A stretch of DNA of 64,000 nt, taken from NCBI GenBank assembly GCA_951406725.2, contig OX597816.1, forward strand, positions 133,238,001 through 133,302,000. Direction: 5' to 3'. Of the stretch, positions 1 through 64,000 are shown piece after piece. The first letter of the stretch is position 1; the number at the start of each line of letters is the position of its first letter. Under the pieces are notes generated by a model. The model made no database searches. It had not been told where the DNA came from and saw only the letters and a list, made by a program, of their open reading frames with translations. Position numbers and translations under genes: made by a program. Source of the stretch: Octopus vulgaris (lineage: Eukaryota).

Positions 1-743
1 TGCAATAAATTGGTTTGTTATAATATTGCATGAGGCATGGGATACTGCAGTTTCAGCAAATCAGTTTTATACATTCAATATATTATATATATATGATTTC
101 CTTTGGGATAAGCAAACAGAAATTCCTTTAGAATTGTTTGCTAACGATAAAATAATACACTGGTGAATTAATGTTCTGCTGTTCTTTGAACAGCAGATTA
201 AAATGTTTTTTTTTTTTGCTTGTTTTTCTTTTCCATCATGAATCAATTATTCTAAGATATGAGATTATAAAAAAAAGACGAATATTGAACAAGCAGTCAT
301 ATTAATTGTTAAAAGTTAAAGTCTAAAGTTTTTCATCATCGCATCTTCCAAATGTAAGGAGCAAATTTTAAAAAAAGCTATAAAAGTTTGCGATTAAATT
401 CATATATTGTTTTTTCTAATATATAAAACTATTTTAATGAATCAGGTTTTTTTTTTGGGGGGGGGGGGGTTGTAACATATCTTTAGAAAATGCCCTAACC
501 TACTGAGTGAAGAGATGAGTCGTTGTATGGGTATATTCTGCTTGAGATATCCCGTTTTATCTAGTGATATGTGTGTGTGTGCGTATGTGTGTGTTTATGT
601 GTGTATGCATGTGTGTGCATATATATTTAAGTATATACATGTGTATAAATAGTGAGATTACAGGTGTCCTGACGTGTTGTTTAAACAAAACAAAACGCGT
701 TTTAATGGACTCAGTGTTAATAAAATACATATACACACACAGA

Positions 744-931
<188 letters not shown>

Positions 932-1095
932 TGCATACATTCATATATATATTTATATATTTGTCTCTATGTAACATATATATGTGTGTGTGCGTATATG
1001 TGCGCAGGTATGTATGTGTATTTCTTTTATATATCTACTCATTTGTGTATATATGTGTGTAAATATGTTATATTTTAAACGGATGAGTTCTGAGA

Positions 1096-2511
1096 TCAAG
1101 AGAAGCTAAGTACTGAAAGGATGGTCCCCATGACTACAACAAATACTGTGAGAGTAAATCTTGACACTGCACCGTTCTTTCTATCATATCTTGTTCTCCC
1201 ACTGTATCTCCTGTCCTCATTAACAGGGAAGCCTGAAGTCCCAAATGTAGGAAGAGATTTATCTTCGTTATAGATCCGTCCAATCATTGTTGCTGAATGC
1301 AAGGGATTGTTGAACATACGTTTTGAGTTTATTTTGCCATGTTCATACTGCCACACATCATCAAGAATTTGATCTCCTTTATTCATAAATACCATCTGTG
1401 GATAAATATGATCAGCCGTGAAATTATAACCAGAAAGACCAAATCTTGAAAAGTATGTATCAGCAGAGAAGATATCCTTCCCGCATACTCTATTACAGTT
1501 CATGACTGTGCAGATCTCAAACGACATGCGCCTGTCTAGAGCATTTATAAAGCCCTTGTAGATCCCCAGGCTATATTTCTCCGATTCTAAAGATTCGCCA
1601 GAATAATCTACTTTACAACAGAAAGAACCACTACATATGCTTACATTATCGGTGTATTTTGGCAGATCTATAAATTTAAAACGAATTTCTTCACCGAGTA
1701 TTTTGACACTGTGATACGAGAATTTGCCAAAGGAAACTGATAAATGAGGAATGACTGGTTTCTTTTGTCTTGAATAACGATTCATTTTCACATGGTCAAT
1801 GAGTAAGTGGCCTCTTGTAGAATCAGGTTTGTTATAATAAGAACTTTCACTATATGGGAAGTAAATTCCACTTCCATATGACCCAATGTTTGTGTCATGT
1901 ATAGTAGCAGCTAGTACATTAACCTCATTTCCAATTGCCCAACTAGAGTGCCATTGAACACTACTAAGCAAAGGCGAACTCGATCGCCAAACATTGGGAA
2001 TGATTATGTTCTTCACTTTCCGCTTATTTAATAATTCCGTTATTGGTTCTTTCAACATTGTGTCATAAGAACTCACTACGGCAAATTTGTTCTGAATAGT
2101 CTCGAAAACAGCAATGCTGAATTCATCCGGGCTGTCAAAATATGGTTCATTCAACAAAGCCATTCTACGGTACTTGGCTACGAGATTTCCTTTGTCCGAA
2201 AACACAACCGTACTACTGTAATGGTAATAACTATGGCTAGGGCATTTATGATTTGATCGGCGGTTGCATCTTGCTTTCTCACCTAAGCTAGCCACAATGT
2301 GCATTCTGTTATCTCTTGCTAAACAACTGAGCTTCTTCTGGATAATATAATCTTCTTCATCCAAATCTCTTTCCTCGCACGGGTTCCACTTGGCATGTTC
2401 TACCTCAGGTATTGTTTCTAAGAACGGATGAATAGAGTCATGGCTCTTCATTGTACCAAAGGCAAATACTCCGAACAATCCATATTCAGGAAATACGATT
2501 ACATCAGCTCT
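1096..2511 (-). CDS. Vanin/biotinidase-like protein (nitrilase/CN-hydrolase fold plus vanin C-terminal domain), exon 2 of 2
   Basis: Translation RADVIVFPEYG...WNPC...LSCLARDNRMHIVASLGEK..C......KCP....YHYSSTVVF...GNLVAKYRR...FCCKVDY...EICTVMNC matches the vanin/biotinidase pattern. Acceptor cttttgcag| ends at 2512 in phase 0; stop TGA at 1098-1096. The hydrophobic C-terminus after ...RKNGA resembles a GPI signal. The upstream part of the track ORF (2512-2601) is intronic. Confidence 0.93.
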   Translation of the reverse strand, partial: RADVIVFPEYGLFGVFAFGTMKSHDSIHPFLETIPEVEHAKWNPCEERDLDEEDYIIQKKLSCLARDNRMHIVASLGEKARCNRRSNHKCPSHSYYHYSSTVVFSDKGNLVAKYRRMALLNEPYFDSPDEFSIAVFETIQNKFAVVSSYDTMLKEPITELLNKRKVKNIIIPNVWRSSSPLLSSVQWHSSWAIGNEVNVLAATIHDTNIGSYGSGIYFPYSESSYYNKPDSTRGHLLIDHVKMNRYSRQKKPVIPHLSVSFGKFSYHSVKILGEEIRFKFIDLPKYTDNVSICSGSFCCKVDYSGESLESEKYSLGIYKGFINALDRRMSFEICTVMNCNRVCGKDIFSADTYFSRFGLSGYNFTADHIYPQMVFMNKGDQILDDVWQYEHGKINSKRMFNNPLHSATMIGRIYNEDKSLPTFGTSGFPVNEDRRYSGRTRYDRKNGAVSRFTLTVFVVVMGTILSVLSFS

Positions 2512-2910
2512 CTGCAAAAGAAAAAGCGAGCATATATACATAGAAATATATAATTTACATATAAATACATAATTTACATAATACTCATCATAAAAGGACA
2601 TTCGTAATATAAGCTAAGAATAAGTACATTAACATAAGCTATATTTCGGTTTGATTCCTTCTTGAATGTATCTGCTCCTGATCTCTAATTCCTCCGGTAA
2701 TTTGATCTTTTGTTAGATGAATTTTAACGTGTGCAATCTTATATATATTTATATTCATAAGTTCTAATCATTTCTTTTCTTCGTAATTTGACTGTTCCGA
2801 AGAAAATTTTTACATTTGTATCTTTCCCAGATAACATTCTTCTATTTCATATTGAAATGTTTCTTTATACATCACAGAGAAACACCAGACATAAAAGTAC
2901 TTTCTAAATA

Positions 2911-3848
2911 TCTATATATATAAAACTCAACTTGTGTGTCTGTGTGTGTATCTGTGTGTGTGTCTGTGTGTTTAATTTCGCGGCACATCTCCTCCTAGCC
3001 AACAAATCTTCGCGGCACATCTCCTCCAGCCAAAGACCACCAAAAATGGGTCACTTAAAGTTTAGGCGAATGAAAATTGAACTGTGCTATTTCTGTTTCG
3101 AAATTCATCTCGCAAGTGCAAAAATCGATAATGTGTTTGTTTAGGCCTTATCCCATGCACTGAATAGTGAACTTTACTCAGTCAGCTGTTTGACGTGAAC
3201 TGTGTTCACCACGCGTGCAAGCATGCGTAAATCGCGTGAAAAATAAAAAATCAAGATATAAAAACGAATCGCCGTAAACATTGTAGAAATTCGGCAAAGA
3301 AATGAATTTTCGGGATGTAGCCTGGAGGGTTTTTTCGTATTAATCGTTTGGACTTTGTGAACACATACCAATTGTTTTCATAACATTTTTAACGCTTTGA
3401 ATTAAATGTGACCATTTTGCGTTGAGTCTGCAGTTTGAATCACTTTAACCAAATTTTAGCAGGCCGGATTTTTGATCATCACGATACATTGCCAGCGACT
3501 CCCTGAAACTCTCCCCTGAAATCCCCGTTGAGAAATACTGATCTAAAAGAATAATTCAACAATGCAATTATTTGATCAACAAAAATTTATGAACCGCTTC
3601 TACGTACTTCCTATTGAAGAAATGGAACACATAAGCGCAAAAATAGAGGGCATTAAATGCTTGATTTTAAAACCAAAATAATTGAATTTTGATTGAACTT
3701 CATCCAAGTTTAGCTTAATTCGCGCGTGCATAGAACGCACGAGCGCACGTACGTACATTGTGTAAGAAAGTATTGATTTTGCACTCGCAGATTAATCGAT
3801 TTTCCTCAGTGCGATTAATAGTCACACAAAGCCGGGCAATACTGCTAG
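2911..3848 (+). mobile_element. Non-autonomous Helitron-like element
   Basis: Starts A|TCtatatatataaaac and ends gccgggcaatactgCTAG|T. Same termini as 54086-54525 and 59066-59571; subterminal hairpin partly lost. Confidence 0.7.
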
Positions 3849-4193
3849 TAAATGCATATATTTGTTTCTAGATGTGCAAGCAGAAGCCTTTATTTGAGCG
3901 ACCCAATTTCAGAAGTGTTTCATCGAATGCATCATTTTTTACTGTTTTTGTTTCATATTTTAAAAGCTTTTAGACATCTGTTCTAGTTACAACTTTTCAT
4001 TTATTCTCATTAATAGATTTGAAAGCCGTTAACATCATCTATCAATTTGACAAGTCCGAGAAACTCAATTGTTTTCACCACGCCCAGATCACTTCGAATC
4101 ATTTATTTGTTTAATTTGTTTTACTTGTTTCAGTCATTGGACTGTGGTTATGTCGAACAAGTCAATCCCAGTACTTATTTTTTAAGTCTTGCA

Positions 4194-4212
4194 CACGCGC
4201 GCACGCATACAC

Positions 4213-4306
<94 letters not shown>

Positions 4307-4316
4307 ACACACACAT
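4194..4316. repeat. (CA)n microsatellite inside a decayed minus-strand SINE (about 4115-4460)
   Basis: Visible repeat. The flanks resemble the 27614-28036 SINE family. Confidence 0.8.
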
Positions 4317-7300
4317 ATGACGGTCTTACACACAGTTTCCATCCACCAAATTTACTCACTGGCCTTCCCGAAGCGACACCTGCACAAAGTGCACTGTTGA
4401 ACTGAATCCAAAACCCATGTGATTGCAAAACGAGCTTCTTTTACCACACAGCCATGCCTACAACAGTAATGGATTTCTTTTTTACGCTGGCACCAGGCTA
4501 GAAATTCATAATAGAAGAATACAGACGATTGAACTGACTCCTAGTATATTACTAGGAGCCATCCTTATCCATCCAGCGACATGAAAGGCAAATTAGACCG
4601 TGGCGAATACTGTTAGACAATTGTCCAAATGTTATACCGATTCCACCGTAAATATTAATAATTCTGCAGAGAACATCAGTAAAACTATTGCTATATTGGA
4701 TATAGATTGTCTTATTTTGATGGCTTGGCTCTATGAAATAAGTTCTATGTGCACATATCTACATAATCATGAATGGATCTAGATTTATTATTTTATGACT
4801 ATAAACGAGTAGATGATGCTATGATGCTATTGACAAACGAGTAGATGATGCTATTGATTTAATTTATTGCAGTATATTAGAACATATTTCATTAGTCTCA
4901 CAGACTTTAACTTTAAATGTTAAAGACGCTCCGATAGCCCTTCAACTCACTAATACGAAGCGTTGAACCAGAAATGAATAAGTAAATTTGATTTCATTAT
5001 CTCATTTATCTCCATTGATCAAATGAAAGTATTGCACACTTTAGACCAAGTTAAAAATTAACATCAATATATTATAGTCGATATCTTATCATTACTATTA
5101 ATTCAATTAATAGTTACTTTTGAAAAGCTGTATTGCGTAAAAACCTAAGTACGATGAACACGATGTACAGATTAAAATGAAAGTAAAATTTACGAGAGTA
5201 AAACGTTTACTTCGATACTTGCGTGTAAATAATATTCCCATGCGAAAATAAAACGGCGAGCTGGCAGAATCACCACCGTACCGGACAAAATGCTTACCAG
5301 CATTTCTTCCGACATTACATTTTGAGTTCAAATATCTCTGAGGTCAACTTTGCCTTCCAAAATTTGAAACACGGATGATATAAGATGGGAATTCTAACTA
5401 CAACCGGGAAATAATAAGTCGACATACGTCTTTTATTCAGTTGAGGTGACTAGTGACACTCATTTGGGATGTTGCCTATTTGTAGTGATGAAGGGAATTA
5501 ACTGATGTTACTGCCAGGAAAACAGGTCCAATTTTAAGAGACGCCAGTACTGGGCATAATAATTATTATTTCTGGCATAAATACAAGCCTACACATCTTC
5601 AGGTATGATAATAATGGCACGCGATTGCCGTTTCCAACACTGCGAATGATAAAATGATATTAATCCTAGCCAGAACTGATTTTAATTCCCTTTATTTGGT
5701 CTTCGCACTTATTTAGGGACTTCTCTAGCCCAGAATCTCCCTGGGCCAGAGGTAAGCAATGCGTGAAAGCAACAATCGGGTATGTTATTTAAAAAGAAAT
5801 TTTGATTTCTTTTTAAATAACAACTGAAACTGCCCCTGGTTCTATGATACAAATAGCTTGTCTTAAAGAGATCTGAATTAAAACCTTCCATCAAAGTGTC
5901 AGGTTAATTTTATGTCCCAAACACCAGCTTAATAATGGTAAAGTTATTTTATTAAATTTTTCGTTATTTTCAATGAAAATGGTGATGAATTTCATTAGAA
6001 ATATGGTAACAAAAAGGTTTTCAACCCAATTTTTTTATTTGTTGCTTATTTTATCAACTCCGGTGACATTAGACTCAGAACGCAAAGAGGCGCAGCAGAA
6101 TACTGCGGAGCATTTGTTCGATGCTCAGCCAAGCAACCAATCTTAACAACACAATTAAGGATTTTTAATTTAGGCAAAAGGACAGTAATTTCAAAGGAAG
6201 AGGGTTAGTTGATGACATCGATTCCCAGTACTTGACTGGTATTTTATTTTATCAAACATGAAAGGAAAGTTCACTTCAGTGAAATTTAAACTCAGAACGT
6301 AGAAATCTGGAACAAGTAACAGAAAGCATTTTTCCGGCATTCTAACAATTCTGTCAATCCACCGACCATATTACTAGCAATAAACACCTTGTTTGGTAAA
6401 TGATATCCTTCATGAAGTTGAAGAACTTAATTAATGAAATGGAGAGTAAGGTTTTGAGCATACTTATACACACATGCTTAAACACACTTATACACACATT
6501 ATGTGTGAACATACTTATACACACGTTATAGCTTTCGTTATTCATCAGTAACTTGCAAGCAAGAGATGTTTCGCTGAAATTTAGACAGAAATTTGGTTGT
6601 CATACCTTGTATGCTTGGGTTGAGCTGCTAAATTTTACAGTTTTGCTTACAAGTTAAATTATCACTTTTTGACCCAACTTGTATCCTCATAAATAAATTC
6701 ATAGTTACTGTAAGTACACTAATTGTAGGTGAACCCCTAGCCAGAGTATAGACCTCTAAATATGCATATATAGTCATCCGTACATACTTGCATCTTTTTC
6801 TGATTAATGTTATAACTTTCTTCCGAGTGGTTCATCATATTTCAAAACTTAGAAATAACTCTTATATAAACCTCTACTCTTCATATGTCATATAGGTTTA
6901 ATGGGTTATTATTGTCCTAGCTAGAAGTGTTTAAATGTCGTTTAAGTTTCGTAAATTTATTCTATTTTTCAGATATATAATAATTTGTAACACTAGGGAA
7001 AAGTCGATTAAATCTAACCCAATACTTAACTGACACATTTTTTTAATCAATCCCAGAAAGTTATTGGATTCTCCAGAAGCAGAGGAACCAATGGGGAACA
7101 GCTATAAGCTATGTGATCTAATGTATACTAAGATTTTATATAATCAAAGCCGTCGTACTTTAGCCAAAAGTGGCCATTTTAATATTCCCATTACTAATTT
7201 TTGCTAAGTAACATTATCCTTCTAAGGTAATCATGAGAATGGACGCTAAAAAGATCTAAGGTCTTTTGTCCGATGCATTCCCACTTGGTGAAATATACAA

Positions 7301-7463
7301 AGAATATATATTATATATATACATTGTTTGTCCACCCCTCTACTGATTCGGCCAACCACATGCTTTATATATCTAAATATAAAACTATATTCCAACTACA
7401 GTTTAAAACAAGCTATAGTTTTAGCCTTTCAAAATAAAACTACGTCACTGCAAGAAATATAGG

Positions 7464-7841
7464 TTTCAAAGTTTGGTACAAGGCCAGCAATTTCGGGGGC
7501 GGTGTTACGTCGATTACAACGACCCCGGTGTTCAACTGGTACTTATTTTATCGATCTCGAAAGGATAAAAGGCAAAAGGTGACGTCGGTGGAATATGAAC
7601 TCAGAACGTAGCGGCAGACGAAATACCTATTTCTTTATTGCCCACAAGGGGTTACACACAGAGGGGACAAACAAGGGCAGACAAACGGATTAAGTCGATT
7701 ACATCGACTCCAGTGCGTGACTGGTACTTATTTAATCGACCCCGAAAGGATGAAAGGCAAAGTCGACCTCGGCGGAATTTGAACACAGAACGTATCGACA
7801 GACGAAATACCGCTAAGCATTTCGTCCGACATGCTAACGAT
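7464..7841 (-). mobile_element. Composite tRNA-derived SINE, family A (two nested/tandem copies)
   Basis: Reverse complement of the family core ttctgagttcaaattccgccgaggtcgactttgcctttcatcctttcggggtcga..aagtaccag. Many further decayed copies (about 4480-4640, 5254-5357, 6040-6365, 11510-11660, 13600-13770, 56354-56586, 61810-62030). Confidence 0.85.
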
Positions 7842-9644
7842 GCGCTGCGACAAATATAGGGACACATTTGAATATATTTACTGTAAGATATCGCAAAGAA
7901 ATCCTAAATATATTTGTTTTATTTGTTGCTGTTGTTATTGTTGTGTAGCCCCGAGGTAAGCCTTAATTGAGTAAACCTTTGATCAAAAGTATTGTAGTTG
8001 TAACCATCCTGTCTTTTTTTAATGCGTAGTTTATCAAGAAATTCATTATCCAATGTATATTTCCATTATTAAGTCTGTTGGGTGTGATTTAAGGTAGATT
8101 TGGATAATATTCGTAGTAAGTCAAACAAAGGCTTAGAGGTTCCTTCATTGGTGCAATGGTACTGCTGCTGTAGCCGCTGTTGTGGAACTACGACGCAAAG
8201 ATAACCGACTGACCGAAGCATTCAATTTACAACGCTAACCGGTGACCTGAGATTTATTGCTAAAAACAAACACTTATTGATGAAAGTTTGACCTTTACAT
8301 TGAGCAGGTGAAATGAGTACTTACAAGTTCGATCTGAGATTGACAGTGTACTCTTCTTTGTACTAATATGGAGGCACATATTAATTATATGGGCCAGAAA
8401 AGGAATAGAAATGGTCTGTTAAGCGAAAAGTTACGGCCTAATTTGTCGCAAATATGACCGTTTATAGGCATAAGCATGGGCCTGTGGTTAAGAGGTTTGA
8501 TTCATAATCACGAAATACCTGATTCTATTTCACTGCATGTACCCGAGGCAATTATCTTCTAACATAGTCTAAAAATGAGCTAAGCCCTGTGAGTAGAATC
8601 ATGTAAATTGAAACTATACGAATAACTGTCAGCTAGACTATGCCTGACTGTACCTCTTCTTGGGTTGCAGAATTAATTTGTTGACCGGTTAGATATACTA
8701 CAACTAAGCCCTTAGATGCATTTAGTTAGTAGTCAGAGGGTATTCTATAAATCATGGATTTTAGCTCCATTTTATCGACACGCTTCGAGGCTACATATAC
8801 AGGCACGCACGCACACACACTCACACATGTTTGTGTGCATTTGTATGTATTAATGAATTAATGGCAAAAGAACAGAAGTTACGCAATCGCCTTCGTAAGC
8901 TTACAGTATTTACGACTCTAAGGAAATGTACATCCACTGTTGCGCGACAGTGAGAGATCTTACTGCTTCATCAGAGCATTAACGTGAAATGTTTCCTTTT
9001 TCAGGAAAGAGTTTAAATGTATAAGTTACATATACATAGTCTTAGATAGAAACATAAATTACCGAGACTTACACACACAAACACGCACACACACATAAAT
9101 AAACATATATACAAGCATATAAATAGATAGTTTTCAATCATTTAACCTTTGAGCTTCTCTACACTCTGATCTGAATTCTAAGATCTTTTCTACCTTGATG
9201 TCGGAGGCTCATTTTATCCAATGTCGAGTGCTTAAATTACGGCTTGCATATTGCGGTGAACAACATCTCCCGAGCCCCCAGAAACAGCTGTTGGACTTAT
9301 AACACCTTACTTCCTCCCCATAAATTTTCTCTGTCGTTTACACTGTGTAAGTTTGATCTTTTAATTTAAATATCTTTTACACTCAAATATTCAGCGTCTG
9401 AAACACTCCACTCTTTGCTTTATCATGTTTTGCATGTATACATATATACATATTTTGTATTTCATACCCAAACTGTTATATTTAATATATTTAATTTGTT
9501 TATCAGCATAATTGCCTCCAAATATGATAACAGCAATTCACATATAAATGTGGGTTGCTAAATCTAAAACCCGCCAAATACTGCTGGAAGTGATGTTGGC
9601 CTTGGAAATTAAGTAATGTACATAGTTGTACGAATGCTTGTGTA

Positions 9645-9842
9645 GATGGACGGACAGATAGATTGACGGGTGGATGGGTGGTTGGATTGATAGACAGATG
9701 GATGGATTGGTGGACGGATGAATGGATTGATTGATAGATGGATGGATGGATGGATGGATGGATGGATGGATGGATGGATGGATGGATGGATGGATAGGTG
9801 GGTGGGTGGATGAATAGATGGATAGACTGTTGGACAGATGGA
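9645..9842. repeat. Degenerate (GGAT)n microsatellite
   Basis: Directly visible. Confidence 0.9.
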
Positions 9843-9990
9843 TATGCAAAAATGCGTACAAACAAAAGAAAATAGCATTCGACGCATTTAGTTGTATCAA
9901 GTAACAGGTTTCATCGGCACCGCATTACTTAAGATGCTGTAAACACTCAAATACTCATAGATATACATTATATGTGTGCGTATATATACG

Positions 9991-10021
<31 letters not shown>

Positions 10022-10513
10022 TTATATTGCATGTATATATGTATATACATGTGTGCATACGTGTGTGTGAGTGTGTGAATGCGTTTGTATGTATGTGTGT
10101 GTATGTCTATATTCCTGCCTCAGTATAGACTTAATAAACATTTGTTAGAACGCAGTATACTTATACTTCACGTTAAGGTTCTTAGGAAGCTCTCAGTAAT
10201 TACAGAGGTACTCGACTCGGAGAAGACACTTCCGAATAGCCCAGACAACTATTATGCATGTATATATATATAGCAATAATAAATCTCTGAGCGAGATATA
10301 AGCAGTAGCAACACGACATCGTGATGCATATTTGCCACCTAAAAGTGGGTGACCGATTAGGGACGATGCTACTGTAGCTTATAGCCCTAGGAAGACATCT
10401 CAGAGATTTATTATTGCTTGTTTCTCCTTTTTCGAGATCAGTGACTTTCCGTCACTGGAAAATGTATATATATTTGCATTGAGAATCACTCCCCATTGCC
10501 AGCCGGTGGTTGT

Positions 10514-10558
10514 CACGTGCTGATGACAGGTCAATACCCAGAAACTCGGGTCCGTGTG
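10514..10558 (+). ncRNA. Type I hammerhead ribozyme motif (family H1, copy 1)
   Basis: cacgtg-CTGATGA-c-aggt caat accc-a-GAAAC-tcgg-GTC|cgtgtg. Stem I is 6 bp with two G.U pairs; stem II has one extra mismatch. Confidence 0.7.
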
Positions 10559-10857
10559 TATCACATCAGGCTAGAGATGGGAACGAGGATTTCCCTTTGT
10601 AAATACTGATAGGGCACAGACAGTGTGTCAATGGGCAGCTGGAAGAGATGTCTTCCTGGAGCTTTAAGCTACAGTAGCATCGTCCGTAATGGATCAGCCA
10701 CTTTTAAGTGGCAAATATACATCACGCTGTCATGCTGCTATTGTTTATATATACCTCAGAGATTTATTATTGCTTGTTTTTCCTTTTTCGAGATCAGTGG
10801 CTTTCCGTCACTGGAAAAAGTATTGAGAATCACTTCTAATCGCCAGCCGGTGGATGT

Positions 10858-10902
10858 CACACGCTGATGACGGGTCAATACTCAGAAACTCGGGTCCGTG
10901 TG
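10858..10902 (+). ncRNA. Type I hammerhead ribozyme motif (family H1, copy 2)
   Basis: cacacg-CTGATGA-c-gggt caat actc-a-GAAAC-tcgg-GTC|cgtgtg. Perfect 6-bp stem I, 4-bp stem II, minimal near-palindromic stem III (ACTCGGGT). Predicted cleavage after 10896. Confidence 0.8.
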
Positions 10903-10969
10903 TATCACGTCTGGATGGTGATGCCTTCCTGGAGCTATAAGCTACAGTAGCATCGTTAGCCCGCTTACT

Positions 10970-11061
10970 TGATCCGGTTCTTGACTGAAGACTGAGGTTT
11001 CGAATGTCCTGTCCGTGTTATTGTATCGTCTTCTAAGAGTTATACGTTCTTGTCCATGTTG
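10970..11061 (+). mobile_element. Short repeat-terminus fragment ending in (TA)n, probably Penelope-type LTR
   Basis: gatccggttcttgactgaagactga..ttcgaatgtcctgtccgtgtt..gtcttc..cgttcttgtcc is also present on the minus strand at about 53600-53723 between (TA)n tracts. Confidence 0.55.
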
Positions 11062-11062
11062 C

Positions 11063-11179
<117 letters not shown>

Positions 11180-12103
11180 GGCTAAATATTAACATCACGC
11201 TTAAAACTCGCATAACATGAATATGTTTATTCAACCATTTTGTGTGTGTGTGTGTGCCTAAAGACCTAATTCAGTTTACTGGAACCCAATAAATATTCGA
11301 TGTTTAAAAAAGTCTCATGAGAATTTAATAGTTAGACATTATTAGGAATTATATATAAAAAAATTTAATATTTTGTGTATTGTGGAAGTATAACCAATTT
11401 ACTGGACATAAATTTTAACAGCAAAATTTTATATGCTCCCCCAAAGGTCATGTGAATCCTGATTGAGAACCACTGAATTAGTCCGACATGTTTGATCCGT
11501 GATAATCGATACCAATAAAAGCACAAGGCCAGAAAATTTGGGGTAGAGTTTAGTCGAGTAACTTGACCGCCGTACATGAATGCTAACTTTATTTTATTGA
11601 TTCTGAAACGATGAAAGTAAAAACTGGCTTTGGCAGGATTTTATCCCATGTAATGTCGGTAGGAATTGGCATTTTGTCTGACACTTTAGCTTTTCTACCA
11701 ATATACCAACTTGTCTGTTCTGTAGTAATAGTAATAGAAACCATATGTGCGCGCGCGCGTGTGTGTGTGTGTATGTGTGTGTGTGTGTGTGTCACTGTAT
11801 TACGGTATAGAGAAGATTACCAGACGTTATTACACACTGCTAATCGCAATGCGCTTCGCATTGTTGGCCTGCCCGCATAAACCCTGGTGGCTATCTAGGA
11901 GGGCAGGCCAACATTTACCCTGAACGAAACGCAAGTCCATCACAGGGTTATCCATTTGCAGCTGAATGGAATAGAGCAACGTTAAATGAAGTGTTTTACT
12001 CAGGAACACAATTCGCAGCCGGTCTGGGAATTGAAACTGCGACCTCGTGACTGTATGTACAGCACCCTAATCATTAGGCTGTATGCCTTCACACATACAC
12101 ACA

Positions 12104-12167
<64 letters not shown>

Positions 12168-12199
12168 TGTATGTATGTATGTATGTATGTATGTATGTA

Positions 12200-12233
<34 letters not shown>

Positions 12234-12339
12234 AATGTGTGTGTGTGTGAGTGAAGAAAGGGAAAACTGTAAATGTGCACATAAATGTAAATTCATAAGG
12301 ACCAAAATACTGAAGGGCAGTTCATGGGTTATGAATGCA

Positions 12340-13000
12340 AATCATCTGCTATCTTTCCGGTTTAGTTTCGAGGCTGGCAGATAATTCACTTCATCAGTGT
12401 ATCAGGTATTGGTTACCGAGTTTCTAGAATTATCAACTGTCGGATATATTTAATCACCAGCCGTAAGTAATTTATTCTATTTATTGTACTTTGAAGAGTT
12501 TCAAATAACGAACCGTTAAAAAGAAGCTAATTTACCATTCGGAATTTCAACAGTCTATATTCTATTTCTGATGTGTTTATGATGAATACTCTTCGTTACT
12601 ACTGACTCTTCTTACATAATTAAGATTAGATCCAGTAAGATGTTGCAGCTTTCCACTGATTGCAATATCGAGTGGCTTATAATGAACAAATGGTAATGTT
12701 TTTAAATTTCCTTGCGAGAATGAAATGAAAGGTAGAAAATCAACTCTTGTGTATAGTAGTGGGGTGAACTTAGAAGATTTTATTGTTAATTTTATTAAGC
12801 TGAGCAAGCGTACGAAAGCTCCTTCGCTGATTCTTTCACCCGATTACCTGCGTGTCATATGTGAGTTAGCGTTAATCAGTCGAATCAGTTGAAAATTCCT
12901 CAAGAGTATTAACGCTGTAACTGAATCTGCATTTGTCAAGAATCTAAACCAATTTGCATTACTGGTCCGCTGAGAACCGTCCTCAAAGTCTACATCGATC
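12340..13000 (-). pseudogene. Highly decayed Penelope-like RT fragment with a degenerate hammerhead-like 3' motif
   Basis: Fragments NWFRFLTNAD, KESAKELSY and PLLYTRVDFLPF...SNLNYVRRVSSNEEY loosely follow the PLE RT motif order. CTGATGA...cctcGAAAC at 12397-12365. Confidence 0.35.
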
Positions 13001-14299
13001 TCTCTAATATAAATAAATATCTAAGTAACTAACTAATGAAATAAATACATAGATAAATAAATAAACAAGTGAAGTTTGGATGCAAAAACAGTAAAGCATT
13101 ATTTCTTTGTTCTCAACGTTCTAAACTTTTATCTAGTCTTTTGTCGACTTTGCCTTTCATATATTAATAAAAACATAATAAACCAGTTATTGTAGTTGTT
13201 GATTAGATCCAGTTTAGCTGAGATCGAAAAGAGCTATGATCAAATGTAATCCATTTGTGATAATCTCTGATTTTTTCAGGTATGCTGTACTGTGAACTAT
13301 ATTCCCAAGTGTTTCTATTTTTCAGATGGATCGATTGACCACGTTGAAGTTCCTTCAAATATCAGTTGTTATTGCAGCGATTGAGCACATCTATTATCAA
13401 AAGTATTCAATCGAGTTTTATTTTTGCTTTTGTTTTTATCACCAAGTGCAATAGAGCTAATACTATAATCATTCAACATGTTCTTCCTTTCTGAGGACTA
13501 TGGGCACAATTCAAAGGACATTTGATTTCTGGCTGTTTCTTGCTGGTAAAGTAACTACGTAGAACGTCCCCTCACTCATCTCATCAAGTATCCTAACTAT
13601 AGTTAGGACAGTGACTTGGCAGAATCATTACAGCATCGAAGAATTTTTGTTGCAGCTTCTTGCATTCTGAGTTCAAATCACCTCCGGATAAAATAAACTA
13701 CGAGTCACGTCCTGGAGTCGATATGATCAACTAGTCACTTCGGTGAAATTTGAGGTCTTGTGCCTATATAAGTACATTTTTCTTTTGATTCATTGCAGTC
13801 GACTAAAAGACCTCTAGAACAACTGTTCTTGTACCTAATGAAAAGAAACCAGCACAAAAAGACAAGTAACAGTCGCCTACTAAGGTGAGCTACTAGAATA
13901 TTATTACGCTGTTTACCAAGAAACGTCTAACCTTAGTCTAAAGTAAGCAAAACATTATTAAAGGGATTAATATCTAAGCTTCCACGTTCTGAGCTTATAC
14001 CTCGCCAGGGATTAACTTAGCCTCTTTATGAAGATAACGAGAAAGGAATGTATCAGTTACACCAGATCCATTGAACATACAAATTATAACAAAACCAAAC
14101 ATATGAAATAACAAAAAAACATTATACAAACTAAAGGCGCACCCTCACGTCTATGTAAGCGTGTATGTACGTATATGTGTATGTGTGTGTGTGCGTGTGG
14201 ATATATATATACTGTTTCGAATTTGTGTGAATGTGTATAAAATAATGTATCAGTTGAATAAAGTTATATATATATATATATAAATATACATCAATTTAA

Positions 14300-14910
14300 A
14301 AAAAACTAAAATAAGAGTATACAAATCTAGTATTATGAACACACTTTTGTACGGGGCAGGAGTATGGACTTCCAACTACAGACATATGAAGAAACTTAAG
14401 CCCTTTCACATGTGCTGTCTGTGCAATATCTGCATCATAAAATGGCAAGATAGGATATCAAATGTCAAAATTTTAGAAAAATGCGGTTATCTCCAGTATC
14501 AAAAGCATGTTATTGAAAGTTCAGTGCAATTGGGTAGGGCATGTACGAATGAAAGATTATCGCTTTCCAGAAATTCTTTTGTGTGGCCAACAAGCAGAGT
14601 GATACTGCGATTAAAGAAGATCCATCCTTAGGTATAAGAATAAGTTGATGCACTCAAGAAAACTACAGCTTAAATTGACTTCTTAGGAAAGTTATTGCCT
14701 AGATCGATCTGCGTGGCATAAAATGTATCATGATGCATCACAGGAATTCGAGTTGAAAAAAAAAAACAGAACAATAAAAGAGTTATAACCTGCAATCAAC
14801 AGACACACTTGTCCAATCTCAGGCAAAATCAAAGTCACCAGTGTCCTCAATATGACTTCATAGCAAACTCCAGACCTGGACTCAAATTACATTCATGCAT
14901 CTATCGCAAA
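14300..14910 (+). mobile_element. RTE-clade LINE 3' fragment (decayed)
   Basis: KIRVYKSSIMNTLLYGAGVWT...KKLKPFHMCCLCNICIIKWQDRISNVKILEK is typical of the RTE RT C-terminus; frameshifted. Confidence 0.85.
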
Positions 14911-14946
14911 TAAATAGTTTCTGTATATTCAATCCTCTTTTTTTCT

Positions 14947-15163
14947 TAAGGCGGCGAGCTGTCAGAAACGTGAGCACGCCGGGCGAAAGGCTTAGCAATA
15001 TTTTGTCTGTCTTCATGTTCTGAGTTCAAATTCCGCCGAGGTCAACTTTACCTTTCACCCTTTTCGGAACGATCAATTAAGTACCAGTTGCGTACTGCAG
15101 TCGATTTAATTGACCAGCCCCACTCCCCAAAAATTTCGGGCCTTGTGCCTAGAGTAGAAAAGA
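14947..15163 (+). mobile_element. tRNA-derived SINE, family A, full length
   Basis: Starts taaggcggcgagctg, has B-box gagttcaaattc, and is flanked by the direct repeat aatcctctttt (TSD-like). Confidence 0.9.
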
Positions 15164-15237
15164 ATCCTCTTTTGTTTTCTTTCTTTTAATCCTTTCCTTC
15201 AAACTCTCATACGTCGAAATAGACAGGAGTAACCATC

Positions 15238-15269
<32 letters not shown>

Positions 15270-15359
15270 GTTCATATGTATATATACAGACTCATACACA
15301 GACTCACACACACACATACATACATGTGCGTGTGTGTGTGTATGTGCACAGATATATAT

Positions 15360-15444
<85 letters not shown>

Positions 15445-15515
15445 TATGCTTGTGTGTGCGTGTGTATGTGAGGTGAGGTGACAAAAAGAATAGCAGTAAT
15501 GGCAAGAATACTCAC

Positions 15516-15758
15516 CGACCTCTCGGCTTCCCTAACCATGTTAGCATATATTTCCAAGTTTTGCCGTATCACACGTAATGCTTCGTATCTACTGATGTTT
15601 TGCACACGCGGGGGTTTGATCGGTATGTGCTCGTAAACGGCACCGCTATACGTATCGTACATATTGGCGTTGCGATCGTAGTCCGTATAGGCTGCTACAG
15701 TAGCAAAAAGCAATAGAAGGCTTCCAAACAGCCCCTTATTACCACCGAGTTCGACCAT
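15516..15758 (-). CDS. Vanin/biotinidase-like protein, exon 1 of 2 (signal peptide plus N-terminus)
   Basis: MVELGGNKGLFGSLLLLFATVAAY...YSGAVYEH...SRYEALRVIRQNLEIYANMVREAERS matches the vanin/biotinidase N-terminus (AAVYEH...SR.EAL....NL.IY). 243 nt = 81 codons, followed by donor |gtgagt at 15515. It joins in frame to exon 2, giving 552 aa. Confidence 0.92.
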
Positions 15759-15799
15759 TATTGCCAGATGAGCTCCGTCCGCACTGGGTGAGTTTTCGC

Positions 15800-15880
15800 A
15801 ACCGACTGAACGTATTTTTGTTCAACCGAGATCAGACTGAACACTTGAAACAATGACGTCCTTGTGCCACTATAGAAGCG
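15800..15880 (-). promoter_or_regulatory. Putative core promoter of the vanin-like gene
   Basis: Two TCAGTC initiator-like motifs on the minus strand (about 15840-15835 and 15809-15804), a non-canonical TATAG about 30-35 nt upstream of the first, and a CRE-like TGACGTC at 15854-15860. The sequence is CpG-richer and repeat-free just upstream of the ATG. Confidence 0.35.
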
Positions 15881-16149
15881 ATAAACTGTTACGTTTGTTT
15901 GGTGTGCATGTCAGAGACGGGGCTGTGTGCGATGTGAGTGTATTTAGGAGTGTCCGTTTAAGTGTGAGATGCGAAATGGAGGGAGAGTATATGCGTGCAT
16001 TTGCGAGAAAGAGAGAGAGGGAAGAGGGAGACCAAAGTGCAGAGAGGCATATGCTCACTTAATCTTCGTTGTTTAATGTTATATTAAATGAAAGTAGAGT
16101 ATTTTTAGATATATTTGAAAAAAACTATAAAGCGTGTATGTGTGTGTGC

Positions 16150-16210
16150 GAAAGAGAGAGAGAGGGGAGAGGGAGAGAGAGATAAAGAAAGAAAGAAAGA
16201 AAAAAGAAAA

Positions 16211-16302
<92 letters not shown>

Positions 16303-16303
16303 G

Positions 16304-16338
<35 letters not shown>

Positions 16339-16340
16339 CA
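16150..16340. repeat. (GA)n/(GAAA)n polypurine tract; (CAT)n at 16516-16560
   Basis: Directly visible, upstream of the vanin-like promoter. Confidence 0.95.
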
Positions 16341-16511
16341 GAGAGCTGGAGACAGAGGTGATAGAATAGTTCAAGTGAGTGAAAATAGTTTGAGAGCCGG
16401 AGATGCGGGGTAAAGAAAGGAAAATGAAAAATGTAAAAAAAAGTAACACCCTCAATATATCTCTCTCTGCTAATCGACTTTGACTTTCTCTTCCTATCCT
16501 CTTATCCTCCT

Positions 16512-16559
<48 letters not shown>

Positions 16560-16689
16560 TATCAGCAGCATCACCGCCACCACCACCATCATTACCATGC
16601 AAAATCACCATATTTCCACTACCATCAGTATTATCTTCGCTCTCATGTTTTTCAACATCGTTATCGTCGTCATCGCCGTAATCTTATAA

Positions 16690-17135
16690 TACTCGTTTGT
16701 TTATTTGCCATGGGGGTGATGCTTTAAGGGACATTTCATAAACAAATAACAAAAACAGTCCTGATTTCTTGGAACGATGAAGCAGTCCCAAACACCCCTC
16801 TAATCTTGATATCTCGCCATTGTTGTTCCTACTTGTCTTTGGCAAAAATATTTTTGTTGCTCATAATTTCTCTAATGTTTCAGGCATCTGTTCGCGAATG
16901 TTTGGAGTGTTCATTTGCCGTGACTTAGCACCATATACCAGAACGGATTTGACACTGATATTGAAAATTCTTAACTTAATTCGTTTTGACAGAGCCTTTA
17001 CTTTCCACATAGGCTTTAGAATATTAAAAACTTGTCTCGCTTTTCCAAATCTCGTTTTGACCATCTCCTTTGTACCACCAGTTGTTGACCATACGCTTCT
17101 TTGATATATGAACTGTTTCACTTCGTCCAACATGA
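16690..17135 (-). mobile_element. RTE-clade LINE fragment
   Basis: LDEVKQFIY...GGTKEMVKTRFGKARQVFNILKPMWKVKALSKRIKLRIFNISVKSVLVYGA. Confidence 0.85.
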
Positions 17136-17630
17136 GATTCTTCGACCATTATAGAATCAGAGTCATTGCTTCCAATTTTCATGATCTATACCTAACGTTA
17201 ACCCTTAGTTTCGGCTTCACTATTACTTCTGAATGTCTGTCTTTCTCTGCATGTCTTGAACATTCTGAGAAATCAAGTAAATGTTATTCGCTAAGTCTAG
17301 ACACTCAAGCGTATGCTCTCGGGTAAAGAAAGGTAGTGAGGCAATCCTCCTGAGGATTCGGGATGATTTATTTCATGTTGCTCCATTTCACTCACCTGTA
17401 GAAACGAGTTGCTACGTCACTGGTGCCAAGCTGTATCGGCCTTTGTCCTTCTCTTGGATAACTTTGATGGCGTGGAGAGTGGCTGGGGGCTGGTAAGCAT
17501 GGGCGACTGTTGGTTTTCCAGAAAACAATCTTGCTCAGACTTGTGCCTCGGCGGGGAACTTTCTAGGTGCAACCCCATGGTCATTCATGACCGAAGGGAG
17601 CCTTTACACTTTTACCCTTTTTACATAGAT

Positions 17631-17683
<53 letters not shown>

Positions 17684-18890
17684 CTAGCTTAAGGTGACCC
17701 GCTCTATGCGCGGGTAAGAGTGTGGTTGTTATTTTCTGTTGCATCCTTTCGGCACGTAAAAAGCACCATCCGAACGTGACCGATGGCAGCGCCGCCTTCA
17801 CTGGCTTCTGTGCCGGTGGCACGTAAAAAGCACCAACCGATCGTGGCCGCTGCAAGTGCCCCTCTCCCCGTGGCACCTGTGCCGGTGGCACGTAAAAAAC
17901 ACCCACTACACTCACGGAGTGGTTGGCGTTAGGAAGGGCATCCAGCTGTAGAAACACTGCCAGATCAGACTGGAGCCTGGTGCAGCCTCCTGGCTTCCCA
18001 GATCCCGGTCAAACCGTCCAACCCATGCTAGCACGGAAAACGGACGTTAAACGATGATGATGATGATAATGATTATCCCTCTTTGTTTCTCTCTCCTTTC
18101 TCTCTCCCTTTCCCACTCTCTCACTCTTCCTTTCTCTCGGACTCTCCCTCGCATTCTCTTACTCTCTATCTTTCTCTATCTATCTCTCTCCCATTTATAA
18201 ACAACAAAAGATCTTGAGTAAGTTGAGAAAGAAAGTAGTTTGAAAGAGCAATCATAAACATCAGGCAGGGACAACGGAAAGGTCTGCTTCAAGGCAGAAA
18301 GCAAAACACTAACATTTAAAAACGACAGACGAACTTGCGAGCTGAATAAAAATTAAAAAATATTGGAAACCAAAGTTTGAAAGGATAGAATCTGAGGATA
18401 GTAGTGTCACCATGGCTGGCATTTCTTAACGGCGGACAGTAACATAGTGGCCGTTTAACGGCTGGCGTAAAATTTTGAACTTGATGTAAAAGAAAATTCC
18501 TAAACACCAAGCTTTGAAGTGATTCTTTCTCACGACAGTAGACTCACCATGGCAAGCATTCAAAACTTCTTCATCATGGACGGCAACACATTGACGATTT
18601 AAAGGCTGGCGCAAATTTTTTAGCTTCATGTAACAGAGAATTCCTAAACACCCGCTCCTGTAAATTTTAATCCCCTTCCAGCCCCATTTAGACCTCTTTT
18701 CACATTTTGGTTAATATAACCCGATTTCATTCAGGTCTACTCAGGTGACATTTTATAAGATGAGGAATTTTGTCCTAGAGGTCACGCCTTTCATTTGAGG
18801 AAAAAATAGTTGCCATGCAAACTCGCCAGCACTTTTAACATAGGTGTGCATATTTTCAGCACAACAGACCACATAATGCACACATTATAT
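17684..18890 (-). mobile_element. Non-autonomous Helitron-like element carrying an inserted SINE
   Basis: Minus-strand 3' end acccgcgcatagagcgggt hairpin ...gCTAG|T at 17684. Internal ~120-bp degenerate direct repeats (18408-18508, 18545-18652). The 5' end is lost in (TA)n. Confidence 0.55.
17745..18070 (+). mobile_element. SINE fragment with three internal ggcacgtaaaaagcacc repeats and a (GAT)n tail
   Basis: 3' portion gttggcgttaggaagggcatccagctgtagaaac...cggacgttaaacgatgatgatg. Confidence 0.75.
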
Positions 18891-18925
18891 ATATATATAC
18901 ATATATATATATATAATGTGTGCAT

Positions 18926-18961
<36 letters not shown>

Positions 18962-18966
<5 letters not shown>

Positions 18967-19803
18967 CTTAGATAACTTAGATATGTTTCGACCAAAGATT
19001 GGTCCAGGCCATGTCTAACTTAATAGCACCACCTGATAGGATTATTCGAATCCTGTTTAAGTCAAGTTTTGTTTAAGTTAAGTTTTGTTCAAGTAGTGAG
19101 TTCTTGTTGGGTGAGTTGTATCCAATTATGGGTGGCTTATCTGGTATTCTTTGAAGGAATCTATCCAGAGTCCGTTTAAAGTTGATGGGATCCTTTTCCT
19201 CCTTGATCTCCCTCGGGACAATGTTAAATAGGGCAGGGCCTGTTGAGGAAAAGAAATTATGTTGCAGTGTACATATATGTTGTGATCTTGAATTGGGCAG
19301 GGGACGTATGGCCCGTGGTCCTAGTCTTGGATGAACCTTGAAGCTAATGTTAAGGTCGTTTGGGCAAAGTTGGCGGTATATTTCTCCACATCGTACAAAT
19401 GATGTACCGCTCACGGCGATGCTGGAGGGAGTAAAGTTTCAAGGCTTTAAGGCGATCCCAATAATCGAGAGCAGCCATGCCTTCAATTCGTTTAGTGAGT
19501 GCCCTCTGGGGTGACTCAATCCTGGAGATTTTTGTCTTGTATGGGGGTGACCACAGTGGGCACAGTATTCAAGGTGTGGCCGTACAAAGGAGGAGAAAAG
19601 TGGTATGATGACACCTTGTTCTCTGGACCGGAAAGTTCTTAAGATCCAGGAACTCATCCTACGAGCTATATCGACCTTCTTGTTGATGTGTGCACTCCAA
19701 CTGAGATCGTCATCAACAATTACACCCAGGTCTCGCATAGACGACTCGTCGGATTCAAATGGCCGAAGGTACATAACCTCTTTTCAACTGGAAGAAGGAA
19801 TAC

Positions 19804-19804
<1 letters not shown>
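18962..19804 (-). mobile_element. CR1/L2-group LINE, 5'-truncated, with intact 3' end
   Basis: [17 protein letters not shown]...LFSSFVRPHLEYC...NFFSSTGPALFNIVP...FKRTLDRFLQRIPDKP. 3' stem-loop gaccaatctttggtc and tandem tail (tatctaagt)2. Confidence 0.85.
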
Positions 19805-19863
<59 letters not shown>

Positions 19864-19892
19864 TGTGTATGTGTGTGTGTGTGTGTGTGTTT

Positions 19893-19962
<70 letters not shown>

Positions 19963-19974
19963 GTATGTGAAAGG

Positions 19975-20760
19975 TCTCCAAAGAATGTCTATACACATTG
20001 AATGATTATGAAATTTGTGTTTATTAACATATAGTTCATTTTGAAAGTTTCGTAGAATCTGCAGACAGAATTTAATTCTTTTAATGACGCCTTTTTCAAC
20101 CTGATGGCCATTCTAGTCCAGGCACTGCTGATAATGTGATGCAGTGGTACTGCAAACATCATAAAGCATTTCATTCGGTATTTGTGCCCATTCTTGTTCA
20201 ATGGCTGCTTTTAATTCGTCGATTGTTGCCAGTTTTGCACTGTAAATTTTATCTGCTGTCTACCCTCCCTTAAAAAGTTTTGTAGAATGGATTTTGTGAA
20301 TGCGGAGGGCCTTCTACTTAACCTCTTCATCCAGTTTACCTCTTTGACAAAGTCTCATGACGGTTGGGCGTCACATGACTATGGTAGTGTGGGGCGCACC
20401 ATCTCGCTAAAGTCCTAATGAATGCCTTACATGACAGATTGTCCCAAGTTCGAGTAAATGGGATCAGCCACAGGACTTGTCAAAAAAGAATAGCGCAATT
20501 ACACCTTTTGATGATAAACCGCACTATGCTGTAACTCCTTATAAATTAACGTAATGTTCTTCCGTAATATGCGAATTCTCAAAACCGCAGTAGATGCATC
20601 TGTGGCTGTTAATTGAGCCGTGAAATTTAAATAGAGCGTCATCACTCTAAACAATCTTTGTTATAAAGTGTGCATCTTGTACACATCTTGTCAAGAACCA
20701 TTCGCAAAATGTGGTAAAATTATTTTTGTAATTAATAAATTAACATAAATGTTTGTCACG
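19975..20760 (-). mobile_element. Decayed Tc1/mariner transposase fragment
   Basis: Minus-strand remnants (Q)RDGAPHTT and ATIDELKAAIEQEWAQIP. Confidence 0.65.
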
Positions 20761-21121
20761 TTATGTATTCTTGTTACAGTTCCTAGTGTTTTACTATATG
20801 TAAGTCTTAAATATTCGTAAGCTATAGAAAATACATTTACTTTCGACTCAAGCGAGCTGAACGAATGGTTGAAAACCATAGCAGGCCATCACTAAATTTG
20901 ATATAATTGTGATGTGGTCACTTAATATAAACGAAAATATAATCTTCTGAGTTAAAATATGATTAGGAAGTGGTAATGAGGATATATTTAAATATTTGCT
21001 TTCGTTGCAGTGACTGCTTGCATTTAAAAGAGTTTGCATCTGCTGTCTCATCGACGTTACCCAAATATCTCTGGAAAATACACTTGACTTCAAAGACTCG
21101 GTTACACTTCTACAAGAACCG

Positions 21122-21198
<77 letters not shown>
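21122..21198. repeat. (GTA)n microsatellite
   Basis: Directly visible. Confidence 0.95.
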
Positions 21199-21200
<2 letters not shown>

Positions 21201-21986
21201 GAGTGACTAACTAACGAGTATTTTATGTTATCAATGAGCAAAGTAACCTACTATAGACGTTCCAGCTGTGACCGTCCTATTTATGTATATCAAAGAACAC
21301 TACCGAATGTGTTCTTTCTTTCTAAACTTTTTAAGACAGAAGAGATATGATTTGAGGGCATCTAACTGATTACAGTTTCTAGTAGGGTGTGAGGACATTT
21401 AGCTAGCTACAAATTTATTTAAAAGCTCTAGAGGAATGTCATGAAAGACAAAATGAACAACCGCTAAAGTCAGTTATGGTGAACCTATGACCTAAGTATC
21501 AAAGGTATAGCTTTATTATGCTGCAGAAGATTATTCGATGACTCGCAATGGGCATTGAAAAGAATTATCGTACAATATCATGCTATAAAAAGCTTCTTTA
21601 TAAGTATTTTGCTAAAACTAAAACATATGTAAGTAGCACTTCAATAACAGGATTATAATAGAAATTAAATTATCGTTGTAGCGTGGTGGTGTCAGTCGAT
21701 CTTCTGAACGAACCAAGGAAACTACGTTTCTATTGGTTTCTCAGATTGCTGATATTATCTGTCAATTGCAGCTCCTGACAAAAGTGTTACGTTTTTTGAT
21801 GGCTGGGAGGGATTTTAAGTCAGAATACACAGAGTCGGAACACATTGTACAAGACATACCGTCCAACGCTCGAACTATTCCATTAATCTCAGGATTAGTA
21901 CATTTTTTTTACTATTGCGTGGTTGCGAATACAAATAATCCGAGTCGCCATATCTGGAAAACCTGACAGTAATAGCTAAATATGAA

Positions 21987-22415
21987 TAAGGCGGCGAGCT
22001 GGCAGAATCGTTAGCACGCCGGGCAAAATGCTTAGCAGTATTTCGTCTGTCTTTTCGTTCTGAGTTTAAATTCCACCGAGGTCGACTTTGCCTTTCATCC
22101 TTTAGGGGTCGATTAAAAAAGTACCAGTTACGCACTGGGGTCGATATAATCGACTTAATCCGTTTGTCTGACCTTGTTTGTCCCCTCTGTTTGTAGCTCC
22201 TTGTGGGCAGTAAAGAAATAAGAATCATTAGACGGGCAAAATGCTTAGCTGCATTCCGACCGTTTTTACGTTCTGAGTTCAAATTCGACCGAGGTTGAAT
22301 TTGCTTTTCACCCTTTCGGGGTCGATAAAGTAAGTACCAGCTAAGCACTGGGGTCGATGTAATTGATTTACCTCTCCTCAGAAATTGCTGGCTTTGTGCC
22401 AAAATTTGAAACCAA
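21987..22415 (+). mobile_element. Two adjacent family-A SINEs
   Basis: Two successive copies of the family core; this explains the 21875-22528 pseudo-ORF. Confidence 0.85.
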
Positions 22416-22485
22416 TAACTAAGTATGATTTTATGATAAATCGCACTATATCGCAATGTCGACGTAAAAGTCAGATCAAATAGAT

Positions 22486-24240
22486 CAGTAGTTCTTAACC
22501 TGGGTTCGATCGAACCCCAGGGTTTCATTAGTCAGTCTCAGAGGTTCAGCAGGGGTTAAGACACACAGTATAGACCAGCTCACACAAGCAATGTCGGGCC
22601 GTTTTTGTCGGCCGTCAAAAAATCGGCAATTTGGCAATATACAATTTTTCTTCGCCGAGTTAGATTCTTTTCTACTCTAGAAACAAGGCCCAAAATTTAG
22701 GAGGAGGGGGCCGGTCGATAAGATCGACCCCAGTACGCAACTGGTACTTACTTTATCGACCCCGGAAGGATAAAAGGCAAAGTCGACCTCGGTGGAATTT
22801 AAACTCAGAACGTAAAGACAGACGAAATACCTATTTCTTTACTATCCACAAGGGGCTAAACACAGAGAGGACAAACGGCTTAAGTCGATTATATCGACCC
22901 CAGTGCGCAACTGGTACTTATTTAATCGACCTCGAATGGATGAAAAGCAAAGTCGAGTTCGGCGGAATTTGAAAGCATTTCGCCTGCCGTGCTAACGTTT
23001 CTGCCAGCTCGCCGCCTTCTTCGCCGTGTTAGATTTCAAATATTTAGTTGCTTAGTAAAAATTTGATACACAAAATAAATTTCCGTGATAAACTAGTTTA
23101 TTAAAAGATGAATTACGATAACAATATAAAATTTGATTTCAAAATATTTATTTATAAATAAATAAAAAAAATTTAAAGCGTTTTGGACAAAGCAAATATC
23201 GGCCCTGCTTATGTGGGCTTGTACGTCCCGTTCAGCCCACTCGTATTATTCGTGACGTCAGGCTCCGCTTGGCCATCATTGGCTGCAGCTGATCACGCCA
23301 TATCGCTTGGCTTTAGTATCTGTGCTGCAGGGAACTTGGTGCGCTCAGTAGTCCACTTGTGGCTGTTGTGATTGTACGTCATTTGTGATTTTCTTGTAAT
23401 CTTTCAAACCCTTAATACTATGTCGATCAAAAAAAGAAAGAGGTTCGATGAATACGTACAATATGGATTCACATGTACAAAGTAACGTGATGGGAGTTAG
23501 CGTCCTCAGTGCATGATTTACAATGCCAAGTTGAGTAATTCTAGTCTAGCACCGGTAAAACTAAAGGATCACTTCCTAAAACTGCATGGAGATGAGAAAT
23601 ATAAGAACACAACGCTTGCTGAATTCAAGGTAAAGAGAGCCAAATTCGATGAAAAGGCTATTCTGCTTGTTCTTGACTTTGTACCCATCAACAAACTGAT
23701 CCCCACAGCATCGTACGAAGTTGCGTACCTGATCGCAAAGCAAGGCAAACTACATACTATTGGTGAAACACTTGTAAAACCAGCTGCGTTGAAGATGGCA
23801 AATATCATGCTGGGAAAAGCAGCTGAAGATAAGTTATCCCAAATTTCTCTTTCAAATGACACTATCAGCAGCAGAATATACGACTTGAGCAATGACATCT
23901 TGGCTCAAGTAGTTACAGTTCTGACTTCAAGCCCAGCAAAATTCAGCCTCCAACTCGATGAGACCGCCGACATTTTCAATCTAAGCTCGCTTGTATTCGG
24001 GTGCTATGTAAAGGGCGATGTGATAAAGGAAGATTTTTTTGGGGTTTTTTTTTGTAAGCGTCTAACAACAACCAAGGCAGCTGACGTGAAGAAACTCGTG
24101 GATGACTTCTTCAGAGACAACGGGCTTTCGTGGAATATGGCTTTTGCAGTTTGTTCGGACGGAGCTCCAGTCATGGCTGGGGCGAAACTCTGATTTTGGA
24201 GCACTGGTGAAATCCGAGGCACCACACATCATTTTCAATA
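22486..24240 (+). mobile_element. hAT (Buster/Charlie-type) DNA transposon, 5' part with decayed transposase
   Basis: 5' terminus cagtagttcttaacc. ORF 23513-24193 has KLSNSSLAPVKLKDH...ASYEVAYLIAKQGKLHTIGETLVKPA...LSNDTISSRI...FSLQLDETAD...VCSDGAPVMAG, with stops and frameshifts on both sides. Confidence 0.9.
22667..23016 (-). mobile_element. Composite family-A SINE inserted in the hAT element
   Basis: 19-bp TSD ttcttcgccg(a/t)gttagatt at 22648-22666 and 23017-23035. Confidence 0.9.
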
Positions 24241-25125
24241 CGAGAGTTGTCACTGAATTTTCTCAATTTATTATTCCAGTCATTTTCCTGCCTTCTTGCC
24301 ACTTCTCCCAATCAATATGAGAGAGAGTTCTTCGCTTTGAAGACACATTAACGTAGAAATATTTCAATAGAAGAGTATTTCGCTCAAGAAGTAACAAAAT
24401 ATTGAGGGAATCCAAAGAAATTATTCCCCAGCAGTTAAATACCGCACTCAAATAGAAAGACAGTATGTTATAGGGTGCTCTGAATTTGCGCAGTACGATG
24501 GAGGACTAAAGTGGTATAGTAACACTTCCAGGGTTACCCTAACTCCAAATATGTACCATTTGTGACGCTAGATTCCCAGGAGGCTGAGTATAAAAGCCAA
24601 GATTCCATGTGGATACACGCATAAATTCTCATTTATTAGCATAAACACACACACCCATATATAGACATATATGGATATGTATGTATGAATGTATGTATAC
24701 ACACACACTCACATACATGTGTGTGTATGTATGTAATGTATGTATACATACATACAGTGACCTTTATAAGTAAACACACACACACACACACATGTACATA
24801 AGGGAGTTTGGCTCAAAAATGATTGTGACTATGACTACAACTTGTTAATGAGCTGCAAAAAGAAACTGGCTTTTGTTTTTATCCCGGCTGGTGACAACGT
24901 TTATTACGAGAATAACAGTTCTTTCATTGGAGAGGATCTATCAATTAGTTTGCTTTCGTTTGCGTAACATGGAGTGGTTACGTAACATGGGGTGGTTCAA
25001 CATTTGATAAGACTGTTGATGTTAGCGGCGTTTTCTTAGATCTCATTTCAATTTTTGGGTTGTTAATGTGATTCTTTTCAAAATGCTTGGAAGTGTTAGG
25101 TATATAATTTTTTCTCCACCAATTG

Positions 25126-25157
<32 letters not shown>

Positions 25158-25166
25158 CATTTACAT

Positions 25167-25805
25167 ACAATGATTCAAATAAACAGATAAAAACCTTGGG
25201 TTTTAGTGTACAAAATATATATACATGTACATATACTATGTACATTAAAACCTAAGGTGTTTACCATAAATCCTCGAGTATAGTCCGCCCTTGAGTATAA
25301 TAACGCAGGGGATTTTTAGGGGGCTGTACCTCTGAAAAACCTAAACCTTGTGTATAATACACACCCCTTCTCTAACTTGAGTCGAGGTCTATATAACGTC
25401 CTTAGTTTGTAAAAATGTATACGGTAACGTCCTTTATTATCATTGTGTATATAACACAATTCAAACGTGTAGCTTTTTTGTGCATTTTGTTTGCAGAAAA
25501 TAAAGAAATAACAGTAATAACAGTAATAACGTTTAATAAATGTTGCTTACTGCATGTTATGGATGATTCTTTTATGTCTTCCTTGCTTTCAGGCTTAGCT
25601 TAAAGTATTTTCGCGCCCGACATCACAAAATGCGTCTGAATAAACATTGCCGGACAGCAAATAGAGACTCGGACAATGCTTAGAAAATAATTTTCACTTT
25701 TAACCTCTTATATAGTATGCACTAGGGATTTTGACCTTTAAATTTGGGGAAAAAAATTCGGATTATACTCGAGGATTTACGGTATCTGTTTATTTGAATC
25801 ATTGT
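25167..25805. repeat. Palindromic element whose right arm is split by the MITE
   Basis: Left arm acaatgattcaaataaacagataaaaaccttgggttttagtgtaca. Right arm tgtacattaaaacctaaggtgtt-ta-[MITE]-tctgtttatttgaatcattgt. Confidence 0.85.
25264..25782. mobile_element. MITE (Tc1/mariner/pogo-type, TA TSD)
   Basis: TIRs ccataaatcctcgagtatagtccg / cggattatactcgaggatttacgg, with TA on both sides. Confidence 0.9.
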
Positions 25806-25930
25806 CTCCATATCTGATCACTTGGTTTCTGCTTTTAGCCACTTTTTACTCTGCTAAATTGGTCCTCGGTAAAGATATCGGAGTGTAAGTTCAAATCATT
25901 TGAGCGCTACAAAGTGTAATCTGTTGATTC

Positions 25931-26610
<680 letters not shown>

Positions 26611-26611
26611 G

Positions 26612-27037
26612 GATCCGAAACAATGGTGCATACCCTTTTAGCTAAGTAGAAAGGGATATTTATCTTGGTGTGTTTTGGGTGGCATGAACTGAAGAGGAGG
26701 TATTGTTGTGAGTCTGTAGGTTTGTGGTAGATGTCTGTTGTGATTTGGTTGTTGGGTGTTTTTATAATTAGAAGATCAAGGAAAGGGAGATGATGTTTGC
26801 TGAATTCCATAGTGAATTGAATGTTGGGATGTATGTTGTTCAGTTTTGAATTCCAGAAGCTTTTCATAAGATTCTTTCCATATGATGAAACAATCATCTA
26901 AGTATCTTTTCCAGTTTTCCATTAAGTAGATGTGGAAAAGGTGTCCAAATTTCTGGTGTGATATCTCAACAACCAAATCACAACAGACATCTACCTCAAA
27001 CCTACAGACTCACAACAATACCTCCTCTTCAGTTCAT
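26612..27037 (-). mobile_element. Penelope-like element RT fragment with 5' inversion
   Basis: WKRYLDDCFIIW / LNNIHPNIQFTME...LPFLDLLI...TDIYHKPTDSQQYLLFSSCHPKHTKINIPFYLAKRVCTIVSD is a classic PLE RT core and thumb. 26967-27037 is an inverted copy of about 26684-26753. Confidence 0.92.
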
Positions 27038-27173
27038 ATAAATTGCTTATAATTTTTATTCCATGATGACTACCTGAATCAGGTAAAGTTCTATATTTAA
27101 GAGATGAGGAATTATGTACATTACTTACATTATTTACATTTGGCGGATATTTGTCCTCATCTTGTTTGTTGTT

Positions 27174-27219
27174 AACACAACGTTTCGGCTGATATACCCT
27201 CCAGCCTTCATCAGGTGTT
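27174..27219 (-). ncRNA. Minimal type I hammerhead ribozyme motif (family H2) in a PLE-type LTR (about 27090-27264)
   Basis: aacac-CTGATGA-a-ggctg gagggtatat cagcc-GAAAC-GTT|gtgtt. 5-bp stem I, 5-bp stem II, stem III only via the palindrome AACGTT. Confidence 0.8.
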
Positions 27220-27344
27220 TTAGGGAAATTTCGAACCTGGTTCTCATTCCTAAGGTACTTTCGAAGTTGTTGTTGTTGTTGTTGTTGTTGTTGTTATTAT
27301 TATTATTATTATTATTGTTGTTGTTGTTGTTATTGTTGCTGTTG

Positions 27345-27384
<40 letters not shown>

Positions 27385-27388
<4 letters not shown>

Positions 27389-27607
27389 TAGTTTTATTTT
27401 TATAGCGTGTTTTCACTTCACTGCCGAGCGCAGCTCTGTGTGCCTTAGATATGTGCTGTGGTTTGCTGTGATGCTGTTATGGTTACTGTATTGAAAGCGT
27501 TTTATGTAAGATGTGTGAAGTGCCCAGTAGTGCAATTTTCTGTATGTTGTATATATTTGTAAGTCCTGGTGTTTTTGTTATGTATTTATCTGAATATTTT
27601 TTATCAT
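27385..27607 (-). mobile_element. R4/Dong-like LINE 3' end followed by a (TAA)n/(CAA)n tail
   Basis: IQKIALLGTSHILHKTLSIQ* then 3' UTR into the triplet tract 27267-27385. The same 3' end is on + at about 46640-46760. Confidence 0.75.
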
Positions 27608-27613
27608 ACCTAT

Positions 27614-28036
27614 AGGCGCAGGAGTGGCTGTGTGGTAAGTAGCTTGCTTACCAACCACATGGTTCCGGGTTCAGTCCCGCTGCGTGGCATCTTAGGCAAG
27701 TGTCTTCTGCTATAGCCTCGGGCGGACCAATGCCTTGTGAGTGGATTTGGTAGACGGAAACTGAAAGAAGCCCGTCGTGTATATGTATATATATATATGT
27801 ATATATATATATGTGTATGTTTGTGTGTCTGTATATATGTGTATGTTTGTGTCCCCCTAGCATTGCTTGACAACCGATGCTGGTGTGTTTACGTCCCCGT
27901 CACTTAGTGGTTCGGCAAAAGAGACCGATAGAATAAGTACTGGGCTTACAAAGAATAAGTCCTGGGGTCGATTTGCTCGACTAAAGGCGGTGCTCCAGTA
28001 TGCCCGCAGTCAAATGACTGAAACAAGTAAAAGAGT
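27614..28036 (+). mobile_element. tRNA-derived SINE family B, full length, with internal (TA/TG) microsatellite
   Basis: aggcgcaggagtggctgtgtggtaag (A box)...gggttcagtccc (B box)...tgactgaaacaagtaaaaga. Other copies at 35497-36869(-), 37160-37868(+), 41365-41690(-), 43160-43430(+). Confidence 0.9.
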
Positions 28037-28114
28037 AATGCGCCTACTATGATAGGAATTATTTCTGTTTTTAGATTCCACATTCGTGCTACCTCTATTT
28101 CCAGATCTAATTAA

Positions 28115-29490
<1,376 letters not shown>

Positions 29491-29492
<2 letters not shown>

Positions 29493-29563
29493 TCACTGCC
29501 TGGAATCGAACTCGGAATCTTGGGGTTAGTAGCCTGCGCTCTTAACTACTACGTCATATGCCC
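29491..29563 (-). mobile_element. tRNA-like SINE head / tRNA pseudogene reading directly into the (AAT)n array
   Basis: gggcatatgacgtagtagttaagagcgcaggctactaaccccaagattccgagttcgattccaggcagtgacc has an A-box-like motif, loop CT-ACT-AA and B box GAGTTCGATTCC. Acceptor and T stems pair poorly, so it is not called a functional tRNA. Confidence 0.65.
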
Positions 29564-29590
29564 GTGGGTTCAGGTTCGAAATTTCTCCAA

Positions 29591-29636
29591 GACACCTGAT
29601 CAAGTCTGGAGAGTATATCAGCCGAAGCATTGTGTC
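29591..29636 (+). ncRNA. Degenerate hammerhead (family H2) in a second LTR copy (about 29571-29685)
   Basis: gacac-CTGATcA-a-gtctg...cagcc-GAAg-catt|gtgtc. The core is mutated; stem I shows a compensatory G-C versus A-U in the 27174 copy. Confidence 0.6.
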
Positions 29637-29721
29637 AACAACAAACAAAATGAAGACAGGTATCCATCAAATGTAAATAATGTACCTGATATTAATCATT
29701 AGCGTAGTTTTTATCTGTCTA

Positions 29722-29804
<83 letters not shown>

Positions 29805-29900
29805 CGGGAAAGTTTACGAAAATAAACAGAAGACGAAGGCAGGTGGAGTACAAACAAACAAATGTATTAGTATAGCGCTCAGGAATAGAAATAGAAAAAG

Positions 29901-29938
29901 TCTTTTACGTTTCGAGCCTACGCTCTTCGACAGAAAGA
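29901..29938 (-). ncRNA. Minimal hammerhead motif (family H3), variant core, in a PLE-type LTR (about 29802-30050)
   Basis: tcttt-CTGtCGA-a-gagc gtag gctc-GAAAC-GTA|aaaga. A6 of the core is replaced by U. Confidence 0.65.
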
Positions 29939-30049
29939 TACCCAGAAAAAAACAAGAAGAGAAACAAGGAGAGAAAAAAATGTGTGTTGGAGCTAACGAT
30001 CTATCATGGCGTCCTGACTTCGGACAGTGGTCAGACGCGAAAAGGACAG

Positions 30050-30123
<74 letters not shown>

Positions 30124-30551
30124 CATGCATGTATGTATGTATGTATGTATGTGTGTGTGTATATATGTGTATTTGTGTGTTTGGGGTGCGTGTGCATATG
30201 TGTGTGAACACACACACGCACACTCATGCACTCGCACCTCAAACACATACACACACACATACACACATACATACATACATTCACATATACATATAATCTT
30301 TATTCTATCTGTCTCTTTCTCTCTGTCTCTTTCTCTCTATCTCTTTCTTTCTCTTTTAGGTACTTACAGATTCATTCATATCACTTTTTTCACTCCTTTC
30401 TTCACGTATTTCTCACACTTTGTCCCTCATCTCACGTCCCCTCACACTATACATTCCACTTAGCCCCTTTTTTGAATACATCGCTTCTCTCTCAAACGAA
30501 CCCACCACATTATATTCACCCACCCGGCCACCCAAAATTTTTCTTCCTCCT

Positions 30552-30586
<35 letters not shown>

Positions 30587-31514
30587 CCCATCTTCTCTCT
30601 CTCTCGCCCTCTCCCTTACTCTCTCACACACACACATATATATACACACACACACATGCACACACATACACACACGCACACACATACATAATATCTCCAC
30701 TCTGTTACCATCTTCTCTTCCTCAGACTACATCGCCCACGCTATTGTCCCACCTTCACAGTCTCCTCATCTCCATCACTTCACCACTCCTCCACTTGTTC
30801 TCCACTTCTCGCCTCTCAATGCGCCAGTTCTCTCACTGGCATCACCATCACCGCCACCGTACCATCTTATTCCTTCTCCAACGCCATAAGAACACAAAAC
30901 ACTCTCACATCGTTAGTCTCTGACACCATCCCTCTACGTACTATCTCTCATGACCATACTCTACTCTCCACACCAAAATTACTGCAGTTTCAACTACCCA
31001 CCACACCACTCCGGCCCTTTTCCTCTTTATCTCCACTCCATTCCACTGTAATTAATATCTTGCATTGATTAAAGGACACAAAAGATGTTCTATACACTGG
31101 AAATAGACAGGAGACTCTGAAGTCAGAGATAAACAAGAAAACCTATTCCATCAATACCATCTTCAGCGCCTTCTGCCGTTGGCATCACACAAACACTTAC
31201 TCACACACGCACGCACATGCACCCACACAAGGGTGCGCGTGCACGCACAAAAATATATATATGCGCATACGTACACCTGTACACATACAATGTATATACT
31301 CACATACGCACAAACGATCATACATATACCTACATCCGCCAACAGAATACACACGTATTCATAGAGTACCTGCAACATACATACATACATACATACATAC
31401 ATACATACATACATACATACATACATACATACATACATACATACATACATGCATACATACGTACATACATGCATACATACATACATATATACATGCATAC
31501 ATACATACAAACAC

Positions 31515-31559
<45 letters not shown>

Positions 31560-31924
31560 TACATACCTACTTACATACATATATATATACATACATACAT
31601 ACATGCATACATACATGCATGCATACGTACATCGTACATACACACATACATATAAACACGCACATACATACATACATACATACATACATACATACATACA
31701 TACATACATACATACATACATACATACATACATACATGCATAAGAATCCAGCAATGCAGGGCTCGCATATCTAAGCAAAAACGTGGACGAGAGACACTAC
31801 ATACCACAACAAAGCTAATGCATGGATATGTTTCCCGTAAACTAGAAAGGGATAACAATATTTAAATGAAATGTAACCTCCCTTGACCTCGCGAATGCTG
31901 CTAGTGTATACACTGCATTCTCCA

Positions 31925-32620
31925 TCCACCTTTATGCACGCTCATTGGTTCCGATACAGGTCCTGCAAGATTTGCAGGTCTTTCCCATTCAGATCAAGGT
32001 TACTGAGTTCTTGAAATAATATGTCATGTTTTACTTTACCGAAGGCCTTTGTGTAATCCGCGAAACACATGAAGATGTCATTTTGCATCTCCATCGCCCG
32101 CTCCGTTATCGTTCTCAATACAAAAATAGCGTTCCTAGTACCAGCGTCCTTTCCAAAGGCAAACTGTTCAATTGCAATCTCGTGTGTTGTTCTGCTTCTT
32201 GCCCGCAGAAGTAAAATTCTCAGAATGATCTTCGTAACGTGACCCATGAGATTCGTCGTGCGATACTGTTCACAGGCCACAGCTCCTGATTGCTTCAGGA
32301 ATGCAATAAAGATGGATTTACTCGGAGCTTCTAGGAATTTTCCTTCATCAAAGATCATGTTTATTACATCTATCAGTTTTCTAATTTCATATTCCTCTAC
32401 TGTTTTTATCATCCCAATAACAATTTTGTCTGGGCTATCAGCTTTGTTTACTTTCATCATTTTGATGGTCACCTGTACTTCAGATGGCATAATCTTTGGC
32501 CCCTCATTAGAGTTACGAAAACTAGGCAAGGTTGTTATCGCATCAGGAATTATTCTGTCAGTCAGAAAATCGAAATCCCAGAACATCCTTGTTTACCCAT
32601 TCTGGTGAATTATTTTACCA
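31925..32620 (-). mobile_element. RTE-clade LINE reverse transcriptase fragment
   Basis: ORF 31942-32586 has KADSPDKI...CEQYRTTNLMGHVTKIILRILL.R...EQFAFGKDAGTRNAIFVLR...CFADYTKAFGKVKH. Confidence 0.9.
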
Positions 32621-33050
32621 GGCACATACTCATCCAAATTCTTTGCTAGTTCTTATTGTTATTTACGATATAAAAGCCAATGAAGGTACATTGTATTCTT
32701 TCTGCACAAGGCTCTCACATCCACTCACTTTCTCACTTTCTCACTTCCTTTTCACAGAGTCTGCATTTCTGGGTGTCAGAAGTTTTGTAGATTTTATACA
32801 TCACCAAACTGTTGTTGTTGTTGTCCTCTTCTTTCAACTTTGTTTCCATTTCTTGCTAAGTGTACTCCCGACACCTAGAGCAAAGAAAGTCACCGTAAAC
32901 ACTGGTAGGTCATTAATGTAAAGACGCCAGATTGTTCAATCACAAAGTCATGTGATAGAAAAAAGGGGAAGAAAGACAGAAAGAAAAAGGAAAGATTAAA
33001 AAATGAAAGAAAGAAAATAAAGAAAATAATGGGGGAAAAGGAATGACATT

Positions 33051-33240
33051 TCACAACGACAATGCTCTTCTCAATACGTGTGACGTACCAGTGGAGACAG
33101 TCTTTTGCACTTCTATCATGGATAAACCAGGGATCATCCTCAAATAATTTTCAGTTCCTTTTTTGATCATTCCAAGTACCCTTACAATCACTGGTATTTT
33201 AACCGTCTTGAGATGCCACATTTTTTCGATTTCACTTGCA
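33051..33240 (-). mobile_element. R4/Dong-like LINE restriction-like endonuclease C-terminal fragment
   Basis: EIEKMWHLKTVKIPVIVRVLGMI...EVQKTVSTGTSHVLRRALSL*. Confidence 0.75.
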
Positions 33241-34150
33241 TTGTTGTTGTTGTTGTTGTTGTTCTTGTTTGCATAAATTAACCAAAAAATAACGAAACCA
33301 CACACGCTAAAAACGATACTATCCAGTAGCCAGCACATCCTGTATGTATGTATGTATGTATGTATGTATGTATGTATGTATGTATGTATGTCTGTCTGTC
33401 TGTATGTATGTATGTATGTATGTATGTATGTATGTATGTATTGAGTGTTTCATTCTGCAAACAATATTATGATATTTGAGCAAGGAGGGCGTATAAGTCT
33501 GTGTAGAGCAGGTAGTCATCAATAAAATGACATATTGAATTGTAGTATAAAAGCATGGCCTGACTTTCAAAGCAATACAATTAGATAAAATCATCCAACC
33601 ACTTGTAATTGCTATTGGCCATCTTGCTAAGACTTGGAACACCACAATGATATTTGGAAGTGATAACAAGCAGGAGCGGATTTAGACCATAGGGCGAGGT
33701 ACACTTCAATTTCGGTGGGCTCCTTATACACAAGAATTAAAATCTTGGAAAATTACCAAATTTAAATCTCAAAACCCATCTGTTTCATATAATTGAACTT
33801 GATGAGTTAGCAGAGAAAGTTTAAATAAATGACGGAAAATGTCGCTTTACAGATACACTTTTCAAAATTCAATTTTTTCTGAAAAATGCAATGAAGGAGA
33901 GAACAGGGGGTAAGACTTTTTTTCTTTTAACGCGAGTTAGAAATGTTTCAGAATGTAGAATACGATAAAATAACAGAAAATTACGAAAAAGACAAAAAAT
34001 CATTTTAGTGATTGTTGCTGTTCCATATGAAATTTGATGTATCCGAAGGTGCATTTTTTGTTGTAGGAAGAGAAAGAATTTGTTCGCTTCCTGCAAAAAC
34101 TAAATATGAACGCTTTGTCAATACAGATTTTACGTTCGAGTAAGTAACTA

Positions 34151-35320
34151 TACGAGGGTGGGCTGAAAGATTCAAAGGCTGACTATGAAGGAGTGATTCT
34201 AGAGCTGTGAAATCTAGCACGCATTCATTTCAACCGTTCTTGTTAATAATTGCATTGTTTCTTTCCAGGTAAACTGACATCTCACTGTTCAAAGAACACA
34301 TCAACAAAGAACAACTAACTTGAAAATCGACAAACTTTCACCTTGTCGTGTTACCGAATACCTGCAGAAAAAGAGTTTAGCCCCCACCCCAGGACATTCA
34401 TACTGACAAGCTTACTACATTAGAGGGATGATGCTCCTGCCTTATCAACAGTGCAAAAGTGGGTAATTGAATTTACGAGGAGAACGGCGAGTATTGAAGA
34501 TGACCCAGCGTCTGGACGCCCTGCAACTGCTACAACCGAGGAAGACAATGATCGCGTTCACCACATGCTGATGGATGACAGACGATTTACTATAAATAAA
34601 ATAACCAATGCTGTTAGCATATCCCATGAGATTGGAATATTCTGCACAATGAACTTGACGAAGGTTTGAGTCACGTTTTCTGACACCTGATCAAAAGCAC
34701 ACCAGGTTGATTACATCACGGCAAAATCTGACATTGTTTGAGGTAGATCCAACTGGTTTCCTTCGACGTTTCCTAACCCAAGCTGAGTGTTGGATTCTTC
34801 ACTTTGAGCCAGAGACACAGAGACAATCTATGCAGCGGAAACACCCTTTCTCACCTGCTCCAAAGAAGGCCAAGGTAGATTCTTCTGTTGGGAAGGTGAT
34901 GGCCTCAGTTTTGGGGGATGCAAAAGGCATTATGTTTATTGACTATTTTCAAATGCAGAGTATTATGCCAACTTACTGATTTACGAATGGCTATCAAGAC
35001 CAAACACCCAGGAAAAGAGTCTTGTTTCATCAGAACAATGCTCCAGCAAACAAGTCCTTCGTTTCAACGGCTGCTGTGATTGACTGAGGGTTTGAACTGG
35101 TTCATGACCATCTCTATTCTCCTGATTTCTGACTATCATCTGTTTCCCAACATAAAAAAAGACTTGACTGGGGAGCAATATTGCAGTGATGATGACGTCA
35201 TATCCACTGTTGATAACTTTTGTGAGCAACAAGATGAAAACTTGTTCACCAATGAGATTCAAGCACTGCAGAACTGATAGAAGAAGTGTGTGAATCGCAA
35301 GGGGGCTATGTTGAAAAGTA
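34151..35320 (+). mobile_element. Decayed mariner transposon
   Basis: Terminus tacgagggtgggctgaaa; remnants VQKWVIEF.R...SIEDDPASGRP, FLRRFLTQAECWILHFEPETQRQSMQ, GKVMASV.GDAKG, HQNNAP, SDYHLFPNIKK. Confidence 0.88.
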
Positions 35321-35696
35321 AATCTACACACACACACACACACATACACATATATGTATATGAATATACATAGATACCTGTGTATGTGAGTGTATGTATA
35401 TGTATGCAGATAAGTATAGCTCTCAGTATATCTGTACTTCTAATTTACTTTGTGATGGGCATGCATATATATATATATATATACATGTATATATTCTTTT
35501 ATTTGTTCCAGTCATTTGACTGCGGACATGGAGCACCGCCTTCAGTCGAACAAATCGACACAGGGCTTATTCTTTGTAAGCCTAGTACTTATTCTATCGG
35601 TCTCTTTTGCTGAACCGCTAAGTTACGGAGACGTAAACACACTAACATCGGTTGTCAAGCAATGGTGGTGAGACAAACACAGGCACACAAACATAT

Positions 35697-35839
35697 ACAG
35701 TGCAAAAGTGGGTAATTGAATTTACGAGGAGAACGGCGAGTCTTGAAGATGACCCAGCGTCTGGACGCCCTGCAACTGCTACAACCGAGGAAGACAATGA
35801 TCGCGTTCACCACATGCTGATGGATGACAGACGATTTAC
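35697..35839 (+). repeat. 143-bp local duplicate of mariner segment 34448-34590
   Basis: Identical apart from one substitution (gtattg/gtcttg); offset 1249 bp. Confidence 0.92.
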
Positions 35840-35936
35840 GAGGAGATATAAGTGATGTACTCAAGTGTAGTTATGTTTTTAGCTTGTGCTTTTTCCATGA
35901 TCATACGTGAGTATTTTATTTATATCCCATCGAAAG

Positions 35937-35997
35937 CTCTACTGAAGAAAGAATATATCTTTTATAAGATTAATTCCGAAATTGATTCAATATAGAG
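35937..35997 (+). ncRNA. Type I hammerhead ribozyme motif (family H4, copy 1)
   Basis: ctcta-CTGAAGA-aa-gaat..atctt ttat aagat..attc-c-GAAA-ttga t tcaa-TA|tagag. Perfect 5-bp stem I, bipartite stem II, palindromic stem III ATTGA-T-TCAAT. Predicted cleavage after 35992. Confidence 0.8.
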
Positions 35998-36426
35998 ATA
36001 ACGAAATTTAAATTTTCTAAAGGTTAGTTGCCCGTTTTCAGTTTCAATTCTCCTGTAGCAAGCGGATTATAAGTGGATAAATCAGTGTATTGGCTTTAGA
36101 ATAACCCTCTTTAGCCCTTAATTATATGATGTTTATACTTCAACCGTAACAGTTTTTTAAATATACTGCCCACGCTTCCTGATGGATTCCTTTTCTGTAG
36201 AGAAAGGGACTTCATCCTATATTGTTAGTAGTAAACTCGCTGCTTGCTACGGGAGGACCGGTAACCATTACAATTTGTAGCGGCGAAAGGTCAAGACGTT
36301 GTTTCTGAGGCTGACCAAAGAATTTTTATTTTTAGATATAAGTGATGTACTCAAGTGTAGTTATGTTTTTAGCTTGTGCTTTTTCCATGATCATACGTGA
36401 GTATTTTATTTATATCCCATCGAAAG

Positions 36427-36487
36427 CTCTACTGAAGAAAGAATATATCTTTTATAAGATTAATTCCGAAATTGATTCAATATAGAG
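36427..36487 (+). ncRNA. Type I hammerhead ribozyme motif (family H4, copy 2)
   Basis: Identical to 35937-35997; predicted cleavage after 36482. Confidence 0.8.
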
Positions 36488-36616
36488 ATAACGAAATTTA
36501 AATTTTCTAAAGGTTAGTTGCCCGTTTTCAGTTTCAATTCTCCTGTAGCAAGCGGATTATAAGTGGATAAATCAGTGTATTGGCTTTAGAATAACCCTCT
36601 TTAGCCCTTAATTATA

Positions 36617-36706
<90 letters not shown>

Positions 36707-37183
36707 CGGGCTTCTTTCAGTTTCCGTCTACCAAATCCAGTCAAAAGGCTTTGGTTGCCCCGAGATTATAGTAGAAGACTCATGCTCAAGGTGCCACGCA
36801 GTGGGACTGAACCCCGCAACCATGTGGTTTGTAAGCACGTTATTTACCACACAGTCACTCCTGCGCCTATATGTGTGTGTGTCTGTGTCTGTGTGTGTGA
36901 ATGTGTGCGTGTGTGAAGGCGCGTGGATTAGTGGTTGGAGTGTTGCACTCATGATTGTTGGATTGTGGTTTCGATTCTAGGAGCGGGTGATGCGTTTTGT
37001 TCTCGAACAAAACTCTTCATTTCATGTTGCAGCTGTCTACTCATCTGGCAAAAATTAGTTCTCCTGCGACGGACCGGCGTCCCGTTCAGGAGGCGAATAT
37101 ATACGCAACAGAATCCGATAAACCATCCTGACGAGCCATTAGTTCAAGAAGGACCTTTGCGTGGCTGTGTAGTAAAACACTTT

Positions 37184-37417
37184 CTTATTTCTTTATTGCC
37201 CACAAGGGGCTAAACATAGAGGGGACAAACAAGGGCAGACAAAGGGATTAAGTTGATTAGATCGACCTCAGTGCGCAACTGGTACTTAATTTATCGACCC
37301 CGAAAGGATGAAAGGCAAAGTCGACCTCGGCGGAATTTAAACTCAGAACGTAAAGACAGACGAAATACCGCTAGGCATATCGCCCGGTGTGCTAATGTTT
37401 CTGCCAGCTCGCCGCCT
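37184..37417 (-). mobile_element. Family-A SINE inserted into the head of a family-B SINE
   Basis: 11-bp TSD taaaacacttt at 37173-37183 and 37418-37428. The family-B head gtggctgtgtagt resumes as atgcccaaccacatgg. Confidence 0.9.
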
Positions 37418-37589
37418 TAAAACACTTTATGCCCAACCACATGGTCCTGCGTTCAATCCCCTGCGTGGCACCTGGGCAAGTGTCTTCTATTATAGTCTCG
37501 GGCTGACCAAAGTCTTGTGTGTGGATTTGGTAGACGGAAACTCAAAGAATCCCGTCGTATAAATACACACACATACACACACACACAAT

Positions 37590-37650
<61 letters not shown>

Positions 37651-38189
37651 CCTGTGTGTGTTTGTGTCTTTGTGTCTGTATTTGTCCCCCCACCCCCCAT
37701 CCCCATCACCGGTGTTGGTGTGTTTACCTCCCCGTAAGCTAGCGGTTCGGCAAAAGAGACCGATAGAATAAGGACTAGGCTTACAAAGAGTAAGTCGTGC
37801 GGTCAATTTCTTCGACTTAAACGTTTTAAGTCAGTGCTCCAGCATGGCTGCAGTCAAATGAATGAAACAAGTAAAGGTATAAAAGAATATGTAAGCACAC
37901 AAAGCAGCAAGCATCAAAATGAAGATGTATACGTTTACTTTTTAATTGACAATTTTTTCTTACGTTCTACTGTGCACGAGTATGTTGGAAATAAATGTGC
38001 ACATCCGTGTGTGTGTATTTATGTATATATATCACTTGTCGACTAGGCTATCAGATGTGGTGGAATTATGTATGCGTATGTGTCCGCTACAGAAATAGTT
38101 CTGCGAGAAAATTATCCCATTAAATGTGTGTGCAAACGCACATAAAGTTGTGAATGACATAATTCCACCACATCTGATAGTCTGGTGAT

Positions 38190-38560
38190 ATATACAGGTA
38201 TTTGAGCACACATCTTTTTCGGGTCATTGCTACGTTTCTTGCTAACTCTGTTATAATCTGTGTTTCAGAAAATAATAATAGTAGACCCTCAGCTTACTCA
38301 AGAAATGAAGAAGCATGCTGTTATTTTGGTTATAAAGGCTAAGCATAGCGTTTTAGAAATATCTCGATTTTTAAAAGTTGCCTGATCTCTTGTCTACAAT
38401 GCTTGTAAGGCGTTAAAGACTGAAGATGGAAACGTATCACCAGTATCAAAGCATAAAAAGTATTCCAAATGCTCTGAAATCATCAGAACACTTGAATTTA
38501 TCCGGCAAGTTCAACAGACTATTGATTACAATCCCAGAAAGTCCATGAGGTCAATTGCAT
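38190..38560 (+). mobile_element. Tc1/mariner-like 5' fragment
   Basis: tacaggta terminus; N-terminal HTH-like remnant EMKKHAVILVIKAKHSVLEISRFLKVA...IDYNPRKSMRSIA. Confidence 0.55.
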
Positions 38561-39032
38561 TCTATGAGGTATTTTTGCCTCTTAGCTGAAACACCTCATC
38601 CTATGAGGTAATTTTGCCGCTTGGCTGAAACAGCTGTAAGATACTTTCCCAATTTCTATTCCTGTATGCTATATATTTTAAAAATTACTGGTATTTTTAT
38701 ATATTCTATATGTAAAGCATAATATGTTATATATGTATGTGTAATCTCGTAATTGTTATTTTAGCAAATAAATAAATAAATTAACATTATATAATATCTA
38801 AAAGTTGATGAACCACCTATTGATCCCCTCTATTTTCTTATTGCTCCATAAATTAATGGTAAAATAACTCTTTACCCTCACCCATTTAGTACACTAGGTA
38901 ATGTAACTGCAACGCAATAAAAACACTTGTGTATTAATATTTGAGTATTCTACCAGCAGTATATTGGATAGATATTATCCCTTAGTTGGTTGGATTCACA
39001 ACCCCTAACTTTCTTGGAAATATATATTTATA

Positions 39033-39143
<111 letters not shown>

Positions 39144-39220
39144 ATGTATGTATGTATGTATGTATATGGATTCACTATATATATGTATATACGTTGCAAA
39201 AATGTGTGAGATCCTTGATA

Positions 39221-39349
39221 TATTTGGAAAAGGAAGAAGAATGATTTCACTGGTAGTTCTAATCAGTTTAATTTATTATTTTTAATTTTTCAGTAAGTTA
39301 AACTGATTAGGACTATCAGTGAAGTCATTGTTTTTCCTCTTTTCAAATG
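39221..39349 (+). other. Long imperfect hairpin (~57-bp stem, 14-nt loop)
   Basis: 39240-39277 pairs with 39292-39329 with only G.U deviations; pairing extends to 39221/39349. Confidence 0.85.
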
Positions 39350-39442
39350 GTCAAACCGGCCAATCCATGGCACCATGGACAACGAACGTTAAATAATAAT
39401 TATTGTTATTGTTATTATTATTATTGTTGTTGTTGTTGTTGT

Positions 39443-39475
<33 letters not shown>

Positions 39476-40130
39476 TTACATATATACATACATAGACATA
39501 AAGACGTGAACATGCACATATAGAGTGAAAGAGATAAAAGAGAGAGCGTGAGAGAAAGTAAATTGAGGTATAGGAAGAAACAGGCCGAAAGTCAAATTAA
39601 GTCCCAGTGGACGTAAATGACATTTCAACAGCAAAGGATTAGAATTAAACAAAAAATTCAGCTACAAAAAGTAGCATTCACTAACATAACATAATAGAGC
39701 AAATAGATAAAGAGGCGACAGATAAAATAAATGAAACTGAAGGATAAGGAATATATATATGTAGAAAAAACAGTCAGAAAATTACGGCTAGAAGCTGTGT
39801 TCTTATATAATCGCCCAAAAGGCTTAAACTATGAAGGTCAAATAATTTTAGACGTTGTAAGAGAAACAGCCAAACTTTGTTCATATAATTGTTCGTTTAT
39901 TTTTGTACTGATTTTTGTAGCAACCATTTTTCCCCATTATTGTATGTGTATGTGTATGTTTACAAAAGTGTGTGTGTGTGTGCGTAAACACATACATACG
40001 CATACACATACAGCCCCAGTCACAGGCGGTACCCCAGCATGGTCACAGCTGTATAAACGAATATATTATATATATATGCATGTATGTATGTATGTATGTA
40101 TGTATGTATGTATGTATGTATGTATGTATG

Positions 40131-40243
<113 letters not shown>

Positions 40244-41132
40244 ATACATACATATACATATGCTTAGATATATATATACATATATATACATATATATATA
40301 CACACGCACAAACTTGCGTGTGTATGTGTGTGTGTGCGTGCGTGCGTGTGTGTGTGTGTTTTAATTTTCTTATCCTTATCTCTTCTTTGTCTCAAAGCAA
40401 ACGTTATTATAGCTGAAAGAACAAAGGTGCCATACTGTATGTGGGCAACGTCCCATTTCAACCGTTGCTATGACACCGTTCTTATGTGTAAAGCATAACG
40501 AGGCTGCGTCACTTCAGATAAAAGGGGAACCAAATTTCACCAAAGGGATATATTTAGTTTCGTGAAGTTTATCTCATAGTGTATGGATAAAGCTAAGTTT
40601 AATCAAATCATCCATTCAAATGCAAGTCCTAATACCACTGCTATAATACAACGTAGTGTCTGTGCGTATGTGTATGGGGTGTTTGTGTGTGTGTGTATGT
40701 ATGTATGTATGTATGTATGTATGTATGTATGTATGTATGTATGTATGTATGTATGTATGTATACGTTATATGTGGTCATTACATTTAAATGCATTACGTT
40801 AAGTGCACATTTAAATGTTTGTGAATAGGCATATATTTTCCCTTGTATGTGTGTGTGTCCATATATGAAATTATGAATTTGTTTTGCAAGATTCCTGATA
40901 TAAAATCGTGTGTTGAAACAGATATTGTTATATTTCGGGATGGTCTAAACAGAACAGGAGGAAACACGTGGATGGGAGAGTCGCTGAAGAGATCAGAGAT
41001 GTGCGACGAAAGATTTCCAGGCAATGGATATAAGATAAAATAAGAACAATAATAAACGAATGACGAACGGATATATAGTGCATGTGATTATTTGGCAAAA
41101 ACAAAAGAAGCAAGTCAATGACCATTCCGAAA

Positions 41133-41290
41133 TACAGGGGTTGGACAAAATAATGGAAACACCTTAAAATTTCAAAGAAATTTATTTTAATATGGGGTAG
41201 GACCACCTTTGGCATTAATTACAGCTTCAATTCTACAAGGTGTGAATTGTTTCCAAAGCAATTTTTGTCCATTCTTCAGCTAAAACAGTT
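41133..41290 (-). mobile_element. Tc1-like terminal fragment
   Basis: tacagggggttggacaaaataatggaaacacc TIR-like start, followed by the transposase 3' end on the minus strand (RIEAVINAKGGPTPY*). Confidence 0.7.
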
Positions 41291-41555
41291 TCCTATTTAA
41301 TATTTTTATATCAATGCTAGCAGAAATACTTGGCGTTGCTCGGGATTAAAATGGCATAGCTTTTTATTGTTTTACTTGTTTCAGCCATGTGACTGCAGCC
41401 ATGCTGAAGCACCGCCTTTAGTGGAACAAATCGAACCTAAGATTTATTTTTTGTAAGCCTACTACTTATTCTATCGGTGTCTTTTGTTGAACCACTAAGT
41501 TACAGGGATGTAAACACACAGAAACATCGGTTGTCAAGCGATGATGAGGGTCAAA

Positions 41556-41615
<60 letters not shown>

Positions 41616-41688
41616 TATACGACAGTCTTCTTTCGGTTTCCGTGTACGAAATCCACTCACAAAGCTTTGGTCGGCCTGAGGTAATAGT

Positions 41689-41719
<31 letters not shown>

Positions 41720-41794
41720 CATATACACATACACATACATATATAGAGAGAATTACATATATACACATATACATATATATACATATACACATGG

Positions 41795-41978
41795 AAAACC
41801 AGTCTCGTATTTAAGAGGCGCCACCTTGGGAAAATGGATTTGGTAGAATTTTTCAAGACGGAGAAAACAGAAAGAATTTCCAGTTTTATAAGCAGTAGCT
41901 TTGCTTATAACTTCCCACTCCACAGAAAAAACTTTCTTTTTTTGTCTTTTAGGTCCCAAATAAATTTACTGTATTGTG
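41795..41978 (-). mobile_element. Penelope-like GIY-YIG endonuclease C-terminal fragment
   Basis: SKFIWDLKDKK / FSVEWEVISKATAYKTGNSFCFLRLEK...LLNTR matches the PLE pattern IW.LK...W.I....Y......C.LC..EK...LN.R. Confidence 0.75.
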
Positions 41979-44900
41979 GGAGGGGGTTGTGTTTGTGTGT
42001 ATGTGTGTGTGTGTATAAATACATATATCTATGAATATATGTTCAGGATAAGATGTACATTTAAATATGCCTATAAATATGCATAGACGCACGTAATTTA
42101 TGAATGCATAAATATTGTGCAGAAAATTAAAAATTTCGAAAAACTGTCTGAATGTGATAGCAAACGAAGCTGGTTGTCTGTCGAAAATGAATAGTGTAAT
42201 TATTTTCATTTTTCCCTTCATTTTTGTTAAACTTATTTAGTAACGTTAAGTAAAAATTATTTTGGTATATAAGCGATCTTTCAGGTTTAAAACTTCTAGA
42301 TAGGGATTGCATTGATTAGTCTCAAAACAAAGAATGTCTTTTAACGGAAGAAGATGCTATGAAAACACACTCTTTGTTCTCTGTATAATTCGCTAAGCTA
42401 GAAAAGGATTTGTAATGATAAAGTTGTTTTCTGCTCGACTAGTGAAACCATAACCCAAAGTTGGCGAATATTCTCGAAAATAGTAAAAGGTGTGAATCCT
42501 ATTTGGTTACATACTCATACATTTTACACTGGATTCAGAATTTAAATCAATAGTTGATTAAACAGTCCCAAGAACCTGCATTGTGTGACACTTCATTAAA
42601 ATTGTTGATGATTAATCAATCTCATAAACCTTTTATCATTTACTCGTTTCTTGGGGGAGTTTTGTTCAACAACTTGCCACCAGCGCCTATATTTTTAAAG
42701 CCTGATACTTATTCTGTCGGTGACGACGATGTTTAACCTCAGTTCAATCGTGACTGAGCAAACCTATGACCGAAAGTGTTTCAGTCGTGACCATATCATT
42801 TTTTCAGTCTAACATGTGCCTTTATGATCGGTTGGCTGTGATTTCTAGCAGTGTATGACAGTGGCGAACATTTTTATCCAAAAGTGAACACAAGAATTCT
42901 ATTTCTACTTTCAGACATTTCATTTTATTTATTGTTTTTTTTCATTTAAGTTTCTGGAGAAAAGGCATGAAAGACAGCATTCCTTTCTCTGTGAATCACC
43001 TTGAATCATTGAATATTCATTGGCAGAAGATAAGATGTCAATGGATAAAAGCCACAATCCAATTGCTACTCTCGATTATTTAAAGTATTTAAGTTAATAT
43101 ACTTCCATTACGTGTCACCTCGATCAGAAGCCTCCTACTAAAGACCCGGACCGACTAGTACCTTGTGAATGGATGTGATAGATGGAAATTGTGTGGAAGC
43201 CCGACGTGTGTGTGTGTGCGTGCGTGCAAGTGTGTCTATGTCTGTGTTTGTCGCACAACCACCGACCGACAACCGGTGTTGGTTAGGTTACGTTCCCATA
43301 GCTTAGCGGTGAGATTAAGTACTATACTTAAAGAAACATAAGTACTAGGGTCGATTTGTTCGACTAAACCACATCAAGGCAGTGTTCCTGCATGGCCACA
43401 GTCCTGTGACTGAAACATGTAAAAGATAAAAGATATTTTTCTGAAAGGCTTGAATCTCACACACACACATTTTTTCTTATGAGAATCTGAAGTTACGCTA
43501 ATTTAAGAAATCCGTAGTTAATCTCCGAATGCAAATAAGCCAAATGATTCCAATTCGCTTTCTCATGGAAGACAATTCACTTCGTTTTCTTATTTTCCAT
43601 CAACAAAACATAAAAGCATGCGTGCCTAAATAACTGAAAAACGGTAACATAAATTATGCATTGAAATTTTCCTTTTGGTTAACTTACAATAAGGTGGTGA
43701 TGATAATGCAGACGTTAACCAACCGGACTAAAGGATGTCTCAGCCCCATATTCTCATTTCCAACCTCAGTAACATTTCATGCAATCCAGGTCGGATAGCC
43801 AAGGGTTAGATAAGGAAGTGGAGTCATACTATTTGTGAAGAAATTCTGTAAAAAGTATTTTCATAGGTCTGTCCCAAATATCCATAAGCTTTTTCTGACT
43901 TTTAGTTAACCCTTGTTTCATAAATTATAACTAATATAAAGTTTTCCTCTAAGTCCTAATTTACTCTGTGGTTGAAAAAAATTGGGACTGTATATCGTTT
44001 ATTGTGCCTGGATGCCAGGGAAACATGTTCAGTGTATCACATGCACGATACTCAGGACAGACAAAAGGTTAATGACATTACTATTCCTGAGGCTAATACG
44101 TTGCTTTCGCCCAGCTCTAATCGAAAAGGATCGATCTGTGCTGACAATGCTTTTTTTCATTTTTAGATTGTTAGGCAACTTCCTTCGTGGAAGAACGAAA
44201 AAGGTTAGTAATGCATTTTCTATTAGATTACCATTACAGTCGGTTTCCCCAAGGAAGCGTGATTGTTCCAACTTTATTTCTTATATAATATATATATTGC
44301 TAAGTTGAACTTTACAAGAAATGCAAAACATTTTCATAAGTTTATTTCAAACGTTCATGCTTGATTTCTGACTTTTATTTGGGTTTTGTTTCATATGTTC
44401 TGATGAGCATAAAACTTTTCTTTCAATAAGCTCATAAATTACTCTGGTGGTTGAAAAACATTGGGAATGTGTATTATGTACGATGCACTGACGCCAGAGA
44501 AACATGTCCTGTGTATAACATGTGATACACAAGAGGCAAAAGGTTGAAAAGGAAATCGTTGATTAATTTTCTAGTAGGTGGTGGAGTGGTAGAAATTGTG
44601 TAGTACCTGACCACATGCTTTTTGGAAATTAATCCCGTGTCCCTACTTTGTGTTCAAACCCCATCGGGGTTGACTCAAATATTAAATCTGTATCCCTGCT
44701 TTGTTTACAAATACCATCGGGATTGATTCTGATATTCATTGCTATATAGTCGATAGCATAAATACTAGTTGTGTATTGGATCGAATCATTTGCCTGTACC
44801 GATCCTATTTAGAAGCTATGTAAAAAATCTATGTAACCGTAATATATCAGTAAAAATTTTTATCTTTTATGGAAGCGGGCTTTGGAAGATGAAAGATGAG

Positions 44901-45090
44901 AATATTAACTATTATTTTTATCTTACAAAATAAAAGAATACTATATTAGTTTTGACTCTACAAACATTCTCAGAACTATACGGCTATTGTTGATAAGAAA
45001 TATACTTGAAGAAAAAAATGTTTGCTTATTTTCTGTGTTCCCTTCTATATGTTAACCTTTGCTACAACTCACCAAAATTCTTTTTTTTTT

Positions 45091-45441
45091 ATGATGGTGG
45101 TGATGATGATGGTGGTGGTGGTGGTGGTGGTGGTCGTCGTCGTCGTCGTCGTCGTGATGGTGGTGGTGGTGGTGGTGGTGGTGGTGGTGGTGGTGGTGGT
45201 GGTGGTGGTGGTGGTGGTGGTGATGATGATGATGATGGTAGTGGTGGTGGTGACGACGACGACGACGAAGAAGAAGAAGAAGAAGAAGAAGAAGAAGAAG
45301 AAGAAGAAGAAGAAGAAGAAGAAGAAGAAGAAGAAGAAGAAGAAGAAGAAGAAGAAGAAGAAGAAGAAGAAGAAGAAGAAGAAGAAGAAGAAGAAGAAGA
45401 AGAAGAAGAAGAAGAAGAAGAAGAAGAAGAAGAAGAAGAAG
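45091..45441. repeat. Compound trinucleotide array (GAT/GGT/CGT/GAC/GAA)
   Basis: Directly visible. Confidence 0.97.
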
Positions 45442-46774
45442 CTTGGCGGCTATAAATGCTTCGGACAAATTATAAAAACCATCTTCTGTATATGGTTAAC
45501 GTTAAACTCCAAGAAAGACATGGTATAGAATATTAGCGAGACGAGGCAAATTAACTTAAATCGAGGACATTAAATGAGATGCAGACATAGAAATTGGAGA
45601 AACAGGCCAGAAACAGCTGCACAAATAGTTCAGATTATGTTAAACTGATAAGCTACAACATATTGAAATGAAGAAGAACAGACAAGTGGACACTACAGAA
45701 TCAAAATATGATAATAGATATAAATAAATTAGCTATCTCAGTTATAAGCTACAGTTTCAACACAGTAAAATGGAAGTTAATTAGGCTGAAGAACTTGGAG
45801 AGAAAACGGAAAACTACTAGTAGTGTTCCGAAGTCGCCGTCACCACCACCACCACCACCCCAAAATTGATTTAAATAGGAAATGCATTGTCTGCATTCGG
45901 GGACTGGTGCAAACGAAAAAAAGAAAATATCACTAAACTGTGACAACAATAAGACGACGACATACTTAGAAGCAAGCCAAGAGAAACTGGTTAATGCAAT
46001 AAGGGAACATGAAGAAAACAAAACCGATTCTCTATATAAAAGAAAATAATAAAAGGCAAACTAGACGTTTAGTGCACCGAAAAAAATACTTGGATAAAGA
46101 CAAAGCAATAGAAATGTTTGAAAAACACAAACACAAAATCCAAGCAAAAAATCCAAAGTATTCTAAAGAAATAATGGAAAGAGAATCCATTTTCTGTTCA
46201 ATACTCTGCGATGCTCGATACAGAGGATGAAAGCCAACCCTAGCACAAAAGCTGTAGCGGGAACAGGAGGTATGATTTTAACAGCACAGGACTAACCAAA
46301 AATAACTATAAAAATAGAACTATTAAAAATAGGTGACAGAATAACAATGCACTTGGTGCAATGAAACAGTATATTACATCATTTCAGGCTTTCTGGGCAT
46401 TGCTTAGTCCGAAATTATTCACGAAGACAATATTATCGACAGCTATATCCACTTTAACAGAAAACTAATCAGTACTATAAACAGGATATATGACAACGAT
46501 TGGCGGCAATCCCCTGGGACATGACTTTCAAGACTGATGAAGAAATCAAGACAACCTGTGCAGATATAATAGCCAAAGGCTAGAACAGTAGATCTCAACG
46601 GGGGTCCATATTACTCTTAGGGGCCGCATACATCCTACGTAAAACACTTTCAATACAGTAACCATAAGAGCATCACAGCAAACCACAACACGTACCCAAG
46701 GCACACAGAGCTGTGCTAGGTAGTGCAGTGAAAGCACGTTATAAAAATAAGTGTACTCAATAATATCAATATCA

Positions 46775-46825
<51 letters not shown>

Positions 46826-46837
46826 ATAATAATAATG

Positions 46838-46890
<53 letters not shown>

Positions 46891-47206
46891 TAATAATAAT
46901 GTACTTTGTTATGTCTTGGATGCCCTGATGCAGTACCAGGCAGTTGCTCTCATGGCTTCTGATCTTAACTGATTGTTAAGTGTTATCATGTACATTGTTA
47001 TGTTTTGGTATAAAAGATAGGCTACACCAAATATTATGCTCAATACCACAGATTTGATTGTCGGTTGTTTGACCTTAACCAGTTGAGCATGTCCCTTAGT
47101 GGCTGACGATATGTGCATCTCTGATCACGAGCAGAAGTAGTGGGGGAACATCATAGCCATGTTTTGAGAGGGATTCTTTGGTCTTTGAATAATTCACCTC
47201 TGGAGA

Positions 47207-48325
47207 CGTGGGTGTTAACATCAAGAGAGGCATATTTCAAGGAGATAGCCTATCACCATTGCTGTTTGTGATTTGTATGATACCCCACACACAGATACTA
47301 TGGAAAGTGACATTGGGGTACACTTTGAAAAGTGGAAGAAAATTAAATCATCTGTTATATGTGGATGATTTAAAGAACTTTGGAAAAACCGAACGTAAAA
47401 TAAATGGCCTAGTTTCAACAGTGCAGATATTCAGTAAAGATATCGGAATGAAATTTGGGACAAAAAGTGGGGTATGCTTATAATACTAAGAGGCAAAATA
47501 GTGTTGTCTGATGGTGTAGAGCTACCCAACGGCGATAAAATCAAGGATATTGAGACTAACGGATATAAATATCTGGGGATTTTAGAATACGACAAAATCA
47601 AGGAAAGTGAAATGAAGGAAAGCTTTAGGTGAGAATATCTCAGAAGAACCAAGTTAATTATGGGAAACAGGCTCAATGGAAAAAACAAAATCAGAGCAGT
47701 GAATACATGGGCTGTTTCCTTAATGCGATACAGTACAGGTGTTGTTAGGTGGACAAAGAAGGAGCTTGAGGAAATGAACAGGAAAACTAGAAAAGTGATG
47801 ACAATCAACAAGGAACTGCACCCTAAAATCGATACTAACAGACTGTATATGCCTAGAAACAGGAGTGGAAGAGGTTTCATAGGATGCAAGATCTGTGTTG
47901 TCAACAATAAGAACAGTCTGTGATGGTACATCAAACAGCAGAGTGAATCCTTGCTTGCCGCTATTAGAATTAACAATATAATACCTACCGAAAATGTGAT
48001 GCACCCACTGACATTTAAGAAACAAGATGAAGAAGAAAGAGTAAACAACTGGAAAACGAAACCACTGCATGGACAATACCTCAGAGAAAACGAAGGAAAA
48101 CACAAGATCAGCACTTGGAGATGGCTAAGAAAAAGTGATCTGAAAGCATGCACTGCGGCATTGATAGGCAGCACCTAGGAACAAGCTCTGAGAACTAATT
48201 ACACCAAGTTCCAAATAGATAAGAGTAGAGAATCACCCCTTTGTAAGATGTGTGGTAGCAGAAACGAAACAAGTTCACATATTGTGAGTGAGTGTAGCAA
48301 GCTGGTCCAAAAACACTACAAAAGG
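47207..48325 (+). mobile_element. R4/Dong-like LINE RT and CCHC zinc-knuckle fragment (decayed)
   Basis: RGIFQGDSLSPLLFVICM, LNHLLYVDDLK, GYKYLGILE, LNGKNKIRAVNTWAV, RLYMPRNRSGRG, WKTKPLHGQY, CKMCGSRNETSSHIVSEC; contains stops and frameshifts. Older related debris at about 45450-46500 and 46900-47205. Confidence 0.92.
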
Positions 48326-49475
48326 TAGTGTAGACGCGCAAACTTGTACGACTTCAGTGGATCTATCGGTGACAATTGTCATGTACTTGATGCATTATAG
48401 AGCTGATTGGGAATAGGTCTGACGTCGAAGGAGTGCTTATCAATTTGGGCTAATCTAACGTTTTCTTCAAGGTCGACTATTTGTGAATTGTTCCAATGCA
48501 ACCTGATCACTATAATGTACAGCAACATCTATTTGTTGGTCAAATCAAACAGAGACCTTTCCAAAATGTTTCACACCGCTCACGGATATAGAACTGTTTC
48601 TTTACTCACAGACGTTATCTCTTTCATGGTGTTGAACACATTGGAAATCGAGATGATTGGCACCATACCAAAGGAATTTAGGTGGTTACGTGATCAAACA
48701 TTAATCAGTACAAATCTGTGGGCTTCTAAACATATTACGTCGGTTATTAAAGAAGAAAGGACGTGCAGATAAGAATTTCTTTTAATGGACCGAATGTACA
48801 GTTAAGGTGCTTGGAACCAAATTCGGACTGAATATTCAGATGGATAAAAGCTGGAAGTGATCGCGAGCAGTTAACAAGCCTCGCTTAGGAATGGGCGGAG
48901 AGGAAACCGTTCCCGAAAGGTCGGATGAGAGTAGCTAACGAATTCATCATGTTAGCAAGGTACTATTTCTTGATGATTGTCTTGTCTTAGGAAACCAAAT
49001 TGGAAATCATGCACTTTCATATCTTAAAGAAAGGAAACATTTCGCCCGTCAGAAGATTCATCTCGATTTTAGTAGTTAAAAAAAATGTTGTTTACGTATT
49101 GAGCATGTTGGCGGGCATTTTCAATCCCGAAATAATAAAATAAAACAAGCTCTTTATTCAAAAATATAGATTTTCTACGCACATTTGTTAATAGTTTGTT
49201 TAAACGGTATCAAAAAGTTAAAGATAATTTTGACGTTCGTTTTCTACAAAATACCGACACACAAACGTTTCAAACAACATTAAATAGAAATCTATTGGCT
49301 GCTGAATTAGACTCAATGAGTCTTGTATTTAGCAAACATAAATATGCATGCGCACAATAACAGCTACAACGATGACGAATATACATACACTCAGTTGCAG
49401 AACAAACAAACATACGCCCACTATCTCTCTCTATTTCTCTGTCTCCCTCCTTATCTCACTATGTGCGTATACATG

Positions 49476-49522
<47 letters not shown>

Positions 49523-49680
49523 ACACACACATATAGGTATCCCTTTGAAACTCTCTCGTTCTCTCTCCTCTTTCCCACACACTCTCTCTCTCTTGCTTTC
49601 GCTCTCTTTCTCTCCCACACACACTCTCTCTCTCTCTTTTTCTCGCTCTCTTTCTCTCCCACGCACTCACTCTCTCTCTT

Positions 49681-49722
<42 letters not shown>

Positions 49723-50245
49723 TTCTCTCTCTCTCTTTCTCCCGCACACTTTCTTTCTCTCTATCTCTTCCTCTCTCTCTCTCTCCCTCTCGCCTGTTTC
49801 TCTCCTTTTACTTACCACCAAGTTTACAAACATCTACAAAGATGTACATTTATGGCAAGATAAGGACCTCCCAAACGTTACCAAAAAAATATACCACTTT
49901 CCCTATTCATCCTAATTCATCAATGTTTTTCTTTCATAAAACGTACAGTTGCACTAAGGAAAATAAGTAAATAAACAAATAAACAAACAAACAAACAAAC
50001 AAACAAACAACCATCAAATACACAATTTCAAACCAGGGGTTATTCACTTGACAATATTTTGGATGAGCTCAAAGTCTGAAAAAATTTCCATTCAGTTCGT
50101 TGCATTTTATAACAAAATATTTCACTTTAACTATAGTTCTAACTTAGATTCAGATACATTATGTTCACGATATCAGGTATAGGCAAAACCGCGTCGTTAG
50201 GAAGAGTCCTTGATGATGTGGTTCCGAGTTCAATCCTGCAGTACC

Positions 50246-50305
<60 letters not shown>

Positions 50306-50542
50306 ATCATCATCATTATTATTATTATCATCATCATCATCATTATTATTATTATTATTATATAGTTTAGTTTAATCGTCGGTTTCATCAAGACTTCGTA
50401 AATGAAATTTAATTGACAGAACAGCTTATATGTGAGAATGTGTACATGGCGCGCGCGTGAGTGTGTGTGTAAATCAAAGTGGGTCGGTGTAATTGGCTTA
50501 CCTTCCCCCGAAATTGTAGACCTTGTACCAAAATGGGAAACC

Positions 50543-50677
50543 ATTATAGATCCATTACACCCGATCTTACAAATCGGTTTCACTTCGGACACAAGATAGC
50601 TGAACGGTTATCTAATGCATATGCTCTTCAGAGATAGCAGGTATGGAAAAAATATGCCCTTCTCTCTTTTCTTCTTC

Positions 50678-50747
<70 letters not shown>

Positions 50748-50879
50748 ATTATTCTTACGGACATTGCCCAATTTTGCCCTACCTGTAATTGCTGAAAAGC
50801 ACATGTATTAAATAACTGTCAGTTACTTAATGTCCGGTGCGAAACCGATTAGTTAGATTGGCTGTAATGGATCTATAAT
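50543..50879. mobile_element. Degenerate MITE with ~110-bp inverted arms around (TC)n
   Basis: attatagatccattaca...aatcggtttc...cggaca versus tgtccg...gaaaccgatt...tgtaatggatctataat. Confidence 0.75.
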
Positions 50880-51778
50880 ACTGCATACTTTGATCACTAT
50901 ACCCAATTTATTTGCAAATATACGTTGGTGAGTCTACAGATATGTTAACAGATATGCAGAGAGATATAATGATAGATGTTCAAGTAGATATGTAGTTGAA
51001 CTGAAATGAAAAGAAAAGAAGTATTCTCAATTGGTAAAAACTTGAACTGATTCTTAGTGGTAACTCGACCGCGAAAAGTATAGTTTTTTTTTATGTATAT
51101 GAATAAGTTTTATAATTTTTTTATTTCAGTAAACTATAAAGCATACCATATCTGTCAAAGATATTAAATAAGTTAAATAAGCAATATCTTCCAAGTTCAT
51201 TTAGATTATATTTAAAAGTACAGCTTTGATTAAATGGCAGAATTTCAAAAGAATTTTTTTGTAGAATCCTTACTAGTGTTTAATATTTTAATTTATTAAT
51301 GTTTTCAAATATACTGATTTTACATCCTGGAATTTCCACTGCTCCTGCCAGTGGAATATCATTAGGAATTGTATAAAAAAAAAATTTTGAAATATTTTTG
51401 TGAACTATTGAAATATAACCAATTTTACAATACATAAATTTTAACAACTAAATCTTGTATGGACCTTTAAGGGCCATATGGACCCCGGTCAAAAGCCACT
51501 GATAATACTTACCTGATTTCTAACAGACGCAAAAAGTGGTACGTGGCAGTTGCTTATTCCATGGCAGTTGATCATTCACAAAATGCTTTGTAATATTGAG
51601 TTACGATTCTTTAGGTAAAGATTTCAAATACTGCTGAAGTTGAGGGCGCCTGTCACTCTAAAAGTATCAATTAAATACTGCGGTCAAGCTGGAGCTCCAC
51701 CGTGAAAAATTCTTCCCCAAAAGTGGCTTAAACTCACACCTCCGCATAACTTCCGTCTTGTGGTTTGAAACACAAGGG

Positions 51779-51890
51779 AGAAGAAGAAGAAGAAGAAGAA
51801 GAAGAAGAAGAAGAAGAAGAAGAAGAAGAAGAAGAAGAAGAAGAAGAAGAAGAAGAAGAAGAAGAAGAAGAAGAAGAAGAAGAAGAAGAA
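51779..51890. repeat. (GAA)n microsatellite
   Basis: Directly visible. Confidence 0.97.
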
Positions 51891-52261
51891 TATACACACA
51901 TGCATACATAAATATACACGTACATGCATATAGTGTACCTTCATATATACACATGTACATTAACACACACATATAATGTTAACATCAGAAGGATTTTATA
52001 ATTTTTCGAGAGAGCGTGAAATGAAATTCTTTATGTAAAGTACTTCGAGATCCAATGTTTCAAAACAGAATTACCTCACGTTCTCTTGAAAGCTTATAAA
52101 ATTCTTTTGATGTCAACGACATGCAATTCTTGCAGGTAAAAATAAGCTTCTTAAGTGGGCTGAGAAATCAGAGGGCTTCATTTGGTCTAATAAAAGAACA
52201 TATAGCACATCTACAGATGTGGGTTCGTGACCGCGGGCAGCCTTCGACTTCTTTTTGTATC

Positions 52262-52307
<46 letters not shown>

Positions 52308-52601
52308 TTTTAAATATTAAAAAAAAATTCTGTTGGCCAGCTTTCCTCGATTTCAGCTCTACGTGTTTTCTGTAGCGAGTAAATAATATGTGGAAATTGA
52401 CGATTTAATAGAATGTTATCAGCATATTGGCATAGAAATAATTTTCTTTAGCCCTTGTTTATAAGTTATATATATATATACATTTGTATATGTATGTGTG
52501 CATGTATATATGTATACGTAAATGTCGAACAACGAGAATTATTAGGATATTTTTCTTGACATGAAACCAATAAACAAATAGCCTTAATAAACAAATATAT
52601 A

Positions 52602-52632
<31 letters not shown>

Positions 52633-52633
52633 G

Positions 52634-52696
<63 letters not shown>

Positions 52697-52825
52697 GCAT
52701 GCATACATACATACATACATACATACATACATACATACATACAAACATACATACATACATACATACATACATACATACATACATACATACATACATACAT
52801 ACATACATACATACATACATTCATA

Positions 52826-53035
52826 CGAGGGGTGCTGAAATGTTCCTGGCTTTGGGTAAAAGAAAATACAAGAGGATCAGTTAATTATGATTTTATTAAA
52901 CATATTCTCAGATTCAGACTCTCGTTGCAGCAGTCCTTCAGTTTCGCTAAGACCTGTAAAAGAGCTCCAAAGTTTGGTTTTCCAGCAGGCCTTTTGCGAT
53001 ACCCTTAAAGCCAGAAAGTTTTCAGCACCCCTTCG
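52826..53035. mobile_element. mariner-type MITE
   Basis: TIRs (ta)cgaggggtgctgaaatgttcctggcttt / aaagccagaaagttttcagcaccccttcg. Confidence 0.8.
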
Positions 53036-53178
53036 TGTGTGTGTGTGTGTGTAATGTTAATAAAACACTGGAGTGGTTTTATATATAGGGAGAATTCATA
53101 AAAAAAAAACAAAAGACGAAAACAGGTGGTGTAGACAACAAACAGATGTATTAGTTTAACGCTTGGGAAGTGAAAAAG

Positions 53179-53216
53179 TTTTTAACGTTTCGAGCCTACG
53201 CTCTTCCTCAGAAAGA
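53179..53216 (-). ncRNA. Minimal hammerhead motif (family H3) in a PLE-type LTR (about 53087-53280)
   Basis: tcttt-CTGAGGA-a-gagc gtag gctc-GAAAC-GTT|aaaaa. Canonical core, palindromic AACGTT, one mismatch in stem I. Confidence 0.72.
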
Positions 53217-53527
53217 AACGAGGAGAGAAAATAAAGAATGTGTAGTGGTTAGCGATCTATCATGGCGAAGGCCGGACAGAGGGGTCACACAGGAGAGCTA
53301 GGGAGAAGGGGAGATAACAAAGTGGTAGTGATCCCAAAACGAAGGTGCGCGTGCGTATGTATAAGAGAGTTTGTAGGTGCGTGTGTAGGTGTGTGGATGT
53401 GGGGCTGGGAAGTGGTCAGTGGTAGTGTGTGCGTGGTGATGTGATGTGATGCGATGTGATGTGGTATTGTGTGATATGGTGGTGTATGGTGTAGTGGTGT
53501 GTAGCGTGGTGTGGTGTGATGGTGTTT

Positions 53528-53598
<71 letters not shown>

Positions 53599-53928
53599 AT
53601 AAAATACACAAACTGGGACAAGAACGTGAAACATTTCGAAGACGACACAAAAAACACGGACGGGACTTTCGAAGCTCTCAGTCATCAGTCAAGATCCGGA
53701 TCATCTTCGCAATTTCGGCTGATATATATATATATATATATATATTCTTGTTTTGAATATCTGGCGTTTTTGTTATCTTTCATTCCATTATTATTTGTTC
53801 GTTCCCGTCTGGGCTATGAAAGGTCTTTGTATATTTTTGTTGGTCGTAATTATTCATACCAGTATGTAATACCTGACGAAGAATCTAATTTTTATTTCAT
53901 AAAGAGTTTTCCGTTGTGTGTGTGTGTT

Positions 53929-53959
<31 letters not shown>

Positions 53960-54023
53960 ATGTATGTATGTATGTATGTATGTATGTATATTATGTATGT
54001 ATGTATGTATGTATTTATATATG

Positions 54024-54080
<57 letters not shown>

Positions 54081-54085
54081 GTATA

Positions 54086-54525
54086 TCTCTCTCTATATAA
54101 ACGGCAGTTTGTCTGTCTGTGTGTCTGTGTGTCTGTCAGGTTGTACCCTCACCCTGACCACGGCTTTCAACCGATTCTGATGAAACTTGACACACACATA
54201 GCCCAATGTCATAATTCAAAACTAACGCAGCGAAAATTTTTAAAAGTTCCCCCAGTTCTGAAAAAAATCGATAAATTCGACATGGGGTCGAGAATCTAAG
54301 CTTTTTATATGCAACACATTTTCTGTCTAGGGGACACAATTCGACCTTTTTATCGCCCAAAGGGACAGCTAGGAACATCGTATACACAGAAGTATTCGAG
54401 TGAAGAGAAGACATTGCAACCTACACATGAACCTTCGTTCCCTAGAGGGAAAGGACTAGATTGGGATTAGTCGTTGCCTACTAGGGGCTCTTACATACCC
54501 GGGCAACGCCGGGCTATGCTGCTAG
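54086..54525 (+). mobile_element. Non-autonomous Helitron-like element
   Basis: A|TC start; subterminal hairpin cccgggcaacgccggg; CTAG|T end. Confidence 0.8.
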
Positions 54526-55858
54526 TGTATATATAAATATACACACCTTAGCTTGCTTACACAGCTTTAATGAATATATGCAATATGCGTATGTAAATAT
54601 GCTGCACATGTATATAATCCTGTAAATATATGTTTATTGTGACGCACGCACACACACCCAAAATATGGATTTTTGAGACGTGTGTGTGTATATGTGTGCG
54701 TGTCTATGTGTATGTGTGCCTAAATATGTATGCGTTAAATGAATGTGTTTGCGCTCGTGTGTGAACTGGTGGATCTGTGTATAAATTCGTTCAAGTTCAA
54801 AACTTTATGATGCACAGAATATTTATAAAGATATTAAGACAACCTTTATTACAAAGATTTTCATATGTGACGCAGCACAGGCAGGCCCACACATACATAA
54901 GCACACACACACACACATACACACACACATACACACACACACACACACACAGACTTCTAAATATGCTTTTTATAGATATACGTTTATATGCGTATTCTTA
55001 CTCTAATGTCACACATCCATAGAATTATCCACATTTTCTGGTGTAAACTTTTACAGACGTACATTGCGTATATTCATTCAAATTATGTATGTAAGCTAAG
55101 ATGAAGATACTTCCATTTCAGATTTTTAAGTGAATCATACAGAGAGAACATTGTTCTGTAAACAAGTTTGTTCTCTAAAGAAAGATCTTTCAGTAAAAAT
55201 TAAGTAGTTTAGCAGCCTTATTTGGTTGTCGGGCTTTCTAAGATGTTTTGTGTGTAGCATAACTGAAACATCGCTCCTTATTAAGTTAAAATAATTGCAT
55301 ATATATATATACAGACACATACACATACACAAACATACATACACACACATACACAGATATATATCTACATACATACGCACATACACACACACACACACAC
55401 ACATATATATAAACAAATATATACATATATATTTATGTATGTATGTATTACTTCTTGCTCAAAGATTTATTATATATATATATATACTTAGAAATACATA
55501 CTTATAAATACATACATACATACATACATAAATATATACATGTGTGTGAACAAGGGTCCTAAAACAGAGGGTGCACTTGCACCCACTAAAATTTTGTGGG
55601 TGTGCAAAGTTCTATATGGCACCTGCTACTTACCTTTTCCAGGCTTGGAAATAAATAAGACCAAAGAACTAGGACAAATAAAAGAACCCTCACCCACCCA
55701 CCCACCAAATCTCTAGAAAGATATATTACTGAACTAAAGCATCTTCAACATTAAAAAATTAAATTACATATTATATATCAAGGCCGTGCTCCAGCAAGGC
55801 CGCAAAAAATGACTGAAACAAGTAAAAGAATAAAAGAATATATATGTATGTATATAAG

Positions 55859-55957
<99 letters not shown>

Positions 55958-56759
55958 ATAGAAATGGTAAGACAACAAAAGAGTGAAAGAGACCTCGATA
56001 TTATGTAAATAGAGGAATTTATCTAGTGAAAGATAATATTGTTTAGCACTTTCATGATCAGAGAATTATCTGCCATTCCATTGTTGAAGGATCAACGAAT
56101 ATCCTTAATAAAAGATAAAAGAAGTTACTAGTTCTATCTTTGAAGAGGAAGTGAACATATGTCACTGGAAACTTTGTAAATCTCATAAAAGAACTCGCCG
56201 AAGAGTGTGGTGCAAAAGTAAGTCAGCGGCTTAAACGACGGGTTAATTTCCTATTTGATACCATACAAAATGAAATCATAGAGGCATATGCTTATTACAC
56301 TCTACATGAAATCAGAAAAAAATTTGAGGCTTCCATGTTTATTTGTATTATGCGAGCTGGCGGAATCGTTAACAGTGAGTTGGCATAATCGTTAGCACGC
56401 TGGACGTAATTTTTTTAGCAGTATTTCGCCCGTCGCTGCGTTCTGGGTTCAAATTCCTCCGAGGTCGACTTTGCCTTTCATTTTTTCGGGACCGTTAAAT
56501 TAAGTACCAGTAAAATACTTGAATCGATATAATCGACTAGTCTTCTCCCTCAAAAGTTCAGGCCTTGTACCTATAGTAGAAAGGATTAAATTTGATTGCT
56601 CTGGCATGGAACAAAAATCAATTATTGTGGTTATGCTTCTGAAAACCAGGATGTCTACGAAGATTTTCTCCTACCTAACTAACTGCGGTTATGCTGGATG
56701 TTTGTTTTTTATTGCCTAAACTTTGAGCTGGACCCAAAATTATTCTTCCAAAAGTCACA

Positions 56760-58336
56760 AGGTGTGATGGACTCATCGAGATCAGTTGCAGCTATTGCTT
56801 GCCGCAGCGTACTCTTCATATAGTAACGCTTGAAGATAGCAATTATTTCCTGATCTTTTGTCTGCAGAAGAGACGTGGTTTTCGGAGGGAGCTATACGAC
56901 GGTAACGTTAGGGTCAAAATCTACGACGTTTTGTGGGTGGCCAGGAGTATTATCTAAGATAAGAAAAACCTAAGAAGGAATTACCTTCTCCTTACAGTAC
57001 TTCTCTGCTGCTGGAATAAAATGATCAAAGAACCAATCTTCAAAAACAACAACAATAACCCATGCTTTTGAATTGGTCATCCACATAACAGAAAGAGATG
57101 ACTAAGGTATGTTCTTCAGGACACGGTGGGGTTGTGTGCATGATACACTAGCAATGGCTTTAACTTAAAATCTCCTGCACAACTACCTCCCAACATAATG
57201 GTCACACGTTCTTTTGAGATCTTGTAGCCTGGAATAGTTTTCTCCTCCTTGGAAATGAATAAACGGTCTGGCAACTGTTTCCAATACAAACCAGTTTTGT
57301 CTACGTTAAAAATCTGTTCAGGAGGAAACCCGTTTTCTTCGATAATTTTCTTTAATGCGTTAGGAAATTCCGCTGCTGCTTGTTCGTCAGCTAATGCACT
57401 TTCACCTTGCTCCTTAATGGAGTGATAACTTCTTCGCTCTTTAATTCTCATGAACCATCCTTGACTTGCCTTGAACTCTACATCTTTCTCATCTGGATAT
57501 TTTTCCTTCAGGTCCTCAAATAAAGACAACCCTTTATTTGAATGATTGGAATGATTTCGTGACTAATAGTAGCACACTGACGATTCAACCTAACAATACA
57601 AAGAGAAAGATTTTCCATTTCTTCAAAGATTTTGCCTCTTTTTTGTATTGATGACAATGTTCTTCATCCCTGGGGTTTCAGATTTGATATGTGCTAAAAT
57701 CTTGTCCTTATTATGTACAATCGTCGATACGGTTGTCTGACTCATCCCAAAAGATCGTGCAATAGCTACCGCTTTTTTACCTTTTGCATGGCGTTTTATC
57801 ATAGCCAGTTATCTTCCAGCGTTAATAGCATGACGCTTAGCACTTTCATTGTGAATTTTCTTAGAAGACATGGAGGCAAAAATAAAGTTACAAATGAATG
57901 AGATTGAGAAAGTAGCCGATAAACAGGCGTAAACAAATCTGAATTCAAAACAATCGCAGTAATCACGAGTGACAACGACGCCTAACGGTAAATATTGGAA
58001 CTACAGTGTAATAAGAGCTCCGAAAGACCGATATATAAAACAACACAGCTGATTTCATGATTTTGTTCATTAAGCTACACTACTTTATGGTGTGTATCTT
58101 TACATTTACTGTACGTATTTTGATATGATTTTATATGCTTTTATTCTTATTTTATTGTACAGTAACATAATTTTATATGCTTTTAACGGTTTTCTAGTGA
58201 TTTTACGATTCCAATATTTGTGGCGGACAGATACAAAGTCGAGAAAAATGACTTTTATTTTTCCATGTGTTATTTTTGAAAACCGACGTATAATCGGAAA
58301 CCACTTAAATCGAAACCAACTTAAGTCGAGGTATGC

Positions 58337-58338
<2 letters not shown>
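56760..58338 (-). mobile_element. Tigger/pogo DNA transposon remnant
   Basis: ORF 57116-57529 has FKASQGWFMRIKER...GESALAD...PEQIFNVDKTGLYWKQLPDRLFISKEEK..PGYK.SKERVTIMLG..AGDFKLKPLLVYH. The terminus near 58338 resembles Tigger TIRs. Confidence 0.92.
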
Positions 58339-58430
<92 letters not shown>

Positions 58431-58593
58431 AGAGAAAGCCAGACGAATCACCAATACGGCTAAGCAACTTTATAGGTGCGAAATCAATGGTCACTCTCTG
58501 ACCGGCCATAATACTCAACTTCCTAAAAGAAAAAAAGTATCACTGATCTAATGTTTTAGAGTGTACTTCTTTCTGGGATATATGAACTACTGA

Positions 58594-58660
<67 letters not shown>

Positions 58661-58666
<6 letters not shown>

Positions 58667-58990
58667 GTGAATGGAAGAAATGGGCTCTTAAGGAGCGTCC
58701 TCGTTCGAATTGCTTTGCTGCGCCTCTGTTTTGTTTTGTTATGTCAACGTAATTCCTGCTTTTTCCTGAAGAGAAAGCTGCAATATGGTATCCTTATTTA
58801 ATCAGAATTTGGAAAATTGTGGCCTTTGAAACATGTGTAGAATGTAATAAAAGGAATTCTGTACAATCTTCGTTCAACTCCATTTCTTCCATTCACTAAT
58901 TATATTAAACTTCAATTATCCGCACCAACGCACGGTTGCAACACCAAATGGTCTTATCTCCAACCGTGTTTTTTTCTGCTGTGATTTTTG
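58661..58990 (+). mobile_element. Penelope-type solo pseudo-LTR with short inverted 5' segment
   Basis: taattagtgaatggaagaaatgg (58661-58683) is the exact inverse of 58880-58902. It abuts (TA)n and contains a hammerhead and AATAAA. Confidence 0.78.
58751..58858 (+). ncRNA. Type I hammerhead ribozyme motif (family H5)
   Basis: ttc-CTGAAGA-gaaagctgcaat...attgtggccttt-GAAAC-atgt-GTA|gaa. Stem II 11/12 pairs, palindrome ACATGT in stem III, distal stem I aattcct/aggaatt with AATAAA in the bulge. Predicted cleavage after 58839. Confidence 0.78.
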
Positions 58991-59065
58991 CTACCCAGGT
59001 ATCGGTTAAACTTTTGAATAATCTGTAACAAGAAAATTCATCTTTCCATTTCAACTATATATATA

Positions 59066-59571
59066 TCTATATATATAAAACTCTAGTTGTGTGAGTGTCT
59101 GTCCCCTTCGATTTAGATTCCTAACTCCTCCCACATTTTGCGGTGCAGTTTAACCAAATTCGGGTATCTTATAGTCATGATTCATATCGAGCCCGTCTGA
59201 CTATTAGCGCGCGTCAACGATGAGTCTACGATTTTAAAAATAATTTAACATCATTTTTTATTCCATTTTAATGCATAAAATGCATCGTGTGTCGATGGCG
59301 GCGGAGTTGGCGTCCTCGCTCACAGCTGCACCTGTTTGCTTCTCCCCCTTCCCTCCCTCGTGAAGCTGTGGGGAAGGGAGTGTAAAGAAATCAACGTCGT
59401 TATGCGTTGTGAAGGAAACCAGCGTTCTTTTAGAACAACGACTTCATGGCTTGAAGACACCAAAACAAAAATGGCTAAGAAAGCCCGAATTTATAAGGGA
59501 AGTAACTCTCTAAAAATGCTTATATAGTTATTTCCCTTACAAACCCGAGCAACGCCGGGCGATACTGCTAG
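59066..59571 (+). mobile_element. Non-autonomous Helitron-like element
   Basis: A|TCtatatatataaaac start; hairpin cccgagcaacgccggg; CTAG|T end. Confidence 0.85.
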
Positions 59572-60105
59572 TATATATATATAACTGTCCGTCTCTCTTC
59601 CCACTACCACGTGACCGGTGTCCACTAAAGGTGGTGTCATTCTTTTTCGCCCTGCCTTTGGACCAGGCCGGTCATGTTTGTCTGGGCTTCTAGCTCTGTC
59701 TCTTAGGCCTTTTTCCATTTCTCCTTTGCGTTACCTCATTGTATATATATATATGATTATTCTCTGGTTGTTGTATAGTCGAGAGGCCTTTTTCTGTTGT
59801 ATATGTATAGTTATTCTTTTTCTGTTGTATATGTATTTATATTTTTCTTATTTTTGTTGTATACGTACAATTGTTATATTTTTTTAGCTTGGCTTGTTTG
59901 TTTTTGTTCTTGAATACATTTGTTAGCTATTCTCAGAGGTTTCCTGTTAAAAGCGCAAAACAAGTAGGATGTCTTGGACACTGACTGATGAGGAATCAGC
60001 AGCGAATTTTCCGTATATTATGTTTTTGTCTAATTTTCTCTTTCGTTATGTTTTATTAATTTTCCGTTTATGTTTTCGTGCTAGCAGCAGTTTGTCACTT
60101 ATATG

Positions 60106-60174
<69 letters not shown>

Positions 60175-60253
60175 TGATGCATGCATGCATGCATGCATGC
60201 ATGCATGCATGCATACATACATACATACATACATACATACATACATACATACA

Positions 60254-60285
<32 letters not shown>

Positions 60286-61230
60286 CATACATACATACAT
60301 ACATACATACATACATACATACATACATTGATATGAGTGAGATTCACATGTAGTAATTCTTTATGTCGAACTGAATAAATGAGATATTGTTATTGCTAAG
60401 ATTTTCAAACCACAGTATTACATCCTCGGTACACTTCCATAGACTCTAGACTTGGGTCTACGTTTTCCTTATTTTTAGGAATTACCCTGTCTTAAATATT
60501 CTTAATAATATAACTAATATCTGATTCTGAGGAGCAAATAAGTTACATGGAGAGGTTGAAGTAAAATCTATCTTATGGACCGTAAGATTCGGCTCATCTT
60601 TTTTCCCTTTGAAATTAGATATCGTCTGCATTAATAAGAATATTTTACATAGGCTCATTGCTAATATGTATGGGAGTGTACCAGGGGGTTATACTTTGGC
60701 CTCAAAAGCTTTAGTAATAAGAACAATAATGTACACACACACACACACATACATACACACGCACACACGCGCGCGCGCGCACAGACAAACACACACTCAT
60801 ACACAAAAATAAACACACGCACACACATACACACACATATCTTTTTGTACGAGCGTATGTGTGAGAGAAAGAGACTGAAAAGGTAGGAGAGTGAATGTAT
60901 AATTGTAATGATTATTCAGACCCCAGAGCGGATGTGAAGATTCATTTAGATTAAAAGGAAATAACATATGAACAGTGGATAGTATTTTAGTCCAAATGGC
61001 GACTTCTGTTTACTACGCATGTGAAAGATGTTTTCTCTGATCTGTGTAAGTGTGTGGGTTGAATGGATTGATTGAAGTCGCTCTGCGTTGTAATTCAACC
61101 TTGATACTTCTTCCTCTGGATAAGTTGCTCTGCACCAAAAATAAAAACAACAACAAATTCTTTATTAACGACAAGGGTTTACATTATGAAAAACATTATG
61201 GACAGTACTAGAAAACTCATTAAACAAATT

Positions 61231-61458
61231 GAAATGGATCTTTTCCTTTTGATGGACGGAATTTTCTAGTTAACTAAACAATTTGAAACTTCGTATACTG
61301 GTAGAATGTGTCAAATGAAAACAATATTGTAAACAAAATTGTAATTTGTAAGTTTAACGTAGTTTAATTCTTCGAATTTTAACCAATGAAATGCCAGCAT
61401 TTGAGCTCAGATCATTTGCTGCGTCTAAAAACTCAGACAATATCCTCTTGCAACGTAA

Positions 61459-61508
<50 letters not shown>

Positions 61509-62482
61509 TTATTCGTCCTTCTCTCTTCTGTCTGTTTGGTAAACAAAGGCGGAAGGAGGAGGCATGTGCTAGAAATAACAGCTATATCTCTTAAATCGAT
61601 GAATTTCGTCGCCCAATAAAAATATTAACGATATTTTTTTAATATTTTCTTTATTTTTTTTTTAACGAAAAGGCTTCTCCCATGGTTTTGAAGGGCCAGA
61701 AACAACAAAAACAAAACAATAATATGCCTAAATCGGTCTAGAGGGTGCGCGTGGAGTGTGGGTCGTATTGTAAAAATTTGCGAAATAGTTTTTCATAAAA
61801 GGATGCCCCAGCTTGTCGGAGGCTATGATATAGATTGGGAAAAAAATCCTCGACACCAGTGCGTAATTGGTACTTAATTTATCGACCCCGAAACGATGAA
61901 ACATTGACCCCCCCCCCCCACCTTCTGGTTTATTTACCTTTTGTGTAAATTTGTTGCGGCAAGGGGCAAAACACAGAGGGGACAAAGCATGAGATACAAA
62001 AGTATTAAGTCGATTCTATCGACACCAGTGCGAACTCACGAACGTGTATGTATGCTTGTGTGCGTATGTGTGTATGTATATCTCCGTTTGTATGTGTGTG
62101 TGTACGCTTATATATTAATTACTGTGCTTGTGCAAATGTATATGCATGTGTTTGAGAGAGAGAGAGAGAGAGAGTGACAGAGTGTGTGTGTGTGTGTGTG
62201 TGCAAGTGTACGTGTGTATGTATCTGAATATATGTGTGTGCAAGTGTATGCGGCGTGCGTCTGCTATGTTTCTTTATCAATATCGATAACGCAGCAAATG
62301 ATTTGAGCTCAAATGCTGGCATTTCATTGGTTAAAATTCGAAGAATTAAACTACGTTAAACTTACAAATTACAATTTTGTTTACAATATTGTTTTCTTTT
62401 GACACATTCTACCAGTATACGAAGTTTCAAATTGTTTAGTTAACTAGGAAAATCTGGCCTTCAAAAGGAAAAGATCCATTTC
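61231..62482. mobile_element. Non-autonomous DNA transposon/foldback with ~194-bp terminal inverted repeats
   Basis: 61231-61424 is a near-identical inverse of 62289-62482. The interior holds microsatellites and a family-A SINE; no clear TSD. Confidence 0.85.
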
Positions 62483-63179
62483 CTAGTAATGTAAGTCACG
62501 ATATAATTGTTTCTTTCTTATCTACAAATAAACCTATTCAGTTATTCAGAAAGAAATTCTTTTCTTTAATATATATATAGACGACAGATTGTCTTGACAT
62601 TTAACGTTCATTTTGAAACAGCCTTCTTTCACAGAAAAATTATCTCATTCACCAGAGAACGTTGTGTTTGAATGAATTTCATAATCTTCTGTAGAAAAAG
62701 AAATTGTCAAGTGTTCCTTAATCTATAAACTTCCATACAATCATTTTCACGTATACTAATATAAAGAAATTCATACTTTGAATATGAATTTTCATATACA
62801 CTCTTGTCTTGTAAACGGCCATTGTACCGCTGACACCACAGATCGCTTCGGCGATATGCGCAGATGAATTCATACATTTTGGGACTGATCGCATATTGTC
62901 ACACAGATAGCTTCTATAATTTCGGAGTAGTTTTTTTTTTTCTCACTCCCAGTCGGTAATATTACTATTGTGTGGTAGGTTAAGAAATGATCAATTATTT
63001 CATTTAATCTTTGTGCAAAATCTATATTTTTCATATTATAATATTCGTTTGTTATACTTTTTTTTTTGCCGCTCGTGTTACAAAAGTCGTGACGGATATG
63101 AAGATATGTGTGTGTGTGTGTGTGTGTGGTCAGTTAATAAAGAAGCACACTCTAAAAAAATAGAGCAGTAATTATTACA

Positions 63180-63271
63180 ACAAAATTTTATATAGAGTTA
63201 CCCAAGGTTTCCCACCCACAAGCCTCGGCTTGTGGGTGGGAAACCTTGAGTAACTCTATATAAAATTTTGT
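63180..63271. repeat. Near-perfect palindrome, 45-bp arms, 2-nt centre
   Basis: acaaaattttatatagagttacccaaggtttcccacccacaagcc-tc-ggcttgtgggtgggaaaccttgagtaactctatataaaattttgt, one mismatch. Confidence 0.95.
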
Positions 63272-64000
63272 GGATACATTTAGAAAGTACTTCTTTGTGG
63301 TTGTTTAATGCGCGAGGCTTCTGAAAATCCTAATGAATTTTGGCTCTCTCCGTGATACATATCTTCCAACGGCCACTTCCATTAATATACGCGCCCGGAA
63401 AATCAATTAATTTCCACATTAACATCGCACGGGGTCCCTTGATCTTTGAGATTCCACACATGGCGGGCCAGAGACGTGACAAACCGTCTTTCTGTGACTC
63501 TGAAGGATAACTAGTGGTTAAAAAAACCTTTCTTGAACGAAGTACTCACAATATATTTATAAACATGGGATGTGGTCCTATTCGCACTCCTGGTAACATT
63601 TGGCACGGGTCATCCATCGGTATCGAAGATGAATGTTTGGTCCTCATCTGAGGCGGCGGAACTGGGAATGGCAGACACCTCCTCCAAGTCTTTTTCTGGA
63701 TAGATCAATGTTTCCAGGTGCAGCGTTTGTATTGGTCACTTCATCTGCATCTATGGTTTGTTCATTATCCGTGGCGGTGGTATCGAGATCTTCGGTGATG
63801 CTGGTCTCGGCTTGGTTATTATCTCTGGGCGTGGCCACTGTATTGGCGAGACTCGGTTAATTTGCTGTTCGATGTTACATTACTTTTATAACGGATATTA
63901 GATTTAGTTATCACTGTAGCCTCATATGTGACACCTTCAGCCTCGCATCGGCCTCATACTGGACAGTTATATGCAGTTGTTATTACAGGCGCATATGGAA
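63227..64000 (-). mobile_element. Penelope-like element GIY-YIG endonuclease region (decayed; runs off the window)
   Basis: Across frameshifts: CACN...NCPV*GRCEAEGVTYEATV ... KYIVSTSFKK-RFFNH*LSFR...TSLARHVWNLKDQG...W.LI...AYING...ICITERAKI...LNNHKEVLSKCIH. Confidence 0.85.

What the first reader, a model, noticed from the sequence alone, without database searches (positions are those of the whole stretch)
10273..10956. Second, unrelated tandem-hammerhead element (344-nt period) inside the vanin-like intron, with an inverted cap
Seen: two hammerheads (10514-10558, 10858-10902) 344 nt apart, preceded by a 128-bp inverted copy of the repeat and followed by a third partial unit. The two stem I differences between copies (cacacg vs cacgtg) both keep pairing as G.U. 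Both copies share an atypical C.A at the base of stem II. Established: partial-tandem plus inverted pseudo-LTR arrangements are a Penelope hallmark. Inference: an older retrozyme/PLE family distinct from the 36-kb one. The ribozymes are antisense to the host pre-mRNA and so would not cut it, but the inverted arms give ~128 bp of intronic dsRNA, a potential ADAR substrate.
Basis: partly seen in the sequence, partly recalled or inferred. Interest (0 to 1): 0.72.

Follow-up and report, generated by a model that had tools for sequence, protein, structure and literature searches.

The report
Worn hammerhead retrozyme, Penelope-type insertion
This is an old, decaying copy of a scattered 356-base non-coding repeat of a known kind (a retrozyme) whose self-cutting RNA motif carries a family-wide C·A mismatch; it was likely pasted into this intron by a Penelope-type enzyme, and no effect on the host gene was found.

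Summary
The motifs are real. The element is one copy of a dispersed 356-nt non-LTR retrozyme lineage (1,517 hammerhead-pattern hits genome-wide, 0 in control). Corrections: the period is 356, not 344 (12-nt deletion); the "third unit" is unit 2 after a 70-nt deletion; the "inverted cap" is a second 3' end carrying a ~46-nt Penelope tail in (TA)n. In 23 of 25 scorable inverted copies only one arm has the tail, as in 9 of 10 inverted pairs of an intact Neptune-type element here. The G·U changes are ordinary decay; copy 1 has also lost a helix II pair. The C·A mismatch is inherited: 912 of 1,517 motifs have Y·A, and six C·A subfamily groups show compensatory stem changes and, in five, different palindromic loop 3s, while the youngest sister has canonical G-C. 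50 of 55 arms read through the cut site, fitting a circular or uncleaved multimeric template. The vanin-like intron, antisense orientation and 130-bp hairpin hold by sequence; no editing evidence was found. The scan noted this architecture before in other families of this genome, and a C·A hammerhead in another genome. Cleavage is untested.

The parts
10261..10271 (.). (TA)n target abutting the left 3' end
   Evidence: AT-like 3' flank in 75 of 113 arms with canonical ends vs 7 of 24 others
10272..10401 (-). Left arm: 5'-truncated sense copy, unit positions 226-355, ending in the family 3' end
10272..10317 (-). ~46-nt Penelope-type tail (unit 310-355), present on one arm only in inverted copies
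10399..10956 (+). Right arm: partial tandem, unit 336-356 + 1-356 + 1-263, with a 12-nt deletion near 10821 and a 70-nt deletion near 10916; expected end (unit 309) is missing
10506..10564 (+). Type I hammerhead, copy 1 (core 10520-10526, C10527·A10540, predicted cut after 10552); G>A at 10528 breaks helix II, likely inactive
   Evidence: hammerhead fold -2.8 kcal/mol vs -11.8 for family majority
10850..10908 (+). Type I hammerhead, copy 2 (core 10864-10870, predicted cut after 10896); helices I-III pair, one G·U in helix II, one lost pair in distal helix I
   Evidence: -7.1 kcal/mol
10645..10774 (+). Part of the right arm complementary to the left arm (130 nt, 87%); predicted hairpin in the host pre-mRNA
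10957..11065 (+). 3' fragment of a different, younger repeat family (~850-nt period) abutting the truncated right arm
   Evidence: 98% identity to the best-scoring other copies; no similarity to the 356-nt unit
11066..11176 (.). (AT)n on the right side
15516..15758 (-). Host vanin-like gene, predicted first coding exon (donor GT at 15515)
1096..2511 (-). Host vanin-like gene, predicted second coding exon (CN_hydrolase + Vanin_C)

Best explanation
This is a decayed copy of a dispersed, non-coding 356-nt retrozyme whose type I hammerhead carries an inherited C·A mismatch, likely copied into a (TA)n run by a Penelope-type reverse transcriptase/endonuclease acting in trans. Shown: dispersed family, two fixed 3' ends about 46 nt apart, (TA)n flanks, head-to-head arms with the tail on one arm only, read-through of the cut site, compensatory stem changes between subfamilies. 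Inferred mechanism: the endonuclease nicks both strands of (TA)n; each nick primes cDNA at one of the two fixed sites on a circular (or uncleaved multimeric) RNA; one cDNA ran 130 nt (left arm), the other about 1.9 turns (right arm); the two joined at a 3-nt overlap (10399-10401). A younger repeat later removed the right end. The master hammerheads would cleave multimeric transcripts, probably as dimers through a palindromic helix III, to give monomers that are circularised. This copy is neutral debris: copy 1 is likely dead, and being antisense neither would cut the host pre-mRNA.
For: Family: 40 scored of 3,525 first-look candidates match at 82-88%; 301 exact hits of a 3' motif. Ends: of 137 arms in 87 loci, 61 end at unit 299-314, 52 at unit 341-3, 24 elsewhere; 38 of 87 loci are head-to-head; of 25 pairs with both ends canonical 23 are short+tail, 2 short+short, 0 tail+tail. 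Same geometry in the young 353-nt sister and in an intact 753-aa RT/GIY-YIG element: 9 of 10 inverted pairs have a 47-51-nt tail on one arm only, the tenth unresolved. One-sided tails and inverted truncated copies are described for Penelope-like elements (PMC3846280; PMC8557442). One of 180 loci (L167) joins a family arm directly to a Penelope RT fragment in the same orientation. No shared upstream body in 58 flanks. 50 of 55 arms pass the cut site. Structure: 90.4% of cells paired vs 86.1% shuffled, 24 vs 9.8 cells changed on both sides, 0/500; subfamily majorities swap A-U/G-C in helix I and G-C/A-U in helix II and have loop 3 = UGCA, CCGG, UCGA.
Against: No DNA similarity between the unit and the one autonomous element examined, in which no hammerhead was found within the stretches read, so the partner enzyme is not identified. 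Two of five covariation measures were not above shuffles (79/500, 408/500), rows are related, and core and loop-2 letters were fixed by my search pattern. G10.1-C11.1 is described as highly conserved (PMC4209133), so C·A may weaken or abolish cleavage. No pile-up of 5' ends at the cut site (5 of 55), so there is no genomic trace of cleavage. 8 of 9 Xenopus retrozyme dimers did not cleave in vitro (bioRxiv 2026.07.22.740005).
Confidence: 0.82

Rival explanations
1. The unit is the pseudo-LTR of an autonomous Penelope-like element, and these are its 5'-truncated solo and tandem ends rather than an independent retrozyme.
For: Identical insertion geometry to an autonomous element; retrozymes are reported to be related to pseudo-LTRs; one junction to RT sequence (L167).
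Against: Arrays of up to five units 353 apart with no ORF; no shared upstream sequence in 58 flanks; the L167 junction falls inside the ORF, not after its stop; no similarity in 50 loci of one autonomous family. Other autonomous families were not surveyed.
Confidence: 0.1
2. The C·A hammerhead is catalytically dead or dispensable; the lineage spread from uncleaved read-through transcripts of tandem copies and the fold is kept for another reason, such as RT binding.
For: Non-canonical 10.1-11.1; 50 of 55 arms read through the cut site with no pile-up; Naiads spread without canonical hammerheads (PMC8557442).
Confidence: 0.25
3. This intronic copy has been kept as a double-stranded RNA/ADAR or regulatory element of the vanin-like gene.
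For: Predicted long hairpin on the host strand (-296.5 kcal/mol, z -12.9).
Against: Such arms are the family default (38 of 87 loci); the arms have drifted to 87% and the copy is 10% from the majority, no better kept than others (median 7%).
Confidence: 0.05

Closest known systems
Metazoan non-LTR retrozymes (Cervera & de la Peña 2020, PMC7229834; mussel ~350-390-bp repeats; axolotl HHR_Amex2)
   Same: Non-coding ~350-nt unit in tandem with one type I hammerhead per unit; two-pair helix III with a tetraloop; a mismatch at the base of helix II is described (U·U in HHR_Amex2).
   Different: Here the mismatch is C·A, in six related subfamily groups; copies are mostly dispersed 1-2-mers with Penelope-type ends. 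Expression as circular RNA and cleavage were not tested here.
EN+ Penelope-like elements, Neptune-type (PMC8557442; PMC3846280)
   Same: 5' truncation, partial tandems, head-to-head inverted arm, tail on one arm, (TA)n targeting.
   Different: No ORF; tail 42-47 nt rather than the 30-40 described; hammerhead is the canonical-size type (helix I 6 bp, helix II 4 bp), not the minimal type with long helix II.
Retrozymes as non-autonomous Penelope derivatives (Li, Clavereau & Pollet, bioRxiv 10.64898/2026.07.22.740005)
   Same: Co-occurrence with Penelope-like elements in one genome; intronic copies are common (42-44% in Xenopus).
   Different: Their link is by co-occurrence and pseudo-LTR homology in vertebrates; here it is by insertion geometry, and no homologous pseudo-LTR was found.

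Membership tests
Type I hammerhead ribozyme | CUGANGA, GAAA and NUH core | tested here: met
   Both copies; majority of 29 other copies
Type I hammerhead ribozyme | Helix I 6 bp, helix II 4 bp, short helix III with palindromic loop | tested here: met
   Family majority and copy 2 pair fully in the core helices; copy 1 lacks one helix II pair; loop UCGG is palindromic only with G·U, sister groups UGCA/CCGG/UCGA are perfect
Type I hammerhead ribozyme | G10.1-C11.1 pair | tested here: not met
   C·A in both copies; 32 of 32 exact family cores have A at 11.1; 912 Y·A vs 487 G-C of 1,517 lineage motifs
Type I hammerhead ribozyme | Covariation of stems | tested here: met
   Between subfamilies, a handful of independent events; three of five measures above shuffles, two not
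Type I hammerhead ribozyme | Self-cleavage | not testable with these tools
   Needs transcription assay
Non-LTR retrozyme | Non-coding tandem unit of 150-450 bp with a type I hammerhead in each unit | tested here: met
   356-nt unit, two hammerheads here; sister arrays up to five units; no shared coding body
Non-LTR retrozyme | Dispersed multi-copy family | tested here: met
Non-LTR retrozyme | Abundant linear and circular monomer RNA | not testable with these tools
   Only assembled contigs of runs guessed to be RNA were available
Penelope-mobilised insertion | Partial tandem plus head-to-head inverted truncated copy | tested here: met
   38 of 87 loci
Penelope-mobilised insertion | Tail on one end only | tested here: met
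   23 of 25 pairs; in this copy the right end is lost, so only the tailed arm is seen
Penelope-mobilised insertion | Microsatellite target | tested here: met
   75 of 113 canonical 3' ends abut AT-like runs
Autonomous Penelope-like element | RT + GIY-YIG ORF attached to the repeat | tested here: not met
   9 of 180 loci hold RT-like fragments; of the 7 inspected only L167 is joined to an arm, mid-ORF

The most novel reading that the evidence does not exclude
A retrozyme lineage kept amplifying through several waves with a C·A mismatch in place of the G10.1-C11.1 pair, relying on dimeric cleavage through a co-evolving palindromic helix III, and only its youngest branch regained G-C by way of U·U: a natural, ordered series of hammerhead tuning variants (C·A to U·U to G-C) in one genome.
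Probability: 0.45. Interest if true: 0.55.

Novelty: new member of a known kind. Interest (0 to 1): 0.33.

Why it matters
The locus itself is ordinary decayed mobile DNA. The lineage is useful: eight related subfamily groups differ at the pair next to the catalytic core and in the loop that allows dimer formation, which gives a ready panel for testing how much hammerhead activity a retrozyme needs, an open point in the Penelope/retrozyme literature. The one-sided tail shared with an intact autonomous element adds genomic support for mobilisation by Penelope machinery, but the scan has already reported that pattern for other families in this genome.

Tried and rejected
Rfam scan: 0 hits. 5'-end pile-up at the cut site: none, 5 of 55 arms at risk end within unit 129-139. 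ADAR edits fixed in family copies: no A>G excess on the ribozyme strand (19.8 vs 29.9 T>C per 1,000 sites in 38 arms; 21.0 vs 33.6 in 52 arms; 4 vs 2 events in 18 young arms); the T>C excess was not followed up. Expression and editing: no RNA holder listed; contigs of runs only guessed to be RNA cover 10652-10897, 10723-10920 and 10679-10860 with 1, 0 and 0 differences, but contigs drop rare variants and may be DNA, so this is no evidence either way. Splicing of the host intron was not confirmed from reads. Autonomous partner by homology: no BLAST hit of either unit in 30 + 20 loci of one Neptune-type family. Relation to the 36-kb element: none. Orientation bias of intronic copies: not testable without annotation. 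G·U pairs as evidence of selection: rejected as neutral transitions. Paper searches for a cephalopod retrozyme or a C·A variant found none; the library is partial and supplements were not opened.

Full report
Observation. Two type I hammerhead motifs lie on the + strand with cores at 10520 and 10864 and predicted cuts after 10552 and 10896. Repeat finding gives a 102-nt direct repeat 344 apart, a 69-nt one 356 apart, and 130-nt inverted arms at 87%. Rfam finds nothing at gathering score. The element sits between two minus-strand coding exons of a vanin-like gene (Vanin_C, CN_hydrolase) with an in-frame GT..AG join at 15515/2512, so the hammerheads are antisense to the predicted pre-mRNA.

The family. 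A search of the 2.8-Gb genome scored 40 of 3,525 candidates, at 82-88% identity to the window copy. Thirty units align to a 356-nt period; copies are a median 7% from the majority and the window unit 10%. A 23-nt motif has 301 exact hits, reversed control 0. Against the majority, the right arm is unit 336-356, 1-356, 1-263 with a 12-nt and a 70-nt deletion: 344 is not the period and there is no third unit. The 36-kb element is unrelated (best E 2.7) and younger (267/267 between its units), against 92% between units and 87% between arms here.

Ends. I mapped 87 loci drawn from the first 100 of the 301 motif hits (90 fetched, 3 overlapping duplicates dropped). Of 137 arms, 61 end near unit 309, 52 near unit 351-356 and 24 elsewhere; 75 of the 113 canonical ends abut AT-like runs. 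38 of 87 loci have head-to-head arms; of 25 with both ends canonical, 23 pair a short end with a tailed end, 2 are short+short, none tail+tail. The window's left arm ends at unit 355 in (TA)n: it is a tailed 3' end, not a cap. Its partner should end near unit 309 but stops at 263 against a fragment of a different, younger family, which probably removed it (inference). An intact 753-aa RT/CxxxxCxxC/GIY-YIG element in this genome (Neptune-type by that linker, which PMC8557442 gives as the mark of Neptune and Nematis) shows the same rule in 9 of 10 inverted pairs, the tenth unresolved. It shares no detectable DNA with the unit, so it shows the machinery exists, not that it is the partner. One of 180 loci joins an arm straight to an RT fragment, as template switching would. 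No shared upstream body was found in 58 flanks. 5' ends are spread; 50 of 55 arms cross the cut site, which excludes a linear cleaved monomer as the usual template and fits a circle or an uncleaved multimer.

The hammerhead. C·A at 10.1/11.1 is inherited, not decay: A at 11.1 in 29 of 29 and 32 of 32 copies. A relaxed pattern finds 1,517 motifs (control 0), 912 with Y·A and 487 with G-C. The G-C class sampled is a young 353-nt sister, 79% identical to this family. Grouped by hand into eight subfamilies (47 rows), six have C·A, one U·U, one G-C; helix I, its distal extension and helix II show compensatory swaps, and loop 3 reads UGCA, CCGG, UCGA or UCGG, the palindromic arrangement described for dimeric cleavage (PMC4209133). 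Pair counts on 18 rows exceed shuffles for percent paired, cells changed on both sides and covariation score (0/500), not for pairs changed (79/500) or pair types (408/500); rows are related and the pattern fixed core letters. In the trees the G-C clade groups with the U·U copies (100/99) inside C·A lineages and has the shortest branches; the root is only a midpoint and three long rows are unsure, so the order is likely, not proven. In the window, the helix I differences are transitions in copy 1, one at a CpG; copy 1 has also lost the first helix II pair (hammerhead fold -2.8 kcal/mol against -7.1 for copy 2 and -11.8 for the majority). Neither copy adopts the hammerhead as its minimum-energy fold.

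Host effect. The host strand is predicted to form a long hairpin, but that is a by-product of a family-wide architecture. No editing evidence was obtained (see Tried and rejected).

What is known, and what I saw. PMC7229834 (passages and section 14): non-LTR retrozymes, 350-390-bp mussel repeats, axolotl U·U variant. PMC8557442 (passages) and PMC3846280 (passages): partial tandems, inverted truncated copy, tail on one end, microsatellite bias. PMC4209133 (first quarter and passages): canonical helix sizes, dimers, conserved G10.1-C11.1. bioRxiv 10.64898/2026.07.22.740005 (parts 1-3 of 5): retrozymes as Penelope derivatives; 1 of 9 dimers cleaved. PMC6962438 (passages): 235 hammerhead hits in giant squid. 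PMC2837043 (passages): compensatory changes at 10.1/11.1 in crickets. Supplements were not seen and could list C·A or cephalopod variants. Earlier scan notes describe the same two-ended architecture in other families of this genome and a C·A hammerhead in another genome; a look-up by this sequence found none. They call the animal a cephalopod; I did not test that.

Verdict. A real but worn member of a known class, with a correctable anatomy and one mildly unusual, testable trait. Interest 0.33.

Noticed in passing
L171, L177-L183, L187-L193, L198, L200 (e.g. G000:C1:180105947-180107390): Young 353-nt sister family with a fully canonical G-C hammerhead and palindromic UCGA loop, arrays up to five units, 97-100% identical; the best candidate for an active retrozyme of this lineage (487 motif hits).
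   Followed up: partly
window 10957-11065 and 53621-53703; L032-L050: Separate young repeat (~850-nt period, partial tandems, ends in (TA)n) with CTGANGA...GAA(A/T) motifs that do not fit a simple type I hammerhead.
   Followed up: partly
window 35844-36612: 490-nt-period element with a long-helix-II type I hammerhead; tandem units 267/267 identical; unrelated to the 356-nt family.
   Followed up: partly
window 26535-27250 (-): Broken Penelope-type RT fragment preceded by a pseudo-LTR hammerhead (near 27200); intact 753-782-aa relatives exist elsewhere in the genome.
   Followed up: partly
L167:1155-2074 (-): Chimera: a 356-family arm joined at unit 71 directly to a Penelope RT coding fragment in the same orientation, not at the ribozyme cut site.
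   Followed up: partly
L072, L074, L077, L078: The internal (AT) run of the unit (positions 46-54) is itself a repeated insertion target, with those 9 bases duplicated around later inserts.
   Followed up: no
window 34148-35320: Decayed mariner-like transposase remnant (judged by eye from translations).
   Followed up: no
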